Shown: piece after piece, positions 1 through 64,000 of the stretch
How the letters are laid out: each line of letters starts with the position of its first letter
Position numbering within the stretch: position 1 is the stretch's first letter
Assembly: GCA_950097015.1 (NCBI GenBank)
Contig: CATNEN010000001.1
Span: 1,674,001 to 1,738,000, forward strand
Source: Macrostomum hystrix
Lineage: Eukaryota; Animalia; Platyhelminthes
Length of the DNA stretch: 64,000 nt
Reading direction: 5' to 3'
Position numbers and translations under genes: made by a program
Notes under the pieces: generated by a model
Seen by the model: only the letters and a program-made list of their open reading frames with translations
The model's database searches: none
What the model was told of the DNA's origin: nothing

Positions 1-375
1 CAAGGGTGGAAAGCCTGCTACAGATTTGAGTATTGGTTGCTAACCTATCAAATCTAAAGGATGACAAACTATTGACAAATTTTAATAATGTTATAGGCTA
101 CTATTTCTGAGTTTTAAAAATTTAGATCAATGAAGTTCAGTATTTAATGCTTTTATTTGATTAATTGTGACAAATTGCTAATTTATTTTTTGTTATATTT
201 TAAAATGAATGAAGAAAAAAATGTTTTATCTTGTTTAAAATATATAACAATAAATACTTGTCAATTTTTCTAACTATTGTCCATCTACAATCATATTATG
301 TACTAATGGAGGCAAGGTATTCACATTTTTTATTGCCAGAAACAAAATGACAAATTTACTTATTGATATTTGCAG

Positions 376-532
376 ATGTTTCCACCAATTCTAATCATAT
401 TAGCTGGTGCAGTCCTAGCTTTTCTCTTTATTCGCCTACTCATAGTAGAGTTGCAAGTATTTGGCCATCTGAACAATGTGTTTCATTCTAAAAAGGGTGC
501 CCAACTGAGGACTATGATTGTGGCTGGATCAG
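376..532 (+). CDS. ALG14: UDP-GlcNAc transferase subunit ALG14, exon 1 of 4
   Basis: ATG directly after ttgcag. MFPPILIILAGAVLAFLFIRLL (membrane anchor) ... RTMIVAGS-G, then a gtatgt donor (phase 1). Confidence 0.9.
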
Positions 533-613
533 GTATGTAGAGTTTATTCTTGCTTAATTTCGTTTTATTTTATTCTGGCATGTTTTAATGAGTATTTATT
601 GTATCTGATTCAG

Positions 614-747
614 GCGGTCACACCACTGAGATACTACGGCTAACTGGCAGTATTGGCAAGCAGTACTCGCCTCGGCTATATATTGTGGCCAGCTCAGACG
701 CTATGAGCCCTGAGAAGATTAAAATTAGCGAGCTCAATAGCGAAGAT
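614..747 (+). CDS. ALG14: ALG14 exon 2 of 4
   Basis: ttcag acceptor. Completes the GSGGHTTE motif and YSPRLYIVASSDAMS. gtaagc donor. Confidence 0.92.
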
Positions 748-834
748 GTAAGCAGCTTTTTGTCATTATTCTATTTTCTTATATCAAGATATTCAGATCA
801 TTCTCCACATGTCCACAATAACCTCACCTTTCAG

Positions 835-957
835 TTCTCCATCCACACTATACCGCGAAGCCGGGAAGTACTGCAGTCCTATTTGACCTCAGTGCTGACC
901 ACTCTGCAATCAGCTGCTTATTGCTTTCCACTGGTGGCCTGGCACAGGCCAGACTTG
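835..957 (+). CDS. ALG14: ALG14 exon 3 of 4
   Basis: tttcag acceptor. IPRSREVLQSYLTSVLTTL...RPDL motif. gtaaga donor. Confidence 0.92.
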
Positions 958-980
958 GTAAGAGAGACTTTCATTTCATT

Positions 981-1790
981 TTTAAATGTGGGATTTTACT
1001 TTTAAATGTGGGATTTTACTTTTAAATGTGGGATGTTACTTTTAAATGTGGGATTTTTTACTTTTTGCAGCGAGCATTCCAATTAAAACTGGTGTGGGAT
1101 TTCCGTTCAAAATGCAGTGGGATTTTACTTGACAACGGCGTGGGATTTCCCTGGTCAACTGAGCACGTGGAATTTCCGTTAACAACGGTGTGGCATTTCC
1201 CGTGATAATGGTGTGGGATTTCCGTTGACAACATAGTGGGATATTCCTTGACAACGGTGTGGCATTCCCTTGAGAATGATGTGGGATTACCCTTGACAAC
1301 GGTGTATGATTACCCTTGACAACGGTGTATGATTACCATTGACAACGGTGTATGATTACCCTTGACAACGGTGTATGATTACCATTGACAACGGTGTATG
1401 ATTACCCTTGACAACGGTGTATGATTACCCTTGACAACGGTGTATGATTAACCTTGACAACGGTGTATGATTAACCTTGACAACGGTGTGGCATATCCGT
1501 TGACAACAGAGTGAAATATTCCTTGACAACAGTGTGGAATTCCCCTTGACAACAGTGTGGAATTCCCCTTGACAACGGTGTGGGATTACACTTTGCACGG
1601 CGTGGGATTCCCCTTGACAACGGTGTGGGATTACCAATTTCAACAGTGTGGGATTCCCCTTGACAACGGTGTGGGATTACCATTTTCAACAGTGTGTGAT
1701 TACCCTTTGCAACGGTGTGGGATTACCTTTGCAACGGTGTGGGATTACCTTTGCAACGGTGAGGAGTGTGGGATTACGCTTGTGGCGCAA
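981..1790. repeat. Intronic 21-23 bp minisatellite (ccttgacaacggtgtgggatta)
   Basis: Fills ALG14 intron 3. The unit drifts along the array. Confidence 0.9.
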
Positions 1791-1817
1791 AGATAAGTTG
1801 AAGCCATTTGTTTTCAG

Positions 1818-2048
1818 ATCCTTTGCAACGGTCCTGGCACTTGCATTCCTATCTGCGCAGCCGCGTTCCTCTATCGCCTGCTGCTACTAAAAGACTGTCG
1901 CATTATATTCGTTGAAAGCATCTGTCGGGTTAACTCACTATCTCTGAGTGGGCGCCTGCTGTACTACTTTGCCGATCACGTGATTGTGCAGTGGCCCGAA
2001 CTGTTGGAACAATTTCCTAGAGCTCGCTACCTTGGTCGAATTATCTAG
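1818..2048 (+). CDS. ALG14: ALG14 exon 4 of 4
   Basis: ttttcag acceptor. ILCNGPGTCIPIC...IIFVESICRVNSLSLSGRLLY...VQWPEL...YLGRII*. AATAAA at 2199-2204. Confidence 0.95.
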   Translation: MLCNGPGTCIPICAAAFLYRLLLLKDCRIIFVESICRVNSLSLSGRLLYYFADHVIVQWPELLEQFPRARYLGRII

Positions 2049-2234
2049 ATCTCTCATGTATCTGCTGTGTAGGTTCATATTTTCCTTCTAAATGTGCCTT
2101 TCTACTAATGTAATATTCTTGTGGTTAATGTGAGTTATTTACTCTGCTGCTCCTTCTCTCTACTCAGTCAATATTGGAAGTAGTATGGTCCAGTCATAAA
2201 TAAATTTTGTCCTATAGAGATATTTAATTATTTT

Positions 2235-2720
2235 TGTACTGTCGGTATCTGGTTGACTTGTACTGAAATTGTACCTTTCCGTTGTGTACTGTAACTGTAT
2301 CTGTCTGTCTTGTACTGGAACTGTACCTGTCTGTCTTGTACTGTAATTGTACCTGTCTGTCTTGTACTGGAACTGTACCTGTCTGTCTGGTACTGGAACT
2401 GTACCTGTCTGTCTGGTACTGTAATTGTACCTGTCTGTCTTGTACTGTAATTGTACCTGTCTGTCTGGTACTGTAATTGTACCTGTCTGTCTTGTACTGG
2501 AACTGTACCTGTCTGTCTGGTACTGTAATTGTACCTGTCTGTCTTGTACTGATATTGTACCAGCCTGTCTTGTACTGATATTGTACCTGCCTGTCTTGTA
2601 CTGATATTGTACCTGCCTGTCTTGTACTGATATTGTACCTGCCTGTCTTGTACTGATATTGTACTTGTCTTATACTGAGAGTACTGAAAATCGTACCCTC
2701 CGTTGGTCTTACACTGAACT
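2235..2720. repeat. 26 bp minisatellite (tgtactgtaattgtacctgtctgtct)
   Basis: Tandem copies visible directly. Confidence 0.9.
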
Positions 2721-3883
2721 GCGCATCAAACTGTCCTGCACTGATACGGTCGCACTACTGCCAGTAGAGTCAGTTGATAATTTGAACAAAGCTTGTCATT
2801 TTTTCTTCAGTTTAAGTCTATTAAAAGATTATTGTGTTGCTTTCTAAATCGGTAGATTGCTTGCTGAATAATAGCAACATTGCGCCCCTAGAGACATATT
2901 TTTAGTCACTATTTATTAAATACTACTAATCCAATTAATATTGTTGTATGGATTTTTAACAATTTCACAGCTTCATGTTGGATTTCAAAAGCTATTTTGT
3001 GTTCTACCTTTGTTGTTAATCGTATCAAGTATTCACAAATTAATTTCTACTCTCCTATCACTTGTCGTATGTGTTTTTCAAGTGCTAAATTTATCGCTGT
3101 TCATTTGGGTGATAAATATTTACATTTTTTCATTGACCTGCTCAATAGTCGAGTAGGCTAAATTGCTGTGTGTGTGCTCAAAGCGAATTTCTTAATTAGT
3201 TCTGTCTTCTCTCTTCCTAGCTTATTATATTCTTTTTCTATAATATAATATTGAGCTCGCCTTATTGTGGATTCCAATGATTTTTGCCAGCTATTTTCTT
3301 TCATTTATTGCAACACATATTTTTGTTATATTCCATTAAAATAATCTCTCTTGTAGTCATAGTGGTGTTTATATACTACTGCTATATACTATACTACTGA
3401 TAAGCAGTCAATTTATGTTGATTTAAATCTTTATCATTAGTACAATTCTGTGGTTAAATTTATATTTATTATACATCGTATAATTATGTCTCGTATCCTC
3501 ATAATTTCTAATCATTTTAAGTTAATTTACTTAACTAGTACCCGCATTGCTATAAACTAAATTACTTTAATTTCGATTCTAATGTCGTTAAACGAAAAAT
3601 TAGTTTTCTCGTAAAACAAATGAGTTTTATAGAAATCCCAATATTGTTACACTGCCTACGTATACGAGTATTAATTTATGCCTTTCTTAGAAAATTCTAA
3701 GATATCGTTCCGACTGCTTTTCTTTTGTTAATTTACTGCATTACAACAAAGACACTTGAGAAAAAATATCTTACAGCTTGAAGCTGAATTGACTCGAAAA
3801 TAAACTTTTGTAGACTATTAATTCCATGCAACTGATTTTTCTATTCAATTATTGAATTATTTTAGTTTCTTTACCTGAACCAA

Positions 3884-6707
3884 TAGTTTAAGTAGGCAGT
3901 GAGTCATTGTAGGGTATATAGTTTAAGTAGGCAGTGAGTCATTGTAGGGTATATAGTTTAAGTAGGCAGTGAGTCATTGTAGGGTATATAGTGCAAGTAG
4001 GCAGTGAGTCATTGTAGGGTATATAGTTTAAGTAGGCAGTGAGTCATTGTAGGGTATATAGTTTAAGTAGGCAGTGAGTCATTGTAGGGTATATAGTGCA
4101 AGTAGGCAGTGAGTCATTGTAGGGTATATAGTTTAAGTAGGCAGTGAGTCATTGTAGGGTATATAGTTTAAGTAGGCAGTGAGTCATTGTAGGGTATATA
4201 GTGCAAGTAGGCAGTGAGTCATTGTAGGGTATATAGTTTAAGTAGGCAGTGAGTCATTGTAGGGTATATAGTGCAAGTAGGCAGTGAGTCATTGTAGGGT
4301 ATATAGTTTAAGTAGGCAGTGAGTCATTGTAGGGTATATAGTGCAAGTAGGCAGTGAGTCATTGTAGGGTATATAGTGCAAGTAGGCAGTGAGTCATTGT
4401 AGGGTATATAGTGCAAGTAGGCAGTGAGTCATTGTAGGGTATATAGTGCAAGTAGGCAGTGAGTCATTGTAGGGTATATAGTGCAAGTAGGCAGTGAGTC
4501 ATTGTAGGGTATATAGTGCAAGTAGGCAGTGAGTCATTGTAGGGTCATAGTGCAAGTAGGCAGTGAGTCATTGTAGGGTCATAGTGCAAGTAGGCAGTGA
4601 GTCATTGTAGGGTATATAGTGCAAGTAGGCAGTGAGTCATTGTAGGGTATATAGTGCAAGTAGGCAGTGAGTCATTGTAGGGTATATAGTGCAAGTAGGC
4701 AGTGAGTCATTGTAGGGTCATAGTGCAAGTAGGCAGTGAGTCATTGTAGGGTCATAGTGCAAGTAGGCAGTGAGTCATTGTAGGGTATATAGTGCAAGTA
4801 GGCAGTGAGTCATTGTAGGGTATATAGTGCAAGTAGGCAGTGAGTCATTGTAGGGTCATAGTGCAAGTAGGCAGTGAGTCATTGTAGGGTCATAGTGCAA
4901 GTAGGCAGTGAGTCATTGTAGGGTATATAGTGCAAGTAGGCAGTGAGTCATTGTAGGGTATATAGTGCAAGTAGGCAGTGAGTCATTGTAGGGTATATAG
5001 TTTAAGTAGGCAGTGAGTCATTGTAGGGTATATAGTGCAAGTAGGCAGTGAGTCATTGTAGGGTATATAGTGCAAGTAGGCAGTGAGTCATTGTAGGGTA
5101 TATAGTGCAAGTAGGCAGTGAGTCATTGTAGGGTATATAGTGCAAGTAGGCAGTGAGTCATTGTAGGGTCATAGTGCAAGTAGGCAGTGAGTCATTGTAG
5201 GGTCATAGTGCAAGTAGGCAGTGAGTCATTGTAGGGTATATAGTGCAAGTAGGCAGTGAGTCATTGTAGGGTATATAGTGCAAGTAGGCAGTGAGTCATT
5301 GTAGGGTATATAGTGCAAGTAGGCAGTGAGTCATTGTAGGGTCATAGTGCAAGTAGGCAGTGAGTCATTGTAGGGTCATAGTGCAAGTAGGCAGTGAGTC
5401 ATTGTAGGGTATATAGTGCAAGTAGGCAGTGAGCCATTGTAGGGTATATAGTGCAAGTAGGCAGTGAGTCATTGTAGGGTATATAGTGCAGGTAGGCAGT
5501 GAGTCATTGTAGGGTATATAGTGCAGGTAGGCAGTGAGTCATTGTAGGGTATATAGTGCAGGTAGGCAGTGAGTCATTGTAGGGTATATAGTGCAAGTAG
5601 GCAGTGAGTCATTGTAGGGTATATAGTGCAAGTAGGCAGTGAGTCATTGTAGGGTATATAGTGCAGGTAGGCAGTGAGTCATTGTAGGGTATATAGTGCA
5701 GGTAGGCAGTGAGTCATTGTAGGGTATATAGTGCAGGTAGGCAGTGAGTCATTGTAGGGTATATAGTGCAAGTAGGCAGTGAGTCATTGTAGGGTATATA
5801 GTGCAAGTAGGCAGTGAGTCATTGTAGGGTATATAGTGCAAGTAGGCAGTGAGTCATTGTAGGGTCATAGTGCAGGTAGGCAGTGAGTCATTGTAGGGTC
5901 ATAGTGCAGGTAGGCAGTGAGTCATTGTAGGGTATTTAGTTCAAGTAGGCAGTGAGTCATTGTAGGGTCATAGTGCAGGTAGGCAGTGAGCCATTGTAGG
6001 GTCATAGTGCAGGTAGGCAGTGAGCCATTGTAGGGTCATAGTGCAGGTAGGCAGTGAGTCATTGTAGGGTATATAGTTCAAGTAGGCAGTGAGTCATTGT
6101 AGGGTCATAGTGCAAGTAGGCAGTGAGTCATTGTAGGGTCATAGTGCAGGTAGGCAGTGAGTCATTGTAGGGTCATAGTGCAGGTAGGCAGTGAGCCATT
6201 GTAGGGTCATAGTGCAGGTAGGCAGTGAGCCATTGTAGGGTATATAGTTCAAGTAGGCAGTGAGCCATTGTAGGGTCATAGTGCAGGTAGGCAGTGAGCC
6301 ATTGTAGGGTCATAGTGCAGGTAGGCAGTGAGTCATTGTAGGGTCATAGTGCAGGTAGGCAGTGAGTCATTGTAGGGTCATAGTGCAGGTAGGCAGTGAG
6401 CCATTGTAGGGTCATAGTGCAGGTAGGCAGTGAGTCATTGTAGGGTCATAGTGCAGGTAGGCAGTGAGCCATTGTAGGGTCATAGTGCAGTTAGGCAGTG
6501 AGTCATTGTAGGGTCATAGTGCAGTTAGGCAGTGAGCCATTGTAGGGTCATAGTGCAGTTAGGCAGTGAGCCATTGTAGGGTCATAGTGCAGTTAGGCAG
6601 TGAGTCATTGTAGGGTCATAGTGCAGGTAGGCAGTGAGCCATTGTAGGGTCATAGTGCAGGTAGGTAGTGAGCCATTGTAGGGTCATAGTGCAGGTAGGC
6701 AGTGAGC
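3884..6707. repeat. 34-35 bp minisatellite (gtgcaagtaggcagtgagtcattgtagggtatata), about 80 copies
   Basis: Highly homogeneous tandem array ending about 50 bp before the RNMT acceptor. Confidence 0.97.
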
Positions 6708-6759
6708 TAATGAAGGGCCTCAGTTCCGCATAGCAACAAAACCTTTGCCCCTCTCGCAG

Positions 6760-7176
6760 GCGGGTCCAGACGTCGCGGAGCACTACAATCGAGTGCCCGA
6801 GTCCAGCATAGTGTCTCGCGCCGATTGTCGGGCATTTTACCTGCGCAATTTCAACAACTGGGTCAAGAGCGTCCTAATTGGCACCCATCTGCGCCTAGTG
6901 AAGGATCGTTTCTCTTCTAAGCAGGGCGAAGATAGCGCCGGCATTCGAGTGCTGGACCTGTGCTCTGGCAAAGGTGGTGACTTATTAAAATGGCGCAAAG
7001 GCGACGTCTCAGAAGTTGTCTTCGTTGATATTGCGGACGTGTCCGTGGACCAGTGCCGCCGACGCTACGGCGAAATGGTCGAGCAGCATCGGGACGGCGG
7101 GCACCGCGGCCGGCGGCTGTTGAAGGCCGAGTTTCATGTGGCCGATGCCACAGCCGTTCGGCTCCGGGATCTGCAG
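6760..7176 (+). CDS. RNMT: mRNA cap guanine-N7 methyltransferase, exon 1 of 3 (no genomic ATG)
   Basis: Acceptor ctctcgcag, then AGPDVAEHYN...FYLRNFNNWVKSVLI...VLDLCSGKGGDLLKW (SAM motif I)...VDIADVSVDQCRRRY. cag|gtgatt donor. Confidence 0.93.
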
Positions 7177-7188
7177 GTGATTGGCCTA

Positions 7189-7860
7189 CCCATTGTGTCT
7201 CTGACCCATTGGGATTGTGTCTCTGACCCATTGGGATTGTGTCTCTGATTCATTGGGATTGTGTCTCTGACCCATTGGGATTGTGTCTCTGACCCATTGG
7301 GATTGTGTCTCTGACTCATTGGGATTGTGTCTCTGATTCATTGGGATTGTGTCTCTGACCCATTGGGATTGTGTCTCTGACCCATTGGGATTGTGTCTCT
7401 GACTCATTGGGATTGTGTCTCTGACTCATTGGGATTGTGTCTCTGACTCATTGGGATTGTGTCTCTGACTCATTGGGATTGTGTCTCTGACTCATTGGGA
7501 TTGTGTCTCTGACTCATTGGGATTGTGTCTCTGACCCTTGGGATTGTGTCTCTGACTAATTAGGATTGTGTCTCTGATCCATTAGAATCATTCATCAGAT
7601 CCATTAGAATACATCAAAATCCATTCATCCGATCCATTAGAATCCATCATCCGATCCATTAGAATCCATCATCCGATCCATTAGAATCCATCATCCGATC
7701 CATAAGAATCCATCATCCGATTCATTAGAATCCATCATCCGATTCATTAGAATCCATCATCCGATCCATTAGTATCCATCATCTGATCCATAAGAATCCA
7801 TCACCCGATCCATTAGAATCCATCATCCGATCCATTAGAATCCATCATCTGATTCATGAG
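7189..7860. repeat. Two abutting 22 bp minisatellites (cccattgggattgtgtctctga; ccattagaatccatcatccgat)
   Basis: Fill RNMT intron 1. The unit switches near 7580. Confidence 0.92.
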
Positions 7861-7902
7861 TATCCGCAGTGTGTCGCGAAAATTCCCAAATCAACACCTT
7901 AG

Positions 7903-8195
7903 GCTTCCTGGCCGCAGTTTCACCTGGTGAGTTGCCAGTTTTCGCTGCACTACTGCTTCCAAAGCTACCAGGCAGCGCGTCAGTTTGTTCGCAACGCCAG
8001 CGAATCGTTGCTACCCGGCGGCTATTTTGTCGGCACAATTCCCGACGCCAATGAAATTGTCCGACGATTGCGTCGCCAACCAGGAAACGAGGCTTCGTTT
8101 GGCAACAACGTCTACAATGTGACGTTTAGCTCGGCGGCTGTTAAAACACAGCAGGTGCCTCTGTTTGGCTGCAAGTATCATTTCACCTTAGAAAA
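7903..8195 (+). CDS. RNMT: RNMT exon 2 of 3
   Basis: ccttag acceptor, phase 0. FHLVSCQFSLHYCFQS...LLPGGYFVGTIPDANEIVRRL...PLFGCKYHFTLE. gtgagt donor (phase 2). Confidence 0.93.
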
Positions 8196-8269
8196 GTGAG
8201 TTTCAACATTTTTAGATTCATTTGCAGATGCAGGGTGACATTTTCGTGTTCTACGTAGTAAATTTTTGG

Positions 8270-8590
8270 TAGTTCACAATGACTTTCATGGAGTGACATT
8301 GTGGTTCTGTAAGAGTGACCTTTCATAGTGTGGCATTTTGGTTATGTGAGAGTGACCCTTTATGGAGTGACATCTTTGCTTTGTGAGAGTGACATTTCAT
8401 GAAGTGACATTTTGGTTATTTGAGTGTGAACTTTCATAGAGTGACATTGTAGTTCTGTAAGAGTGACCTTTCATAGAGTGGCATTTTGGTTTATAGAGTA
8501 GAACTTCGTAAGTTGACATTTTGTTTATGTGTAAGTGACCTTCCATAGAGTGACATTTTGGTTATATGAGAGTGACATTTCTGTAAGCGA
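8270..8590. repeat. Degenerate minisatellite (gagtgacattttggtt...gagtgacctttcata)
   Basis: Recurrent gagtgac motif in RNMT intron 2. Confidence 0.7.
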
Positions 8591-8662
8591 GGGAAAGTTT
8601 ATTTTTCAGAATTATTAATTATGAGCACTGTTTGATTGACACCGCTTCTCCAAACCAATCAG

Positions 8663-9041
8663 TCAGGTGCGAGACTGCCCGGAGTACCTGGTCTATTTCC
8701 CGGTGCTTGAGCAGTTGTGCTCAGAGTACGGCCTGCGCTGCACTCTCCGTTTGAACTTTGCCGACTTCTACCGGCGTCACGTGACCGAGAAGGAGTGGCG
8801 CCAACTGCTGGGCACCATGCAGAGCCTCGAACCCTATCCCTGCTCCGAAGGTGTAGAGTTGAAAAGCAGCGTCGAAGGAGATTACAGGGCCGCCGAGGCT
8901 TTCCTTAGCGGCGAAGGTGGCTGCGATGAGGAATTGGGCGACGATGAAGCCAGGGATCGGTCTGGACCAATTGGGACGCTGAGCGGAGAAGAATGGGAAG
9001 CCGCCACGCTGTACATGGTGTTCGCTTTTCAGCGGCAGTAG
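8663..9041 (+). CDS. RNMT: RNMT exon 3 of 3
   Basis: aatcag acceptor restores the frame: NQVRDCPEYLVYFP...GTLSGEEWEAATLYMVFAFQRQ*. Confidence 0.92.
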
Positions 9042-9049
9042 CTCGCTGC

Positions 9050-10390
9050 CACGTGACTCGCTGGGACATTGATGGATTTTTGGGAAAGTCACGTGACACC
9101 TATACTGTGTGATATTGATGGATTCTTTTGGGAAAGTCACGTGACACCTATACTGTGGGATATTGATGGATTCTTTTGGGAAAGTCACGTGACACTTATA
9201 TTGTGGGATATTGATGGATTCTTTTGGGAAGGTCACGTGACACTTATACAGTTATACTGTGGGACATTGATGGATTCTTTTGGGAAAGTCACGTGACACC
9301 TATACTGTGGGATATTGATGGATTCTTTTGGGAAGGTCACGTGACACCTATATTGTGGGATATTGATGGATTCTTTTGGGAAGGTCACGTGACACCAGAT
9401 ACCTATACTGTGGGATATTGATGGATTCTTTTGGGAAAGTCACGTGACACCTATACTGTGGGACATTGATGGATTCTTTTGGGAAGGTCACGTGACACCA
9501 GATACCTATACTGTGGGATATTGATGGATTCTTTTGGGAAAGTCACGTGACACCTATACTGTGGGATATTGATGGATTCTTTTGGGAAAGTCACGTGACA
9601 CCTATACTGTGGGATATTGATGGATTCTTTTGGGAAAGTCACGTGACACCTATACTGTGGGACATTGATGGATTCTTTTGGGAAAGTCACGTGACACCAG
9701 ATACCTATACTGTGGGATATTGATGGATTCTTTTGTGACAGTCACGTGACACCTATACTGTGGGATATTGATGGATTCTTTTGGGAAAGTCACGTGACAC
9801 CTATACTGTGGGATATTGATGGATTCTTTTGGGAAAGTCACGTGACACCTATACTGTGGGACATTGATGGATTCTTTTGGGAAAGTCACGTGACACCTAT
9901 ACTGTGGGATATTGATGGATTTTTGGGAAAGTCACGTGACCTATACTGTGGGACATTGATGGATTCTTTTGGGAAGGTCACGTGACACCTATACTGTGGG
10001 ACATTGATGGATTCTTTTGGGAAAGTCACGTGACACCTATACTGTGGGATATTGATGGATTTTTGGGAAAGTCACGTGACACCTATACTGTGGGACATTG
10101 ATGGATTCTTTTGGGAAAGTCACGTGACACCTATACTGTGGGATATTGATGGATTCTTTTGTGAAGGTCACGTGACACCTATATTGTGGAATATTGATGG
10201 ATTCTTTTGGGAAGGTCACGTGACACCTATATTGTGGGATATTGATGGATTCTTTTGGGAAAGTCACGTGACACCTATACTGTGGGATATTGATGGATTC
10301 TTTTGGGAAGGTCACGTGACACCTATACTGTGGGATATTGATGGATTCTTTTGGGAAGGTCACGTGACACCTATATTGTGGGATATTGAC
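9050..10390. repeat. 48 bp minisatellite with GTCACGTGAC palindrome
   Basis: Unit gggatattgatggattcttttgggaaagtcacgtgacacctatactgt. Starts about 10 bp after the RNMT stop. Confidence 0.95.
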
Positions 10391-10837
10391 TAATTCTTAG
10401 AAACATCGCCTGACCTCCATTGTGATTGGCTGCGACTCGCAATGTAGATTCCATTGTTAATTTTGTGCCCGTTTGTATGATACATTCTGTCAGCTGTCAT
10501 CTCTGCTCTAGTTGTTTTCCGATATTTAAATGTGTGTTTAAATTTGGTAGATTATCCTAATTCTCTGCGTTAAACGCTGCTCAATTGAGAAAGCTTGCTT
10601 AACTACTTATTTATTTGGCCCAGTGAGTAATATGCGCGTAACCGCATTTACTAATTTACCTTGCAGTTGCTTCTAATTATTATTGTATTTCTTACTATGA
10701 AATAAATATTGGCATTTGATCTTCGTTAATTTGATTACACAATGTAGCTGAGTAACTTTAGCCCTAAAATTGCTGTTTATGTCTTAATTGCTTCATGTAT
10801 TTTCTTAATTTCAAATATTAACAATCCATTTTAACGG

Positions 10838-11728
10838 GAAACCTCCGTTGCTAAGGTCATCGAAAATCCATTCGCACTAAGAAACTTCCGTTGCTAACGT
10901 AATCGAAAATCCATTCGCACTAAGATACTTCCGTTGCTAAGGTTGTCAAAAATCCATTCGCGCTAAGGTACTTCCGTTGCTAAGGTGATAAAAAATCCAT
11001 TCGCACTAAGAAACTTCAGTTGCTAAGGTCATCAAAAACATTGACTTAGATATTTCCGTTGCTAAGGTCATCAAAAACATTCACTAAGATACTTCCGTTG
11101 ATTAGAAAAATCCATTCTCACTAAGAAAGTTCCGTTGCTAAGGTAATTTAAAATCCATTCGCGCTAAGAAACTTCCGTTGCTAACGTCATCGAAAATCCA
11201 TTCGCACTAAGAAATTTCCGTTGCTAACGTCATCGAAAATCCATTCGCACTAAGAAAGTTCCGTTGCTAACGTCATCGAAAATCCATTCGCACTAAGAAA
11301 GTTCTGTTGCTAAGGTAATTAAAAATCCATTCGCACTAATAAACTTCCGTTGCTAACGTCATCGAAAATCCATTCGCACTAAGAAATTCGCACTAAGAAA
11401 TTTCCGTTGCTAAGTTTATTTAAAATCCATTCGCACTAAGAAACTTCCGTTGCTAACGTCATCGAAAATCCATTCGCACTAAGAAATTTCCGTTGCTAAG
11501 TTTATTTAAAATCCATTCGCACTAAGAAAGTTCCGTTGCTAACGTCATCGAAAATCCATTCGCACTAAGAAAGTTCCGTTGCTAAGGTCATCGAAAATCC
11601 ATTTGCACTAAGAAAGTTCCGTTGCTAAGGTCATTTAAAATCCATTCGCACTAAGAAACTTCCGTTGCTAACGTCATCGAAAATCCATTTGCACTAAGAA
11701 AGTTCCGTTGCTAAGGTCATCGAAAATG
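10838..11728. repeat. 43 bp minisatellite (ttccgttgctaacgtcatcgaaaatccattcgcactaagaaag)
   Basis: Tandem copies visible directly. Confidence 0.93.
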
Positions 11729-12249
11729 CTTGATTTACACTGAACCATGTCGTAAGGCTTGAATCTTTGTTCATTGTATAAATATGCAATGTAAATAAAT
11801 GTCCGATTTGAGCATGTACGGAATCTTGATGATAAGAGGCTGTTTTAGCTGTGCTAATCACGTTTGTGTGTCGCAATTAATTAGTTCCATTGTTGTTACA
11901 GTCACTCAAAGGGGCATGCATTGCTTTTACTGTGGCGTGTTTCGATCGTACGCTAAATAAATTTTAGTTATGGATTTCCGGCTACTTGCGCTCAATACTA
12001 TGTGTAGAGTGGACACAGAAACATTCAATTAATTGTTCTCACATTTGTTATACCCTATTATATTATATTCTACTGTTATCGTACGTAAAGTACTTGTATA
12101 TACTCGTAAGTATTTCTGTAGTAAGTACAAATTTCCCTGTGAAAATCAAGCATAATTATTATTTTTTTAGTTTTTGTCCAGGGTCAATGAGTAAAGATGC
12201 CCAGGGGAATCTGGCTATAATTTCCAACGGGAATTTGGCTAGGGTTTTC

Positions 12250-13030
12250 AAGGAGAATCCCGCTTGGTTTTAGGAGAATCCTGCGGTGCATTTGCAGAGG
12301 GAATCCCGCATGGATTTGGGAGAATCCTGCAGTGCTTTTGCAGAGGGAATCCCGCATGGATTTGGGAGAATCCTGCAGTGCTTTTGCAGAGGGAATCCCG
12401 CTTGGTTTTAGGAGAATCCTGCAGTGCTTTTGCAGAGGGAATCCCGCATGGATTTGGGAGAATCCTGCAGTGCTTTTGCAGAGGGAATCCCGCATGGATT
12501 TGGGAGAATCCTGCAGTGCTTTTGCAGAGGGAATCCCGCTTGGTTTTAGGAGAATCCTGCGGTGCATTTACAGAGGGAATCCCGCTTGGTTTTAGGAGAA
12601 TCCTGCGGTGCATTTGCAGAGGGAATCCCGCTTGGTTTTAGGAGAATCCTGCAGTGCTTTTGCAGAGGGAATCCCGCATGGATTTGGGAGAATCCTGCAG
12701 TGCTTTTGCAGAGGGAATCCCGCTTGGTTTTAGGAGAATCCTGCGGTGCATTTACAGAGGGAATCCCGCTTGGTTTTAGGAGAATCCTGCGGTGCATTTA
12801 CAGAGGGAATCCCGCTTGGTTTTAGGAGAATCCTGCGGTGCATTTACAGAGGGAATCCCGCTTGGTTTTAGGAGAATCCTGCGGTGCATTTACAGAGGGA
12901 ATCCCGCTTGGTTTTAGGAGAATCCTGCGGTGCATTTACAGAGGGAATCCCGCTTGGTTTTAGGAGAATCCTGCGGTGCATTTACAGAGGGAATCCCGCT
13001 TGGATTTAGGAGATCCTGCGGTGCTTTTTA
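12250..13030. repeat. 46 bp minisatellite (gagaatcctgcggtgcatttacagagggaatcccgcttggttttag)
   Basis: Tandem copies visible directly. Confidence 0.95.
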
Positions 13031-13726
13031 TGGAGAAATTTTTAATAGGGAATCCAGCAATGATGAGCTAGTTGAATAATATTTTTTTAAAATAGAATAA
13101 TTTTTAAGGATAATTTTGTACCGAATCCCAAGGATAATCCCTAGGCCGAGTCTCCAGGGAAATCCCCGCTGTCGCAGTCAATTTAATCCGATATTGCTCA
13201 CTTTCTCATTTGGCGGCCAGAACAAATGTGTCCCCTCGGTGCAAGCCAATGCGAATCATCTAAATTGAATTATCTCGCGGTTCTTGTCCTCTTTGATACT
13301 GATATTCCCGCGGTTCGGCATTCTGTCCTGTCATTTAGAAGGGTAAGAACATGATTTATTGCCCCGACCGAAATTTCATTCTATGTGTACATTAGGAGGG
13401 CCGATTCTACAGTTTTATAATTAATTTACATTAAGCACAGACTTGTTCAGGCTTGTCAAAATGTTTTTAATTTGTTTTGAAATTCTAAACCAACTCCAAT
13501 GGTTTGGAGTGGGTTGCGGTTAAGAAGATATGGCGAAGCAAGCTTGGACCAAGAATTTGAAATGCTAATTCTGGTTGTACTCCCTGATTCAATTATGCAT
13601 GTATCTGAGTCATTTTCTGCCTTAAAGTTTCTGCATAATTAGTTTGACCTTAAAGTAAATACCAATGGAAATTATCATTAATTTATGAAATCTGACAAAC
13701 ATTTTTTATGAATAACTGGACTGGAA

Positions 13727-14177
13727 CTCAGTCCTTGACTTCCATTCCTTCAGTGCCTCAGTCCCTGACTAACATTCCTTCAGTGCCTCAGTCCCTGACT
13801 AACATTCCTTCAGTGCCTCAGTCCCTGACTAACATTCCTTCAGTGCCTCAGTCCCTGACTAACATTCCTTCAGTGCCTCAGTCCCTGACTAACATTCCTT
13901 CAGTGCCTCAGTCCTTGACTTCCATTCCTTCAGTGCCTCAGTCCTTGACTTCCATTCCTTCAGTGCCTCAGTCCTTGACTTCCATTCCTTCAGTGCCTCA
14001 GTCCTTGACTTCCATTCCTTCAGTGCCTCAGTCCCTGACTAACATTTCTTCAGTGCCTCAGTCCCTGACTAACATTCCTTCAGTGCCTCAGTCCCTGACT
14101 AACATTCCTTCAGTGCCTCAGTCCCTAACTAACATTCCTTCAGTGCCTCAGTCCCTGACTAACATTTCTTCAGTGCC
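13727..14177. repeat. 30 bp minisatellite (aacattccttcagtgcctcagtccctgact)
   Basis: Tandem copies. Source of the spurious QSLTNIPSVP ORF. Confidence 0.95.
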
Positions 14178-14626
14178 CTTATCCCGGGCCTAGCCATTCA
14201 GGTCTTCACTATAACACTTCTACATAATCCCGAAAAGCTAAATTAAGCCTATTGTTTAGACTGCAATTAAACTCCATTGTTGAGCAGAAACTCGCCTGTC
14301 TGAGTGCTGATTGATTTTCCAATATTTTTAGTTAGCTCTCTGCCTTTTTGAAAAGTGTTTCTAGAATAATCAATCAATCAATCAATCAATCCATACTTAG
14401 CCCGTATCCAGGCAGAAGATTTTCACCCACCCAGCTCTGGAACCGCTCACTAATGCTTTCAGTTTTTTTTCAAATAGAGCAGGTCGACTCGCTAGAACTA
14501 ACTCAGCCAGCGAAGCGGGAGTGAACTAACAGCTCAAGAGATTGATCGATTTGATAGCTCGCTGAAAAGTACACTCAGTCACTCACTTTCTAACACTACT
14601 TTGCGCTGTAAGAAATTCATTATTCA

Positions 14627-15178
14627 TGGGTCATGGCTGACTCGCTGAACAATCAGTGGGTCATGGCTGACTCGCTGAACAATCGGTGGGTCATGGCTGA
14701 CTCGCTGAACAATCGGTGGGTCATGGCTGACTCGCTGAACAATCGGTGGGTCATGGCTGACTCGCTGAACAATCGGTGGGTCATGGCTGACTCGCTGAAC
14801 AATCAGTGGGTCATGGCTGACTCGCTGAACAATCGGTGGGTCATGGCTGACTCGCTGAACAACCTGTGGGTCATGGCTGACTCGCTGAACAATCAGTGGG
14901 TCATGGCTGACTCGCTGAACAATCGGTGGGTCATGGCTGACTCGCTGAACAATCGGTGGGTCATGGCTGACTCGCTGAACAATCGGTGGGTCATGGCTGA
15001 CTCGCTGAACAATCGGTGGGTCATGGCTGACTCGCTGAACAATCGGTGGGTCATGGCTGACTCGCTGAACAATCGGTGGGTCATGGCTGACTCGCTGAAC
15101 AATCGGTGGGTCATGGCTGGCTCGCTGAACAATCGGTGGGTCATGGCTGACTCACTGAACAATTAGTGGGTCACGGCT
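14627..15178 (+). repeat. 30 bp minisatellite (gggtcatggctgactcgctgaacaatcggt), left arm of an inverted pair
   Basis: About 18 copies. The reverse-complement array is at 17760-18055. Confidence 0.95.
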
Positions 15179-15439
15179 TCCTATTATCAGTATCCAGGTA
15201 ATTTATCACTGTACTTCAACTGCCAATATTCATAATTGAGTTTTACTTCAGTCAGTAACCGTTCCGCGGCTCATCAGTTAGCCATTATCCAAGGGGTAGC
15301 TATTCCCCAGCAACCAAATCAGACGGCTTTTGAGAAGTGACTAGACTCCTTGACACTGTTCTTTAAGGAGTGTTGCTTTGCTCGTGGAAACTAGTGTTTC
15401 CATCGTGGCTAGAATTGGTTCTGTTTTTTACTGATGACT

Positions 15440-17205
15440 GAATGAGTGACCGAGTGAGTGAGTGAGTGAGTGTGTGAGTGTGTGAGTGAGTGAGTGAGTG
15501 TGTGAGTGAGTGAGTGAGTGTGTGTGTGAGTGTGTGAGTGAGTGAGTGAGTGAGTGAGTGAGTGAGTGAGTGAGTGAGTGAGTGTGTGAGTGTGTGAGTG
15601 AGTGAGTGTGTGAGTGGGTGAGTGAGTGAGTGTGTGAGTGAGTGAGTGAGTGAGTGAGTGAGTGTGTGAGTGAGTGAGTGAGTGTATGAGTGTGTGAGTG
15701 AGTGAGTGTGTGAGTGGGTGTGTGAGTGAGTGTGTGAGTGAGTGTGTGAGTGAGTGAGTGAGTGTGTGAGTGAGTGAGTTTGTGAGTTTGTGAGTGAGTG
15801 TGTGAGTGAGTGACCGAGTGAGTGAGTGTGTGAGTGAGTGAGTGTGTGTATGAGTGAGTGTGTGAGTGAGTGAGTGAGTGAGTGAGTGAGTGAGTGAGTG
15901 AGTGAGTGAGTGAGTGTGTGAGTGAGTGAGTGAGTGTGTGTATGAGTGAGTGTGTGAGTGAGTGAGTGAGTGAGTGAGTGAGTGAGTGAGTGAGTGAGTG
16001 AGTGTGTGAGTGAGTGAGTGAGTGTGTGTATGAGTGAGTGAGTGAGTGAGTGAGTGAGTGTATGAGTGTGTGAGTGAGTGAGTGTGTGAGTGGGTGTGTG
16101 AGTGAGTGTGTGAGTGTGTGAGTGAGTGAGTGTGTGAGTGGGTGTGTGAGTGAGTGAGTGTGTGAGTGAGTGAGTGTGTGAGTGAGTGAGTGTGTGAGTG
16201 GGTGTGTGAGTGAGTGAGTGTGTGTATGAGTGAGTGAGTGAGTGAGTGAGTGTATGAGTGTGTGAGTGAGTGAGTGTGTGAGTGGGTGTGTGAGTGAGTG
16301 TGTGAGTGGGTGTGTGAGTGAGTGAGTGTGTGTATGAGTGAGTGAGTGAGTGAGTGAGTGTATGAGTGTGTGAGTGAGTGAGTGTGTGAGTGGGTGTGTG
16401 AGTGAGTGTGTGAGTGTGTGAGTGAGTGAGTGTGTGAGTGGGTGTGTGAGTGAGTGAGTGTGTGAGTGAGTGAGTGTGTGAGTGAGTGAGTGTGTGAGTG
16501 GGTGTGTGAGTGAGTGAGTGTGTGAGTGAGTGTGTGAGTGAGTGAGTGAGTGTGTGAGTGAGTGTGTGAGTGAGTGTATGAGTGTGTGAGTGAGTGAGTG
16601 TGTGAGTGGGTGTGTGAGTGAGTGAGTGTGTGAGTGAGTGAGTGAGTGAGTGAGTGAGTGTGTGAGTGAGTGAGTGAGTGTGTGAGTGAGTGAGTGAGTG
16701 TGTGAGTGAGTGAGTGAGTGAGTGTATGAGTGTGTGAGTGAGTGAGTGTGTGAGTGGGTGTGTGAGTGAGTGTGTGAGTGTGTGAGTGAGTGTGTGAGTG
16801 AGTGTGTGAGTGTGTGAGTGAGTGAGTGAGTGAGTGTGTGAGTGAGTGTGTGAGTGTGTGAGTGAGTGAGTGAGTGAGTGTGTGAGTGTGTGAGTGAGTG
16901 TGTGAGTGTGTGAGTGAGTGAGTGTGTGAGTGAGTGTGTGAGTGAGTGTATGAGTGTGTGAGTGAGTGAGTGTGTGAGTGGGTGTGTGAGTGAGTGAGTG
17001 TGTGAGTGAGTGAGTGAGTGTGTGAGTGAGTGTGTGAGTGAGTGTATGAGTGTGTGAGTGAGTGAGTGTGTGAGTGGGTGTGTGAGTGAGTGAGTGAGTG
17101 TGTGAGTGGGTGTGTGTGTGAGTGAGTGTGTGAGTGAGTGAGTGAGTGAGTGAGTGTGTGAGTGAGTGAGTGAGTGAGTGTGTGAGTGAGTGTGTGAGTG
17201 TGTGA
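15440..17205. repeat. (GAGT)n/(GT)n compound microsatellite
   Basis: The + strand is almost free of C. Confidence 0.97.
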
Positions 17206-17759
17206 GTAGTTACTAGCGTAAGTCAGTAGATAGGTACTCAAAATGGCCAAAACCTTTTCAACATTCTCTGGTTTGTTTAAATCCAGACTGGATCAAGGCG
17301 GTACAGTTTTCAGTTAAAGTTCAGTGTTTGCTGCATTAGAGTCAGGGCCTTCTCTCTCAAAGTTTATTGATCGAACCACCCACCACTCATGCGCAGTTTT
17401 CTGTTATTTATTTCTGAAATTAGTTTACAATTTCAGGCGGTGCTGTTTCAAGTTCAGATGGTTGCAGGTTGGGCGGTGCTGTTTCAAGTTCAGATATGGT
17501 TGCAGGTTAGAACATACCCACTCACTTTCTCCTTTGTTAGGAAATCCCCAATCTCCCAGACGGACATCAACCGCCTGCTCAACAAATCGGAACTTTCTTT
17601 AAGTCCGCCCAGCCAGTAAACTTTTAGTGCAGCCCGGGAAATTTTTCAAAACGACTCCCAAAGGAGCTGAAATAAAAGCAGAGCTTCGACTCGCAGCCCC
17701 TGACAGACTGACAGCATTGCTCAGATTCTAAATACAAGTATGTATTCTTTTGCTAGCAT

Positions 17760-18055
17760 CGTGAGTCAGCCATGACCCACAGATTGTTCAGTGAGTCAGC
17801 CGTGACCCACCAATTGTTCAGTGAGTCAGAGTTGACCCACCGATTGTTCAGTGAGTCAGCCATGACCCACCAATTGTTCAGTGAGTCAGCCATGACCCAC
17901 CGATTGTTCAGTGAGTCAGCCGTGACCCACTGATTGTTCAGTGTTTCAGCCGTGACCCACCAATTGTTCAGTGAGTCAGCTGTGACCCACCAATTGTTCA
18001 GCGAGTCAGCCATGACCTACCGATTGTTCAGTGTTTCAGCCGTGACCCACTGACT
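17760..18055 (-). repeat. 30 bp minisatellite, right (inverted, more degenerate) arm
   Basis: gtgagtcagccatgacccaccgattgttca is the reverse complement of the 14627 unit. Confidence 0.92.
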
Positions 18056-18459
18056 GCTATGTGCATCAGTCATTGATAAGTACACTACTTTGTTAGAAGT
18101 ACATTTGAAAGCAATGCTTCGGAGGGTTTAGACGGAATCTTGTAACTGCCTTAAAACAAGCATTATAGTCTAGTAGTTTGCTATTGCAGTTGCACAGTAA
18201 GCAGCCCAGTATCATCCATCAGCCACTGACAAGCCGCCCAAGAACTTGTCCATCATTAGTTGCTAACGCTGGCGTACTTTCTGTCAGGCGCTAAAGTCAG
18301 GGGGGTCAAAGATTATTAGGACCTTCTCTCCTTTCTCTGCTTGTCAGTTGTGATTGTCTTTGCAGCTCGCTGTGGGTGATGACATTACCTGCTTTCATCA
18401 GCTAAGTAGCCGCCTTCACCACTGAGAATACCTACCGCCTAGCAATACCTCAGTCCCAA

Positions 18460-21400
18460 TTTCTCTCACTCTCATCCCCACTCTCTCTCACTCTCTCACT
18501 CTCATTCCCACTCTCTCTCATTCTCATTCCCACTCTCACTCACTCTCATCCCCACTGTCTCACTCACTCTCATTCCCACTCTCTCTCATTCTCATTCCCA
18601 CTCTCTCTCATTCTCATTCCCACTCTCTCTCATTCTCATTCCCACTCTCACTCACTCTCATCCCCACTCTCTCTCTCACTCTCATTCTCATTCCCACTCT
18701 CTCTCATTCTCATTCCCACTCTCTCACTCACTCTCATCCCCACTCTCTCTCTCATTCTCATTCCCACTCTCTAACTCACTCTCATTCCCACTCTCTTTCT
18801 CATTCTCATCCCCACTCTCTCTCTCTCATTCCCACTCTCTCACTCACTCTCATCCCCACTCTCTCTCTCACTCTCATCCTCACTCTCTCTCTTTCTCATT
18901 CTCATCCCCACTCTCTCTCTCATTCCCACTCTCTCACTCACTCTCATCCCCACTCTCTCTCTCATTCTCATTCCCACTCTCTCACTCACTCTCATTCCCA
19001 CTCTCTTTCTCATTCTCATCCCCACTCTCTCTCTCATTCCCACTCTCTCACTCACTCTCATTCCCACTCTCTCTCTCACTCTCATCCCCACTCTCTCTCT
19101 CACTCTCATTCTCATTCCCACTTTCTCTCATTCTCATTCCCACTCTCTCACTCACTCTCATTCCCACTCTCTTTCTCATTCTCATCCCCACTCTCTCTCT
19201 CATTCCCACTCTCTCACTCACTCTCATTCCCACTCTCTCTCTCACTCTCATCCCCACTCTCTCTCTCACTCTCATTCTCATCCCCACTCTCTCTCTCATT
19301 CCCACTCTCTCACTCACTCTCATTCCCACTCTCTCTCTCACTCTCATTCCCACTCTCTCACTCACTCTCATTCCCACTCTCTCTCATTCTCATTCCCACT
19401 CACTCTCTCATTCTCATTCCCACTCTCTCTCACTCTCATTCCCACTCTCTCTCTCACTCTCATCCCCACTCTCTCTCTCACTCTCATTATCATTCCCACT
19501 CTCTCTCATTCTCATTCCCACTCACTCTCTCATTCTCATTCCCACTCTCTCTCACTCTCATTCCCACTCTCTCTCTCACTCTCATCCCCACTCTCTCTCT
19601 CACTCTCATTATCATTCCCACTCTCTCTCATTCTCATTCCCACTCACTCTCTCATTCTCATTCCCACTCTCTCTCTCACTCTCATCCCCACTCTCTCTCT
19701 CACTCTCATTATCATTCCCACTCTCTCTCATTCTCATTCCCACTCACTCTCTCATTCTCATTCCCACTCTCTCTCTCACTCTCATCCCCACTCTCTCTCT
19801 CTTTCTCATTCTCATTCCCACTCTCTCTCATTCTCATTCCCACTCTCTCTCATTCTCATTCCCACTCTCTCTCATTCTCATTCCCACTCTCTCTCATTCT
19901 CATTCCCACTCTCTTTCTCATTCTCATCCCCACTCTCTCTCTCATTCCCACTCTCTCACTCACTCTCATTCCCACTCTCTCTCTCACTCTCATCCCCACT
20001 CTCTCTCTCAATCTCATTCTCATTCCCACTCTCTCTCTCTCACTCTCATCCCCACTCTCTCTCTCACTCTCATTCTCATTCCCACTCTCTCTCTCACTCT
20101 CATCCCCACTCACTCTCACTCTCATTCTCATTCCCACTCACTCTCTCATTCTCATTCCCACTCTCTCTCTCACTCTCATCCCCACTCTCTCTCTCACTCT
20201 CATTCTCATTCCCACTCACTCTCTCATTCTCATTCCCACTCTCTCTCTCACTCTCATCCCCACTCTCTCTCTCACTCTCATTCTCATTCCCACTCTCTCT
20301 CATTCTCATTCCCACTCTCTCTCATTCTCATTCCCACTCTCTCTCACTCTCATCCCCACTCTCTCTCATTCTCATTCCCACTCTCTCTCATTCTCATTCC
20401 CACTCTCTCTCTCACTCTCATTCTCATTCCCACTCTCTCTCATTCTCATTCCCACTCTCTTTCATTCTCATTCCCACTCTCTCACTCACTCTCATTCCCA
20501 CTCTCTCTCTCACTCTCATTCCCACTCTCTCACTCACTCTCATTCCCACTCTCTCTCTCATTCTCATTCCCACTCTCTCTCTCACTCTCATTCTCATTCC
20601 CACTCTCTCTCATTCTCATTCCCACTCTCTTTCATTCTCATTCCCACTCTCTCACTCACTCATCCCCACTCTCTCACTCACTCTCATTCCCACTCTCTCT
20701 CTCACTCTCATTCCCACTCTCTCTCTCATTCTCATTCCCACTCTCTCTCACTCTCATCCCCACTCTCTCTCACTTTCATCCCTACTCTCTCTCATTCTCA
20801 TTCCCACTCTCTCTCATTCTCATTCCCACTCTCTCTCTCATTCTCATTCCCACTCTCTCTCATTCTCATTCCCACTCTCTCTCATTCTCATTCCCACTCT
20901 CTCTCTCATTCTCATTCCCACTCTCTCTCATTCTCATTCCCACTCTCTCTCACTCTCATCCCCACTCTCTCTCATTCTCATTCCCACTCTCTCTCATTCT
21001 CATTCCCACTCTCTCTCTCACTCTCATTCTCATTCCCACTCTCTCTCATTCTCATTCCCACTCTCTTTCATTCTCATTCCCACTCTCTCACTCACTCTCA
21101 TCCCCACTCTCTCTCTCACTCTCATTCCCACTCTCTCACTCACTCTCATTCCCACTCTCTCTCTCACTCTCATTCCCACTCTCTCACTCACTCTCATTCC
21201 CACTCTCTCTCTCATTCTCATTCCCACTCTCTCTCTCACTCTCATTCTCATTCCCACTCACTCTCTCATTCTCATTCCCACTCTCTCTCATTCTCATTCC
21301 CACTCTCTCACTCACTCTCATCCCCACTCTCTCTCTCACTCTCATTCCCACTCTCTCACTCACTCTCATCCCCACTCTCTCTCTCACTCTCATTCCCACT

Positions 21401-21968
21401 CTCTCACTCACTCTCATTCCCACTCTCTCTCTCACTCTCATCCCCACTCTCTCTCTCACTCTCATTCCCACTCTCTCACTCACTCTCATTCCCACTCTCT
21501 CTCTCTCATTCTCATTCCCACTCACTCTCTCATTCTCATTCCCACTCTCATTCTCATTCCCACTCTCACTCTCTCATTGTCATTCCCACTCTCTCTCATT
21601 CTCATTCCCACTCACTCTCTCATTCTCATTCCCACTCTCTCTCATTCTCATTCCCACTCTCTCTCTCATTCTCATTCCCACTCTCTCTCATTCTCATTCC
21701 CACTCTCTCTCATTCTCATTCCCACTCACTCTCTCATTCTCATTCCCACTCTCTCTCATTCTCATTCCCACTCTCTCACTCACTCTCATCCCCACTCTCT
21801 CACTCACTCTCATTCCCACACTCTTTCTCATTCTCATCCCCACTCTCTCTCTCATTCTCATTCCCACTCTCTCACTCACTCTCATCCCCACACTCTTTCT
21901 CATTCTCATCCCCACTCTCTCTCTCATTCCCACTCTCTCACTCACTCTCATTCCCACTCTCTCTCACC
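18460..21968. repeat. Compound CT-rich satellite (ctcattcccactctctct...)
   Basis: 3.5 kb. The + strand is almost free of G. Confidence 0.97.
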
Positions 21969-22518
21969 CATTTCCTGCTCCCGCTAATTCTCCCGAAATC
22001 TCCCACAGCACGCCAGCGCACCATATTGCCAAATGAGATTTGGTATCTCCCCTGATGCACATTTCTCACCAGCCGTTAGCAGACAGCATACTAGCAGGCA
22101 TCCGTTGTCCAGAACCTCAGTCCGTTTGCCAACCCCCACCCACCTCCTTGGCCGATGCTAAAAGCTACATCGACGTTGTTGTCCCAGCTCTCAAATCACG
22201 CAGCCTCTCATTCTCTCATTCTCTCTCTCTCTCTCTAATGGATGCGACAAGGCTTGAATGTGGCAATCGTGAATCAGGAACCTATATATAAGAGGTCGAA
22301 TTTGTAGCGAAGGGGTATGAGATTGGGGCGGGTTGGTTTTTTGAGCACTATAGTTGTTGGCAAGAACAGTTGGCATTGGTGGGGGGCCTGGGGGTGTGTA
22401 GCATCAATTACTGGGCAAACATTCCCGTCGCTGTATGTCCATCCGTTTCCTATCTCCCTCTGTCTCTCCGTGTCTCTATCCTGTTACTTAGCGCACTTTC
22501 GATTAGTGGATTACCGAT

Positions 22519-22973
22519 TATTATTATAATTATTATTATTATTCTAGGCTTTGTTTATAATAGCCAAATACACAGCGCTCAATAAGATTTGGGTGGAGCT
22601 GTAGAAATACAATAAGAAATAATGTATAGTGATTCCTTTTCTCCCTCAGTTGTAGATTGTAATTCAGTTACGTATGGGAATTTAGATGCTATATATGCGA
22701 GCTAGCACTCCCGAGCACACAGCACACAGAAACCGTACGCAGGCACACGCTCACACAGGTGTGTACATCTGCCCTGACTTTCTCATCGTCAGGCAGTGTT
22801 CACTTCGCTGACGTGCCATGGAGGTTGGTCTTCAAGGGCGTAAATTGCATGACAAGCCCCCAAGCCTTCTCTCAGCGGCTGCGCCCCAAATAAATGTGAC
22901 CTCGCCGCGGAATCGAGCTTAGGGACCTTGGCGCGGGAAGCAAACGCGTTAACCGCTCTGCCACCGCCGCCCC
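22519..22973 (-). mobile_element. tRNA-derived SINE-like element
   Basis: Minus-strand head gggcggcggtggcagagcggttaacgcg...gctcgattccg (Pol III A box, degenerate B box) and an (AAT)n tail at 22519-22543. No clear TSD. Confidence 0.65.
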
Positions 22974-23083
22974 TGAGATGGAGAGATAGACTGAGAGATG
23001 GAGATTGGATAGAGATAAAAAGAGAGATTAATAGAGAGAGAAAAATAAAGAGAGGACACAGTGTGCAGTAACAAACCAAATTG

Positions 23084-23331
23084 TATCCAGCTTCGCCAAA
23101 GCAGCTAGCCAATCACAGCTTGTCTATCCAGCTTCGCCAAAGCAGCTAGCCAATCACAGCTTGTCTATCCAGCTTCACCAAAGCAGCTAGCCAATCACAG
23201 CTTGTCTATCCAGCTTCGCCAAAGCAGCTAGCCAATCACAGCTTGTCTATCCAGCTTCGCCAAAGCAGCTAGCCAATCACAGCTTGTCTATCCAGCTTCG
23301 CCAAAGCAGCTAACCAATCACAGCTTGTCTA
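23084..23331. repeat. 41 bp minisatellite x6 (tatccagcttcgccaaagcagctagccaatcacagcttgtc)
   Basis: Tandem copies visible directly. Confidence 0.93.
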
Positions 23332-24089
23332 ATAGAAGCAACATATTTTTTCAGAGTTGTGCACTATTTGCGCTGTTAAAAGTACACAGACACGGGCACA
23401 CTCGAACCCACGGAAACAGATACAGGTCTATAGCATAGAAAACTTCTCGTTTAAGCTGTCGCATGGAATAGCATATTTGCTTAGATTTGCATGGTGTCTG
23501 GCATTTATATACATGTTTATAGATTGAATTATACAGGACTGACAAAGTGCACGGGTTTAGGATCCGGTCCAGTGCCAATGTGTTCCCTCGATGCTAATCG
23601 AAATTATTTTTAATCAATCATATATTATTGTTCAACTGCACTATTTGCCAAGGCCCAAGGATAATATTGTAAGGCCGTATTCGCTCGTATAAATATCCTA
23701 CACTTTAAGAACTTTCTAGTGCTGCACTAAAACAGACATGTTTTTCTTCATATTTTAGAAGTGCTTTTTCACTTCTCTGTTAATTCAATCGACCGAAAAC
23801 GACGGACCCCCACTTTGCCAAAAAATCTCTGGGGTTTGTAGTAGATGTTTTTGTGTGAATTTCGCTTCATAAAGGTTAAAAGTTTGTATAGGAAAAGCAC
23901 TGACTTAGCTGATGCTACTCGTATTCTTGCATGAACAAATACGATCAACATTCACAAAATAAGTCGCTATAATTAGCGGCTGTAAAACTTGGAATTATAA
24001 TTGTGTCAAGGCCAGAGGCCAGGACTAATTAAAGGCGGCGTCCCGCAAAGTAGAATAATTGATTGTCAAAATTTAATGTTCAAATTAAA

Positions 24090-24385
24090 ACGTCCCTTAT
24101 TAGGGCCGCAAAGTTTAAATTAACCTAAACGGCCTTGATAAGGGACGCATAGTTTGAATTAGCTAAAACGGCCCTGATAAGGGACGCATAGTTTGAATTA
24201 GCTAAAACGGCCCTAATAAGGGACGCATAGTTTGAATTAGCTAAAACGGCCCTGATAAGGGACGCATAGTTTGAATTAGCTAAAACGGCCCTTATTAGGA
24301 CCACATAGTTTGAATTAGCTAAAACAGCCCTGATAAGGGACGCATAGTTTGAATTAACTAAAACGGCCCTGCTTAGGGCCACATA
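24090..24385. repeat. 39 bp minisatellite (aagggacgcatagtttgaattagctaaaacggccctgat)
   Basis: About 7 copies. Confidence 0.9.
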
Positions 24386-25227
24386 TTATTATTATTTAAA
24401 ATGGCTCAAATTGGGAACAGGCCGAAAAAAGTACAGAAAAACTACACAATTCTCATTTCAATACACTTAGGCAATTCAGTTGATTTCCTGTAAATTAAAT
24501 ACAAAAAGTATTTTCTAATTTTCCGCATGCTTAGCTCTTAACAGACGTTGGGATTTTTGTCACTAATTAGCCTTTCACTGAGCATTTTTACCATTGCGAG
24601 TATAGGAAAACTAAAAGGAACTAAACTTTTCCGTTAGTCTGAAGAAATTCTGACTGCCGCATCTCTCATTTTCATTATTTTCACACTTTAGCTGCTTTTG
24701 ATTTTAGTCCTTGAAGGTATGATTCTATTGTCATTATTCGTTTGATAATCCTTACAGAACTATCCTTTACATGATAGTTCACATGCATGATGATTCTAGC
24801 CATTTTCCAGCCATCACGGGTTCTTTCTGGGTCGCCTGACTGCGGGTCATTAATAATCATGCTCTGAGGGTTCTACCAAGTCCACAACACACTCAAGTCG
24901 CCAATACTTTTCATACCAGGCTGTTTATCATTCTCTTTGAAGACCCTTCCCCGTAGTTTTATCTGCGCACCCAACGCTAAAACCTCGTGCTGCAGCAATG
25001 CTGTGAATTCTGCGACGGATGGGGACGTCCAGGACTGGACGACATGTCTCTAGGGATTCTTTCAGTAATCCTTCTCTGATGCCGTCTGCTTGAGTAGGCT
25101 TATTCTCACTTGACTCAAGCTCTCGCTGACTCACTGCTCAACTGTTCTTTGCCACTCTGACATTCTTTTTATAGCTCAAAAGTTTCCTTCTGCCGTTCGT
25201 GCATTATTCTGTCATTCATGATTTTTC

Positions 25228-26050
25228 ACTCAGCCATCCTCAATTCCAGGCTGTCATCCTCCATTCGTCGCTCTGTCATCCTCCATTCGTCACTCTGTCA
25301 TCCTCCATTCGTCACTCTGTCATCCTCCATTCGTCACTCTGTCATCCTCCATTCGTCACTCTGTCATCCTCCATTCGTCACTCTGTCATCCTCCATTCGT
25401 CACTCTGTCATCCTCCATTCGTCACTCTGTCATCCTCCATTCGTCACTCTGTCATCCTCCATTCGTCACTCTGTCATCCTCAATTCGTCACTCTGTCATC
25501 CTCCATTCGTCACTCTGTCAACCTCAATTCGTCACTCTGTCATCCTCCATTCGTCACTCTGTCATCCTCCATTCGTCACTCTGTCATCCTCAATTCGTCA
25601 CTCAGCCATCCTCAATTCGTCACTCTGTCATCCTCCATTCGTCACTCTGTCATCCTCCATTCGTCACTCTGTCATCCTCCATTCGTCACTCTGCCATACT
25701 CAATTCGTCACTCTGTCGTCCTCAATTCGTCACTCTGTCATCCTCCATTCGTCACTATGTCATCCTCCATTCGTCACTCTGTCATCCTCCATTCGTCACT
25801 CTGTCATCCTCAATTCGTCACTCAGCCATCCTCCATTCGTCACTCTGTCATCCTCCATTCGTCACTCTGCCATACTCAATTCGTCACTCTGTCGTCCTCA
25901 ATTCGTCACTATGTCATCCTCAAATCGTCACTATGTCATCCTCCATTCGTCACTCTGTCATCCTCCATTCGTCACTCTGTCATCCTCAATTCGTCACTAT
26001 GTCATCCTCCATTCGTCACTCTGTCATCCTCCATTCGTCACTCTGTCATT
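25228..26050. repeat. 22 bp minisatellite (catcctccattcgtcactctgt)
   Basis: Tandem copies visible directly. Confidence 0.95.
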
Positions 26051-27020
26051 CTCGATTGGTCACCATTTGTCACTTTCTCAGAAACATATTTTTAAGAATG
26101 TAATTAAATCATTGATCCCGAAAAATGCATTCCACCGCCCATGACAAAATTCACTATCAAAGATTATTCTACAAATTCATCTTGAGCATCTTGGCACAGC
26201 TTCTGCACTTCATCGTCATCATTGCCTGCCTGCTCGCCCGCCAGTGCTCAGAGCTTCGCTCCCTCTCTCTCTTTCTCTCTCTCTCTTCCCCTTCTATTCT
26301 ATTCAAGCGAATTCCTGATATAGCCGGGGGCCTTTTCACTACGGGACTAATGCAACTTACTATATACTGCTCAATATATTCTCTACTCAGGACTGGAATT
26401 GAGTAGGGAGCGGAACCCAAGAGCAGATGACTTGTTGCACGCTCTCTGCAGTAGCTTTAGTTAAAGTAAAAGTATTATATCGACTGTCTCTGTGTGCTCA
26501 CCGTTGGCCACTGTCCTACCTTTATTATCCAGCCTTTTAGTCTCTTTCTCTTCTTAGCAGAGAACTGAGTCGCTTGAGTTTCTTAGAAGGCAAGCTACGA
26601 AATAAACTTGGCACTTCATCATTTTGGAACAGAATAGACACTAGAGAATGCTGAGCGAGGGAATTTTTAGGAACTAAAACCCAGGGAAAAGAGGAATTTT
26701 TTAAGTGCGCGGCATTCCAAGACACAATGGGGCTGGAAATGTGGGAAGAATGGGGTGAATTGGGAATAATGAGGTGAGTGCAGCTATTGTGCTGGAACGG
26801 GAGGAAAATTTTGAAAATGGGGATAAATGGGAAGTGTGACAGCGGCGAGACAGTACGAGTACGAGCCTAAAGCTACTGACGGGATTTTTAATTGTGAAAT
26901 CGGATCAGAATCCCAGTCATTTTTTAAGTGGCGAATCTCAAAGCCCTCGCGTCTTGCTGACTCAAGTAAAATGCTCATAGCTCGCTTGACGTGTGAATTG
27001 CTGTGTCTATCTGGTAATTA

Positions 27021-27748
27021 AACTGGTGATTTCCCAATCTAACAGGTGATTTCCCAATCTAACAGGTGATTTCCCAATCTAACAGGTGATTTCCCAATCT
27101 AACAGGTGATTTCCCAATCTAACAGGTGATTTCCCAATCTAACAGGTGATTTCCCAATCTAACAGGTGATTTCCCAATCTAACAGGTGATTTCTTAATCT
27201 AACAGGTGATTTCTTAATCTAGCAGGTGATTTCTTAATCTAACAGGTGATTCTTAATCTAACAGATGATTTCTTAATCCAACAGGTGATTTCTTAATCCA
27301 ACAGGTGATTTCTTAATCTAACAGGTGATTTCCCAATCTAACAGGTGATTTCCCAATCTGACAGGTGATTTCTTAATCTAAAAGGTGATTTCCCAATCTG
27401 ACAGGTGATTTCCCAATCTGACAGGTGATTTCCCAATCTAACAGGTGATTTCCCAATCTAACAGGTGATTTCTTAATCTAACAGGTGATTTCTTAATCTA
27501 GCAGGTGATTTCTTAATCTAACAGGTGATTTCTTAATCTAACAGATGATTTCTTAATCTAACAGGTGATTTCTTAATCTAACAGGTGATTTCCCAATCTA
27601 ACAGGTGATTTCCCAATCTGACAGGTGATTTCTTAATCTAAAAGGTGATTTCTAAACCTAACAGGTGATTTTCCAATCTGACATGTGATTTCCCAATCTA
27701 AAAGGTGATTTCCCAATCTGACAGGTGATTTCCCAATTTAACAGGTGG
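27021..27748. repeat. 20 bp minisatellite (aacaggtgatttcccaatct)
   Basis: Tandem copies visible directly. Confidence 0.95.
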
Positions 27749-28245
27749 TTTATCAAAGCTGGCTTTATCAAACAAGAATCATTGTTTTTTATTTTACCTT
27801 TCAATCTAACCATTAGCAAATAAGGTTCAAATTAAAATTTTCTCTATACCTTGTTTCTGTACTTTTGTTTTTCAAAAAAACGCATTGGAATAATTATATT
27901 TTAACCCAATCAAGATCCTGTAGCCTTTTCCTATCTTGTCGATCTCTTTAGCAGATGTTGGACAAGGACACAATATGTATTCCAATTAGTGAAAAATGAT
28001 CGTTTCTTTCATTAAAATCTGCCTTTTTGGACAGCCGATTTAGGCGCATCTCCCAGTTTGGGGAGGGAAGAGGAGCTAAACTTGGGATCTAAGGAAATCT
28101 GATTCCTTCGCATCCTTTCCACTGAATTTTGAGTTCAGATCATTTTTCTTAGCTTCATTAATACTGCTTTTGCAACTATCGAAATGAGTATTATCTAATC
28201 TATGCTCAAATTAAAAATGTTTCGTTATGATTCATTGTTTTTAAG

Positions 28246-28470
28246 AAATCTGGGATTTCCCGGAATCTGGGATTTCCTGGAATCTGGGATTTCCCGGAAT
28301 CTGGGATTTCCTGGAATCTGGGATTTCCCGGAATCTGGGATTTCCTGGAATTTGGGATTTCCCGGAATCTGGGATTTCCAGGAATCTGGGATTTCCACGA
28401 ATCTGCCATTCCTGGGAATCTGCCATTCCCAGGAACCTGCCGTTCCCAGGAATCTGCGATTGCCAGGAAT
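28246..28470. repeat. 17 bp minisatellite (ggaatctgggatttccc)
   Basis: Tandem copies that degenerate towards the 3' side. Confidence 0.9.
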
Positions 28471-29270
28471 TTCAGCAGATTTCGTACTTAAAAGCAAGTT
28501 ATTTAATTTTTCTTGTTTTGTTATAAATGTTACTTTGGTACATAATTGTCGGCTTGCAATGAGATTGGGAAAGTTTGGTTTTGATTGGAATGGTTTTGAA
28601 ATTAATTCGAATCTTGGAACTTGTAATCTACTAGTTCGTTCATTAATCGACGTTGTCAACATTCGATTTATTTAGAAAATTGAATCTATTGACCAGTAAT
28701 GTACTTTTAGTTTTTATATATACTGACAATTTTATGAGAGGAACAGGTGTATTGGTGATGAGGAAAACGAGAAAGTTTTTTCCTGGAGTTGCAACCGATT
28801 TGAATTCTCATAGCTTTGTTCCTCTTTTCTAATATACCAAAACAACTTAAAAGTGCACTCTCTTACCCGCAATGTACATTCGAAGGATTCTTATATGTAC
28901 ATTTTTAGACTACCCTCAAACCCCTTAGTGTACATTGTGCCTACCTCCTTCAACGCACCCAGGGCAGACAGACTGTACATTAATTGAACAGAGCTGATAA
29001 ATGATATAATAAGCAGAGAAAGTGCTCGTGAGGAAAGATGTGCAAAAGTTAAAGACTTATTGCAACGTCGAATAAAGGCTATTAAATTGAAGCTATCGTA
29101 AAAAATAACTAACCTTAACTTGACGTGGGCAAAACTTTTCATTGCGTTAGAAAGGAAGAAAAACTTACTAAATATAATTACTACTGTAGAACAACGCGTA
29201 CAAGGAATTGGCAGCAGCACGCATCAGTAAGACATACACGCAGGTACATACTGAGTACACGCGTGCATTT

Positions 29271-30524
29271 CTAGACAGCCGATGTTAAATCTTCTTCAGC
29301 CAGTGTTTCAGCAGCAGCGTTGGCCTCGGCTGTCGAGCCAGACGGTCCAGCGACGCCTGGCCCCGGTGCCTGATGCTGGCGCTGCATCTGCCACCGATTC
29401 GGACCGCCGCGTCTTATTGACTTATTCTTCCGCTTCGAGTGCATGACTGCGGCCAGGAGACTCAGACCGGACTCAAGCTTGGCGTCTTCTCTCTTCCTAG
29501 CAAACCGGCGCATAAGAATTTCAATCGGCGCCCTGGCGAACAGGCAGCTAATGCAGAGGAAGATGGACTGCAGCGCGTGCAGCATGTAGTACGCGTACCA
29601 AAGGCACAGACCGTCGCAGGCCGGATTTAACAGTAACGAAAGCAGAGCGCACAGCCAGACAATACCGCTGGAGGCGGCAAATTTGCCTAGCAGCAGAAAA
29701 CTGTTGACCGATGCTCGAGTTCGATTGGACAATCGACGCTCCTCAACCATCGAGTCAACGATGCGACCCAGCTGCAGAAGCGGCCACAGGTGCAGAGCGT
29801 ACAGTAGCAGGGCTGGGCCGGCCATCAGGCTAGTGTACGCGGCTGTTACAGACCGTCTGGCGAAGCCGCCTGGTACAGTCGGTGGTGGCGGCGCTGCGCC
29901 CGCACTGCTGCAGTTCCGGTCGCGATAAATGAAAATCAGACTCAGCCTGGAGTATCCCGGATCCAGCATTCGCATCAGAGGCTCCGCTGACGCCCTCCAG
30001 CCTGTCTTGTTGCCCACAGCAACCAGACTGGCGTTGCCGCGTTGCTGTCCGCGCAGTCGATCGTTGTACAAACCAGCCAGCAGCCCGATGCCAACCAGCA
30101 GACAGGCTAGCAGGGCGCACAGACAGAAGCAGCGGGCGAAGCGGCGGCAGCTAAGCACCCGGATGAGCGCCTGGCGTCTCGCTTGACGTCGCTCCTCGCG
30201 CCAGAGCGTCAGCGCCGAGGCGAGGCTGAACGCGGCTGCGAACAGCTGGCACAGATGCGCGCCGGCGCCGCTGACGGCCAGAGCCATCGAGGAAGCCGAC
30301 GGAGCACGAAGGCGCTCCAAACCTCCGGCTAACAGCTGCAGGAAGTTTCCAGCCAAATGCAGCGTCAGCAATGTCATGACGTACCTGCCGTACAGGGACC
30401 GCAGCTCCGCTACGAAGACTGCCAGGCCCCAGTGAATCAGCAGGGCTATGAGCGACACCATCAGGCTGATGACTGGCAGCGGTACTAGACCGTCGTCTGT
30501 GAATACGGCGCTGCCGCCGTTCAT
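29271..30524 (-). CDS. Divergent Methuselah-like/adhesion (class B-like) 7TM GPCR
   Basis: Seven hydrophobic segments with class-B-like motifs: ELRSLYGRYVMTL (ICL1/TM2), HLCQL...TLWR (TM3), PGY (ECL2), GP (TM5), GIVW (TM6), LWY...LHALQSIF (TM7). First ATG at 30524, with an in-frame TGA shortly upstream. Confidence 0.8.
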   Translation of the reverse strand: MNGGSAVFTDDGLVPLPVISLMVSLIALLIHWGLAVFVAELRSLYGRYVMTLLTLHLAGNFLQLLAGGLERLRAPSASSMALAVSGAGAHLCQLFAAAFSLASALTLWREERRQARRQALIRVLSCRRFARCFCLCALLACLLVGIGLLAGLYNDRLRGQQRGNASLVAVGNKTGWRASAEPLMRMLDPGYSRLSLIFIYRDRNCSSAGAAPPPPTVPGGFARRSVTAAYTSLMAGPALLLYALHLWPLLQLGRIVDSMVEERRLSNRTRASVNSFLLLGKFAASSGIVWLCALLSLLLNPACDGLCLWYAYYMLHALQSIFLCISCLFARAPIEILMRRFARKREDAKLESGLSLLAAVMHSKRKNKSIRRGGPNRWQMQRQHQAPGPGVAGPSGSTAEANAAAETLAEEDLTSAV

Positions 30525-31330
30525 TGCGTGCGCGATTTCGTCCGTAACGCTCGTGACAACGGTTCCCAATGGTCAACGGGAGGTGCAGGCCTTGGCCCAG
30601 TGGTGACGCAAAACTGAAATTTCCCTGTCGGACCGTCAGATCCTTCTGTTAATCCGCTTCTGTTACTTTCTTTCTGTTCTTCTTCCTTGCGTGCCAGGTC
30701 GCATTGACAAAGATAAAAACTTTGGAAGACTGTAGAGCTCTTAATCCCTGTCGATTTTTTGTTATCGGGAAATAAGCTACTTACAACTTGCGGCGTAGAT
30801 TAGGACCTATCTCTACTCCACAATGTGGACTCATGCACGGTGTTCTTTTTGACCGCGTGGAGCTGCTGTTCTCAACACGCCCACCCCCTACCGGTCCACC
30901 ATTGGCTGGAGGGTAGGATAGGGGATGCCTTCCTAAATGGGAATAGGATAAAGGAGAGACTGGCAATTGGGAAGTTTATTGGCTGTAAAAATGGTGTGAG
31001 ATGAGGAGGCCCTCGTCCTTTACAGCAAGGGAGAAATCTAGGGGGAAAAAATCCTCACCTAAGGGATAGCCTTGCATTGGTTGGCTATAGTTGAATATAC
31101 ATAATGCAGTAACTTTTAATGGCCAACGTAGGAGAATGTGTCTCTCTTCGTGTCTGCTGTGCGGGCTAAAAATGCATAATTCATAAATTTATATCATTTC
31201 TGCATCGAGGCAGCTAATTTACTAATGCAGTTTTTCTGCTTGTCTTGCTATTATGGAAATCTGCTGGATCGCTGTTAGAAACTTAGATTAGTTAACATTT
31301 GAAACATTAGGCAATTTTTTAACTTGAATA

Positions 31331-31792
31331 TTATTAAAATGGTCCAGATGTGCAGACGATAGCGATGCATCTGAAGGCTGCGTACCGCTGTTCAGTCCAT
31401 GGACTGGGGGACGCCAAACCCACCCTCAATTACCCCCCAACTAATGCTGGTACCCATTCAACAAAAGAACTACCAAGGGGGGAATTCCCCCCTGACAATT
31501 TTTTGTGCTGCACCCGAACGACGCAACGCAACGCAAGCACACGAAACTAAGAACTGGGGCCAACTTTTTGTTGCGCATCTTCTGAAACAAGAATCAAGTC
31601 GCCAGCTCTTCAGACCGTCGAGATATTCAATGGTTCTGGCCGAAGTTCAGATTCAACGGCTTCTTGAGCTGTAGCAACGCAGAGTGAGGTGTCTTGATAA
31701 AGAAAAAATTGTCCTAGTCGGGTTGGGAATCGAACCCCCGACCTTCAAGTCGTGAGTCCGGCGCCCTAACCCCTAGGCTGCAATCCCCTTGA
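31331..31792 (-). mobile_element. tRNA-derived SINE-like element
   Basis: Head ggggattgcagcctaggggttagggcgccggactcacg...ggttcgattccc (A and B boxes), body with gaatgggtacc, short aataat tail. Candidate TSD ttgaata at 31324-31330 and 31793-31799. Confidence 0.72.
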
Positions 31793-32154
31793 TTGAATAC
31801 AAATTTTGTCTCTTGTTCCCAGAATTCCCTATCTGTCCTGTGTATACATGGGACAGCCAGTCAGCCTACACTTGTCCGAAAAATAGGGATTTTATTGGGA
31901 GTTGTCTCTCAAAATCCTAATTTGATCATCAGTATTGTGTAGTAGGAATGGTCAAAATAGTTAATAATTTATTGGATTTTAATTCAATATGCGTAGGCGT
32001 GAAAGAAATACTTTAACGCTTTAGCCTACAATCGACAAAGCCAATATAATTCAAGCCTATACTTATTTTATGCAATCTACGCAAAAGAATAATTTGTACC
32101 TTATAAACGTCGTTTTTTATTTCGAAAACCAATTAAATTTCCGGCTTTTTAATC

Positions 32155-32590
32155 GTCTCATTTGACATTCTACTCAGCTGACATTCTAATCACCTGACAT
32201 TCTACTCACCTGACATTCTACTCACCTGACATTCTACTCACCTGACATTCTAATCACATGATATTCCACTCACCTGACATTCTAATCACCTGACATTCTA
32301 CTCACCTGATATTCCACTCACCTGACATTCTAATCACCTGACATTCTAATCACCTGATATTCTACTCACCTGACATTCTACTCACCTGACATTCCGATCA
32401 CCTGATATTCCACTCACCTGACATTCTACTCACCTGACATTCTAATCACCTGACATTCTAATCACCTGACATTCTACTCACCTGACATTCTAATCACCTG
32501 ACATTCTAATCACCTGACATTCTACTCGCCTGACATTCTAATCACCTGACATTCTAATCACCTGACATTCTACTCGCCTAACATTCTACT
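32155..32590. repeat. 16 bp minisatellite (cacctgacattctact)
   Basis: Tandem copies visible directly. Confidence 0.93.
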
Positions 32591-32649
32591 CTCAAATCCA
32601 CTCGTACATTTCTACATTCTCAACCGAATTCTACTCAAAAATTTTCAGT

Positions 32650-33995
32650 CAACCTCATGATCCCACAGTAAACCAAATGATCCCACAGTCAGCTTCATGA
32701 TTCCACTTTAAACTCCATGATCCCACATATAACTTCATGATCCCACACTAAGCTTCATGATCCCACATATAACTTCATGATCCCACACTAAGCTTCATGA
32801 TCCCACACTAAGCTTCATGATCCCACACTAAGCTTCATGATCCCATAATCAGCTTCATGATCCCACACTAAGCTTCATGATCCCACACTAAGCTTCATGA
32901 TCCCACACTAAGCTTCATGATCCCACACTAAGCTTCATGATCCCACACTAAGCTTCATGATCCCACACTAAGCTTCATGATCCCACACTAAGCTTCATGA
33001 TCCCACACTAAGCTTCATGATCCCACACTAAGCTTCATGATCCCATAATCAGCTTCATGATCCCACACTAAGCTTCATGATCCCATAATCAGCTTCATGA
33101 TCCCATAATCAGCTTCATGATCCCACACTAAGCTTCATGATCCCACACTCAGCTTCATGATCCCACACTAAGCTTCATGATCCCACACTAAGCTTCATGA
33201 TCACACACTAAGCTTCATGATCCCACACTAAGCTTCATGATCCCACATATAACTTCATGATCCCACACTAAGCTTCATGATCACACACTAAGCTTCATGA
33301 TCCCACACTAAGCTTCATGATCACACACTAAGCTTCATGATCCCACACTCAGCTTCATGATCCCACACTAAGCTTCATGATCCCACACTAAGCTTCATGA
33401 TCCCACACTAAGCTTCATGATCCCACACTAAGCTTCATGATCCCATAATCAGCTTCATGATCCCACACTAAGCTTCATGATCCCACACTCAGCTTCATGA
33501 TCCCATAATCAGCTTCATGATCCCACACTAAGCTTCATGATCCCATAATCAGCTTCATGATCCCACACTAAGCTTCATGATCCCACACTAAGCTTCATGA
33601 TCACACACTAAGCTTCATGATCCCATAATCAGCTTCATGATCCCATAATCAGCTTCATGATCCCACACTAAGCTTCATGATCCCACACTCAGCTTCATGA
33701 TCCCTCACTAAGCTTCATGATCACACACTAAGCTTCATGATCCCATAATCAGCTTCATGATCCCACACTAAGCTTCATGATCCCATAATCAGCTTCATGA
33801 TCCCACACTAAGCTTCATGATCCCACACTAAGCTTCATGATCCCACACTAAGCTTCATGATCCCACACTAAGCTTCATGATCCCACACTAAGCTTCATGA
33901 TCCCACACTAAGCTTCATGATCCCACACTAAGCTTCATGATCCCACACTAAGCTTCATGATCCCACACTAAGCTTCATGATCCCATAATCAGCTT
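32650..33995. repeat. 20 bp minisatellite (agcttcatgatcccacacta)
   Basis: About 65 copies. Confidence 0.97.
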
Positions 33996-34606
33996 TACGT
34001 GTCTCTTTTAGTAATGGCGTGCAAACTCTAAAATATATTGGTACTGGACAAGCCTGGTAACTGTGTCTTGAAAATCCCCAATTAAGAAAACTAATTAAAA
34101 TTCAAATTTTTAGTTAAAAAGACATCGAATGGCCAGAATCGAACGCAACTAATCAAACTTGTCAGTTGTGTCAAAATTGAAATAAAAGAAAAGACAACTA
34201 ATTTATTGTCAGTCTATAACTCGATTGGTGCCCTAAAAGTACACAGTAGAACAGTCTGCTTATCATTCAATTGCAAATTTGACAGACCAAATCTACTCAC
34301 AGATTTTTTGGGCAGCAAAATTGTAGAATCAAAGCCAGAAGTTTGTCTGCCTTGACGGACGATGCCAATGAGGCATCGTGGAGGCTGGAATCCGCATTGT
34401 GAGAATTCCTAGTGATAGACAACAGCGGTGCACTAATTAAACTAACTGTTGGGGATTCAGCTCGGCACCCAACCCATTTATCAGTCTCAGGCGATAGAAA
34501 AGTGCCACGGTCCCTGCACAGTGTACTTTTATTTCTCCGAGTAATAGTTTATAGACATATGCTTAGTGTCAATCTTAGCAACTGTCACAATATTTTAGAT
34601 TGCTCA

Positions 34607-37020
34607 TTACCATCCCATCATTACATATCCCATCCCATCATTACATATCCCATCCCATCATTACATATCCCATCCCATCATTACATATCCCATCCTATCA
34701 TTACATATCCCATCCTATCATTACATATCCCATCCCATCATTACATATCCCATCCCATCATTACATATCCCATCCCATCATTACATATCCCATCCTATCA
34801 TTACATATCCCATCCTATCATTACATATCCCATCCCATCATTACATATCCCATCCCATCATTACATATCCCATCCCATCATTACATATCCCATCCTATCA
34901 TTACATATCCCATCCCATCATTACATATACCATCCCATCATTACATATCCCATCCCATCATTACATATCCCATCCTATCATTACATATCCCATCCCATCA
35001 TTACATATACCATCCCATCATTACATATCCCATCCCATCATTACATATCCCATCCCATCATTACATATCCCATCCTATCATTACATATCCAATCCCATCA
35101 TTACATATCCAATCACATCATTACATATCCAATCCCATCATTACATATCCAATCCCATCATTACATATCCAATCCCATCATTACATATCCAATCCCATCA
35201 TTACATATCCAATCCCATCATTACATATCCAATCACATCATTACATATCCCATCCCATCATTACATATCCCATCCCATCATTACATATCCCATCCCATCA
35301 TTACATATCCCATCCCATCATTACATATCCAATCACATCATTACATATCCCATCCCATCATTACATATCCCATCCCATCATTACATATCCCATCCCATCA
35401 TTACATATCCCATCCTATCATTACATATCCCATCCCATCATTACATATACCATCCCATCATTACATATCCCATCCCATCATTACATATCCCATCCCATCA
35501 TTACATATCCCATCCTATCATTACATATCCAATCCCATCATTACATATCCAATCACATCATTACATATCCAATCCCATCATTACATATCCAATCCCATCA
35601 TTACATATCCAATCCCATCATTACATATCCAATCCCATCATTACATATCCAATCCCATCATTACATATCCAATCACATCATTACATATCCCATCCCATCA
35701 TTACATATCCCATCCCATCATTACATATCCCATCCCATCATTACATATCCCATCCCATCATTACATATCCAATCACATCATTACATATCCCATCCCATCA
35801 TTACATATCCCATCCCATCATTACATATCCCATCCCATCATTACATATCCCATCCTATCATTACATATCCCATCCCATCATTACATATCCCATCCCATCA
35901 TTACATATCCCATCCCATCATTACATATCCCATCCCATCATTACATATCCCATCCCATCATTACATATCCCATCCCATCATTACATATCCCATCCCATCA
36001 TTACATATCCAATCACATCATTACATATCCCATCCCATCATTACATATCCCATCCCATCATTACATATCCCATCCCATCATTACATATCCCATCCCATCA
36101 TTACATATCCCATCCCATCATTACATATCCAATCACATCATTACATATCCCATCCCATCATTACATATCCCATCCCATCATTACATATCCCATCCCATCA
36201 TTACATATCCCATCCCATCATTACATATCCCATCCCATCATTACATATCCAATCACATCATTACATATCCCATCCCATCATTACATATCCCATCCCATCA
36301 TTACATATCCCATCCCATCATTACATATCCCATCCTATCATTACATATCCCATCCCATCATTACATATCCCATCCTATCATTACATATCCCATCCTATCA
36401 TTACATATCCCATCCTATCATTACATATCCTATCCTATCATTACATATCCCCTATCAATCCCATTCATCCGATTCTAGCAATCCCTTTTTCCCATCCTTC
36501 AATACACTCTTATGCCATCCTATCAATCCTATTTATCCTATCCTATCAATCCCAATTATCCCATCCTATCCTGTAATATCAATATCATCTTATCCTATCT
36601 AATCAACAACATCTAATCCCATCCTATGAATCCCATTTATCCCATCCAGTCAATCCTATTTATCCCATCCAATCAATCCCATTTATCCCATCCAATCAAT
36701 CCCATTTATCCCATCCAATCAATCCCATTTATCCCACCCAATCATTTCCATTTATCCCATCCAATCAATCCCATTTATCCCATCCAGTCAATCCCATTTA
36801 TCCCATCCAATCAATCCCATTTATCCCATCCAATCAATCCCATTTATCCCATCCAATCAATCCCATTTATCCCATCCAATCAATCTCATTTATCCCATCC
36901 AATCAATCCCATTTATCCCATCCAATCAATCCCATTTATCCCATCCAATCAATCCCATTTATCCCATCCAATCAATCTCATTTATCCCATCCAATCAATC
37001 CCATTTATCCCATCCTACCG
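34607..37020. repeat. 20 bp minisatellite (ttacatatcccatcccatca) grading into a 23 bp unit (aatcccatttatcccatccaatc)
   Basis: Tandem copies. Transition at about 36450-36620. Confidence 0.97.
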
Positions 37021-37639
37021 ATTCCCTCCTATTCCATTTTCGATTGTATCAACAAAAGTTATTTAGAAAATGTTAATTTACATCTGTAGTTGCTAATTTC
37101 CTAGAGAGGTAAAATCTTCGCATTTTCAGTCGCATTCTCCCAAAATTCGTTCTGTATCAAACGACAAAAAAGAGTCTGACATGCAGGCAAGGCTTACTAC
37201 GACTCAAGTTGCCTTTGAGCTGAAGGCCTGCTGTGATTACCAATATTAATCCAGCGACCCTGCATCTCTGTGATCAAGATGGCAGCTAGACTTTTTTAGT
37301 TGCACAGTATCTGGGGATTGGTGGCAAGGCTGGTGAAATCAACTGGAAGGGATAATTCCACCCCAAAGATCCCATCCCTCCAGCTCCAGATCCCCAAGAA
37401 TCCAGCCTGACTCAGGGGCATAATCTTCACCCTGGGTCGGATTAGCCACACCAAAAAAAACTCCCATATAAAAATACAGTGTTTCATGACACAGTCTACT
37501 GACTCAATTATGCGTACGATGAGGCATTTAGTACGATAGCTTGGAGTGCTGATTGTGCCGAGATGAAGTCATTATCTGATCACAGTATCAACGAGCACTC
37601 TGTTACGGAGTAACTTTAATGAAATTATCATACATTCTG

Positions 37640-38040
37640 TTCCGCCTCCTGATTCGATTCTACGTGCCCCTGCTTCGATTCCACCTCCTGCTTTGCATCT
37701 ATTTCCTGCTTCGATTCTGCACACCTACGAGCCGTACTGCCTCAATTCTGCCACTGATTCCACCTCCTTCGATTCCACCTCCTGCTTCGATTCCACCTAC
37801 TGCTTCGATTTTAATCCAGCTTCGATTCCCCCTCCTGCTTCGATTCCACCTACTGCTTCGATTTTAATCCAGCTTCGATTCCGCCTCCTGCTTCGATTAC
37901 ACCCCCTGCTTCGATTCCGCCTTCTCCTTCGATTCCACCTCCTGCTTCGATTCCACCTCCTGCTTCGATTCCTCCTCCTTCAATTCGGCCTGCTGCTTCA
38001 ATTTCCCCTCCTACTTTGATCCTTTCTCCAGCTTTGATTA
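37640..38040. repeat. Degenerate ~18-19 bp minisatellite (gcttcgattccacctcct)
   Basis: Recurrent cttcgatt core. Confidence 0.8.
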
Positions 38041-40347
38041 TACATGCCTCATTGCTTCTATTCTGGAAAGGTACACATAAGTGACATAATCAGAAGCTAG
38101 TAACTAGCCAGTAACTGTAGATATTTCCTAACACCCTGAAATTCTGTGCTTTAATTAATCGCCTAAAGGAAATTCCGTCCAAGAAATAGATTATTTCTTC
38201 ATTTCACCTTGTCGTACGGTTTTTCGCTAATCGCTCCTAGCCAATTATATTTAATTCACCATCCGATGACAGCTGTTAGTATCTGCCAAATGATGTCTTT
38301 GGGGAACAGTTTTTTAGCTTCTGGATTTTCACTGCTTCCCCGCTCTGCACTATTTCGTTTCTCACCTAAAGTTCCAAGAGTATTAGTTGCGTACTATAGT
38401 GAAGCTCAGCTGTAGGGATAAAAAGAACTAGATTTTTAACACCTGCACCTGCCCATTACTAATGTTAAAATAGATATGAGTATGTACTTTTTGAAGACAG
38501 CTTAGGAATGTACTCGTACGCCAATCCCCTGTCTTTATTCCAACTCCAATTCCTTTATTTTTATCCTTCTTTAGTAAATGGAGCCCTGAGTTCGAATCTT
38601 AGCCATGGACTGTACAGCTGTACACAGGCTTTAAAAGCGCTTTGTGGAATGTGGAATCGGGTTGGTCAGTTAATTTAGCAGGTCCACACCGCTTGGGGGA
38701 TTTGAGTTCCCATGAGCAGTCCCCAGAGAGAGAGGGGAATTCATTACACACAAAGCAGCTTTGGCTCATTTATCCCATGGAGTTAACTGCAACTAAACCC
38801 AATTCATTTTTATTGCTGATCGTCTCATTCTTCTCGATAACTAAAAAAAGAAAAACGATTTAAAAGAAAATTAGTTTAGTTCGCTGCGCGGCGCCAAAAT
38901 TCTAGACTTTTTCCATTGTAAAAAAATAATTTAAAACGAAAACTCTCAACGATATATATGCGAGTGAGTTGAGCACACTCTTAAAAATGAGTCGAGGCTC
39001 GTGACTTTAGGACTTGAGAATAGTCCTACTATAAATGGGGTTTTCTTTTCAAGTTGATCTTTTCTGAGGATTACGAAGCTGGGAGCTGGAATTTCACTAC
39101 CTACACTCATATATCTACACTTGGAAGCTATGCGTGTTACCTAATACCTTGAAAATCAATTTATTGGCCCAATTTTTCTCTATCTCCCGGTTCCATTAGA
39201 ATGAACAGAATAAGTCTCTAAAAGCAACGCTATTTATATAGTTCGCAGGATAATGGGGTATAGGAGAAGCGTCCTTACCTAATTGATAAGCCCCTGTTTA
39301 TTCACCCTGACTTTGCCTATAGAGCGTATTTTAAAATGCAAAGCTATAACATGTAAATTATTTATTAGCTTGTCCAGTTTCTCGCGCGCCGACATTTATT
39401 AGCTTGTCCAGTTTCTACATGCATTTTCTATTTATCTGCTGCTCACAGGTAGAGCTGAATCCAATGTTCTTGCTCTTCGACTCTTCTGCACTACTGATAG
39501 TATTGTATATGTAAATATTGTTCGTTTTTACAACAACGATTGAGTAGTTAGCAAATAATGAAGAGTACCAAGGATATATATATACACATATATATAGAAA
39601 CAATTTTACAATGCGAAAAATCTACGTTTACTTTAGCAGAAGTCTATAAAGAACTGCAGAATACAATACCTCTGTAATTAACAAACAATAAATTTCAAAT
39701 CATTTTCGTCTGTAGAATTACATTTTCCAGCTAATCCAGCAGCTGTATCTCTTTCTATTTTAAGGTATTTGTCCTTCATTTTCAAAAGTAACTGAATACG
39801 GAGTACATAATACATAAATGTTGACAAAATTCTTTTGAAATTGTTGAATAAAAGACTAAAGTAAATTTACGTTTAAAACACACTAGGCCAACCTAATCAA
39901 GAAAACACGTGGCTCTTGAACATTAAGTTAAAGGTAGATAGAAGGAAGTAAAGGTTACGGATGTACATTTGATTCAGTCCATGCTTACCTGGGTCAGGGT
40001 GAGGGTTGTTTAATTACAGGGCTGCTTGTCTGTCCTCAGTGTAGTACGCACGTTAGCGCCCAACCACTATATACGCCATAGGCTGGCTTTGAGGTGAAAT
40101 TTTCGCATGCCTAACCCCACCCACAGCACAATTAATGCGTGCACAAGTGTACATGAGTTAGGTGAACGGTATCGGCTCGGCCAATTAGAACGCATTGAGT
40201 TACACGGCAGTCAATGTACACTAAATGTACATACCAAATGTACGTTCATTGAACAAAGGAAATGTACATTCAGTGTGCATTTTTAATGTACATTAAATGT
40301 ACATAATTGAATTTGTCGTCAATTGTTGCAGTCTCTGAAGAGTTTGT

Positions 40348-40821
40348 TTATTGCGGTTGATAAACAACAACACCGACAATAAACAGTACCAACTGTAGCA
40401 GCAGAAAAATCAAGTAGATTATGCACAATATAAACTCTAGCCTAAGTACGTAGGTCTGCCAGACGGCGAAGAATGCGACGCCAACGCCGCACAATAGACT
40501 GTAGATGACAACGGAGATCGCAGCACCCTTGGCCTCCAGAATGTTGCCCAAACTGGCTATGCGCAAGCGGAATATCTCAGTGAAGGCCAGCAGAAACAGC
40601 AAGCAGACCTCCTGGGCCAGGATGCCGGAAACGAAGGGCAGGTTTTCGCCTTTCCACACGAACAACCCGATCTCGATCACCATGAAGAAGGCCAGATAGT
40701 AGGCGTTCAGAAACACCACCCGCTGGGCCAGGTGCACACTCTTCACTAGCCGACTCTTGCCTCGGGTTACCACCTTCAGGGTCATGACGTCAGAGCTGCG
40801 GGATGGATTGGCGGGTTTCAT
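40348..40821 (-). CDS. TMEM216: TMEM17/TMEM80/TMEM216-family ciliary transition-zone protein, intronless paralog
   Basis: MKPAN...VVFLNAYY...LFVWKGENLPF...EIFRLRIASLGNILE...WQTYVLRLEFIL. Four TM helices. Exact subfamily uncertain. Confidence 0.82.
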   Translation of the reverse strand: MKPANPSRSSDVMTLKVVTRGKSRLVKSVHLAQRVVFLNAYYLAFFMVIEIGLFVWKGENLPFVSGILAQEVCLLFLLAFTEIFRLRIASLGNILEAKGAAISVVIYSLLCGVGVAFFAVWQTYVLRLEFILCIIYLIFLLLQLVLFIVGVVVYQPQ

Positions 40822-40914
40822 GATCCATAGCAACAACAAAGACCTAGCTGCCGTTCGCAAATAAACTAGATTCAAGTTTGAAGGTGGGCCTCCCTATATT
40901 GTCCTGAGAGAGGT

Positions 40915-41635
40915 TGACGTGAGGGAGATTGATCTGACCTGAGGAAGATTGACCTCACGGAGATTGACCTAATGGACATCGGAACTTATGAGAGATTTAC
41001 CTGAAGGAGATTGGACCTGAGGGAGATTCACCTGAAGGAGATTGGACCTGAGGAAGATTTACCTGAAGGAGATTGGACCTGAGGGAGATTTACCTAAAGG
41101 AGATTGGACCTGAGGGAGATTCACCTAAAGGAGATTGGACCTGAGGGAGATTCACCTAATGGAGATTGGACCTGAGGGAGATTTACCTGAAGGAGATTGG
41201 ACCTGAGGGAGATTTACCTGAAGGAGATTGGACCTGAGGGAGATTCACCTAATGGAGATTGGACCTGAGGGAGATTCACCTAATGGAGATTGGACCTGAG
41301 GGAGATTCACCTAAAGGAGATTGGACCTGAGGGAGATTCACCTAAAGGAGATTGGACCTGAGGGAGATTCACCTAAAGGAGATTGGACCTGAGGGAGATT
41401 CACCTAAAGGAGATTGGACCTGAGGGAGATTCACCTAAAGGAGATTGGACCTGAGGGAGATTCACCTAATGGAGATTGGACCTGAGGGAGATTCACCTGA
41501 AGGAGATTGGACCTGAGGGATTCACCTGAGGAGGATTGACCTGAAGGAGGTTGATCTGACAGGAGATACATTGACCTGGGGGAGATACCTGATGGAGATA
41601 CCTGAGGGAGACTGACCTGAGGGAGGTTGATCTAA
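40915..41635. repeat. 31 bp minisatellite (ggagattggacctgagggagattcacctaaa)
   Basis: Tandem copies with a dimeric unit. Confidence 0.93.
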
Positions 41636-42204
41636 GGCAGGTCGAGGATTCTTGAGCTGATGTGGCATAAGTACTTTAGTTTATTTGGAGAGAGCCTTTT
41701 ACTAAAAGGAATTTTAATGACTTAAAAAAGGCCAAATTGAAGCTAATTAAAACAGCCATCAATACGGAATGTTGCATAGTTGTGCATATGCAGCTAATGT
41801 ATGAGCGTGTGATGCTCGAATACAATACTCTTATAGTATTATCTCTAGCATGTAATAAGGACAGTTTTTTACAAATTAAAATAGAAAAAGCGCATTATAT
41901 CTTCGTATATAATCTGAACTTTAGACAACTTACTATTATTTTTCGAATTTAAGAACAATAGCATTTTCACGTTAAGAGTAGTTAACAGTAGTTAACAGTA
42001 GTTAGGAGTAATATAACCTCGAGCCAGCCGAGAGCAAAAAATAGCTTTCTGCCAAATGTAAATAAGTTAAAAACATTATTATTACAACTCGTGAGAACAG
42101 TTTAATAGTTTGACTTTTTGGTTATTAATGAGTTTCTATAGGCCCATCTTCTAAAAATAGCGACGACCTGGGAATCACCCGCTGTTTCTATTAGCTCTAT
42201 CAAC

Positions 42205-42245
42205 TGGCGATGTCGCTATTGGCTAAGAGCTGTCACGTGATATTT
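42205..42245 (-). promoter_or_regulatory. Candidate promoter: E-box (ATCACGTGAC) plus CCAAT box (TTAGCCAATAG)
   Basis: Adjacent motifs in unique DNA between the two TMEM216-like genes. Motif match only. Confidence 0.35.
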
Positions 42246-42450
42246 ATTTGAAGCTTGCGCAGCTGTGTTTGTACTTTATAGCAAAAGTTCAAGCTGAAGC
42301 TGAAGCTGAGCAAACTTTAGTCCTTTTTTGCTCAGATCATGCGCCGGCTTGTCAATAAATGATTCGACTCCGCAATTATACAGTTAATTAATTTGTTTTA
42401 CCCAAAATCGAAAAAAGATCAAAGACTTTTTAAACAGCCGCCATGCCAGG

Positions 42451-42799
42451 TCAGGTCATATAGATAAGCGCCCCGATGGACAAAATGATGCCCAACAGAT
42501 GAAAGACCAGCGCCAGACTGCAAGTAATTAATTCTGCGCGCAGCGTGTAGGTCTGAAACATCAGCAGGTAGATAACGCCTAGGATAGCCAGCAAGGTAAG
42601 TATGATGCCGATAATTTCTGCCACGCGACTGCCGGCTAAATTGCCATAGCTGCACAGGTAAACTCTGAGTAAGTCAACTCCAGTCAGAACAAATTGTAGG
42701 ATAACTTCGCCGGCTAGGATGCCGCTTGCGTAGGGCAGGTTTTCGCCTTTGTAGATGAACATAAGTATCTGACAGAGCCAGAAAATACCGATGTAGAAT
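42451..42799 (-). CDS. TMEM216: TMEM216-like protein, exon 2 of 2
   Basis: ccgcag acceptor (phase 2). FYIGIFWLCQILMFIYKGENLPY...LLRVYLCSYGNL...FQTYTLRAELI...IYMT*. Confidence 0.88.
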
Positions 42800-42914
42800 C
42801 TGCGGTCGATGCAGGTGATAAAGCGGAAAGGATGGATTTTGACCTAACATTTTAAGTTTTCAATTCAAAGTATTGAATCTGTTCAAATTCCTAAAATCAT
42901 AGCTGAACTACAAT

Positions 42915-45102
42915 TGGAATCTAGCTAGAATCGAACTTATAATCGTAGCTACAATCAAACTCGTAGACTTAGAATCGTAGCTGGAATCAAAATTGGAATC
43001 GTAGCTAGAATCAAAATTGGAATCGTAGCTAGAATCAAAATTGGAATCGTAGCTAGAATCAAAATTGGAATCGTAGCTAGAATCAAAATTGGAATCGTAG
43101 CTAGAATCAAAATTGGAATCGTAGCTAGAATCAAAATTGGAATCGTAGCTAGAATCAAAATTGGAATCGTAGCTAGAATCAAAATTGGAATCGTAGCTAG
43201 AATCAAAATTGGAATCGTAGCTAGAATCAAAATTGGAATCGTAGCTAGAATCAAAATTGGAATCGTAGCTAGAATCAAAATTGGAATCGTAGCTAGAATC
43301 AAAATTGGAATCGTAGCTAGAATCAAAGTTGGAATCATAGCTAGAATCAAAATTGGAATCGTAGCTAGAATCAAAATTGGAATCGTAGCTAGAAACAAAA
43401 TTGGAATCGTAGCTAGAAACAAAATTGGAATCGTAGCTAGAATCAAAATTGGAATCGTAGCTAGGATCAAAATTGGAATCGTAGCTAGAATCAAAATTGG
43501 AATCGTAGCTAGAATCAAAATTGGAATCGTAGCTAGAAACAAAATTGGAATCGTAGCTAGAATCAAAATTGGAATCGTAGCTAGAATCAAAATTGGAATC
43601 GTAGCTAGAATCAAAATTGGAATCGTAGCTAGAATCAAAATTGGAATCGTAGCTAGAATCAAAATTGGAATCGTAGCTAGAATCAAAATTGGAATCGTAG
43701 CTAGAATCAAAATTGGAATCGTAGCTAGAATCAAAATTGGAATCGTAGCTAGAATCAAAATTGGAATCGTAGCTAGAATCAAAATTGGAATCGTAGCTAG
43801 AATCAAAATTGGAATCGTAGCTAGAATCAAAATTGGAATCGTAGCTAGAATCAAAGTTGGAATCATAGCTAGAATCAAAATTGGAATCGTAGCTAGAATC
43901 AAAATTGGAATCGTAGCTAGAATCAAAATTGGAATCGTAGCTAGAAACAAAATTGGAATCGTAGCTAGAAACAAAATTGGAATCGTAGCTAGAATAAAAA
44001 TTGGAATCGTAGCTAGGATCAAAATTGGAATCGTAGCTAGAATCAAAATTGGAATCGTAGCTAGAATCAAAATTGGAATCGTAGCTAGAATCAAAATTGG
44101 AATCGTAGCTAGAATCAAAATTGGAATCGTAGCTAGAATCAAAATTGGAATCGTAGCTAGAAACAAAATTGGAATCGTAGCTAGAATCAAAATTGGAATC
44201 GTAGCTAGAATCAAAATTGGAATCGTAGCTAGAATCAAAATTGGAATCGTAGCTAGAATCAAAATTGGAATCGTAGCTAGAATCAAAATTGGAATCGTAG
44301 CTAGAATCAAAATTGGAATCGTAGCTAGAATCAAAATTGGAATCGTAGCTAGAATCAAAATTGGAATCGTAGCTAGAATCAAAATTGGAATCGTAGCTAG
44401 AATCAAAATTGGAATCGTAGCTAGAATCAAAATTGGAATCGTAGCTAGAATCAAAATTGGAATCGTAGCTAGAATCAAAGTTGGAATCATAGCTAGAATC
44501 AAAATTGGAATCGTAGCTAGAATCAAAATTGGAATCGTAGCTAGAATCAAAATTGGAATCGTAGCTAGAAACAAAATTGGAATCGTAGCTAGAAACAAAA
44601 TTGGAATCGTAGCTAGAATAAAAATTGGAATCGTAGCTAGGATCAAAATTGGAATCGTAGCTAGAATCAAAATTGGAATCGTAGCTAGAATCAAAATTGG
44701 AATCGTAGCTAGAATCAAAATTGGAATCGTAGCTAGAATCAAAATTGGAATCGTAGCTAGAATCAAAATTGGAATCGTAGCTAGAAACAAAATTGGAATC
44801 GTAGCTAGAATCAAAATTGGAATCGTAGCTAGAATCAAAATTGGAATCGTAGCTAGAATCAAAATTGGAATCGTAGCTAGAATCAAAATTGGAATCGTAG
44901 CTAGAATCAAAATTGGAATCGTAGCTAGAATCAAAATTGGAATCGTAGCTAGAATCAAAATTGGAATCGTAGCTAGAAACAAAATTGGAATCGTAGCTAG
45001 AATCAAAATTGGAATCGTAGCTAGAATCAAAATTGGAATCGTAGCTAGAAACAAAATTGGAATCGTAGCTAGAATCAAAATTGGAATCGTAGCTAGAATC
45101 GT
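42915..45102. repeat. 24 bp intronic minisatellite (aaaattggaatcgtagctagaatc), about 90 copies
   Basis: Fills the TMEM216-like intron. Source of the spurious ILATIP ORF. Confidence 0.97.
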
Positions 45103-45126
45103 AATGTCCGGTTAAAATTTTCTCAC

Positions 45127-45299
45127 GTATTGAAGTATAGCAGAACCTCCAGCACTACCAGCGATCTGGCATCATCTTTGGTACGCATTGTGAGGCCGCC
45201 ACCGACTCGGGTGGTTGCACCCGCCGTTGTGGCGCCGATTCCGGGTCCTGCGGCGCCAGTTGCTGTGGCGCCGGTCAGTGGCTTCTGGTCGCCGCTCAT
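45127..45299 (-). CDS. TMEM216: TMEM216-like protein, exon 1 of 2
   Basis: MSGDQKPLTG...ARSLVVLEVLLYFN-T, then a gtgaga donor (phase 2). Joins exon 2 to rebuild the family TM1 motif. Missing from the ORF track. Confidence 0.85.
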
Positions 45300-47612
45300 T
45301 GCCGGTGTAGCAGCGCGATCAATCAGTCTATGGAAATTCTAGCGCTGAAATTTAATGTTTTAGATACTTTTGTAGTTACAGTTCTGACTACTTGAAGTAG
45401 ACAACGCTAAAAACTGGTTTATGCCATTGTAGAGTTCATGCCATAACACAAGGTCTTCAACATGATTAGGCTATATCTAGCCTCTCGGGTCACAAGCGAC
45501 AATGTGCTCAATGAAAATCCCAAAATTCTGCGTCTGGTTGACGCGGACAATGAACACAGCGAGACCGATCGTCGTCCTGCATCGTGTCTGTCGGATATCT
45601 GAGACATACGAAATAACTTGCTCGACTCCTCTTCAGAGGTCCTACTTCAGAAGGAACATTCTTGGCTCCGGACGTTCCGCGTCTTTCCGTCTTTGTCTTT
45701 TGAAGGCGCTGACACTGACGACCACACAAGAGTAGCAGCTGGACTCACTGTACTCACTGGTTGCTCAGTAGACCGTCCCGAGAGCGTCAAGAATAAGGCT
45801 TAGAAGGCTAGTCCAATAGAGCTGCACCAAGAGAAGTTCTAACTTCCGCAGCTATTCAGGACGTCCAGTTGCAAAGCCCGCAAGGTCTCCTGAGGAAGAA
45901 CCTGTCTAGCTTCCTGACAAAAATGTGCTTTATGTTTAGCGACGACCGCCATCAACAGTTAAATTGTTCGCGAAAGGTTCCTTGAGCTTAGCAATTGTAG
46001 CGGACATTAGGTAAATAAGATGGCCTGCAATATTAGCATCTTAGGGGTTAGCATCTAACAAGTTGTCGGGTGCATCAATATAAAATAACCCATTCATCAA
46101 GCTAATTTGAGAACTAGCAAACTACTAAAAATAGTATTAATGAGTCCATTAAAAATTACCTCAATACATAGGCTTATGAAAATGTTATTATGAATAGATA
46201 AGTAGCTGGATGTTTTTAGCAGTTTATCAGAAACTCTGATAAAATGAATGTTTCAGAATGTAATATAAAATGAAAAATTTGATAAATAAAAGATAAATTA
46301 TAGAAAATAATACTTGAAAAATCCAAAGATAGAAGCTGTAACTTTGATGGAAATTATTGGTGAGTTATTTTCATATATTACAAAAAACAGTAAACAAATA
46401 CTGTATGAGAAAAAATATTACTTCCTAGACTGCCTCCTAAGCTTAAAAATGTTACTTTATTTTCTTCTCTATAAAAGCATGCTTTATTTGAGTTTTAAGC
46501 TAAGATCTGAATTATAATTGTGTATATAGCGGCAGAACGGAAGGTAAGCAAAATAAGAACATATATATTAACCAGGCACATTCTTTGTCATACAGTAATT
46601 AGTATCCGTTAGTTAGTACTACTAATAGGCAATAGCCAGGAGCAAATAAATGGAGACAATTGTGAAACAGTGTATGATTCAGTAATATAATTCTTCTAAA
46701 AGTCGTGATAGAAGCTCTATACTTTAGGTACACCTATTTTAAAGCATTTATACACATCATTCATTGAATCTTTGAACTCTATATTCGACGATCAAAATAA
46801 AAAATGCACAAAACATTGTAAAATTGATTAAGGAGATATCAACAGTAAATAAAATTATTTAATCTATTTTGAATTATAACACGGTATTAAAAGTTTTTTC
46901 TATTCTGCCTACTTGCTTTTAGAGATATGCTTTTTTCGATACGAAAGAAAACAAGTAATTTTGTTAAAAATAGATTTTTCGTAAAATGTTAAATCTCGTG
47001 GCTTCGTGGCCCTCCGTTAATTTCATTATTTGCTTGGATCATGTTCAATGAATGCCGGCTTTAAGGCAATGAATCTTTGATCTTTGAATCTGTGAAAAAT
47101 AATTACGCGAAACAAAGTAAAACATTGCCGTGTTAGCTAAATTATATATTGACTAGCTAGTTAGTAATATATGTCTGAAAACTTTTTAGCTTTGTAATTG
47201 TATTACTGACCTACCTTGTGTAGGCCTGCTTACATTGGCCTAATAATACATGTTCATACATTCTATGTTTTGAATCTGTGTTTTCATTATAAAGTTTTAA
47301 ATTATTTTAGCTTGGCCTAGCCTACTAGTAGTAAACCTGGGCTGGTCTATTGAAATATGCATAGTGGTGTAGGGGTACATTATGCCAGATTAACATGTTT
47401 ATTATTATTTTGCTTAGCCTAGTAGATTTGTTGGTAAGCTTGTGTCATTATTCCACAATAATTGCTATGTCTATGGCTTTTAGCTTTATACAGTATTGGT
47501 TTTTTGAGAGCAATGGTAGCTGGTAGGTAGGCTAGGCTGGTGGGTATGCCTCTTATATGCAGCAGCATATAGGCCTAGCGGCCTAGCCTAGCTCCTAATC
47601 TAGGGCTAGGCC

Positions 47613-48037
47613 GGTACCAGGACACTTTGTCATCTTACAACTTCGTCATCCAGATGACGATCTGTCCAATATCTCAGAGGGTGGATGACGAAGAGACTAA
47701 GACTTGTGGACACTTCGTCATCTATAAAACAAAAGTTTTCAAAGTTAGAACAGAACCACCCCTCCCCACCTCCTCACATCATGTTGGCACATTTCTTTCA
47801 ACTCTTATAATGAAATCAGTTTTGACACCTCTTTTTGGCATTTTAAGATGTGAAGTGTGTTCACACCTCTGCCCCACCACCCCACCCTCACTTTAGTGAT
47901 GACAAACCTAATTGCTTATTTGTTATTAGTAGATGACGAACTGACCAAACTTTAAAGCATGCCAATTGGCTGGATGACAAAGTGTCCTACCTTCCAAGTG
48001 GATGACGAAGTTGTAAGATGACGAAGTGTCTAGGATC
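47613..48037. mobile_element. MITE / non-autonomous DNA transposon (425 bp)
   Basis: About 40 bp TIRs (gacactttgtcatcttacaacttcgtcatcca / tggatgacgaagttgtaagatgacgaagtgtc). Flanking direct repeat gggctaggcc at 47603-47612 and 48038-48047. Confidence 0.85.
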
Positions 48038-48368
48038 GGGCTAGGCCTATTCACCCTTATACTCATAGTCACACTCATACATAATCTTACATACATATTC
48101 CTTCAATCATAATAGGCTAGGCATAGTTGCTCAGCAATGAGCTTGTAAAAAAGACTATACTTTGTTTTGTAAAGTATTTGAATTTTAAATTGAATGAAAA
48201 TTGAAGAAATAGAAAAAATGCAGAAATATGGGCAATGTTCTACTTCTGTTCCTTATATTATTTTTTGTTTGCAAATGACAGATAATGACAAAAAACAAGT
48301 TGAACGGTAACAAAAAGTCAGTAGTTTGGTCATACAGTTCTGAAAAGTCTTGGTCAGTCTTTCTTCTT

Positions 48369-48515
48369 TCAAACCGGGTAATAGTGTCTAATCCAGTAGA
48401 GGAGGGCACCGAAGCTATTCTTGGGGTATAGACGGCGCCATAAGAATTCTTCGAGGTGGCTTTCGAATAGAGCAGCACTTGTGCCATGCATTTGACGTAG
48501 CTTGGCCTTCGCGAA
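48369..48515 (-). pseudogene. Merlin/IS1595 (ISXO2-like) transposase C-terminal fragment
   Basis: AKAKLRQMHGTSAALFESHLEEFLWRR...FGALLYWIRHYYPV* resembles the K..HG..L..EF.WR...F..LL..I...YP tail of Merlin transposases. Catalytic core not found. Confidence 0.7.
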
Positions 48516-49560
48516 ATCTTCAGCTGCAGAATTTCTGTGCTTTAGCTTCCTGTTCCCCCATATTTCCCAGATTTTGCCATAGACATCCAAGTGTCAAGTC
48601 ACGGCAAAGCCACGTCAGCACAACTTTTTCAAACTCAGAATCCATGTGTGGCACGAATACAAACGAAAAAAGAATATAACAAACGGAAGTAGAACATTGC
48701 CAAAATATGAAATTGTAGAATTCACAACTTATTTGCTTTATGACCACCAAAAAGGTATCCCCATCTGACCTTGTTTTTTCAAGTAGAAATTATGTAAGCT
48801 AAGTTTATGCATTATATAAATATGAGCCATTTGGCATGGCTAGCTTTCTTGGCTTATTAGCACATTACCCATTGTATGTACTCTGATGAGTTCTGCTTAA
48901 GCAAAGATAAATTGCACATACAAGTACAAGATCGTGTGACTATTTTTATGGGTTTACAAATTTTGATGAAATTCTGAACTAGCTGTCCCTGTAGCTAAAT
49001 ACTAGAATATACTCTCATGAACACTTTACATTAGAAATATAAAAAGTTTTGCTAAAAATAAGACATCTAAATAAGAAATCAACGCATTAATTTATATTTC
49101 ATATTTGAAAAAAAATGATGACATTGATTTAACTACTTTACAAAAGTACAATTCCTAAAATTCTAAATATTTAAACATTCAAATGTCCCTAACTTATGAT
49201 AGACTTTAAAAGATATGACCTATTTTTGTTAGGCCTAGGCCTCTAGACATCTATTTTTGTGTACCTCTTTTGGATCAAATGATTGGTCTTAGCCTCCTAT
49301 GCACTCAAGGAAATCTCTTGTGTGTACCAATATATAATTTTCCTTTGTGCCTAGGATTTGAGTTGGTCATCACATTGTTAGCATTTGGCAGGTTGTCAAA
49401 TTAGTTTATAATAGCCCCTTGGTTTCAACATTTAGAAACAGAATTGGCAAAATGTGCTAGCACACAATACAATCTAAGACAGTGGGCTGGATTGACAGGG
49501 TAATGATATGACATAGGAGCAAAAAGGAAATACAATATTGGGACAATAGCTTTGTGGACT

Positions 49561-50147
49561 TACCTACTTTGCAGGGGGGTCTGGGGCACTTGACGCACAA
49601 ACACAGGAACGGCATGCCCCCAGGCCGGCGAACTAGGCAAGAGCCACCCATCGCGCTGCCTCCCCTGAGCAGGCACCTCACACACACAGCAGCAAGCCAA
49701 GCAGGGAAGGGGGCGGCAGCCGGAGTGCCTCTCACCCCAGGCCCGCACACGCACAGAGCAGACCAAGCCGGGGCGGAAGGCTGATAGAAATCAGTCCTCA
49801 GGGGGGGCGGGTGACGAGTGTACACTTTATCCAATTGCGCTGACGGAAATCCAGATGAGTGCGCGGCGGTGTACACCGTCCTGCCCCCCCAGCCACCCCC
49901 CGCAAGGTCTAATGCCCCAGCGCCAATGCACATAACTCATACAATGCAGAACAGGCACACAGAAAGGTAGGAGCGAAGCTATTTTTCAAGCTTTGATTGC
50001 ACAAAATATGGTGCACCTCCGCCGGTCGCTACTGTCCAAACCCCCCCAACAAGTACCGAAATTAATCGTGACCTAAAGGGTGAATCGAACTAGCGTCCTT
50101 TGGAGTGCAAGGCAGCGACGTTAGCCGCTGACCCCCCTCGCCCCTTC
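49561..50147 (-). mobile_element. tRNA-derived SINE-like element with 14 bp TSD
   Basis: Perfect direct repeat tagctttgtggact at 49547-49560 and 50148-50161. Head ggggcgaggggggtcagcggctaacg...agttcgattc. GC-rich body in AT-rich flanks. Confidence 0.85.
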
Positions 50148-50598
50148 TAGCTTTGTGGACTAAATTTAGCTAATTATGCCTAGAGCAGTACTGTGCATTT
50201 TTAAGCATTATTCATTATTTTTTGTCTTTGATCTACCAATATTTATACATTATATTTATAATAACTTTTTTCTTGTCCAAACAGTTTATTATTGTTTAAA
50301 ATAGTTACCAAATTTGAATTGCCGAGAAATTATTGGAAAAGTTTATTGGACATATAACATAATTTTGCATATTTTTGTTTATAATTTAAATACAAAACAG
50401 AGGGCATCAGTATTTTTGTGCAATCGTTTAAACATGAAATCTCTATAGTCGAGAAGTAATCGTAGCCCTTTTATATATAAAATAACACAATTTTACTCAT
50501 ACTACTATGAGTAGTTTTTATATAGTAGGTATTAACTAATTTAGTTCAGTAACAACAAGGTTTCATAAAGCAAAGAATCATTCTATTGTGCATTTCAG

Positions 50599-51135
50599 GA
50601 CGCCAGCCAATCCGGAGGCTCCCAGAGCCATCGGCAGCATCGCCATCATCGCAGTCATCACCGAAGCAGCGGCGGCGGCGCTGGCAGCTCAGCAAAGAAG
50701 ACTCTATCTTCTAGTAGACTCCCAGACCCAGCCAGGCAGCAGCAGTCGTCTAGGCAGAGCTTCCAGTGCCTCTATTGTAAGAATGATTTCAAACGAGCCG
50801 GCTCCTCCGAGGTGAAGTGCTCAAAGTGTCAACAGCAGGAAAGGCAGCATGGTGAGCCGCGGCATTGTCCGACCTGCCATCTCAAGATGCTATGGAAGGG
50901 CGACGAGTGCGTGCGCTGCTTTCACTATCGGGGCAAATTTGGCCAGCCAGTGCTGTGCCAGATGTGCCAGCAGAAGTGCGCCTTTGTCAAGGACGCCCAG
51001 AGCAGGGCCAAGGTTGACAACCAGACCCTGTGCTGGATGTGCACCTATTCTTATAAGAAGCGAAGGAGACGACTAGAAAAGGACGACGCCAGGGTGGAGT
51101 CTCAGGAGGATATTGACTATCTGCTAGAGAAGAAG
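50599..51135 (+). CDS. FAM76: FAM76A/B-family protein, exon 1 of 2 (no genomic ATG)
   Basis: catttcag acceptor, then DASQSGG...CLYC...CSKC...CPTC...CVRC...CQMCQQKCAF...KVDNQTLCWMCTYSYK. aag|gttggt donor. Confidence 0.88.
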
Positions 51136-51139
51136 GTTG

Positions 51140-51860
51140 GTTATCACCTGAGTCCCTTATCGATTCTCACCAAAATCTCTAATCGATTCTCACCTAAGTA
51201 CCCCTTTTGATTTTCACCTGAACCAAAAAGTTGGTTCTCAATTGAATCCCTATTGATTCTCGCCTTAATCCCTATTGATTCTCACTTTAATCCCTATTGA
51301 TTCTCATCTTAATCCTTAATGATTCTCACCTTATTCCCAATTGATTCTCACCTTAATCCCTATTGATTCTCATTTTAATCCCTAATGATTCTCACCTTAA
51401 TCCCTATTGATTCTCACCTTAATCCCTATTGATTCTCATCTTAATCCTTTATGATTCTCACCTTAATCCCTATTGATTCTCACCTTAATCCCAATTGATT
51501 CTCACCTTAATCCCTATTGATTCTCATTTTAATCCCTAATGATTCTCACCTTAATCCCTATTGATTCTCAACTTAATCCCTATTGATTCTCATCTTAATC
51601 CTTAATGATTCTCACCTTAATCCCTATTGATTCTCGCCTTAATCCCTATTGATTCTCACTTTAATCCCTATTGATTCTCACCTTAATCCCAATTGATTCT
51701 CACCTTAATCCCAATCGATTTTCATCTTAATCCCTATTGATTCTCATCTTAATCCCTAATGATTCTCATCTTAAATCCCTTTTGATTCTCACCTTGATCC
51801 TTACTGATTTTCGTCTTAATCCCTATTAATTATCACCTGAATCCACATTGATTCTTATCT
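51140..51860. repeat. 22 bp intronic minisatellite (aatccctattgattctcacctt)
   Basis: Fills the FAM76 intron. Confidence 0.92.
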
Positions 51861-51940
51861 TAGTCATCAGAAATCTGAATGTTATCAGAGTTTCTGGGTT
51901 TCTTTGGATTTTTATCTTTCTGCCATCCCAACGACTCCAG

Positions 51941-52762
51941 GTGACCACAGCCAGGCCTTCTCTTCAACAGCAGCAGTTGCAGCAGTTTCCGCAACCCACG
52001 CCGCCACCGCCGCATCTAATCTCTTCGTCAACAACAACAACAACGACGACGCCAATGTCGGCGGCAGCCGCAGCCGCCGCCGCCGCAGCCAAAGCGGCCG
52101 CCGCTGCCGCTGCCATGGGCGCCGTCGGGGGCTTCGGCCAGTCGGAGCATCAGCAGCAGCACCAGCTGCAAGAGGAGGCCAGACGACTTCGTCGGCTTCT
52201 AGGCGAGCGAGATTCTCAAATAGCCGAACGGGATCGTCAGATAATGGAGCTGCGCGCCGATTTGAGACGACGCACCGAAGAGCTCAGCCGCAGTATGGAG
52301 CAGCAGCAGCGAGCCGCTCAGGCCGAAGCCGATCAGCTGCGTGCTCAAATTGTCGATTTGCGCAAACAGGCCATCCGGCTGGAGAAGGCCGCGGCGGCTG
52401 CCAAACGAAAACGAAAAGCTCCGTCATATTCTTTGTCGGCTGCGGCGAATGTTGACAGTGCGCCGGACGATGATAACGGCGACGGCGATGCTACAACGGC
52501 CAGCCTGTTTGATCCCAGCCAGGTCCTTCGCCGAGTGTCGTCTAGGCCGGATGTACCCAGTGCTGCTGAATCAGGGGGCGGTCCTCCGCCTGCCAAGATC
52601 GCCGCTGTCGCCGCGACCGGTAGAGCCGGCTCCGCTGAACCCGCCGAAGCTGACAACGGCGAAGATGCCGCTGCCACGGCCGCCAAGAAATCCGAGACTG
52701 CGGCCGAGCTTGGCGAAGACGAGGGAGACAACAAGAGCGATGGATCTGGGGATTCTGATTAG
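51941..52762 (+). CDS. FAM76: FAM76 exon 2 of 2 (coiled coil plus acidic tail)
   Basis: ctccag acceptor, phase 0. QLQEEARRLRRLLGERDSQIAERDRQIMELRAD matches the FAM76 C-terminal coiled coil. Confidence 0.88.
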   Translation: MTTARPSLQQQQLQQFPQPTPPPPHLISSSTTTTTTTPMSAAAAAAAAAAKAAAAAAAMGAVGGFGQSEHQQQHQLQEEARRLRRLLGERDSQIAERDRQIMELRADLRRRTEELSRSMEQQQRAAQAEADQLRAQIVDLRKQAIRLEKAAAAAKRKRKAPSYSLSAAANVDSAPDDDNGDGDATTASLFDPSQVLRRVSSRPDVPSAAESGGGPPPAKIAAVAATGRAGSAEPAEADNGEDAAATAAKKSETAAELGEDEGDNKSDGSGDSD

Positions 52763-52909
52763 CAGCAACGTACTTTATTGTCTAGTTAAGTGTCGCCTAC
52801 TTTTTTTTTGTTTTTCTTTTATACAAAGTGGTGCAATCTTCGCTACTAATATTGCCCCAGCCTTTGTTAAAAACTTCTGAAATTAAATGATCATCATCGT
52901 TTTGAAATG

Positions 52910-53152
52910 TACCTAGATCAAAAGGTTTTGAGCTGTCATAAGGATCCCATATCTAGATTCTCAAAAGGTTTGAGCTGTCATAAGGATCCCATATCTAGAT
53001 CCTCAAAAGGATTTTGAGCTGTCTCAAGGATCCCATATCTAGATCCTCAAAGGGATTTTGAGCTGTCATAAGGATCCCATATCTAGATCCTCAAAAGGAT
53101 TTTGAGCTGTCTCAAGGATCCCATATCTAGATCCTCAGAAGGATTTGAGCTG
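52910..53152. repeat. 44 bp minisatellite (aggatcccatatctagatcctcaaaaggattttgagctgtcata)
   Basis: About 5 copies. Confidence 0.9.
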
Positions 53153-53996
53153 CCACAAATTTCTCTACTACACCCAAAGATTATATTTCTATTTAATTTC
53201 ACTGATCAGTTGAATCGTTTAACTGACCTGCTATTTATAGCCAAAAAAGTTTGTTGACATCGATAAATTATTAATTGCCTGTTTAAAAAAATTAAATATT
53301 CAGATCTTGACATGTTAAAAAAGTACAAATGTTCGAACTCCGTACTTAACCGTAACCTACTTAAAGTATAAAATTCGGCAGCAATTTTTTGTTTAAATGT
53401 TTACTGCAAATCACAAAAATGGCAAAAAACTAAAAAATTTATTTTGTTTATCACATTTTGTCAAACTTGTTCTTTAACCAAAAATTTGTAGGGATACAAA
53501 CCAGTAGCCAAGTTTATCATTGATTTATCATGTATAAATTTACTTCATTTCTTTACCTTCACCTGACTGATCGCTAAACACATGTTAAAGAAAAATATGA
53601 AACTAGCACACTGTTTCTCTACTCTGAGTAGTGCGTTTATCATTACATAAAAAATGTTAACTTAATTTTTCTTGTTGCAAGACTTGACTGTAATGGATAA
53701 GTGTTATTATAAGCAGACATTTTGTTAATAGTACATGATCAGCAGTTTTTTTAACTTTTGCCATTTGATGTCAAATTATTAGTAATCTTTGTATTGCTAG
53801 CCTAATTCAAGATCCCGTGGCATGATCAGTCTCGACACTATTTTCCTGCTGACCCTATGTTACCTACGTAATTAGCGATACATTTTTGTCGATAAAAATA
53901 TCTTAACGAATCAAATAAACTGGACGGTCAGTTATAAGTCAAGTAGGATCACTGCCTCTGTTTAATTGATTCTGAATTTAGAGAACTCTCTTTTAT

Positions 53997-55323
53997 GGTC
54001 AGTAGCTTCCCAATCCTCAGGCATGGTTCAGGGTCAGTATCTTCCCAATCCTCAGGCATGGTTCAGGGTCAGTATCTTCCCAATCCTCAGGCATGGTTCA
54101 GGGTCAGTATCTTCCCAATCCTCAGGCATGGTTCAGGGTCAGTATCTTCCCAATCCTCAGGCATGGTTCAGGGTCAGTAGCTTCCCAATCCTCAGGCATG
54201 GTTCAGGGTCAGTATCTTCCCAATCCTCAGGCATGGTTCAGGGTCAGTATCTTCCCAATCCTCAAGCATGGTTCAGGGTCAGTATCTTCCCAATCCTCAG
54301 GCATGGTTCAGGGTCAGTATCTTCCCAATCCTCAGGCATGGTTCAGGGTCAGTAGCTTCCCAATCCTCAGGCATGGTTCAGGGTCAGTATCTTCCCAATC
54401 CTCAGGCATGGTTCAGGGTCAGTAGCTTCCCAATCCTCAGGCATGGTTCAGGGTCAGTATCTTCCCAATCCTCAGGCATGGTTCAGGGTCAGTATCTTCC
54501 CAATCCTCAAGCATGGTTCAGGGTCAGTATCTTCCCAATCCTCAGGCATGGTTCAGGGTCAGTATCTTCCCAATCCTCAGGCATGGTTCAGGGTCAGTAT
54601 CTTCCCAATCCTCAGGCATGGTTCAGGGTCAGTAGCTTCCCAATCCTCAGGCATGGTTCAGGGTCAGTATCTTCCCAATCCTCAGGCATGGTTCAGGGTC
54701 AGTATCTTCCCAATCCTCAAGCATGGTTCAGGGTCAGTATCTTCCCAATCCTCAGGCATGGTTCAGGGTCAGTATCTTCCCAATCCTCAGGCATGGTTCA
54801 GGGTCAGTAGCTTCCCAATCCTCAGGCATGGTTCAGGGTCAGTATCTTCCCAATCCTCAAGCATGGTTCAGGGTCAGTATCTTCCCAATCCTCAGGCATG
54901 GTTCAGGGTCAGTATCTTCCCAATCCTCAGGCATGGTTCAGGGTCAGTAGCTTCCCAATCCTCAGGCATGGTTCAGGGTCAGTATCTTCCCAATCCTCAA
55001 GCATGGTTCAGGGTCAGTGTCTTCGCAATCGTCCCAGTTCACAGAAACGGCTGGGGTATTGTCCCATATCACAGAAACGGCTGGGGTATCGTCCCAGTTC
55101 ACAGAAACAGTCGGGGTATCGTCGCAGTTCACAGGAACAGCCGGGGTATCGTTTCTATTTCTCAGAAACAGCCAGGGTATCGTCCCAGTTCACAGAAACA
55201 GCCGGGATATCGTCCTTTTTCTCAGAAACAGCCGGGGTATCGTCCCAGTTCACAGAAACAGCCGGGGTATCGTCCCAGTTCACAGAAACAGCCGGGGTAT
55301 CGTCCCAGTTCACAGAAACAGCT
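53997..55323. repeat. 35 bp minisatellite (cttcccaatcctcaggcatggttcagggtcagtat) followed by a 30 bp minisatellite (gggtatcgtcccagttcacagaaacagccg)
   Basis: Abutting arrays that switch near 55020 and end about 70 bp before the MRPS30 acceptor. Confidence 0.95.
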
Positions 55324-55402
55324 GTATACTTTGAAGAACGTATTCTAAAGAGTACAATGTTCTCACTGTTCTCACTGTACAATGTTCTTGTTGCAGTCTC
55401 GC

Positions 55403-55795
55403 ATGAGCGCATCAATCAGGCTAGCCGCAAATGGCCGGCGCGGCTGCACTTTTGGCCCACTGATCCTGCAGCATCGCCGCGATTTGCACCTGTCGGCTGT
55501 ACTAAATCGCATACCTCACTTTCACCGCAAGCGCTACCGTCGCACCCTAGTCCCGCCGTATCACAGTGCGCGCTACGCCGACGAAGATTTGACGGCAACT
55601 GAGGAGCCGCCATTGCCTCTGGATGGCAGCCTGAAGACTACTAGAAAATCGCCCAACGAAACCAGGATTGAGTCTATGCTCAAACAGCGCTCTTTGTACG
55701 GAAAATTGTCCGAATTGAACGAGACGGAAGATAACATGTGGTACAGACTGATGAAGCTGCCCTTGCAGCATCCGTGCTGTCTGCCACTGGCCCAG
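55403..55795 (+). CDS. MRPS30: Mitochondrial ribosomal protein S30 (mL65), exon 1 of 4
   Basis: Arg-rich presequence-like MSASIRLAANGRRG... cag|gtgcgc donor. In frame with the downstream exons. Confidence 0.78.
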
Positions 55796-55956
55796 GTGCG
55801 CACAGTTGCAGATTGCTTTCAGAGAGAATTTAGGAGCTCAGAATTTGAATGGCAGTTTTGCAATGATTACGAAATGTGATTCTCGAAGATGAAAAGAAGG
55901 GGGGATTTTTAGATTGTAATAATGCGATATTTCGGATAGTAAAAATAGGGAAATTT

Positions 55957-56320
55957 GGGATGGTAAGAAGGAAAGATTATGGATGGCAAGAAGGGGAGAT
56001 TATGGATGGCAAGAAGGGGAGATTATGGATGGCAAGAAGGGGAGATTATGGATGGCAAGAAGGGGAGATTATGGATGGCAAGAAGGGGAGATTATGGATG
56101 GCAAGAAGGGGAGATTATGGATGGCAAGAAGGGGAGATTATGGATGGCAAGAAGGGGAGATTATGGATGGCAAGAAGGGGAGACTATGGATGGTAAGAAG
56201 GAAAGATTATGGATGGCAAGAAGGGGAGATTATGGATGGCAAGAAGGGGAGATTATGGATGGCAAGAAGGGGAGATTATGGATGGCAAGAAGGGGAGATT
56301 ATGGATGGTAAAAAGGGGAT
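55957..56320. repeat. 23 bp intronic minisatellite (ggatggcaagaaggggagattat)
   Basis: MRPS30 intron 1. Confidence 0.93.
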
Positions 56321-56432
56321 ATTTTGCAGATTGGGGGAATTTGGGGGAAGATATCGAAAGGGTTTAAGGGAGCAGTTTGAAACGTTTCTAAAATAGAGAT
56401 ATCAATAAAACAAATCGATCCGCCTCCCTCAG

Positions 56433-56839
56433 GCCATCTGCCACGCCAACATTGATCCCTGGCTAGCTCCGGCGTCTGCTCACCGTCTCACTGCCGACTC
56501 AACCGGATCCGCTAAAAATGTCGATACAAACTCAGTCGCCGATTCTATCACAGCCTCTGCGTCTCCTGCTAAGCCAATCGACGTAGCCTCGCCGACCTCT
56601 CGCCTATCTGGCGAGCAGCGCTCCAAAATAATAGCCGACGCCCTTGCCGCTGTTCGCAATGTTGAAGCTCAGCATCGTTGGCCTGAACAGCCCGGACCTC
56701 TGGCAGCGGCCAGAATGCAGCGGAGACGCATTTGCGCAGTCATGGAATCCCTACTGCTGGCCTGCGCTAGAACTGGTGTACTGCCTAACCCTCAGGATTT
56801 GCAACCCGATGAGACTACCTTTGTGCAGATGTTCGCCAG
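56433..56839 (+). CDS. MRPS30: MRPS30 exon 2 of 4
   Basis: ccctcag acceptor, phase 0. Open frame AICHANIDPW...TFVQMFA-R. gtgggc donor (phase 2). Confidence 0.78.
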
Positions 56840-56879
56840 GTGGGCTTTGACTAGAATTTATCTGCATCAGGCCGAAATA

Positions 56880-59640
56880 AGATTCTTCCCATATCGTCAG
56901 TTCCCAAATGGGATTCTTCCAGAAGACCAGTTCTCAAATGGGATTCTTCCAGTATCCCAGTTCTCAAATGGGATTCTTCCAGTAGACCAGTTCTCAAATG
57001 GGATTTTTCCAGTAGACCAGTTCTCAAATGGGATTTTTCCAGTAGACCAGTTCTCAAATGGGATTTTTCCAGTAGACCAGTTCTCAAATGGGATTCTTCC
57101 AGTATCCCAGTTCTCAAATGGGATTCTTCCAGTAGACCAGTTCTCAAATGGGATTTTTCCAGTAGACCAGTTCTCAAATGGGATTTTTCCAGTAGACCAG
57201 TTCTCAAATGGGATTCTTCCAGTAGACCAGTTCTCAAATGGGATTCTTCCAGTAGACCAGTTCTCAAATGGGATTCTTCCAGTAGACCAGTTCTCAAATG
57301 CTATTCTTCCAGTAGACCAGTTCTCAAATGGGAATCTTCCGTTACACCAGTTCCCAAATGGATTCTTCCAGATAAGTTCCAAAATGGGATTCTTCCCATA
57401 TCGTCATTTCCCAAATAGGGATTCTTCCAGTTCACCTGTTCGCAAACGGGACTATTCCATTTGACCAGTACCCAAAATAGGATTCTTTTCCTATCCTTCC
57501 AAAACACCAGTTCCTTAATAGGGATTCTTCCAGTTCAAGAGTTCCCAAATGGGATTCTTCCAGCTCACCTGTTCCCAAATGGGATTATTCCAAATCAATT
57601 GTTCTAAAATGGGAATATTCCAAAACACCAGTTTCCATATGGGATTCTTCCAAAACACCAGTTCCTAAATAGGGATTCTTCCAGTTCACCTGTTCCAAAT
57701 GGGACTCTTCTAGTTCACCTGTTCCAAATGGGACTCTTCTAGTTCACCTGTTCCAAATGGGACTCTTCTAGTTCACCTGTTCCAAATGGGACTCTTCCAG
57801 CTCACCTGTTCCCAAATGGGATTATTCCAAATCAATTGTTCTAAAATGGGAATATTCCAAAACACCAGTTTCCATATGGGATTCTTCCAAAACACCAGTT
57901 CCTAAATAGGGATTCTTCCAGTTCACCTGTCCCAAATGGGACTCTTCTAGTTCACCTGTTCCAAATGGGACTCTTCTAGTTCACCTGTCCCAAATGGGAC
58001 TCTTCTAGTTCACCTGTCCCAAATGGGACTCTTCTAGTTCACCTGTCCCAAATGGGACTCTTCTAGTTCACCTGTTCCAAATGGGACTCTTCTAGTTCAC
58101 CTGTCCCAAATGGGACTCTTCTAGTTCACCTGTTCCAAATGGGACTCTTCCAGTTCACCTGTTCCAAATGGGACTCTTCCAGTTCACCTGTTCCAAATGG
58201 GACTCTTCCAGTTCACCTGTCCCAAATGGGACTCTTCTAGTTCACCTGTTCCAAATGGGACTCTTCCAGTTCACCTGTTCCAAATGGGACTCTTCCAGTT
58301 CACCTGTTCCAAATGGGACTCTTCCAGTTCACCTGTCCCAAATGGGACTCTTCTAGTTCACCTGTTCCAAATGGGACTCTTCCAGTTCACCTGTTCCAAA
58401 TGGGACTCTTCCAGTTCACCTGTTCCAAATGGGACTCTTCCAGTTCACCTGTCCCAAATGGGACTCTTCCAGTTCACCTGTTCCAAATGGGACTCTTCTA
58501 GTTCACCTGTTCCAAATGGGACTCTTCCAGTTCACCTGTTCCAAATGGGACTCTTCCAGTTCACCTGTTCCAAATGGGACTCTTCCAGTTCACCTGTCCC
58601 AAATGGGACTCTTCCAGTTCACCTGTTCCAAATGGGACTCTTCCAGTTCACCTGTTCCAAATGGGACTCTTCCAGTTCACCTGTCCCAAATGGGACTCTT
58701 CTAGTTCACCTGTTCCAAATGGGACTCTTCCAGTTCACCTGTTCCAAATGGGACTCTTCCAGTTCACCTGTTCCAAATGGGACTCTTCTAGTTCACCTGT
58801 TCCAAATGGGACTCTTCCAGTTCACCTGTTCCAAATGGGACTCTTCCAGTTCACCTGTTCCAAATGGGACTCTTCCAGTTCACCTGTTCCAAATGGGACT
58901 CTTCCAGTTCACCTGTCCCAAATGGGACTCTTCCAGTTCACCTGTTCCAAATGGGACTCTTCTAGTTCACCTGTCCCAAATGGGACTCTTCCAGTTCACC
59001 TGTTCCAAATGGGACTCTTCTAGTTCACCTGTTCCAAATGGGACTCTTCCAGTTCACCTGTTCCAAATGGGACTCTTCTAGTTCACCTGTTCCAAATGGG
59101 ATTATTCCAAATCAATTGTTCTAAAATGGGAATATTCCAAAACACCAGTTTCCATATGGGATTCTTCCAAAACACCAGTTCCTAAATAGGGATTCTTCCA
59201 GTTCACCTGTTCCAAATGGGACTCTTCTAGTTCACCTGTTCTAAATGGGACTCTTCTAGTTCACCTGTTCCAAATGGGACTCTTCTAGTTCACCTGTTCC
59301 AAATGGGACTCTTCTAGTTCACCTGTTCCAAATGGGACTCTTCTAGTTCACCTGTTCCAAATGGGACTCTTCCAGCTCACCTGTTCCCAAATGGGATTAT
59401 TCCAGTTCACCTGTTCCAAATGGGACTCTTCTAGTTCACCTGTTCCAAATGGGACTCTTCTAGTTCACCTGTTCCAAATGGGACTCTTCCAGTTCACCTG
59501 TCCCAAATGGGACTCTTCTAGTTCACCTGTTCCCAAAATTTACCTGTTTCCAGATCACTAGTTCGCAAATGGGATTATTCCAGAACACCTGCTTTTATAT
59601 GGGATTCTTCCCCTACTCCAGCTCCTAAACGGTATTCTTC
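56880..59640. repeat. 30 bp (aaatgggattcttccagtagaccagttctc) and related 29 bp (aaatgggactcttccagttcacctgttcc) intronic minisatellites
   Basis: Fill MRPS30 intron 2. Confidence 0.96.
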
Positions 59641-59652
59641 CCAATGGCGCAG

Positions 59653-60078
59653 GTACTCCGGCCTGCATCCGTCGGCAAGCAAGCGTCTCCTGCTGCCCGA
59701 CCTCGCCTCCATGCGCACCGGCCGCTTCCTGATTCGCGCCCCGCTCGCCTGGCAACTGCGCGCCCGCACTCCGCTGCGTCCGCTGGCTTCCTCCGTCGGC
59801 TTCAGCTCCGGCCCGCCCGGCTGGCCCTACAATCCGGATCTGCTAGGCCTTAAGCCCGAGTTTGACTATTGGAGCTTCGAAGAGACCGCTAAAACTTTGC
59901 ATAGACGAGTTGGCGATCAATTCCTGCGAGCGGTACCTGGCCACGTGACAGATGACATCAAACACCCGGGAGATCCGTGCGAATTCGGCCTGCTGCTAGC
60001 TGTTAATGGCGACGATACTGGCACGGACAGGCAGAGGGACGAGCCGCCGCCCGTTGACTTTCGACGACCGGAATTTTG
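59653..60078 (+). CDS. MRPS30: MRPS30 exon 3 of 4
   Basis: gcgcag acceptor (phase 2). ...WQLRARTPLRPL...VPGH...PGDPCEFGLL. tg|gtgaga donor. Confidence 0.85.
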
Positions 60079-60297
60079 GTGAGATTTTTAACGGGTTTTT
60101 CGACAAGTATATTTTAATTTCATGATATTTGATGTATAAACAAACGTCAATTAAGCCCTATTGTTGCAGGCTTCCAAAGAATATTTTTCGGGGTGTAAGT
60201 TGCTTGCGTACATTGTATATACATTGCTTCCGTACATTGAATGTACATTGCTTGTGTACATTTTTACGTCTGAAAGATTATCGACTTCTTTTTTCAG

Positions 60298-61063
60298 GCC
60301 CGCGCTCACCTGCGACGCCCTGCTCCGATTGTACGCTTCGACTGCCGCTCAAGCGTTCAATCGCGGCTTCAATTGGGTGACAGATCTGCGCCTTGGCGAT
60401 CGGCCATTTGTTACACAGTCGGCCACTTTCGTTAGCGACAGCTTGAAACTATCCGCCTTCCAACTGGCCACGGTGGCTGGCGGCGGCGACTATCAAACAG
60501 CGGCATCCGCCACCGCTGCCGGCATGACCGACGACGACAACAGCAAAGCGTCGGCCTCTGTTCGCATTGTGAACCAGATGTGGACTCAGCCGGAGCCGGT
60601 GTTGCTATGGCAACGCAGCAGCAGCACTGGCCGCATTGTGGACGCCAATTCTGAGCAGCTGCTCAGGCTGGCCGATCTGCTCTGCGCGCCTCGCTGCAGT
60701 CGAGCTGAAGCGGCCGAGTCTAGGCCGTTCCTCGACGGCGAAGCGCCTTGCTCCAGGACCCGATGGATCAGCAACGCATCCGAGGTCGACGGTGTCAACG
60801 ATGATGAGCCAATCTACCAGCCGGTTGAGCCTCTGCGCCTTAAGTATCGACCGAAGCCGCGCAGTCCGAACCACATGTACCTATTGGACATGGTGCAGCC
60901 TGGCACTCTCTACAAAGACCTGACTGCGCATCCGAGATTTCCTCGCCTACCGGAACAATTGGAAACTCGCGTTGCCAACTGGCAATTGCGCCGAGAATAT
61001 GTCAAGCGCGGCCGGCGCAAGGTTGCGCGCAAGCCCTATCTTATTACTGACGAATTTCCATAA
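60298..61063 (+). CDS. MRPS30: MRPS30 exon 4 of 4
   Basis: ttttcag acceptor. ASTAAQAFNRGF...DL...RPFVTQS...AFQLAT...NQMW matches the mL65 motif AQA..QGF...D..RPFVSQ...YQLNT...N..W. Confidence 0.88.
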
Positions 61064-62284
61064 TTATTTAGATATCGACTGCCTAGCAACTGCTTTTGTT
61101 TACCTTGGATACCGGGTATCAGATTTAAGCAATATAACTTGTTAATTCTTATAATGAAGCCATTCTTCCGTTCTTTTAGAAGTAGGTATCCATGGTAAAC
61201 AAATCGGTTGCTAAGGGTAAAAATGATCTAAAAATCGTGGTAGCATTTTTGTTATAAGCGCAGAATGGAGTAAAATAACTTTGTTACACTTGTTTCACCC
61301 TAGTAATATTTTTACGAACTGTTAGTGTTCTAGAGTGAATTTGCAGTCTTTGAAAGCAATTCCGTTGCGTTTAAGACAAATTAAATATATATATTTGTTA
61401 TTATCGCTGGCTGCTAAGCATTGAACGTTCAAACTTTGGTTCTACATTTGATTTAGAAGTTCGGCGAGCTGAATTTAAAGTGGTGTTTATGTGTGATGAT
61501 GTGATTTTTACTTTTTCATTTATATATTATAAGATTTGTATCGAAAAGTGCAAGTTATAGTTTAATTGATAATTAAACTTGAGCACTTAAAACTAAAAAT
61601 GAAAAAAAAAGTTTATATTTGCTACACGATACTTTTGTACTTTTCGTGCAGACGTTAAAAAAATCAGTAGTTCCATTTCCTACTCTCGAGCCAACGAGCC
61701 ACAGCCAGACTGAATAAATAGTCAATCCGCGACTATGTTTTATACGGATTGTTAATCCGCCCACTCTGCGCACTGAGCAAACGATCTAACTTTCCATGAA
61801 AGTGAATAAGAATGTCTCCATGTCTCTCAGTCTGTCATTGTGACGATTGAAGAAATATTCACTTAATCCATAACTCCTCTCTCAAGCAAGCCATTAGACC
61901 GATCTGCACGTGCTTTTTAGGCAATAGCAAATGTTATTTGTTCTAACCCTAGTCGGCATTAGAAAAACTTGCCTGAATGACCTACTGCTATACCGGATAT
62001 TAAGTCATGTCTTCCCTTGCGCGGTTGGCTGCACACACTCGACTGAAAATATAACAAGACACAGAATTGATTTTTCCTCCCTTGCCCATGCCCTTATTGC
62101 AGAGCTTGCCATTTGCAAACGCTTCGCTAAATATGGCAGCGCTCATATTAGCTTCGCTGGCGTTTGAAATTTGTCTATATCCACACCCTCTAAGAACCCG
62201 AGCTACTAATGTACGCGCTTAGTTCTAAAACCCGCTTCACTTTTTCACCCTTGTCGTGCATGCCAGCTTCATTTGACCTTGAAG

Positions 62285-62305
62285 AGTAGCCAATCAGCGG
62301 GCTGC
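62285..62305 (+). promoter_or_regulatory. Candidate CCAAT box (tagccaatcag) upstream of ChaC
   Basis: NF-Y consensus about 430 bp before the ATG. Motif match only. Confidence 0.35.
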
Positions 62306-62720
62306 AGAGAAGCGGAAAGCAAAGGACTGATATAGAAAGCATAGAGAAAGTTGTAGTTTGTGCCGATCTATTTTTATCATCAATGCGTCCTAGCTTGGTG
62401 AGTGTGATGAATGTACATTCCTGCCATTTCGTCAGTTCTCTCTCTCCATTGGACCCCTGATTTCATTCAACCCCCCACCAAAATGCAAGAGAATAACTTA
62501 ACTTCGTAGTAAGCGCAGAAGCCCATTCATTCAGCCGGAATTCCTCCCGCTATATTAACGCACTGAGCTCTGTTTTTCTTCTCAATTACCCCCTCTTTTT
62601 TGTTGATGTTTGAGTCACAATTTGAGCACAGCGTCGTCTATCTAGAAGTAGATCGGACTCATATTCGTTTCTAATTTGTCTTGGCTCTTTGCTGGGGTTT
62701 AAAGAGAAGCTAAATAAACT

Positions 62721-62912
62721 ATGCCGCCAATCGAACTGGAGAAGCTAATCCAAGACCTGGTGTCCGTTGACGGCTCTCTACGAATATTTGGCTACGGATC
62801 GTTGATTTGGAAGCCGAATTTTCCATTTAAGAGTAGAACTGTCGGCTACATTAAAGGCTACGAACGGAGATTTTATCAGGGCACAACTACGCATAGAGGG
62901 ACGCCAGAATGG
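62721..62912 (+). CDS. CHAC: ChaC glutathione-specific gamma-glutamylcyclotransferase, exon 1 (rest outside the window)
   Basis: [13 protein letters not shown]...[22 protein letters not shown] signature. gtaaga donor. Confidence 0.93.
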
Positions 62913-63789
62913 GTAAGATTGCGAATGGTCTTTAAGTAATGCGGAATCATTAATCCATTAAAACAGCTAATCCCATGAGATAGTGCTATGTAAATACGTC
63001 CCAAATCTATTCCGAATTATTTAGCCAAATGGCTGAAATAGGATATATTTTCCCTATAGTAATTGAAGTTCTCTTTGATTTGGCTTACTGCAAATCAAAT
63101 TATCTAGTTAATCTAGTTTGGTTCTGCTTGAACTTTTTCTGTCTAGCTATTGTCAGTCATTCTTCTGCAGTCAGTCATTTCTTCTCCTGTCAAATAGATG
63201 GGTCCAAAGTTTGCCTAGGTCGAGCTTGTGCTTCAGTGAGTAAATTAAAGTTCAAAGTTCAACATTTTCCACCGTTTTAAACTACGGTATAAAAATACTT
63301 GGATACTTGTGTGATTTGTGTCTCGTCTTCTTTCAAGTCTCATTTTGGAATCTTGGATTGATATAGATCTAAGTACAGTTACAGACAATCAAGGTCATTT
63401 TAAAGCTAATTTCAGATTAATTTAATTAACGCACATTATCAGTCAATCGTTGTGAATGCTAATAGTACATCTTACCCGGGGAATTCCCCTAACGGACAGT
63501 TGCATTATTTAGCCTCTATGGTCACGCAGCATATTCGTGACACCGTGTCAAATTCAATTCGCTTGTCTGCCTTGTCGTTTATAGCGGGGCCTTGGTCAAT
63601 TATGTTTGGCCCATTGGCTTATTACTGTAAGATACGATAACGAACTGCATTATTCTATATGAGCGAGTCACTCTACTGCATACGCCCCACTAAAATAAAT
63701 ATATATCGTGGGTTAAACGTTTAAAATAGTGGCCTACAAGCAAGGGCCGGAATGAGGCTCTTTGTTAGTCTTAGTAGCTGCCAGGTTTT

Positions 63790-64000
63790 GAAGAATCAGG
63801 GGTTCTGGAAGGATCAGGGGTTCTGAAGGATCAGGGGTTCTGAATGGTCAGGGGTTCTGAATGGTCAGGGGTTCTGAAGGATCAGGGGTTCTGAAGGATC
63901 AGGGGTTCTGAAGGATCAGGGGTTCTGAAGGATCAGGGGTTCTGAAGGATCAGGTGTTCTGAAGGATCAGGGGCTCTGGAAGGATCAGGGGTTCTGAAGG
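63790..64000. repeat. 17 bp intronic minisatellite (gaaggatcaggggttct)
   Basis: In ChaC intron 1. Runs off the window. Confidence 0.92.

What the first reader, a model, noticed from the sequence alone, without database searches (positions are those of the whole stretch)
6703..7080. RNMT has no start codon: AUG probably supplied in trans by a spliced leader
Seen: there is an in-frame TGA at 6703-6705 and no in-frame ATG until about 7075, past SAM motif I. The frame opens in phase 0 exactly at the acceptor ctctcgcag|GCG GGT CCA GAC, four codons before the conserved VAxHYN. I found no upstream coding exon; a 2.8 kb satellite lies there. Known: flatworm spliced leaders end in AUG, which can serve as the initiator. 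Inference: the protein is M-AGPDVAEHYN, so the enzyme that methylates mRNA caps would itself depend on trans-splicing for its start codon.
Basis: partly seen in the sequence, partly recalled or inferred. Interest (0 to 1): 0.8.

Follow-up and report, generated by a model that had tools for sequence, protein, structure and literature searches.

The report
Cap enzyme borrows its start codon
In a Macrostomum flatworm, the gene for the enzyme that methylates mRNA caps has no usable start codon in its DNA; its transcripts carry a leader RNA spliced on from another gene, whose final AUG sits in frame and likely starts translation, a trick already described for other flatworm genes.

Summary
Observation and reading both hold. 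The only RNMT gene found (exons 6760-7176, 7903-8195, 8663-9041) has no in-frame ATG before codon 106, past the SAM-binding motif. In 4 of 4 public contig sets (one study) the spliced transcript begins with 22 non-local letters plus G joined at 6760, giving ATG-GCG in frame; no other 5' end appeared. The leader is absent from the window, occurs 33 times elsewhere, and lies in SL RNA genes with a GT donor. All three M. lignano records start at the same residue without Met. The mechanism is known in flatworms. RNMT is not unique here: LSm2 does the same, while 17 of 19 Sm/LSm matches, the capping enzyme and RAM have their own ATG. Schistosoma RNMT shows 0 leader reads. Initiation at the leader AUG is inferred; feedback is untested. 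The scan noted leader-supplied AUGs before on other DNA. In passing: SL and U1 genes sit inside the 45S rDNA repeat.

The parts
6760..7176 (+). RNMT exon 1 (139 codons), begins at the trans-splice site; contains VAEHYN and the SAM-binding motif; no in-frame ATG until codon 106
   Evidence: Pfam PF03291 E 6.8e-34; covered end to end by contigs in 4 of 4 runs
6745..6759 (+). Trans-splice acceptor (pyrimidine-rich stretch and CAG); fits the published Macrostomum motif YTNCAG only in part (CTCGCAG)
   Evidence: Leader joined here in 4 of 4 runs; motif from PMC8629364
6707..6759 (+). Non-repeat end of the outron; absent from the mature transcript contigs
   Evidence: Depth 0 over 6707-6757 in all four runs, with a loose end at 6759; outron role inferred
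6703..6705 (+). In-frame TGA closing the genomic frame upstream
3883..6706 (+). 35-nt satellite, 81.6 copies, no ATG, about 80 donor-like GTGAG(T/C) words, the last at 6702
7075..7077 (+). First genomic in-frame ATG (codon 106); starting here would give a 257-aa product lacking the SAM-binding motif
7903..8195 (+). RNMT exon 2
   Evidence: Exon 1-2 junction seen in contigs; PF03291 positions 141-234
8663..9041 (+). RNMT exon 3 with stop codon
   Evidence: PF03291 positions 232-314; GT-AG junction keeps the frame; junction not seen in reads
376..2048 (+). ALG14 gene, four exons, same strand, own ATG directly behind an AG acceptor; possible upstream partner in an operon
   Evidence: Pfam PF08660 E 2.8e-31; gene model from GT-AG fitting; operon link untested

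Best explanation
This is the cap guanine-N7 methyltransferase (RNMT) gene of a Macrostomum flatworm, whose transcripts receive the spliced leader at 6760, and the leader's terminal AUG, in frame with exon 1, is likely the codon at which translation starts. Shown: the gene has no in-frame ATG before codon 106; the leader-exon join and exon 1-2 splicing are in transcript contigs; the leader is encoded by SL RNA genes elsewhere. Inferred: ribosomes scan the short leader (about 42 nt) and initiate at its only AUG, giving a 363-aa enzyme with just four residues between Met and VAEHYN; an mRNA without the leader would give at best a 257-aa fragment without the SAM-binding motif, so the enzyme's supply depends on trans-splicing. 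The genomic ATG was likely lost because the leader made it redundant, before the split from M. lignano. It is one of a minority class of such genes (LSm2 is another), not a dedicated circuit.
For:: 4 of 4 contig sets have the same 22-letter loose end before 6759, matching the published M. lignano leader (PMC8629364), and are spliced at 7176/7903, so they are mRNA-derived; 33 exact hits in the genome, 0 in the window with up to 3 mismatches; the nearest listed hit on the same contig is 14 Mb away; 6 of 12 fetched loci continue ATG-GTAAG and fold into hairpins (z -3.4, 0 of 200 shuffles); one RNMT locus; 3 of 3 M. lignano records start AGQEVAQHYN with no Met, two named 'partial'. LSm2 exon starts at residue 2 of human LSm2 and carries the leader in 4 of 4 runs. 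Literature passages: PMC3510090 (143 of 187 leader-bearing E. granulosus clusters full length from the leader ATG).
Against: All four runs are one study, kept as contigs that drop rare forms, with library type not on record, so a minor cis-spliced form is not excluded. No ribosome or protein data. The leader AUG has a pyrimidine at -3, a weaker context by the vertebrate rule (recalled). The M. lignano evidence is indirect: Met-less protein records, no reads seen. S. mansoni RNMT shows 0 leader counts in both data sets, so the arrangement is not flatworm-wide.
Confidence: 0.92

Rival explanations
1. The dependence is a selected feedback loop: RNMT makes the m7G cap that is hypermethylated on SL RNA, and SL RNA supplies RNMT's start codon, so cap methylation capacity tracks trans-splicing capacity.
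For: Single-copy gene with the same Met-less start in M. lignano; the second confirmed case, LSm2, is also an RNA-processing factor, and an LSm1-like exon is a third candidate. m7G as precursor of the trimethyl cap is established knowledge, not tested here.
Against: The sample was drawn only from RNA-processing genes, so it cannot show enrichment. Capping enzyme and RAM have a genomic ATG, as do 17 of 19 Sm/LSm matches. Not shared with S. mansoni. No functional enrichment among trans-spliced E. granulosus cDNAs (PMC3510090 passage). Loss of a redundant ATG is hard to reverse, which explains conservation without selection.
Confidence: 0.1
2. A cis-spliced form also matters: an upstream donor (ALG14 exon 2 or 3, or an unseen exon) joins 6760 and brings a genomic ATG in some tissues.
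For: ALG14 donors after 747 and 957 are both phase 0 and would splice in frame to 6760; the satellite offers about 80 donor-like words, the last 58 nt before the exon; contigs lose rare forms.
Against: No loose end other than the leader in 4 of 4 runs; no ATG in the satellite and no candidate ATG exon in 2050-6740; ALG14 has its own last exon, stop and AATAAA at 2199.
Confidence: 0.05
3. The leader AUG is bypassed and the protein starts at a near-cognate codon or at codon 106.
For: Pyrimidine at -3 of the leader AUG; an in-frame GTG at 6793.
Against: Starting at 6793 drops the invariant VA-HYN residues and starting at 7075 drops the SAM-binding motif; G at +4; LSm2 needs exactly one Met at the join; the genomic near-cognate codons 6730 and 6745 are not in the mature transcript.
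Confidence: 0.03

Closest known systems
[quoted passage not shown] 2006, not held; known to me as cited in PMC3510090, PMC12582326, PMC5832876, PMC9851317, PMC7653826)
   Same: Leader ends in AUG, joined in frame to an exon that lacks its own start; required for a full-length conserved protein, as for 4 of 8 tabulated E. granulosus cDNAs (PMC3510090 passage).
   Different: Those cases are in parasitic flatworms; I found no named case for RNMT or for a Macrostomum gene in my searches. S. mansoni RNMT is not trans-spliced in the one data set seen.
Macrostomum SL trans-splicing (PMC8629364, parts 1-3 of 4 read; PMC10468722, passages)
   Same: Same leader sequence, SL RNA gene with GTAAG donor and three hairpins; 10-30% of genes trans-spliced; PMC10468722 notes that the leader likely contains the start ATG.
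   Different: Neither text, as far as read, counts genes that need the leader AUG or places SL genes in rDNA; donor-less genomic copies here suggest a leader of about 45 nt rather than the 35 nt used in PMC8629364.
Animal RNMT (Pfam PF03291; human structures 3bgv, 5e8j, 8q69)
   Same: VAxHYN, FYLRNFNNW, DLxxGKGGD, SCQFxxHY and C-terminal GTLSxxEWE motifs all present.
   Different: Shortest N-terminus in the alignment: 5 residues including Met before VAEHYN, against 11-149 in the nine non-flatworm homologs aligned; several molluscs and nematodes are also short, so this is a difference of degree.

Membership tests
SL trans-spliced gene | Non-genomic leader on the 5' end of the mature transcript at an AG acceptor | tested here: met
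   4 of 4 contig sets, one study; leader absent from the window
SL trans-spliced gene | Leader encoded by a separate SL RNA gene with a GT donor and hairpin structure | tested here: met
   33 hits; 6 of 12 fetched loci have the donor; z -3.4
SL trans-spliced gene | Trimethylguanosine cap on the mRNA | not testable with these tools
   Needs cap analysis or anti-TMG pull-down
Gene using the leader AUG as initiator | Leader AUG in frame with the main ORF | tested here: met
   Join at 6759/6760, phase 0
Gene using the leader AUG as initiator | No genomic in-frame AUG that could give the conserved protein | tested here: met
   First is codon 106, after invariant motifs
Gene using the leader AUG as initiator | Ribosomes initiate at the leader AUG | not testable with these tools
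   No ribosome profiling or proteomics available
RNMT (cap guanine-N7 methyltransferase) | PF03291 domain over cut-off with SAM- and cap-binding motifs, intact frame | tested here: met
RNMT (cap guanine-N7 methyltransferase) | Methylates GpppN caps | not testable with these tools
   Inferred from homology only
Downstream gene of a Macrostomum operon (PMC8629364 criterion) | Same-strand upstream neighbour within 1 kb after repeats are subtracted | tested here: inconclusive

The most novel reading that the evidence does not exclude
In Macrostomum the trans-splicing system controls its own upstream supply: RNMT (which caps SL RNA precursors), LSm2 and possibly LSm1 can be translated only when the leader donates their AUG, so any fall in SL RNA cuts cap methylation and U6/decay complexes in a selected feedback loop, with SL RNA output itself tied to the ribosomal DNA array in which the SL and U1 genes are embedded.
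Probability: 0.1. Interest if true: 0.7.

Novelty: new member of a known kind. Interest (0 to 1): 0.38.

Why it matters
It is a clean, transcript-supported case of an essential single-copy enzyme whose first codon is not in its gene. That matters for annotation (the M. lignano records are filed as 'partial') and gives a ready reporter in the one flatworm genus with transgenesis (PMC8629364) to test whether the leader's invariant AUG is kept because such genes need it. The mechanism itself has been in print since 2006, so the surprise is modest; the feedback reading would raise it but has little support.

Tried and rejected
No RNA holder was listed by record in the run search; the four holders proved to be spliced contigs. 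A cis upstream ATG exon: none in contigs or in a donor scan. A paralog with its own ATG: none. 'The whole capping machinery depends on the leader AUG': rejected, the capping enzyme and RAM have in-frame genomic ATGs; TGS1 was located but its 5' end lay outside the fetched stretch. Flatworm-wide conservation: no other flatworm RNMT was among the 120 listed of 715 hits or the 2 hits of a C-terminal search; S. mansoni counts are 0. My first ALG14 model had a wrong exon 3 acceptor, corrected. Cheng 2006 and one further Macrostomum paper were not held. The supplement of PMC12582326 was too large to read; it may list RNMT among trans-spliced targets in parasitic flatworms. Searches for a published RNMT feedback or SL genes in 45S rDNA found nothing relevant; the library lacks most subscription papers.

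Full report
Observation. The coordinates hold. There is an in-frame TGA at 6703-6705, an acceptor ending at 6759, and a frame from 6760 that reads AGPDVAEHYN and meets its first ATG at 7075, codon 106. The frame is open for 18 codons before the acceptor, without ATG. Three exons (6760-7176, 7903-8195, 8663-9041) joined at GT-AG boundaries give 362 codons and a stop. They match PF03291 positions 13-314 and are the only matches in the genome, 3 of 3 candidates scored. The upstream satellite (3883-6706) has no ATG, and no consensus donor in 2050-6740 has a phase-0 ATG frame.

Transcripts. Four public runs of one study hold the stretch, kept as assembled contigs with library type not on record. 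Each gave one contig covering 6759-7177 without mismatch, with the same 22 loose letters in front and the start of exon 2 behind. The exon 1-2 join shows that they derive from spliced RNA. The loose letters end in CAT, and the G at 6759 is shared between the acceptor AG and the leader, so the transcript reads ATG then GCG, in frame. No other 5' end and no cover of 6707-6757 was seen. Limits: one study, and contigs drop rare forms.

The leader comes from elsewhere. The 22 letters equal the 3' part of the published M. lignano leader (PMC8629364). They are absent from the window with up to 3 mismatches and occur 33 times exactly in the genome, 0 times for the reversed control. Of 12 loci fetched, 6 continue ATG-GTAAG into an identical sequence that folds into hairpins around a U-rich stretch (z -3.4, 0 of 200 shuffles): SL RNA genes. 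The other 6 lack the donor and look like retro-copies; four share 5' letters back to about 45 nt from the 3' end, which suggests the true leader length (inference).

Conservation. The best homolog is M. lignano BOX15_Mlig024127, 74% identical over exon 1, so the genome is a Macrostomum other than M. lignano (inference). All 3 members of that cluster begin AGQEVAQHYN without Met, two named 'partial': the same first residue as here, as expected if an annotation pipeline trimmed the leader. I saw no M. lignano reads. In S. mansoni the cap methyltransferase Smp_038940 has 0 leader counts in both data sets, while the capping enzyme has 189 and 1 (supplement 5 of PMC5832876, rows seen); that trap used cercariae, so a zero is good but not complete evidence. 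The dependence looks lineage-limited.

Is RNMT special? I sampled genes whose N-termini are easy to place. 17 of 19 Sm/LSm matches have an in-frame Met in the same open frame upstream of the domain (one of the 17 is a partial match). The two without are LSm2 and an LSm1-like gene. LSm2's exon starts at residue 2 of human LSm2 and carries the leader in phase 0 in 4 of 4 runs: a second confirmed case. The LSm1-like gene has a Met-free phase-0 upstream exon, untested. The capping enzyme and RAM have their own ATG. So leader-supplied starts are a recurring minority here; this sample was all RNA-processing genes and says nothing on enrichment.

Mechanism. Shown: gene structure, missing ATG, leader join, SL RNA genes. 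Inferred: the spliceosome joins the leader to the unpaired acceptor, the mRNA inherits the leader's cap, and ribosomes initiate at the leader's single AUG (G at +4, pyrimidine at -3). Bypassing it leads to an out-of-frame AUG (12 codons) and then codon 106, whose 257-aa product lacks the invariant VA-HYN, FYLRNFNNW and DLxxGKGGD residues. The Met would likely be removed before Ala (established rule, recalled). The simplest history is that a phase-0 acceptor next to the start made the genomic ATG redundant; ALG14, whose ATG sits directly behind an AG, may show the intermediate state, untested.

Context. ALG14 (376-2048) lies upstream on the same strand, 4711 nt from the acceptor, 1473 nt without tandem repeats, above the 1 kb operon threshold of PMC8629364; an operon is possible, not shown. 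Its exon 2 and 3 donors are phase 0 and the satellite is rich in donor-like words, yet no cis product was seen. An upstream donor is reported to favour cis over trans splicing (PMC8629364 introduction), so either transcription starts late in the satellite or these words are ignored; unresolved.

What is known. Use of the flatworm leader AUG as initiator was reported in 2006 (not held; seen as cited). In E. granulosus 143 of 187 leader-bearing clusters were full length from the leader ATG, and no function was enriched (PMC3510090 passages). A Macrostomum genome paper notes that the leader likely contains the start codon (PMC10468722 passage). Four searches gave no paper naming RNMT as such a gene; an unreadable supplement may bear on this. 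Earlier notes of this scan describe the same idea on other DNA; they did not change my reading. Papers seen: PMC8629364 parts 1-3 of 4; PMC9851317 part 1 of 4; passages of PMC12582326, PMC3510090, PMC5832876, PMC10468722, PMC7653826; supplement rows of PMC5832876; a term search of the PMC3510090 supplements with no relevant hit.

Verdict. Real, transcript-supported, probably shared within Macrostomum, and a new member of a known kind. Interest 0.38. The feedback reading is not excluded (probability 0.1). The placement of SL and U1 genes inside the 45S rDNA repeat may deserve its own follow-up.

Noticed in passing
L041 (G000:C17:2500-12499) and L042; also arrays on C15 and C42: The SL RNA gene and a U1 snRNA gene lie in the spacer of the 45S rDNA repeat, all on one strand in the order 18S-5.8S-28S, about 2 kb, U1, about 300 nt, SL RNA. 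18 of 33 leader hits are on these three contigs; 10 of 15 spacings are 11.6-11.7 kb. One unit was scanned in full; four other loci are 99.9-100% identical to it over their flanks. Searches found no report of this layout.
   Followed up: partly
L044:6855-7172 (G000:C1 near 14.9 Mb): LSm2 lacks a genomic start codon and receives the leader's AUG as Met1 in 4 of 4 runs. A helitron-like element lies about 1.6 kb upstream on the other strand (name recalled from its motifs).
   Followed up: yes
L035 (G000:C11:4903509-4906700, minus strand): LSm1-like gene whose glutamine-rich upstream exon starts in phase 0 at a strong acceptor and has no Met: a third candidate for a leader-supplied start.
   Followed up: partly
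L003-L008: Six genomic copies of the leader without the GT donor, likely retro-copies of trans-spliced RNA; two lie 5 kb apart with the same continuation.
   Followed up: no
window 376-2048: ALG14 gene; its ATG lies directly behind an AG acceptor, so a leader joined there would give Met-Met.
   Followed up: partly
window 3883-6706: The satellite unit carries a consensus-like 5' splice site (68 GTGAGT and 13 GTGAGC), ending about 55 nt before a trans-splice acceptor, without visible cis splicing.
   Followed up: partly
window 9062-10389: A 48-nt tandem array starts 20 nt after the RNMT stop; the first AATAAA follows at 10701, so the 3' UTR may be largely repeat or contain an intron.
   Followed up: no
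L014-L015 (20 kb upstream of the window): An RFX-like transcription factor gene on the same strand ends about 5 kb before ALG14 (name recalled from its motifs).
   Followed up: no
L020/L022 and L032/L034: Two Sm genes (SmG-like and SmE-like, names recalled) are each present as two diverged copies on different contigs.
   Followed up: no
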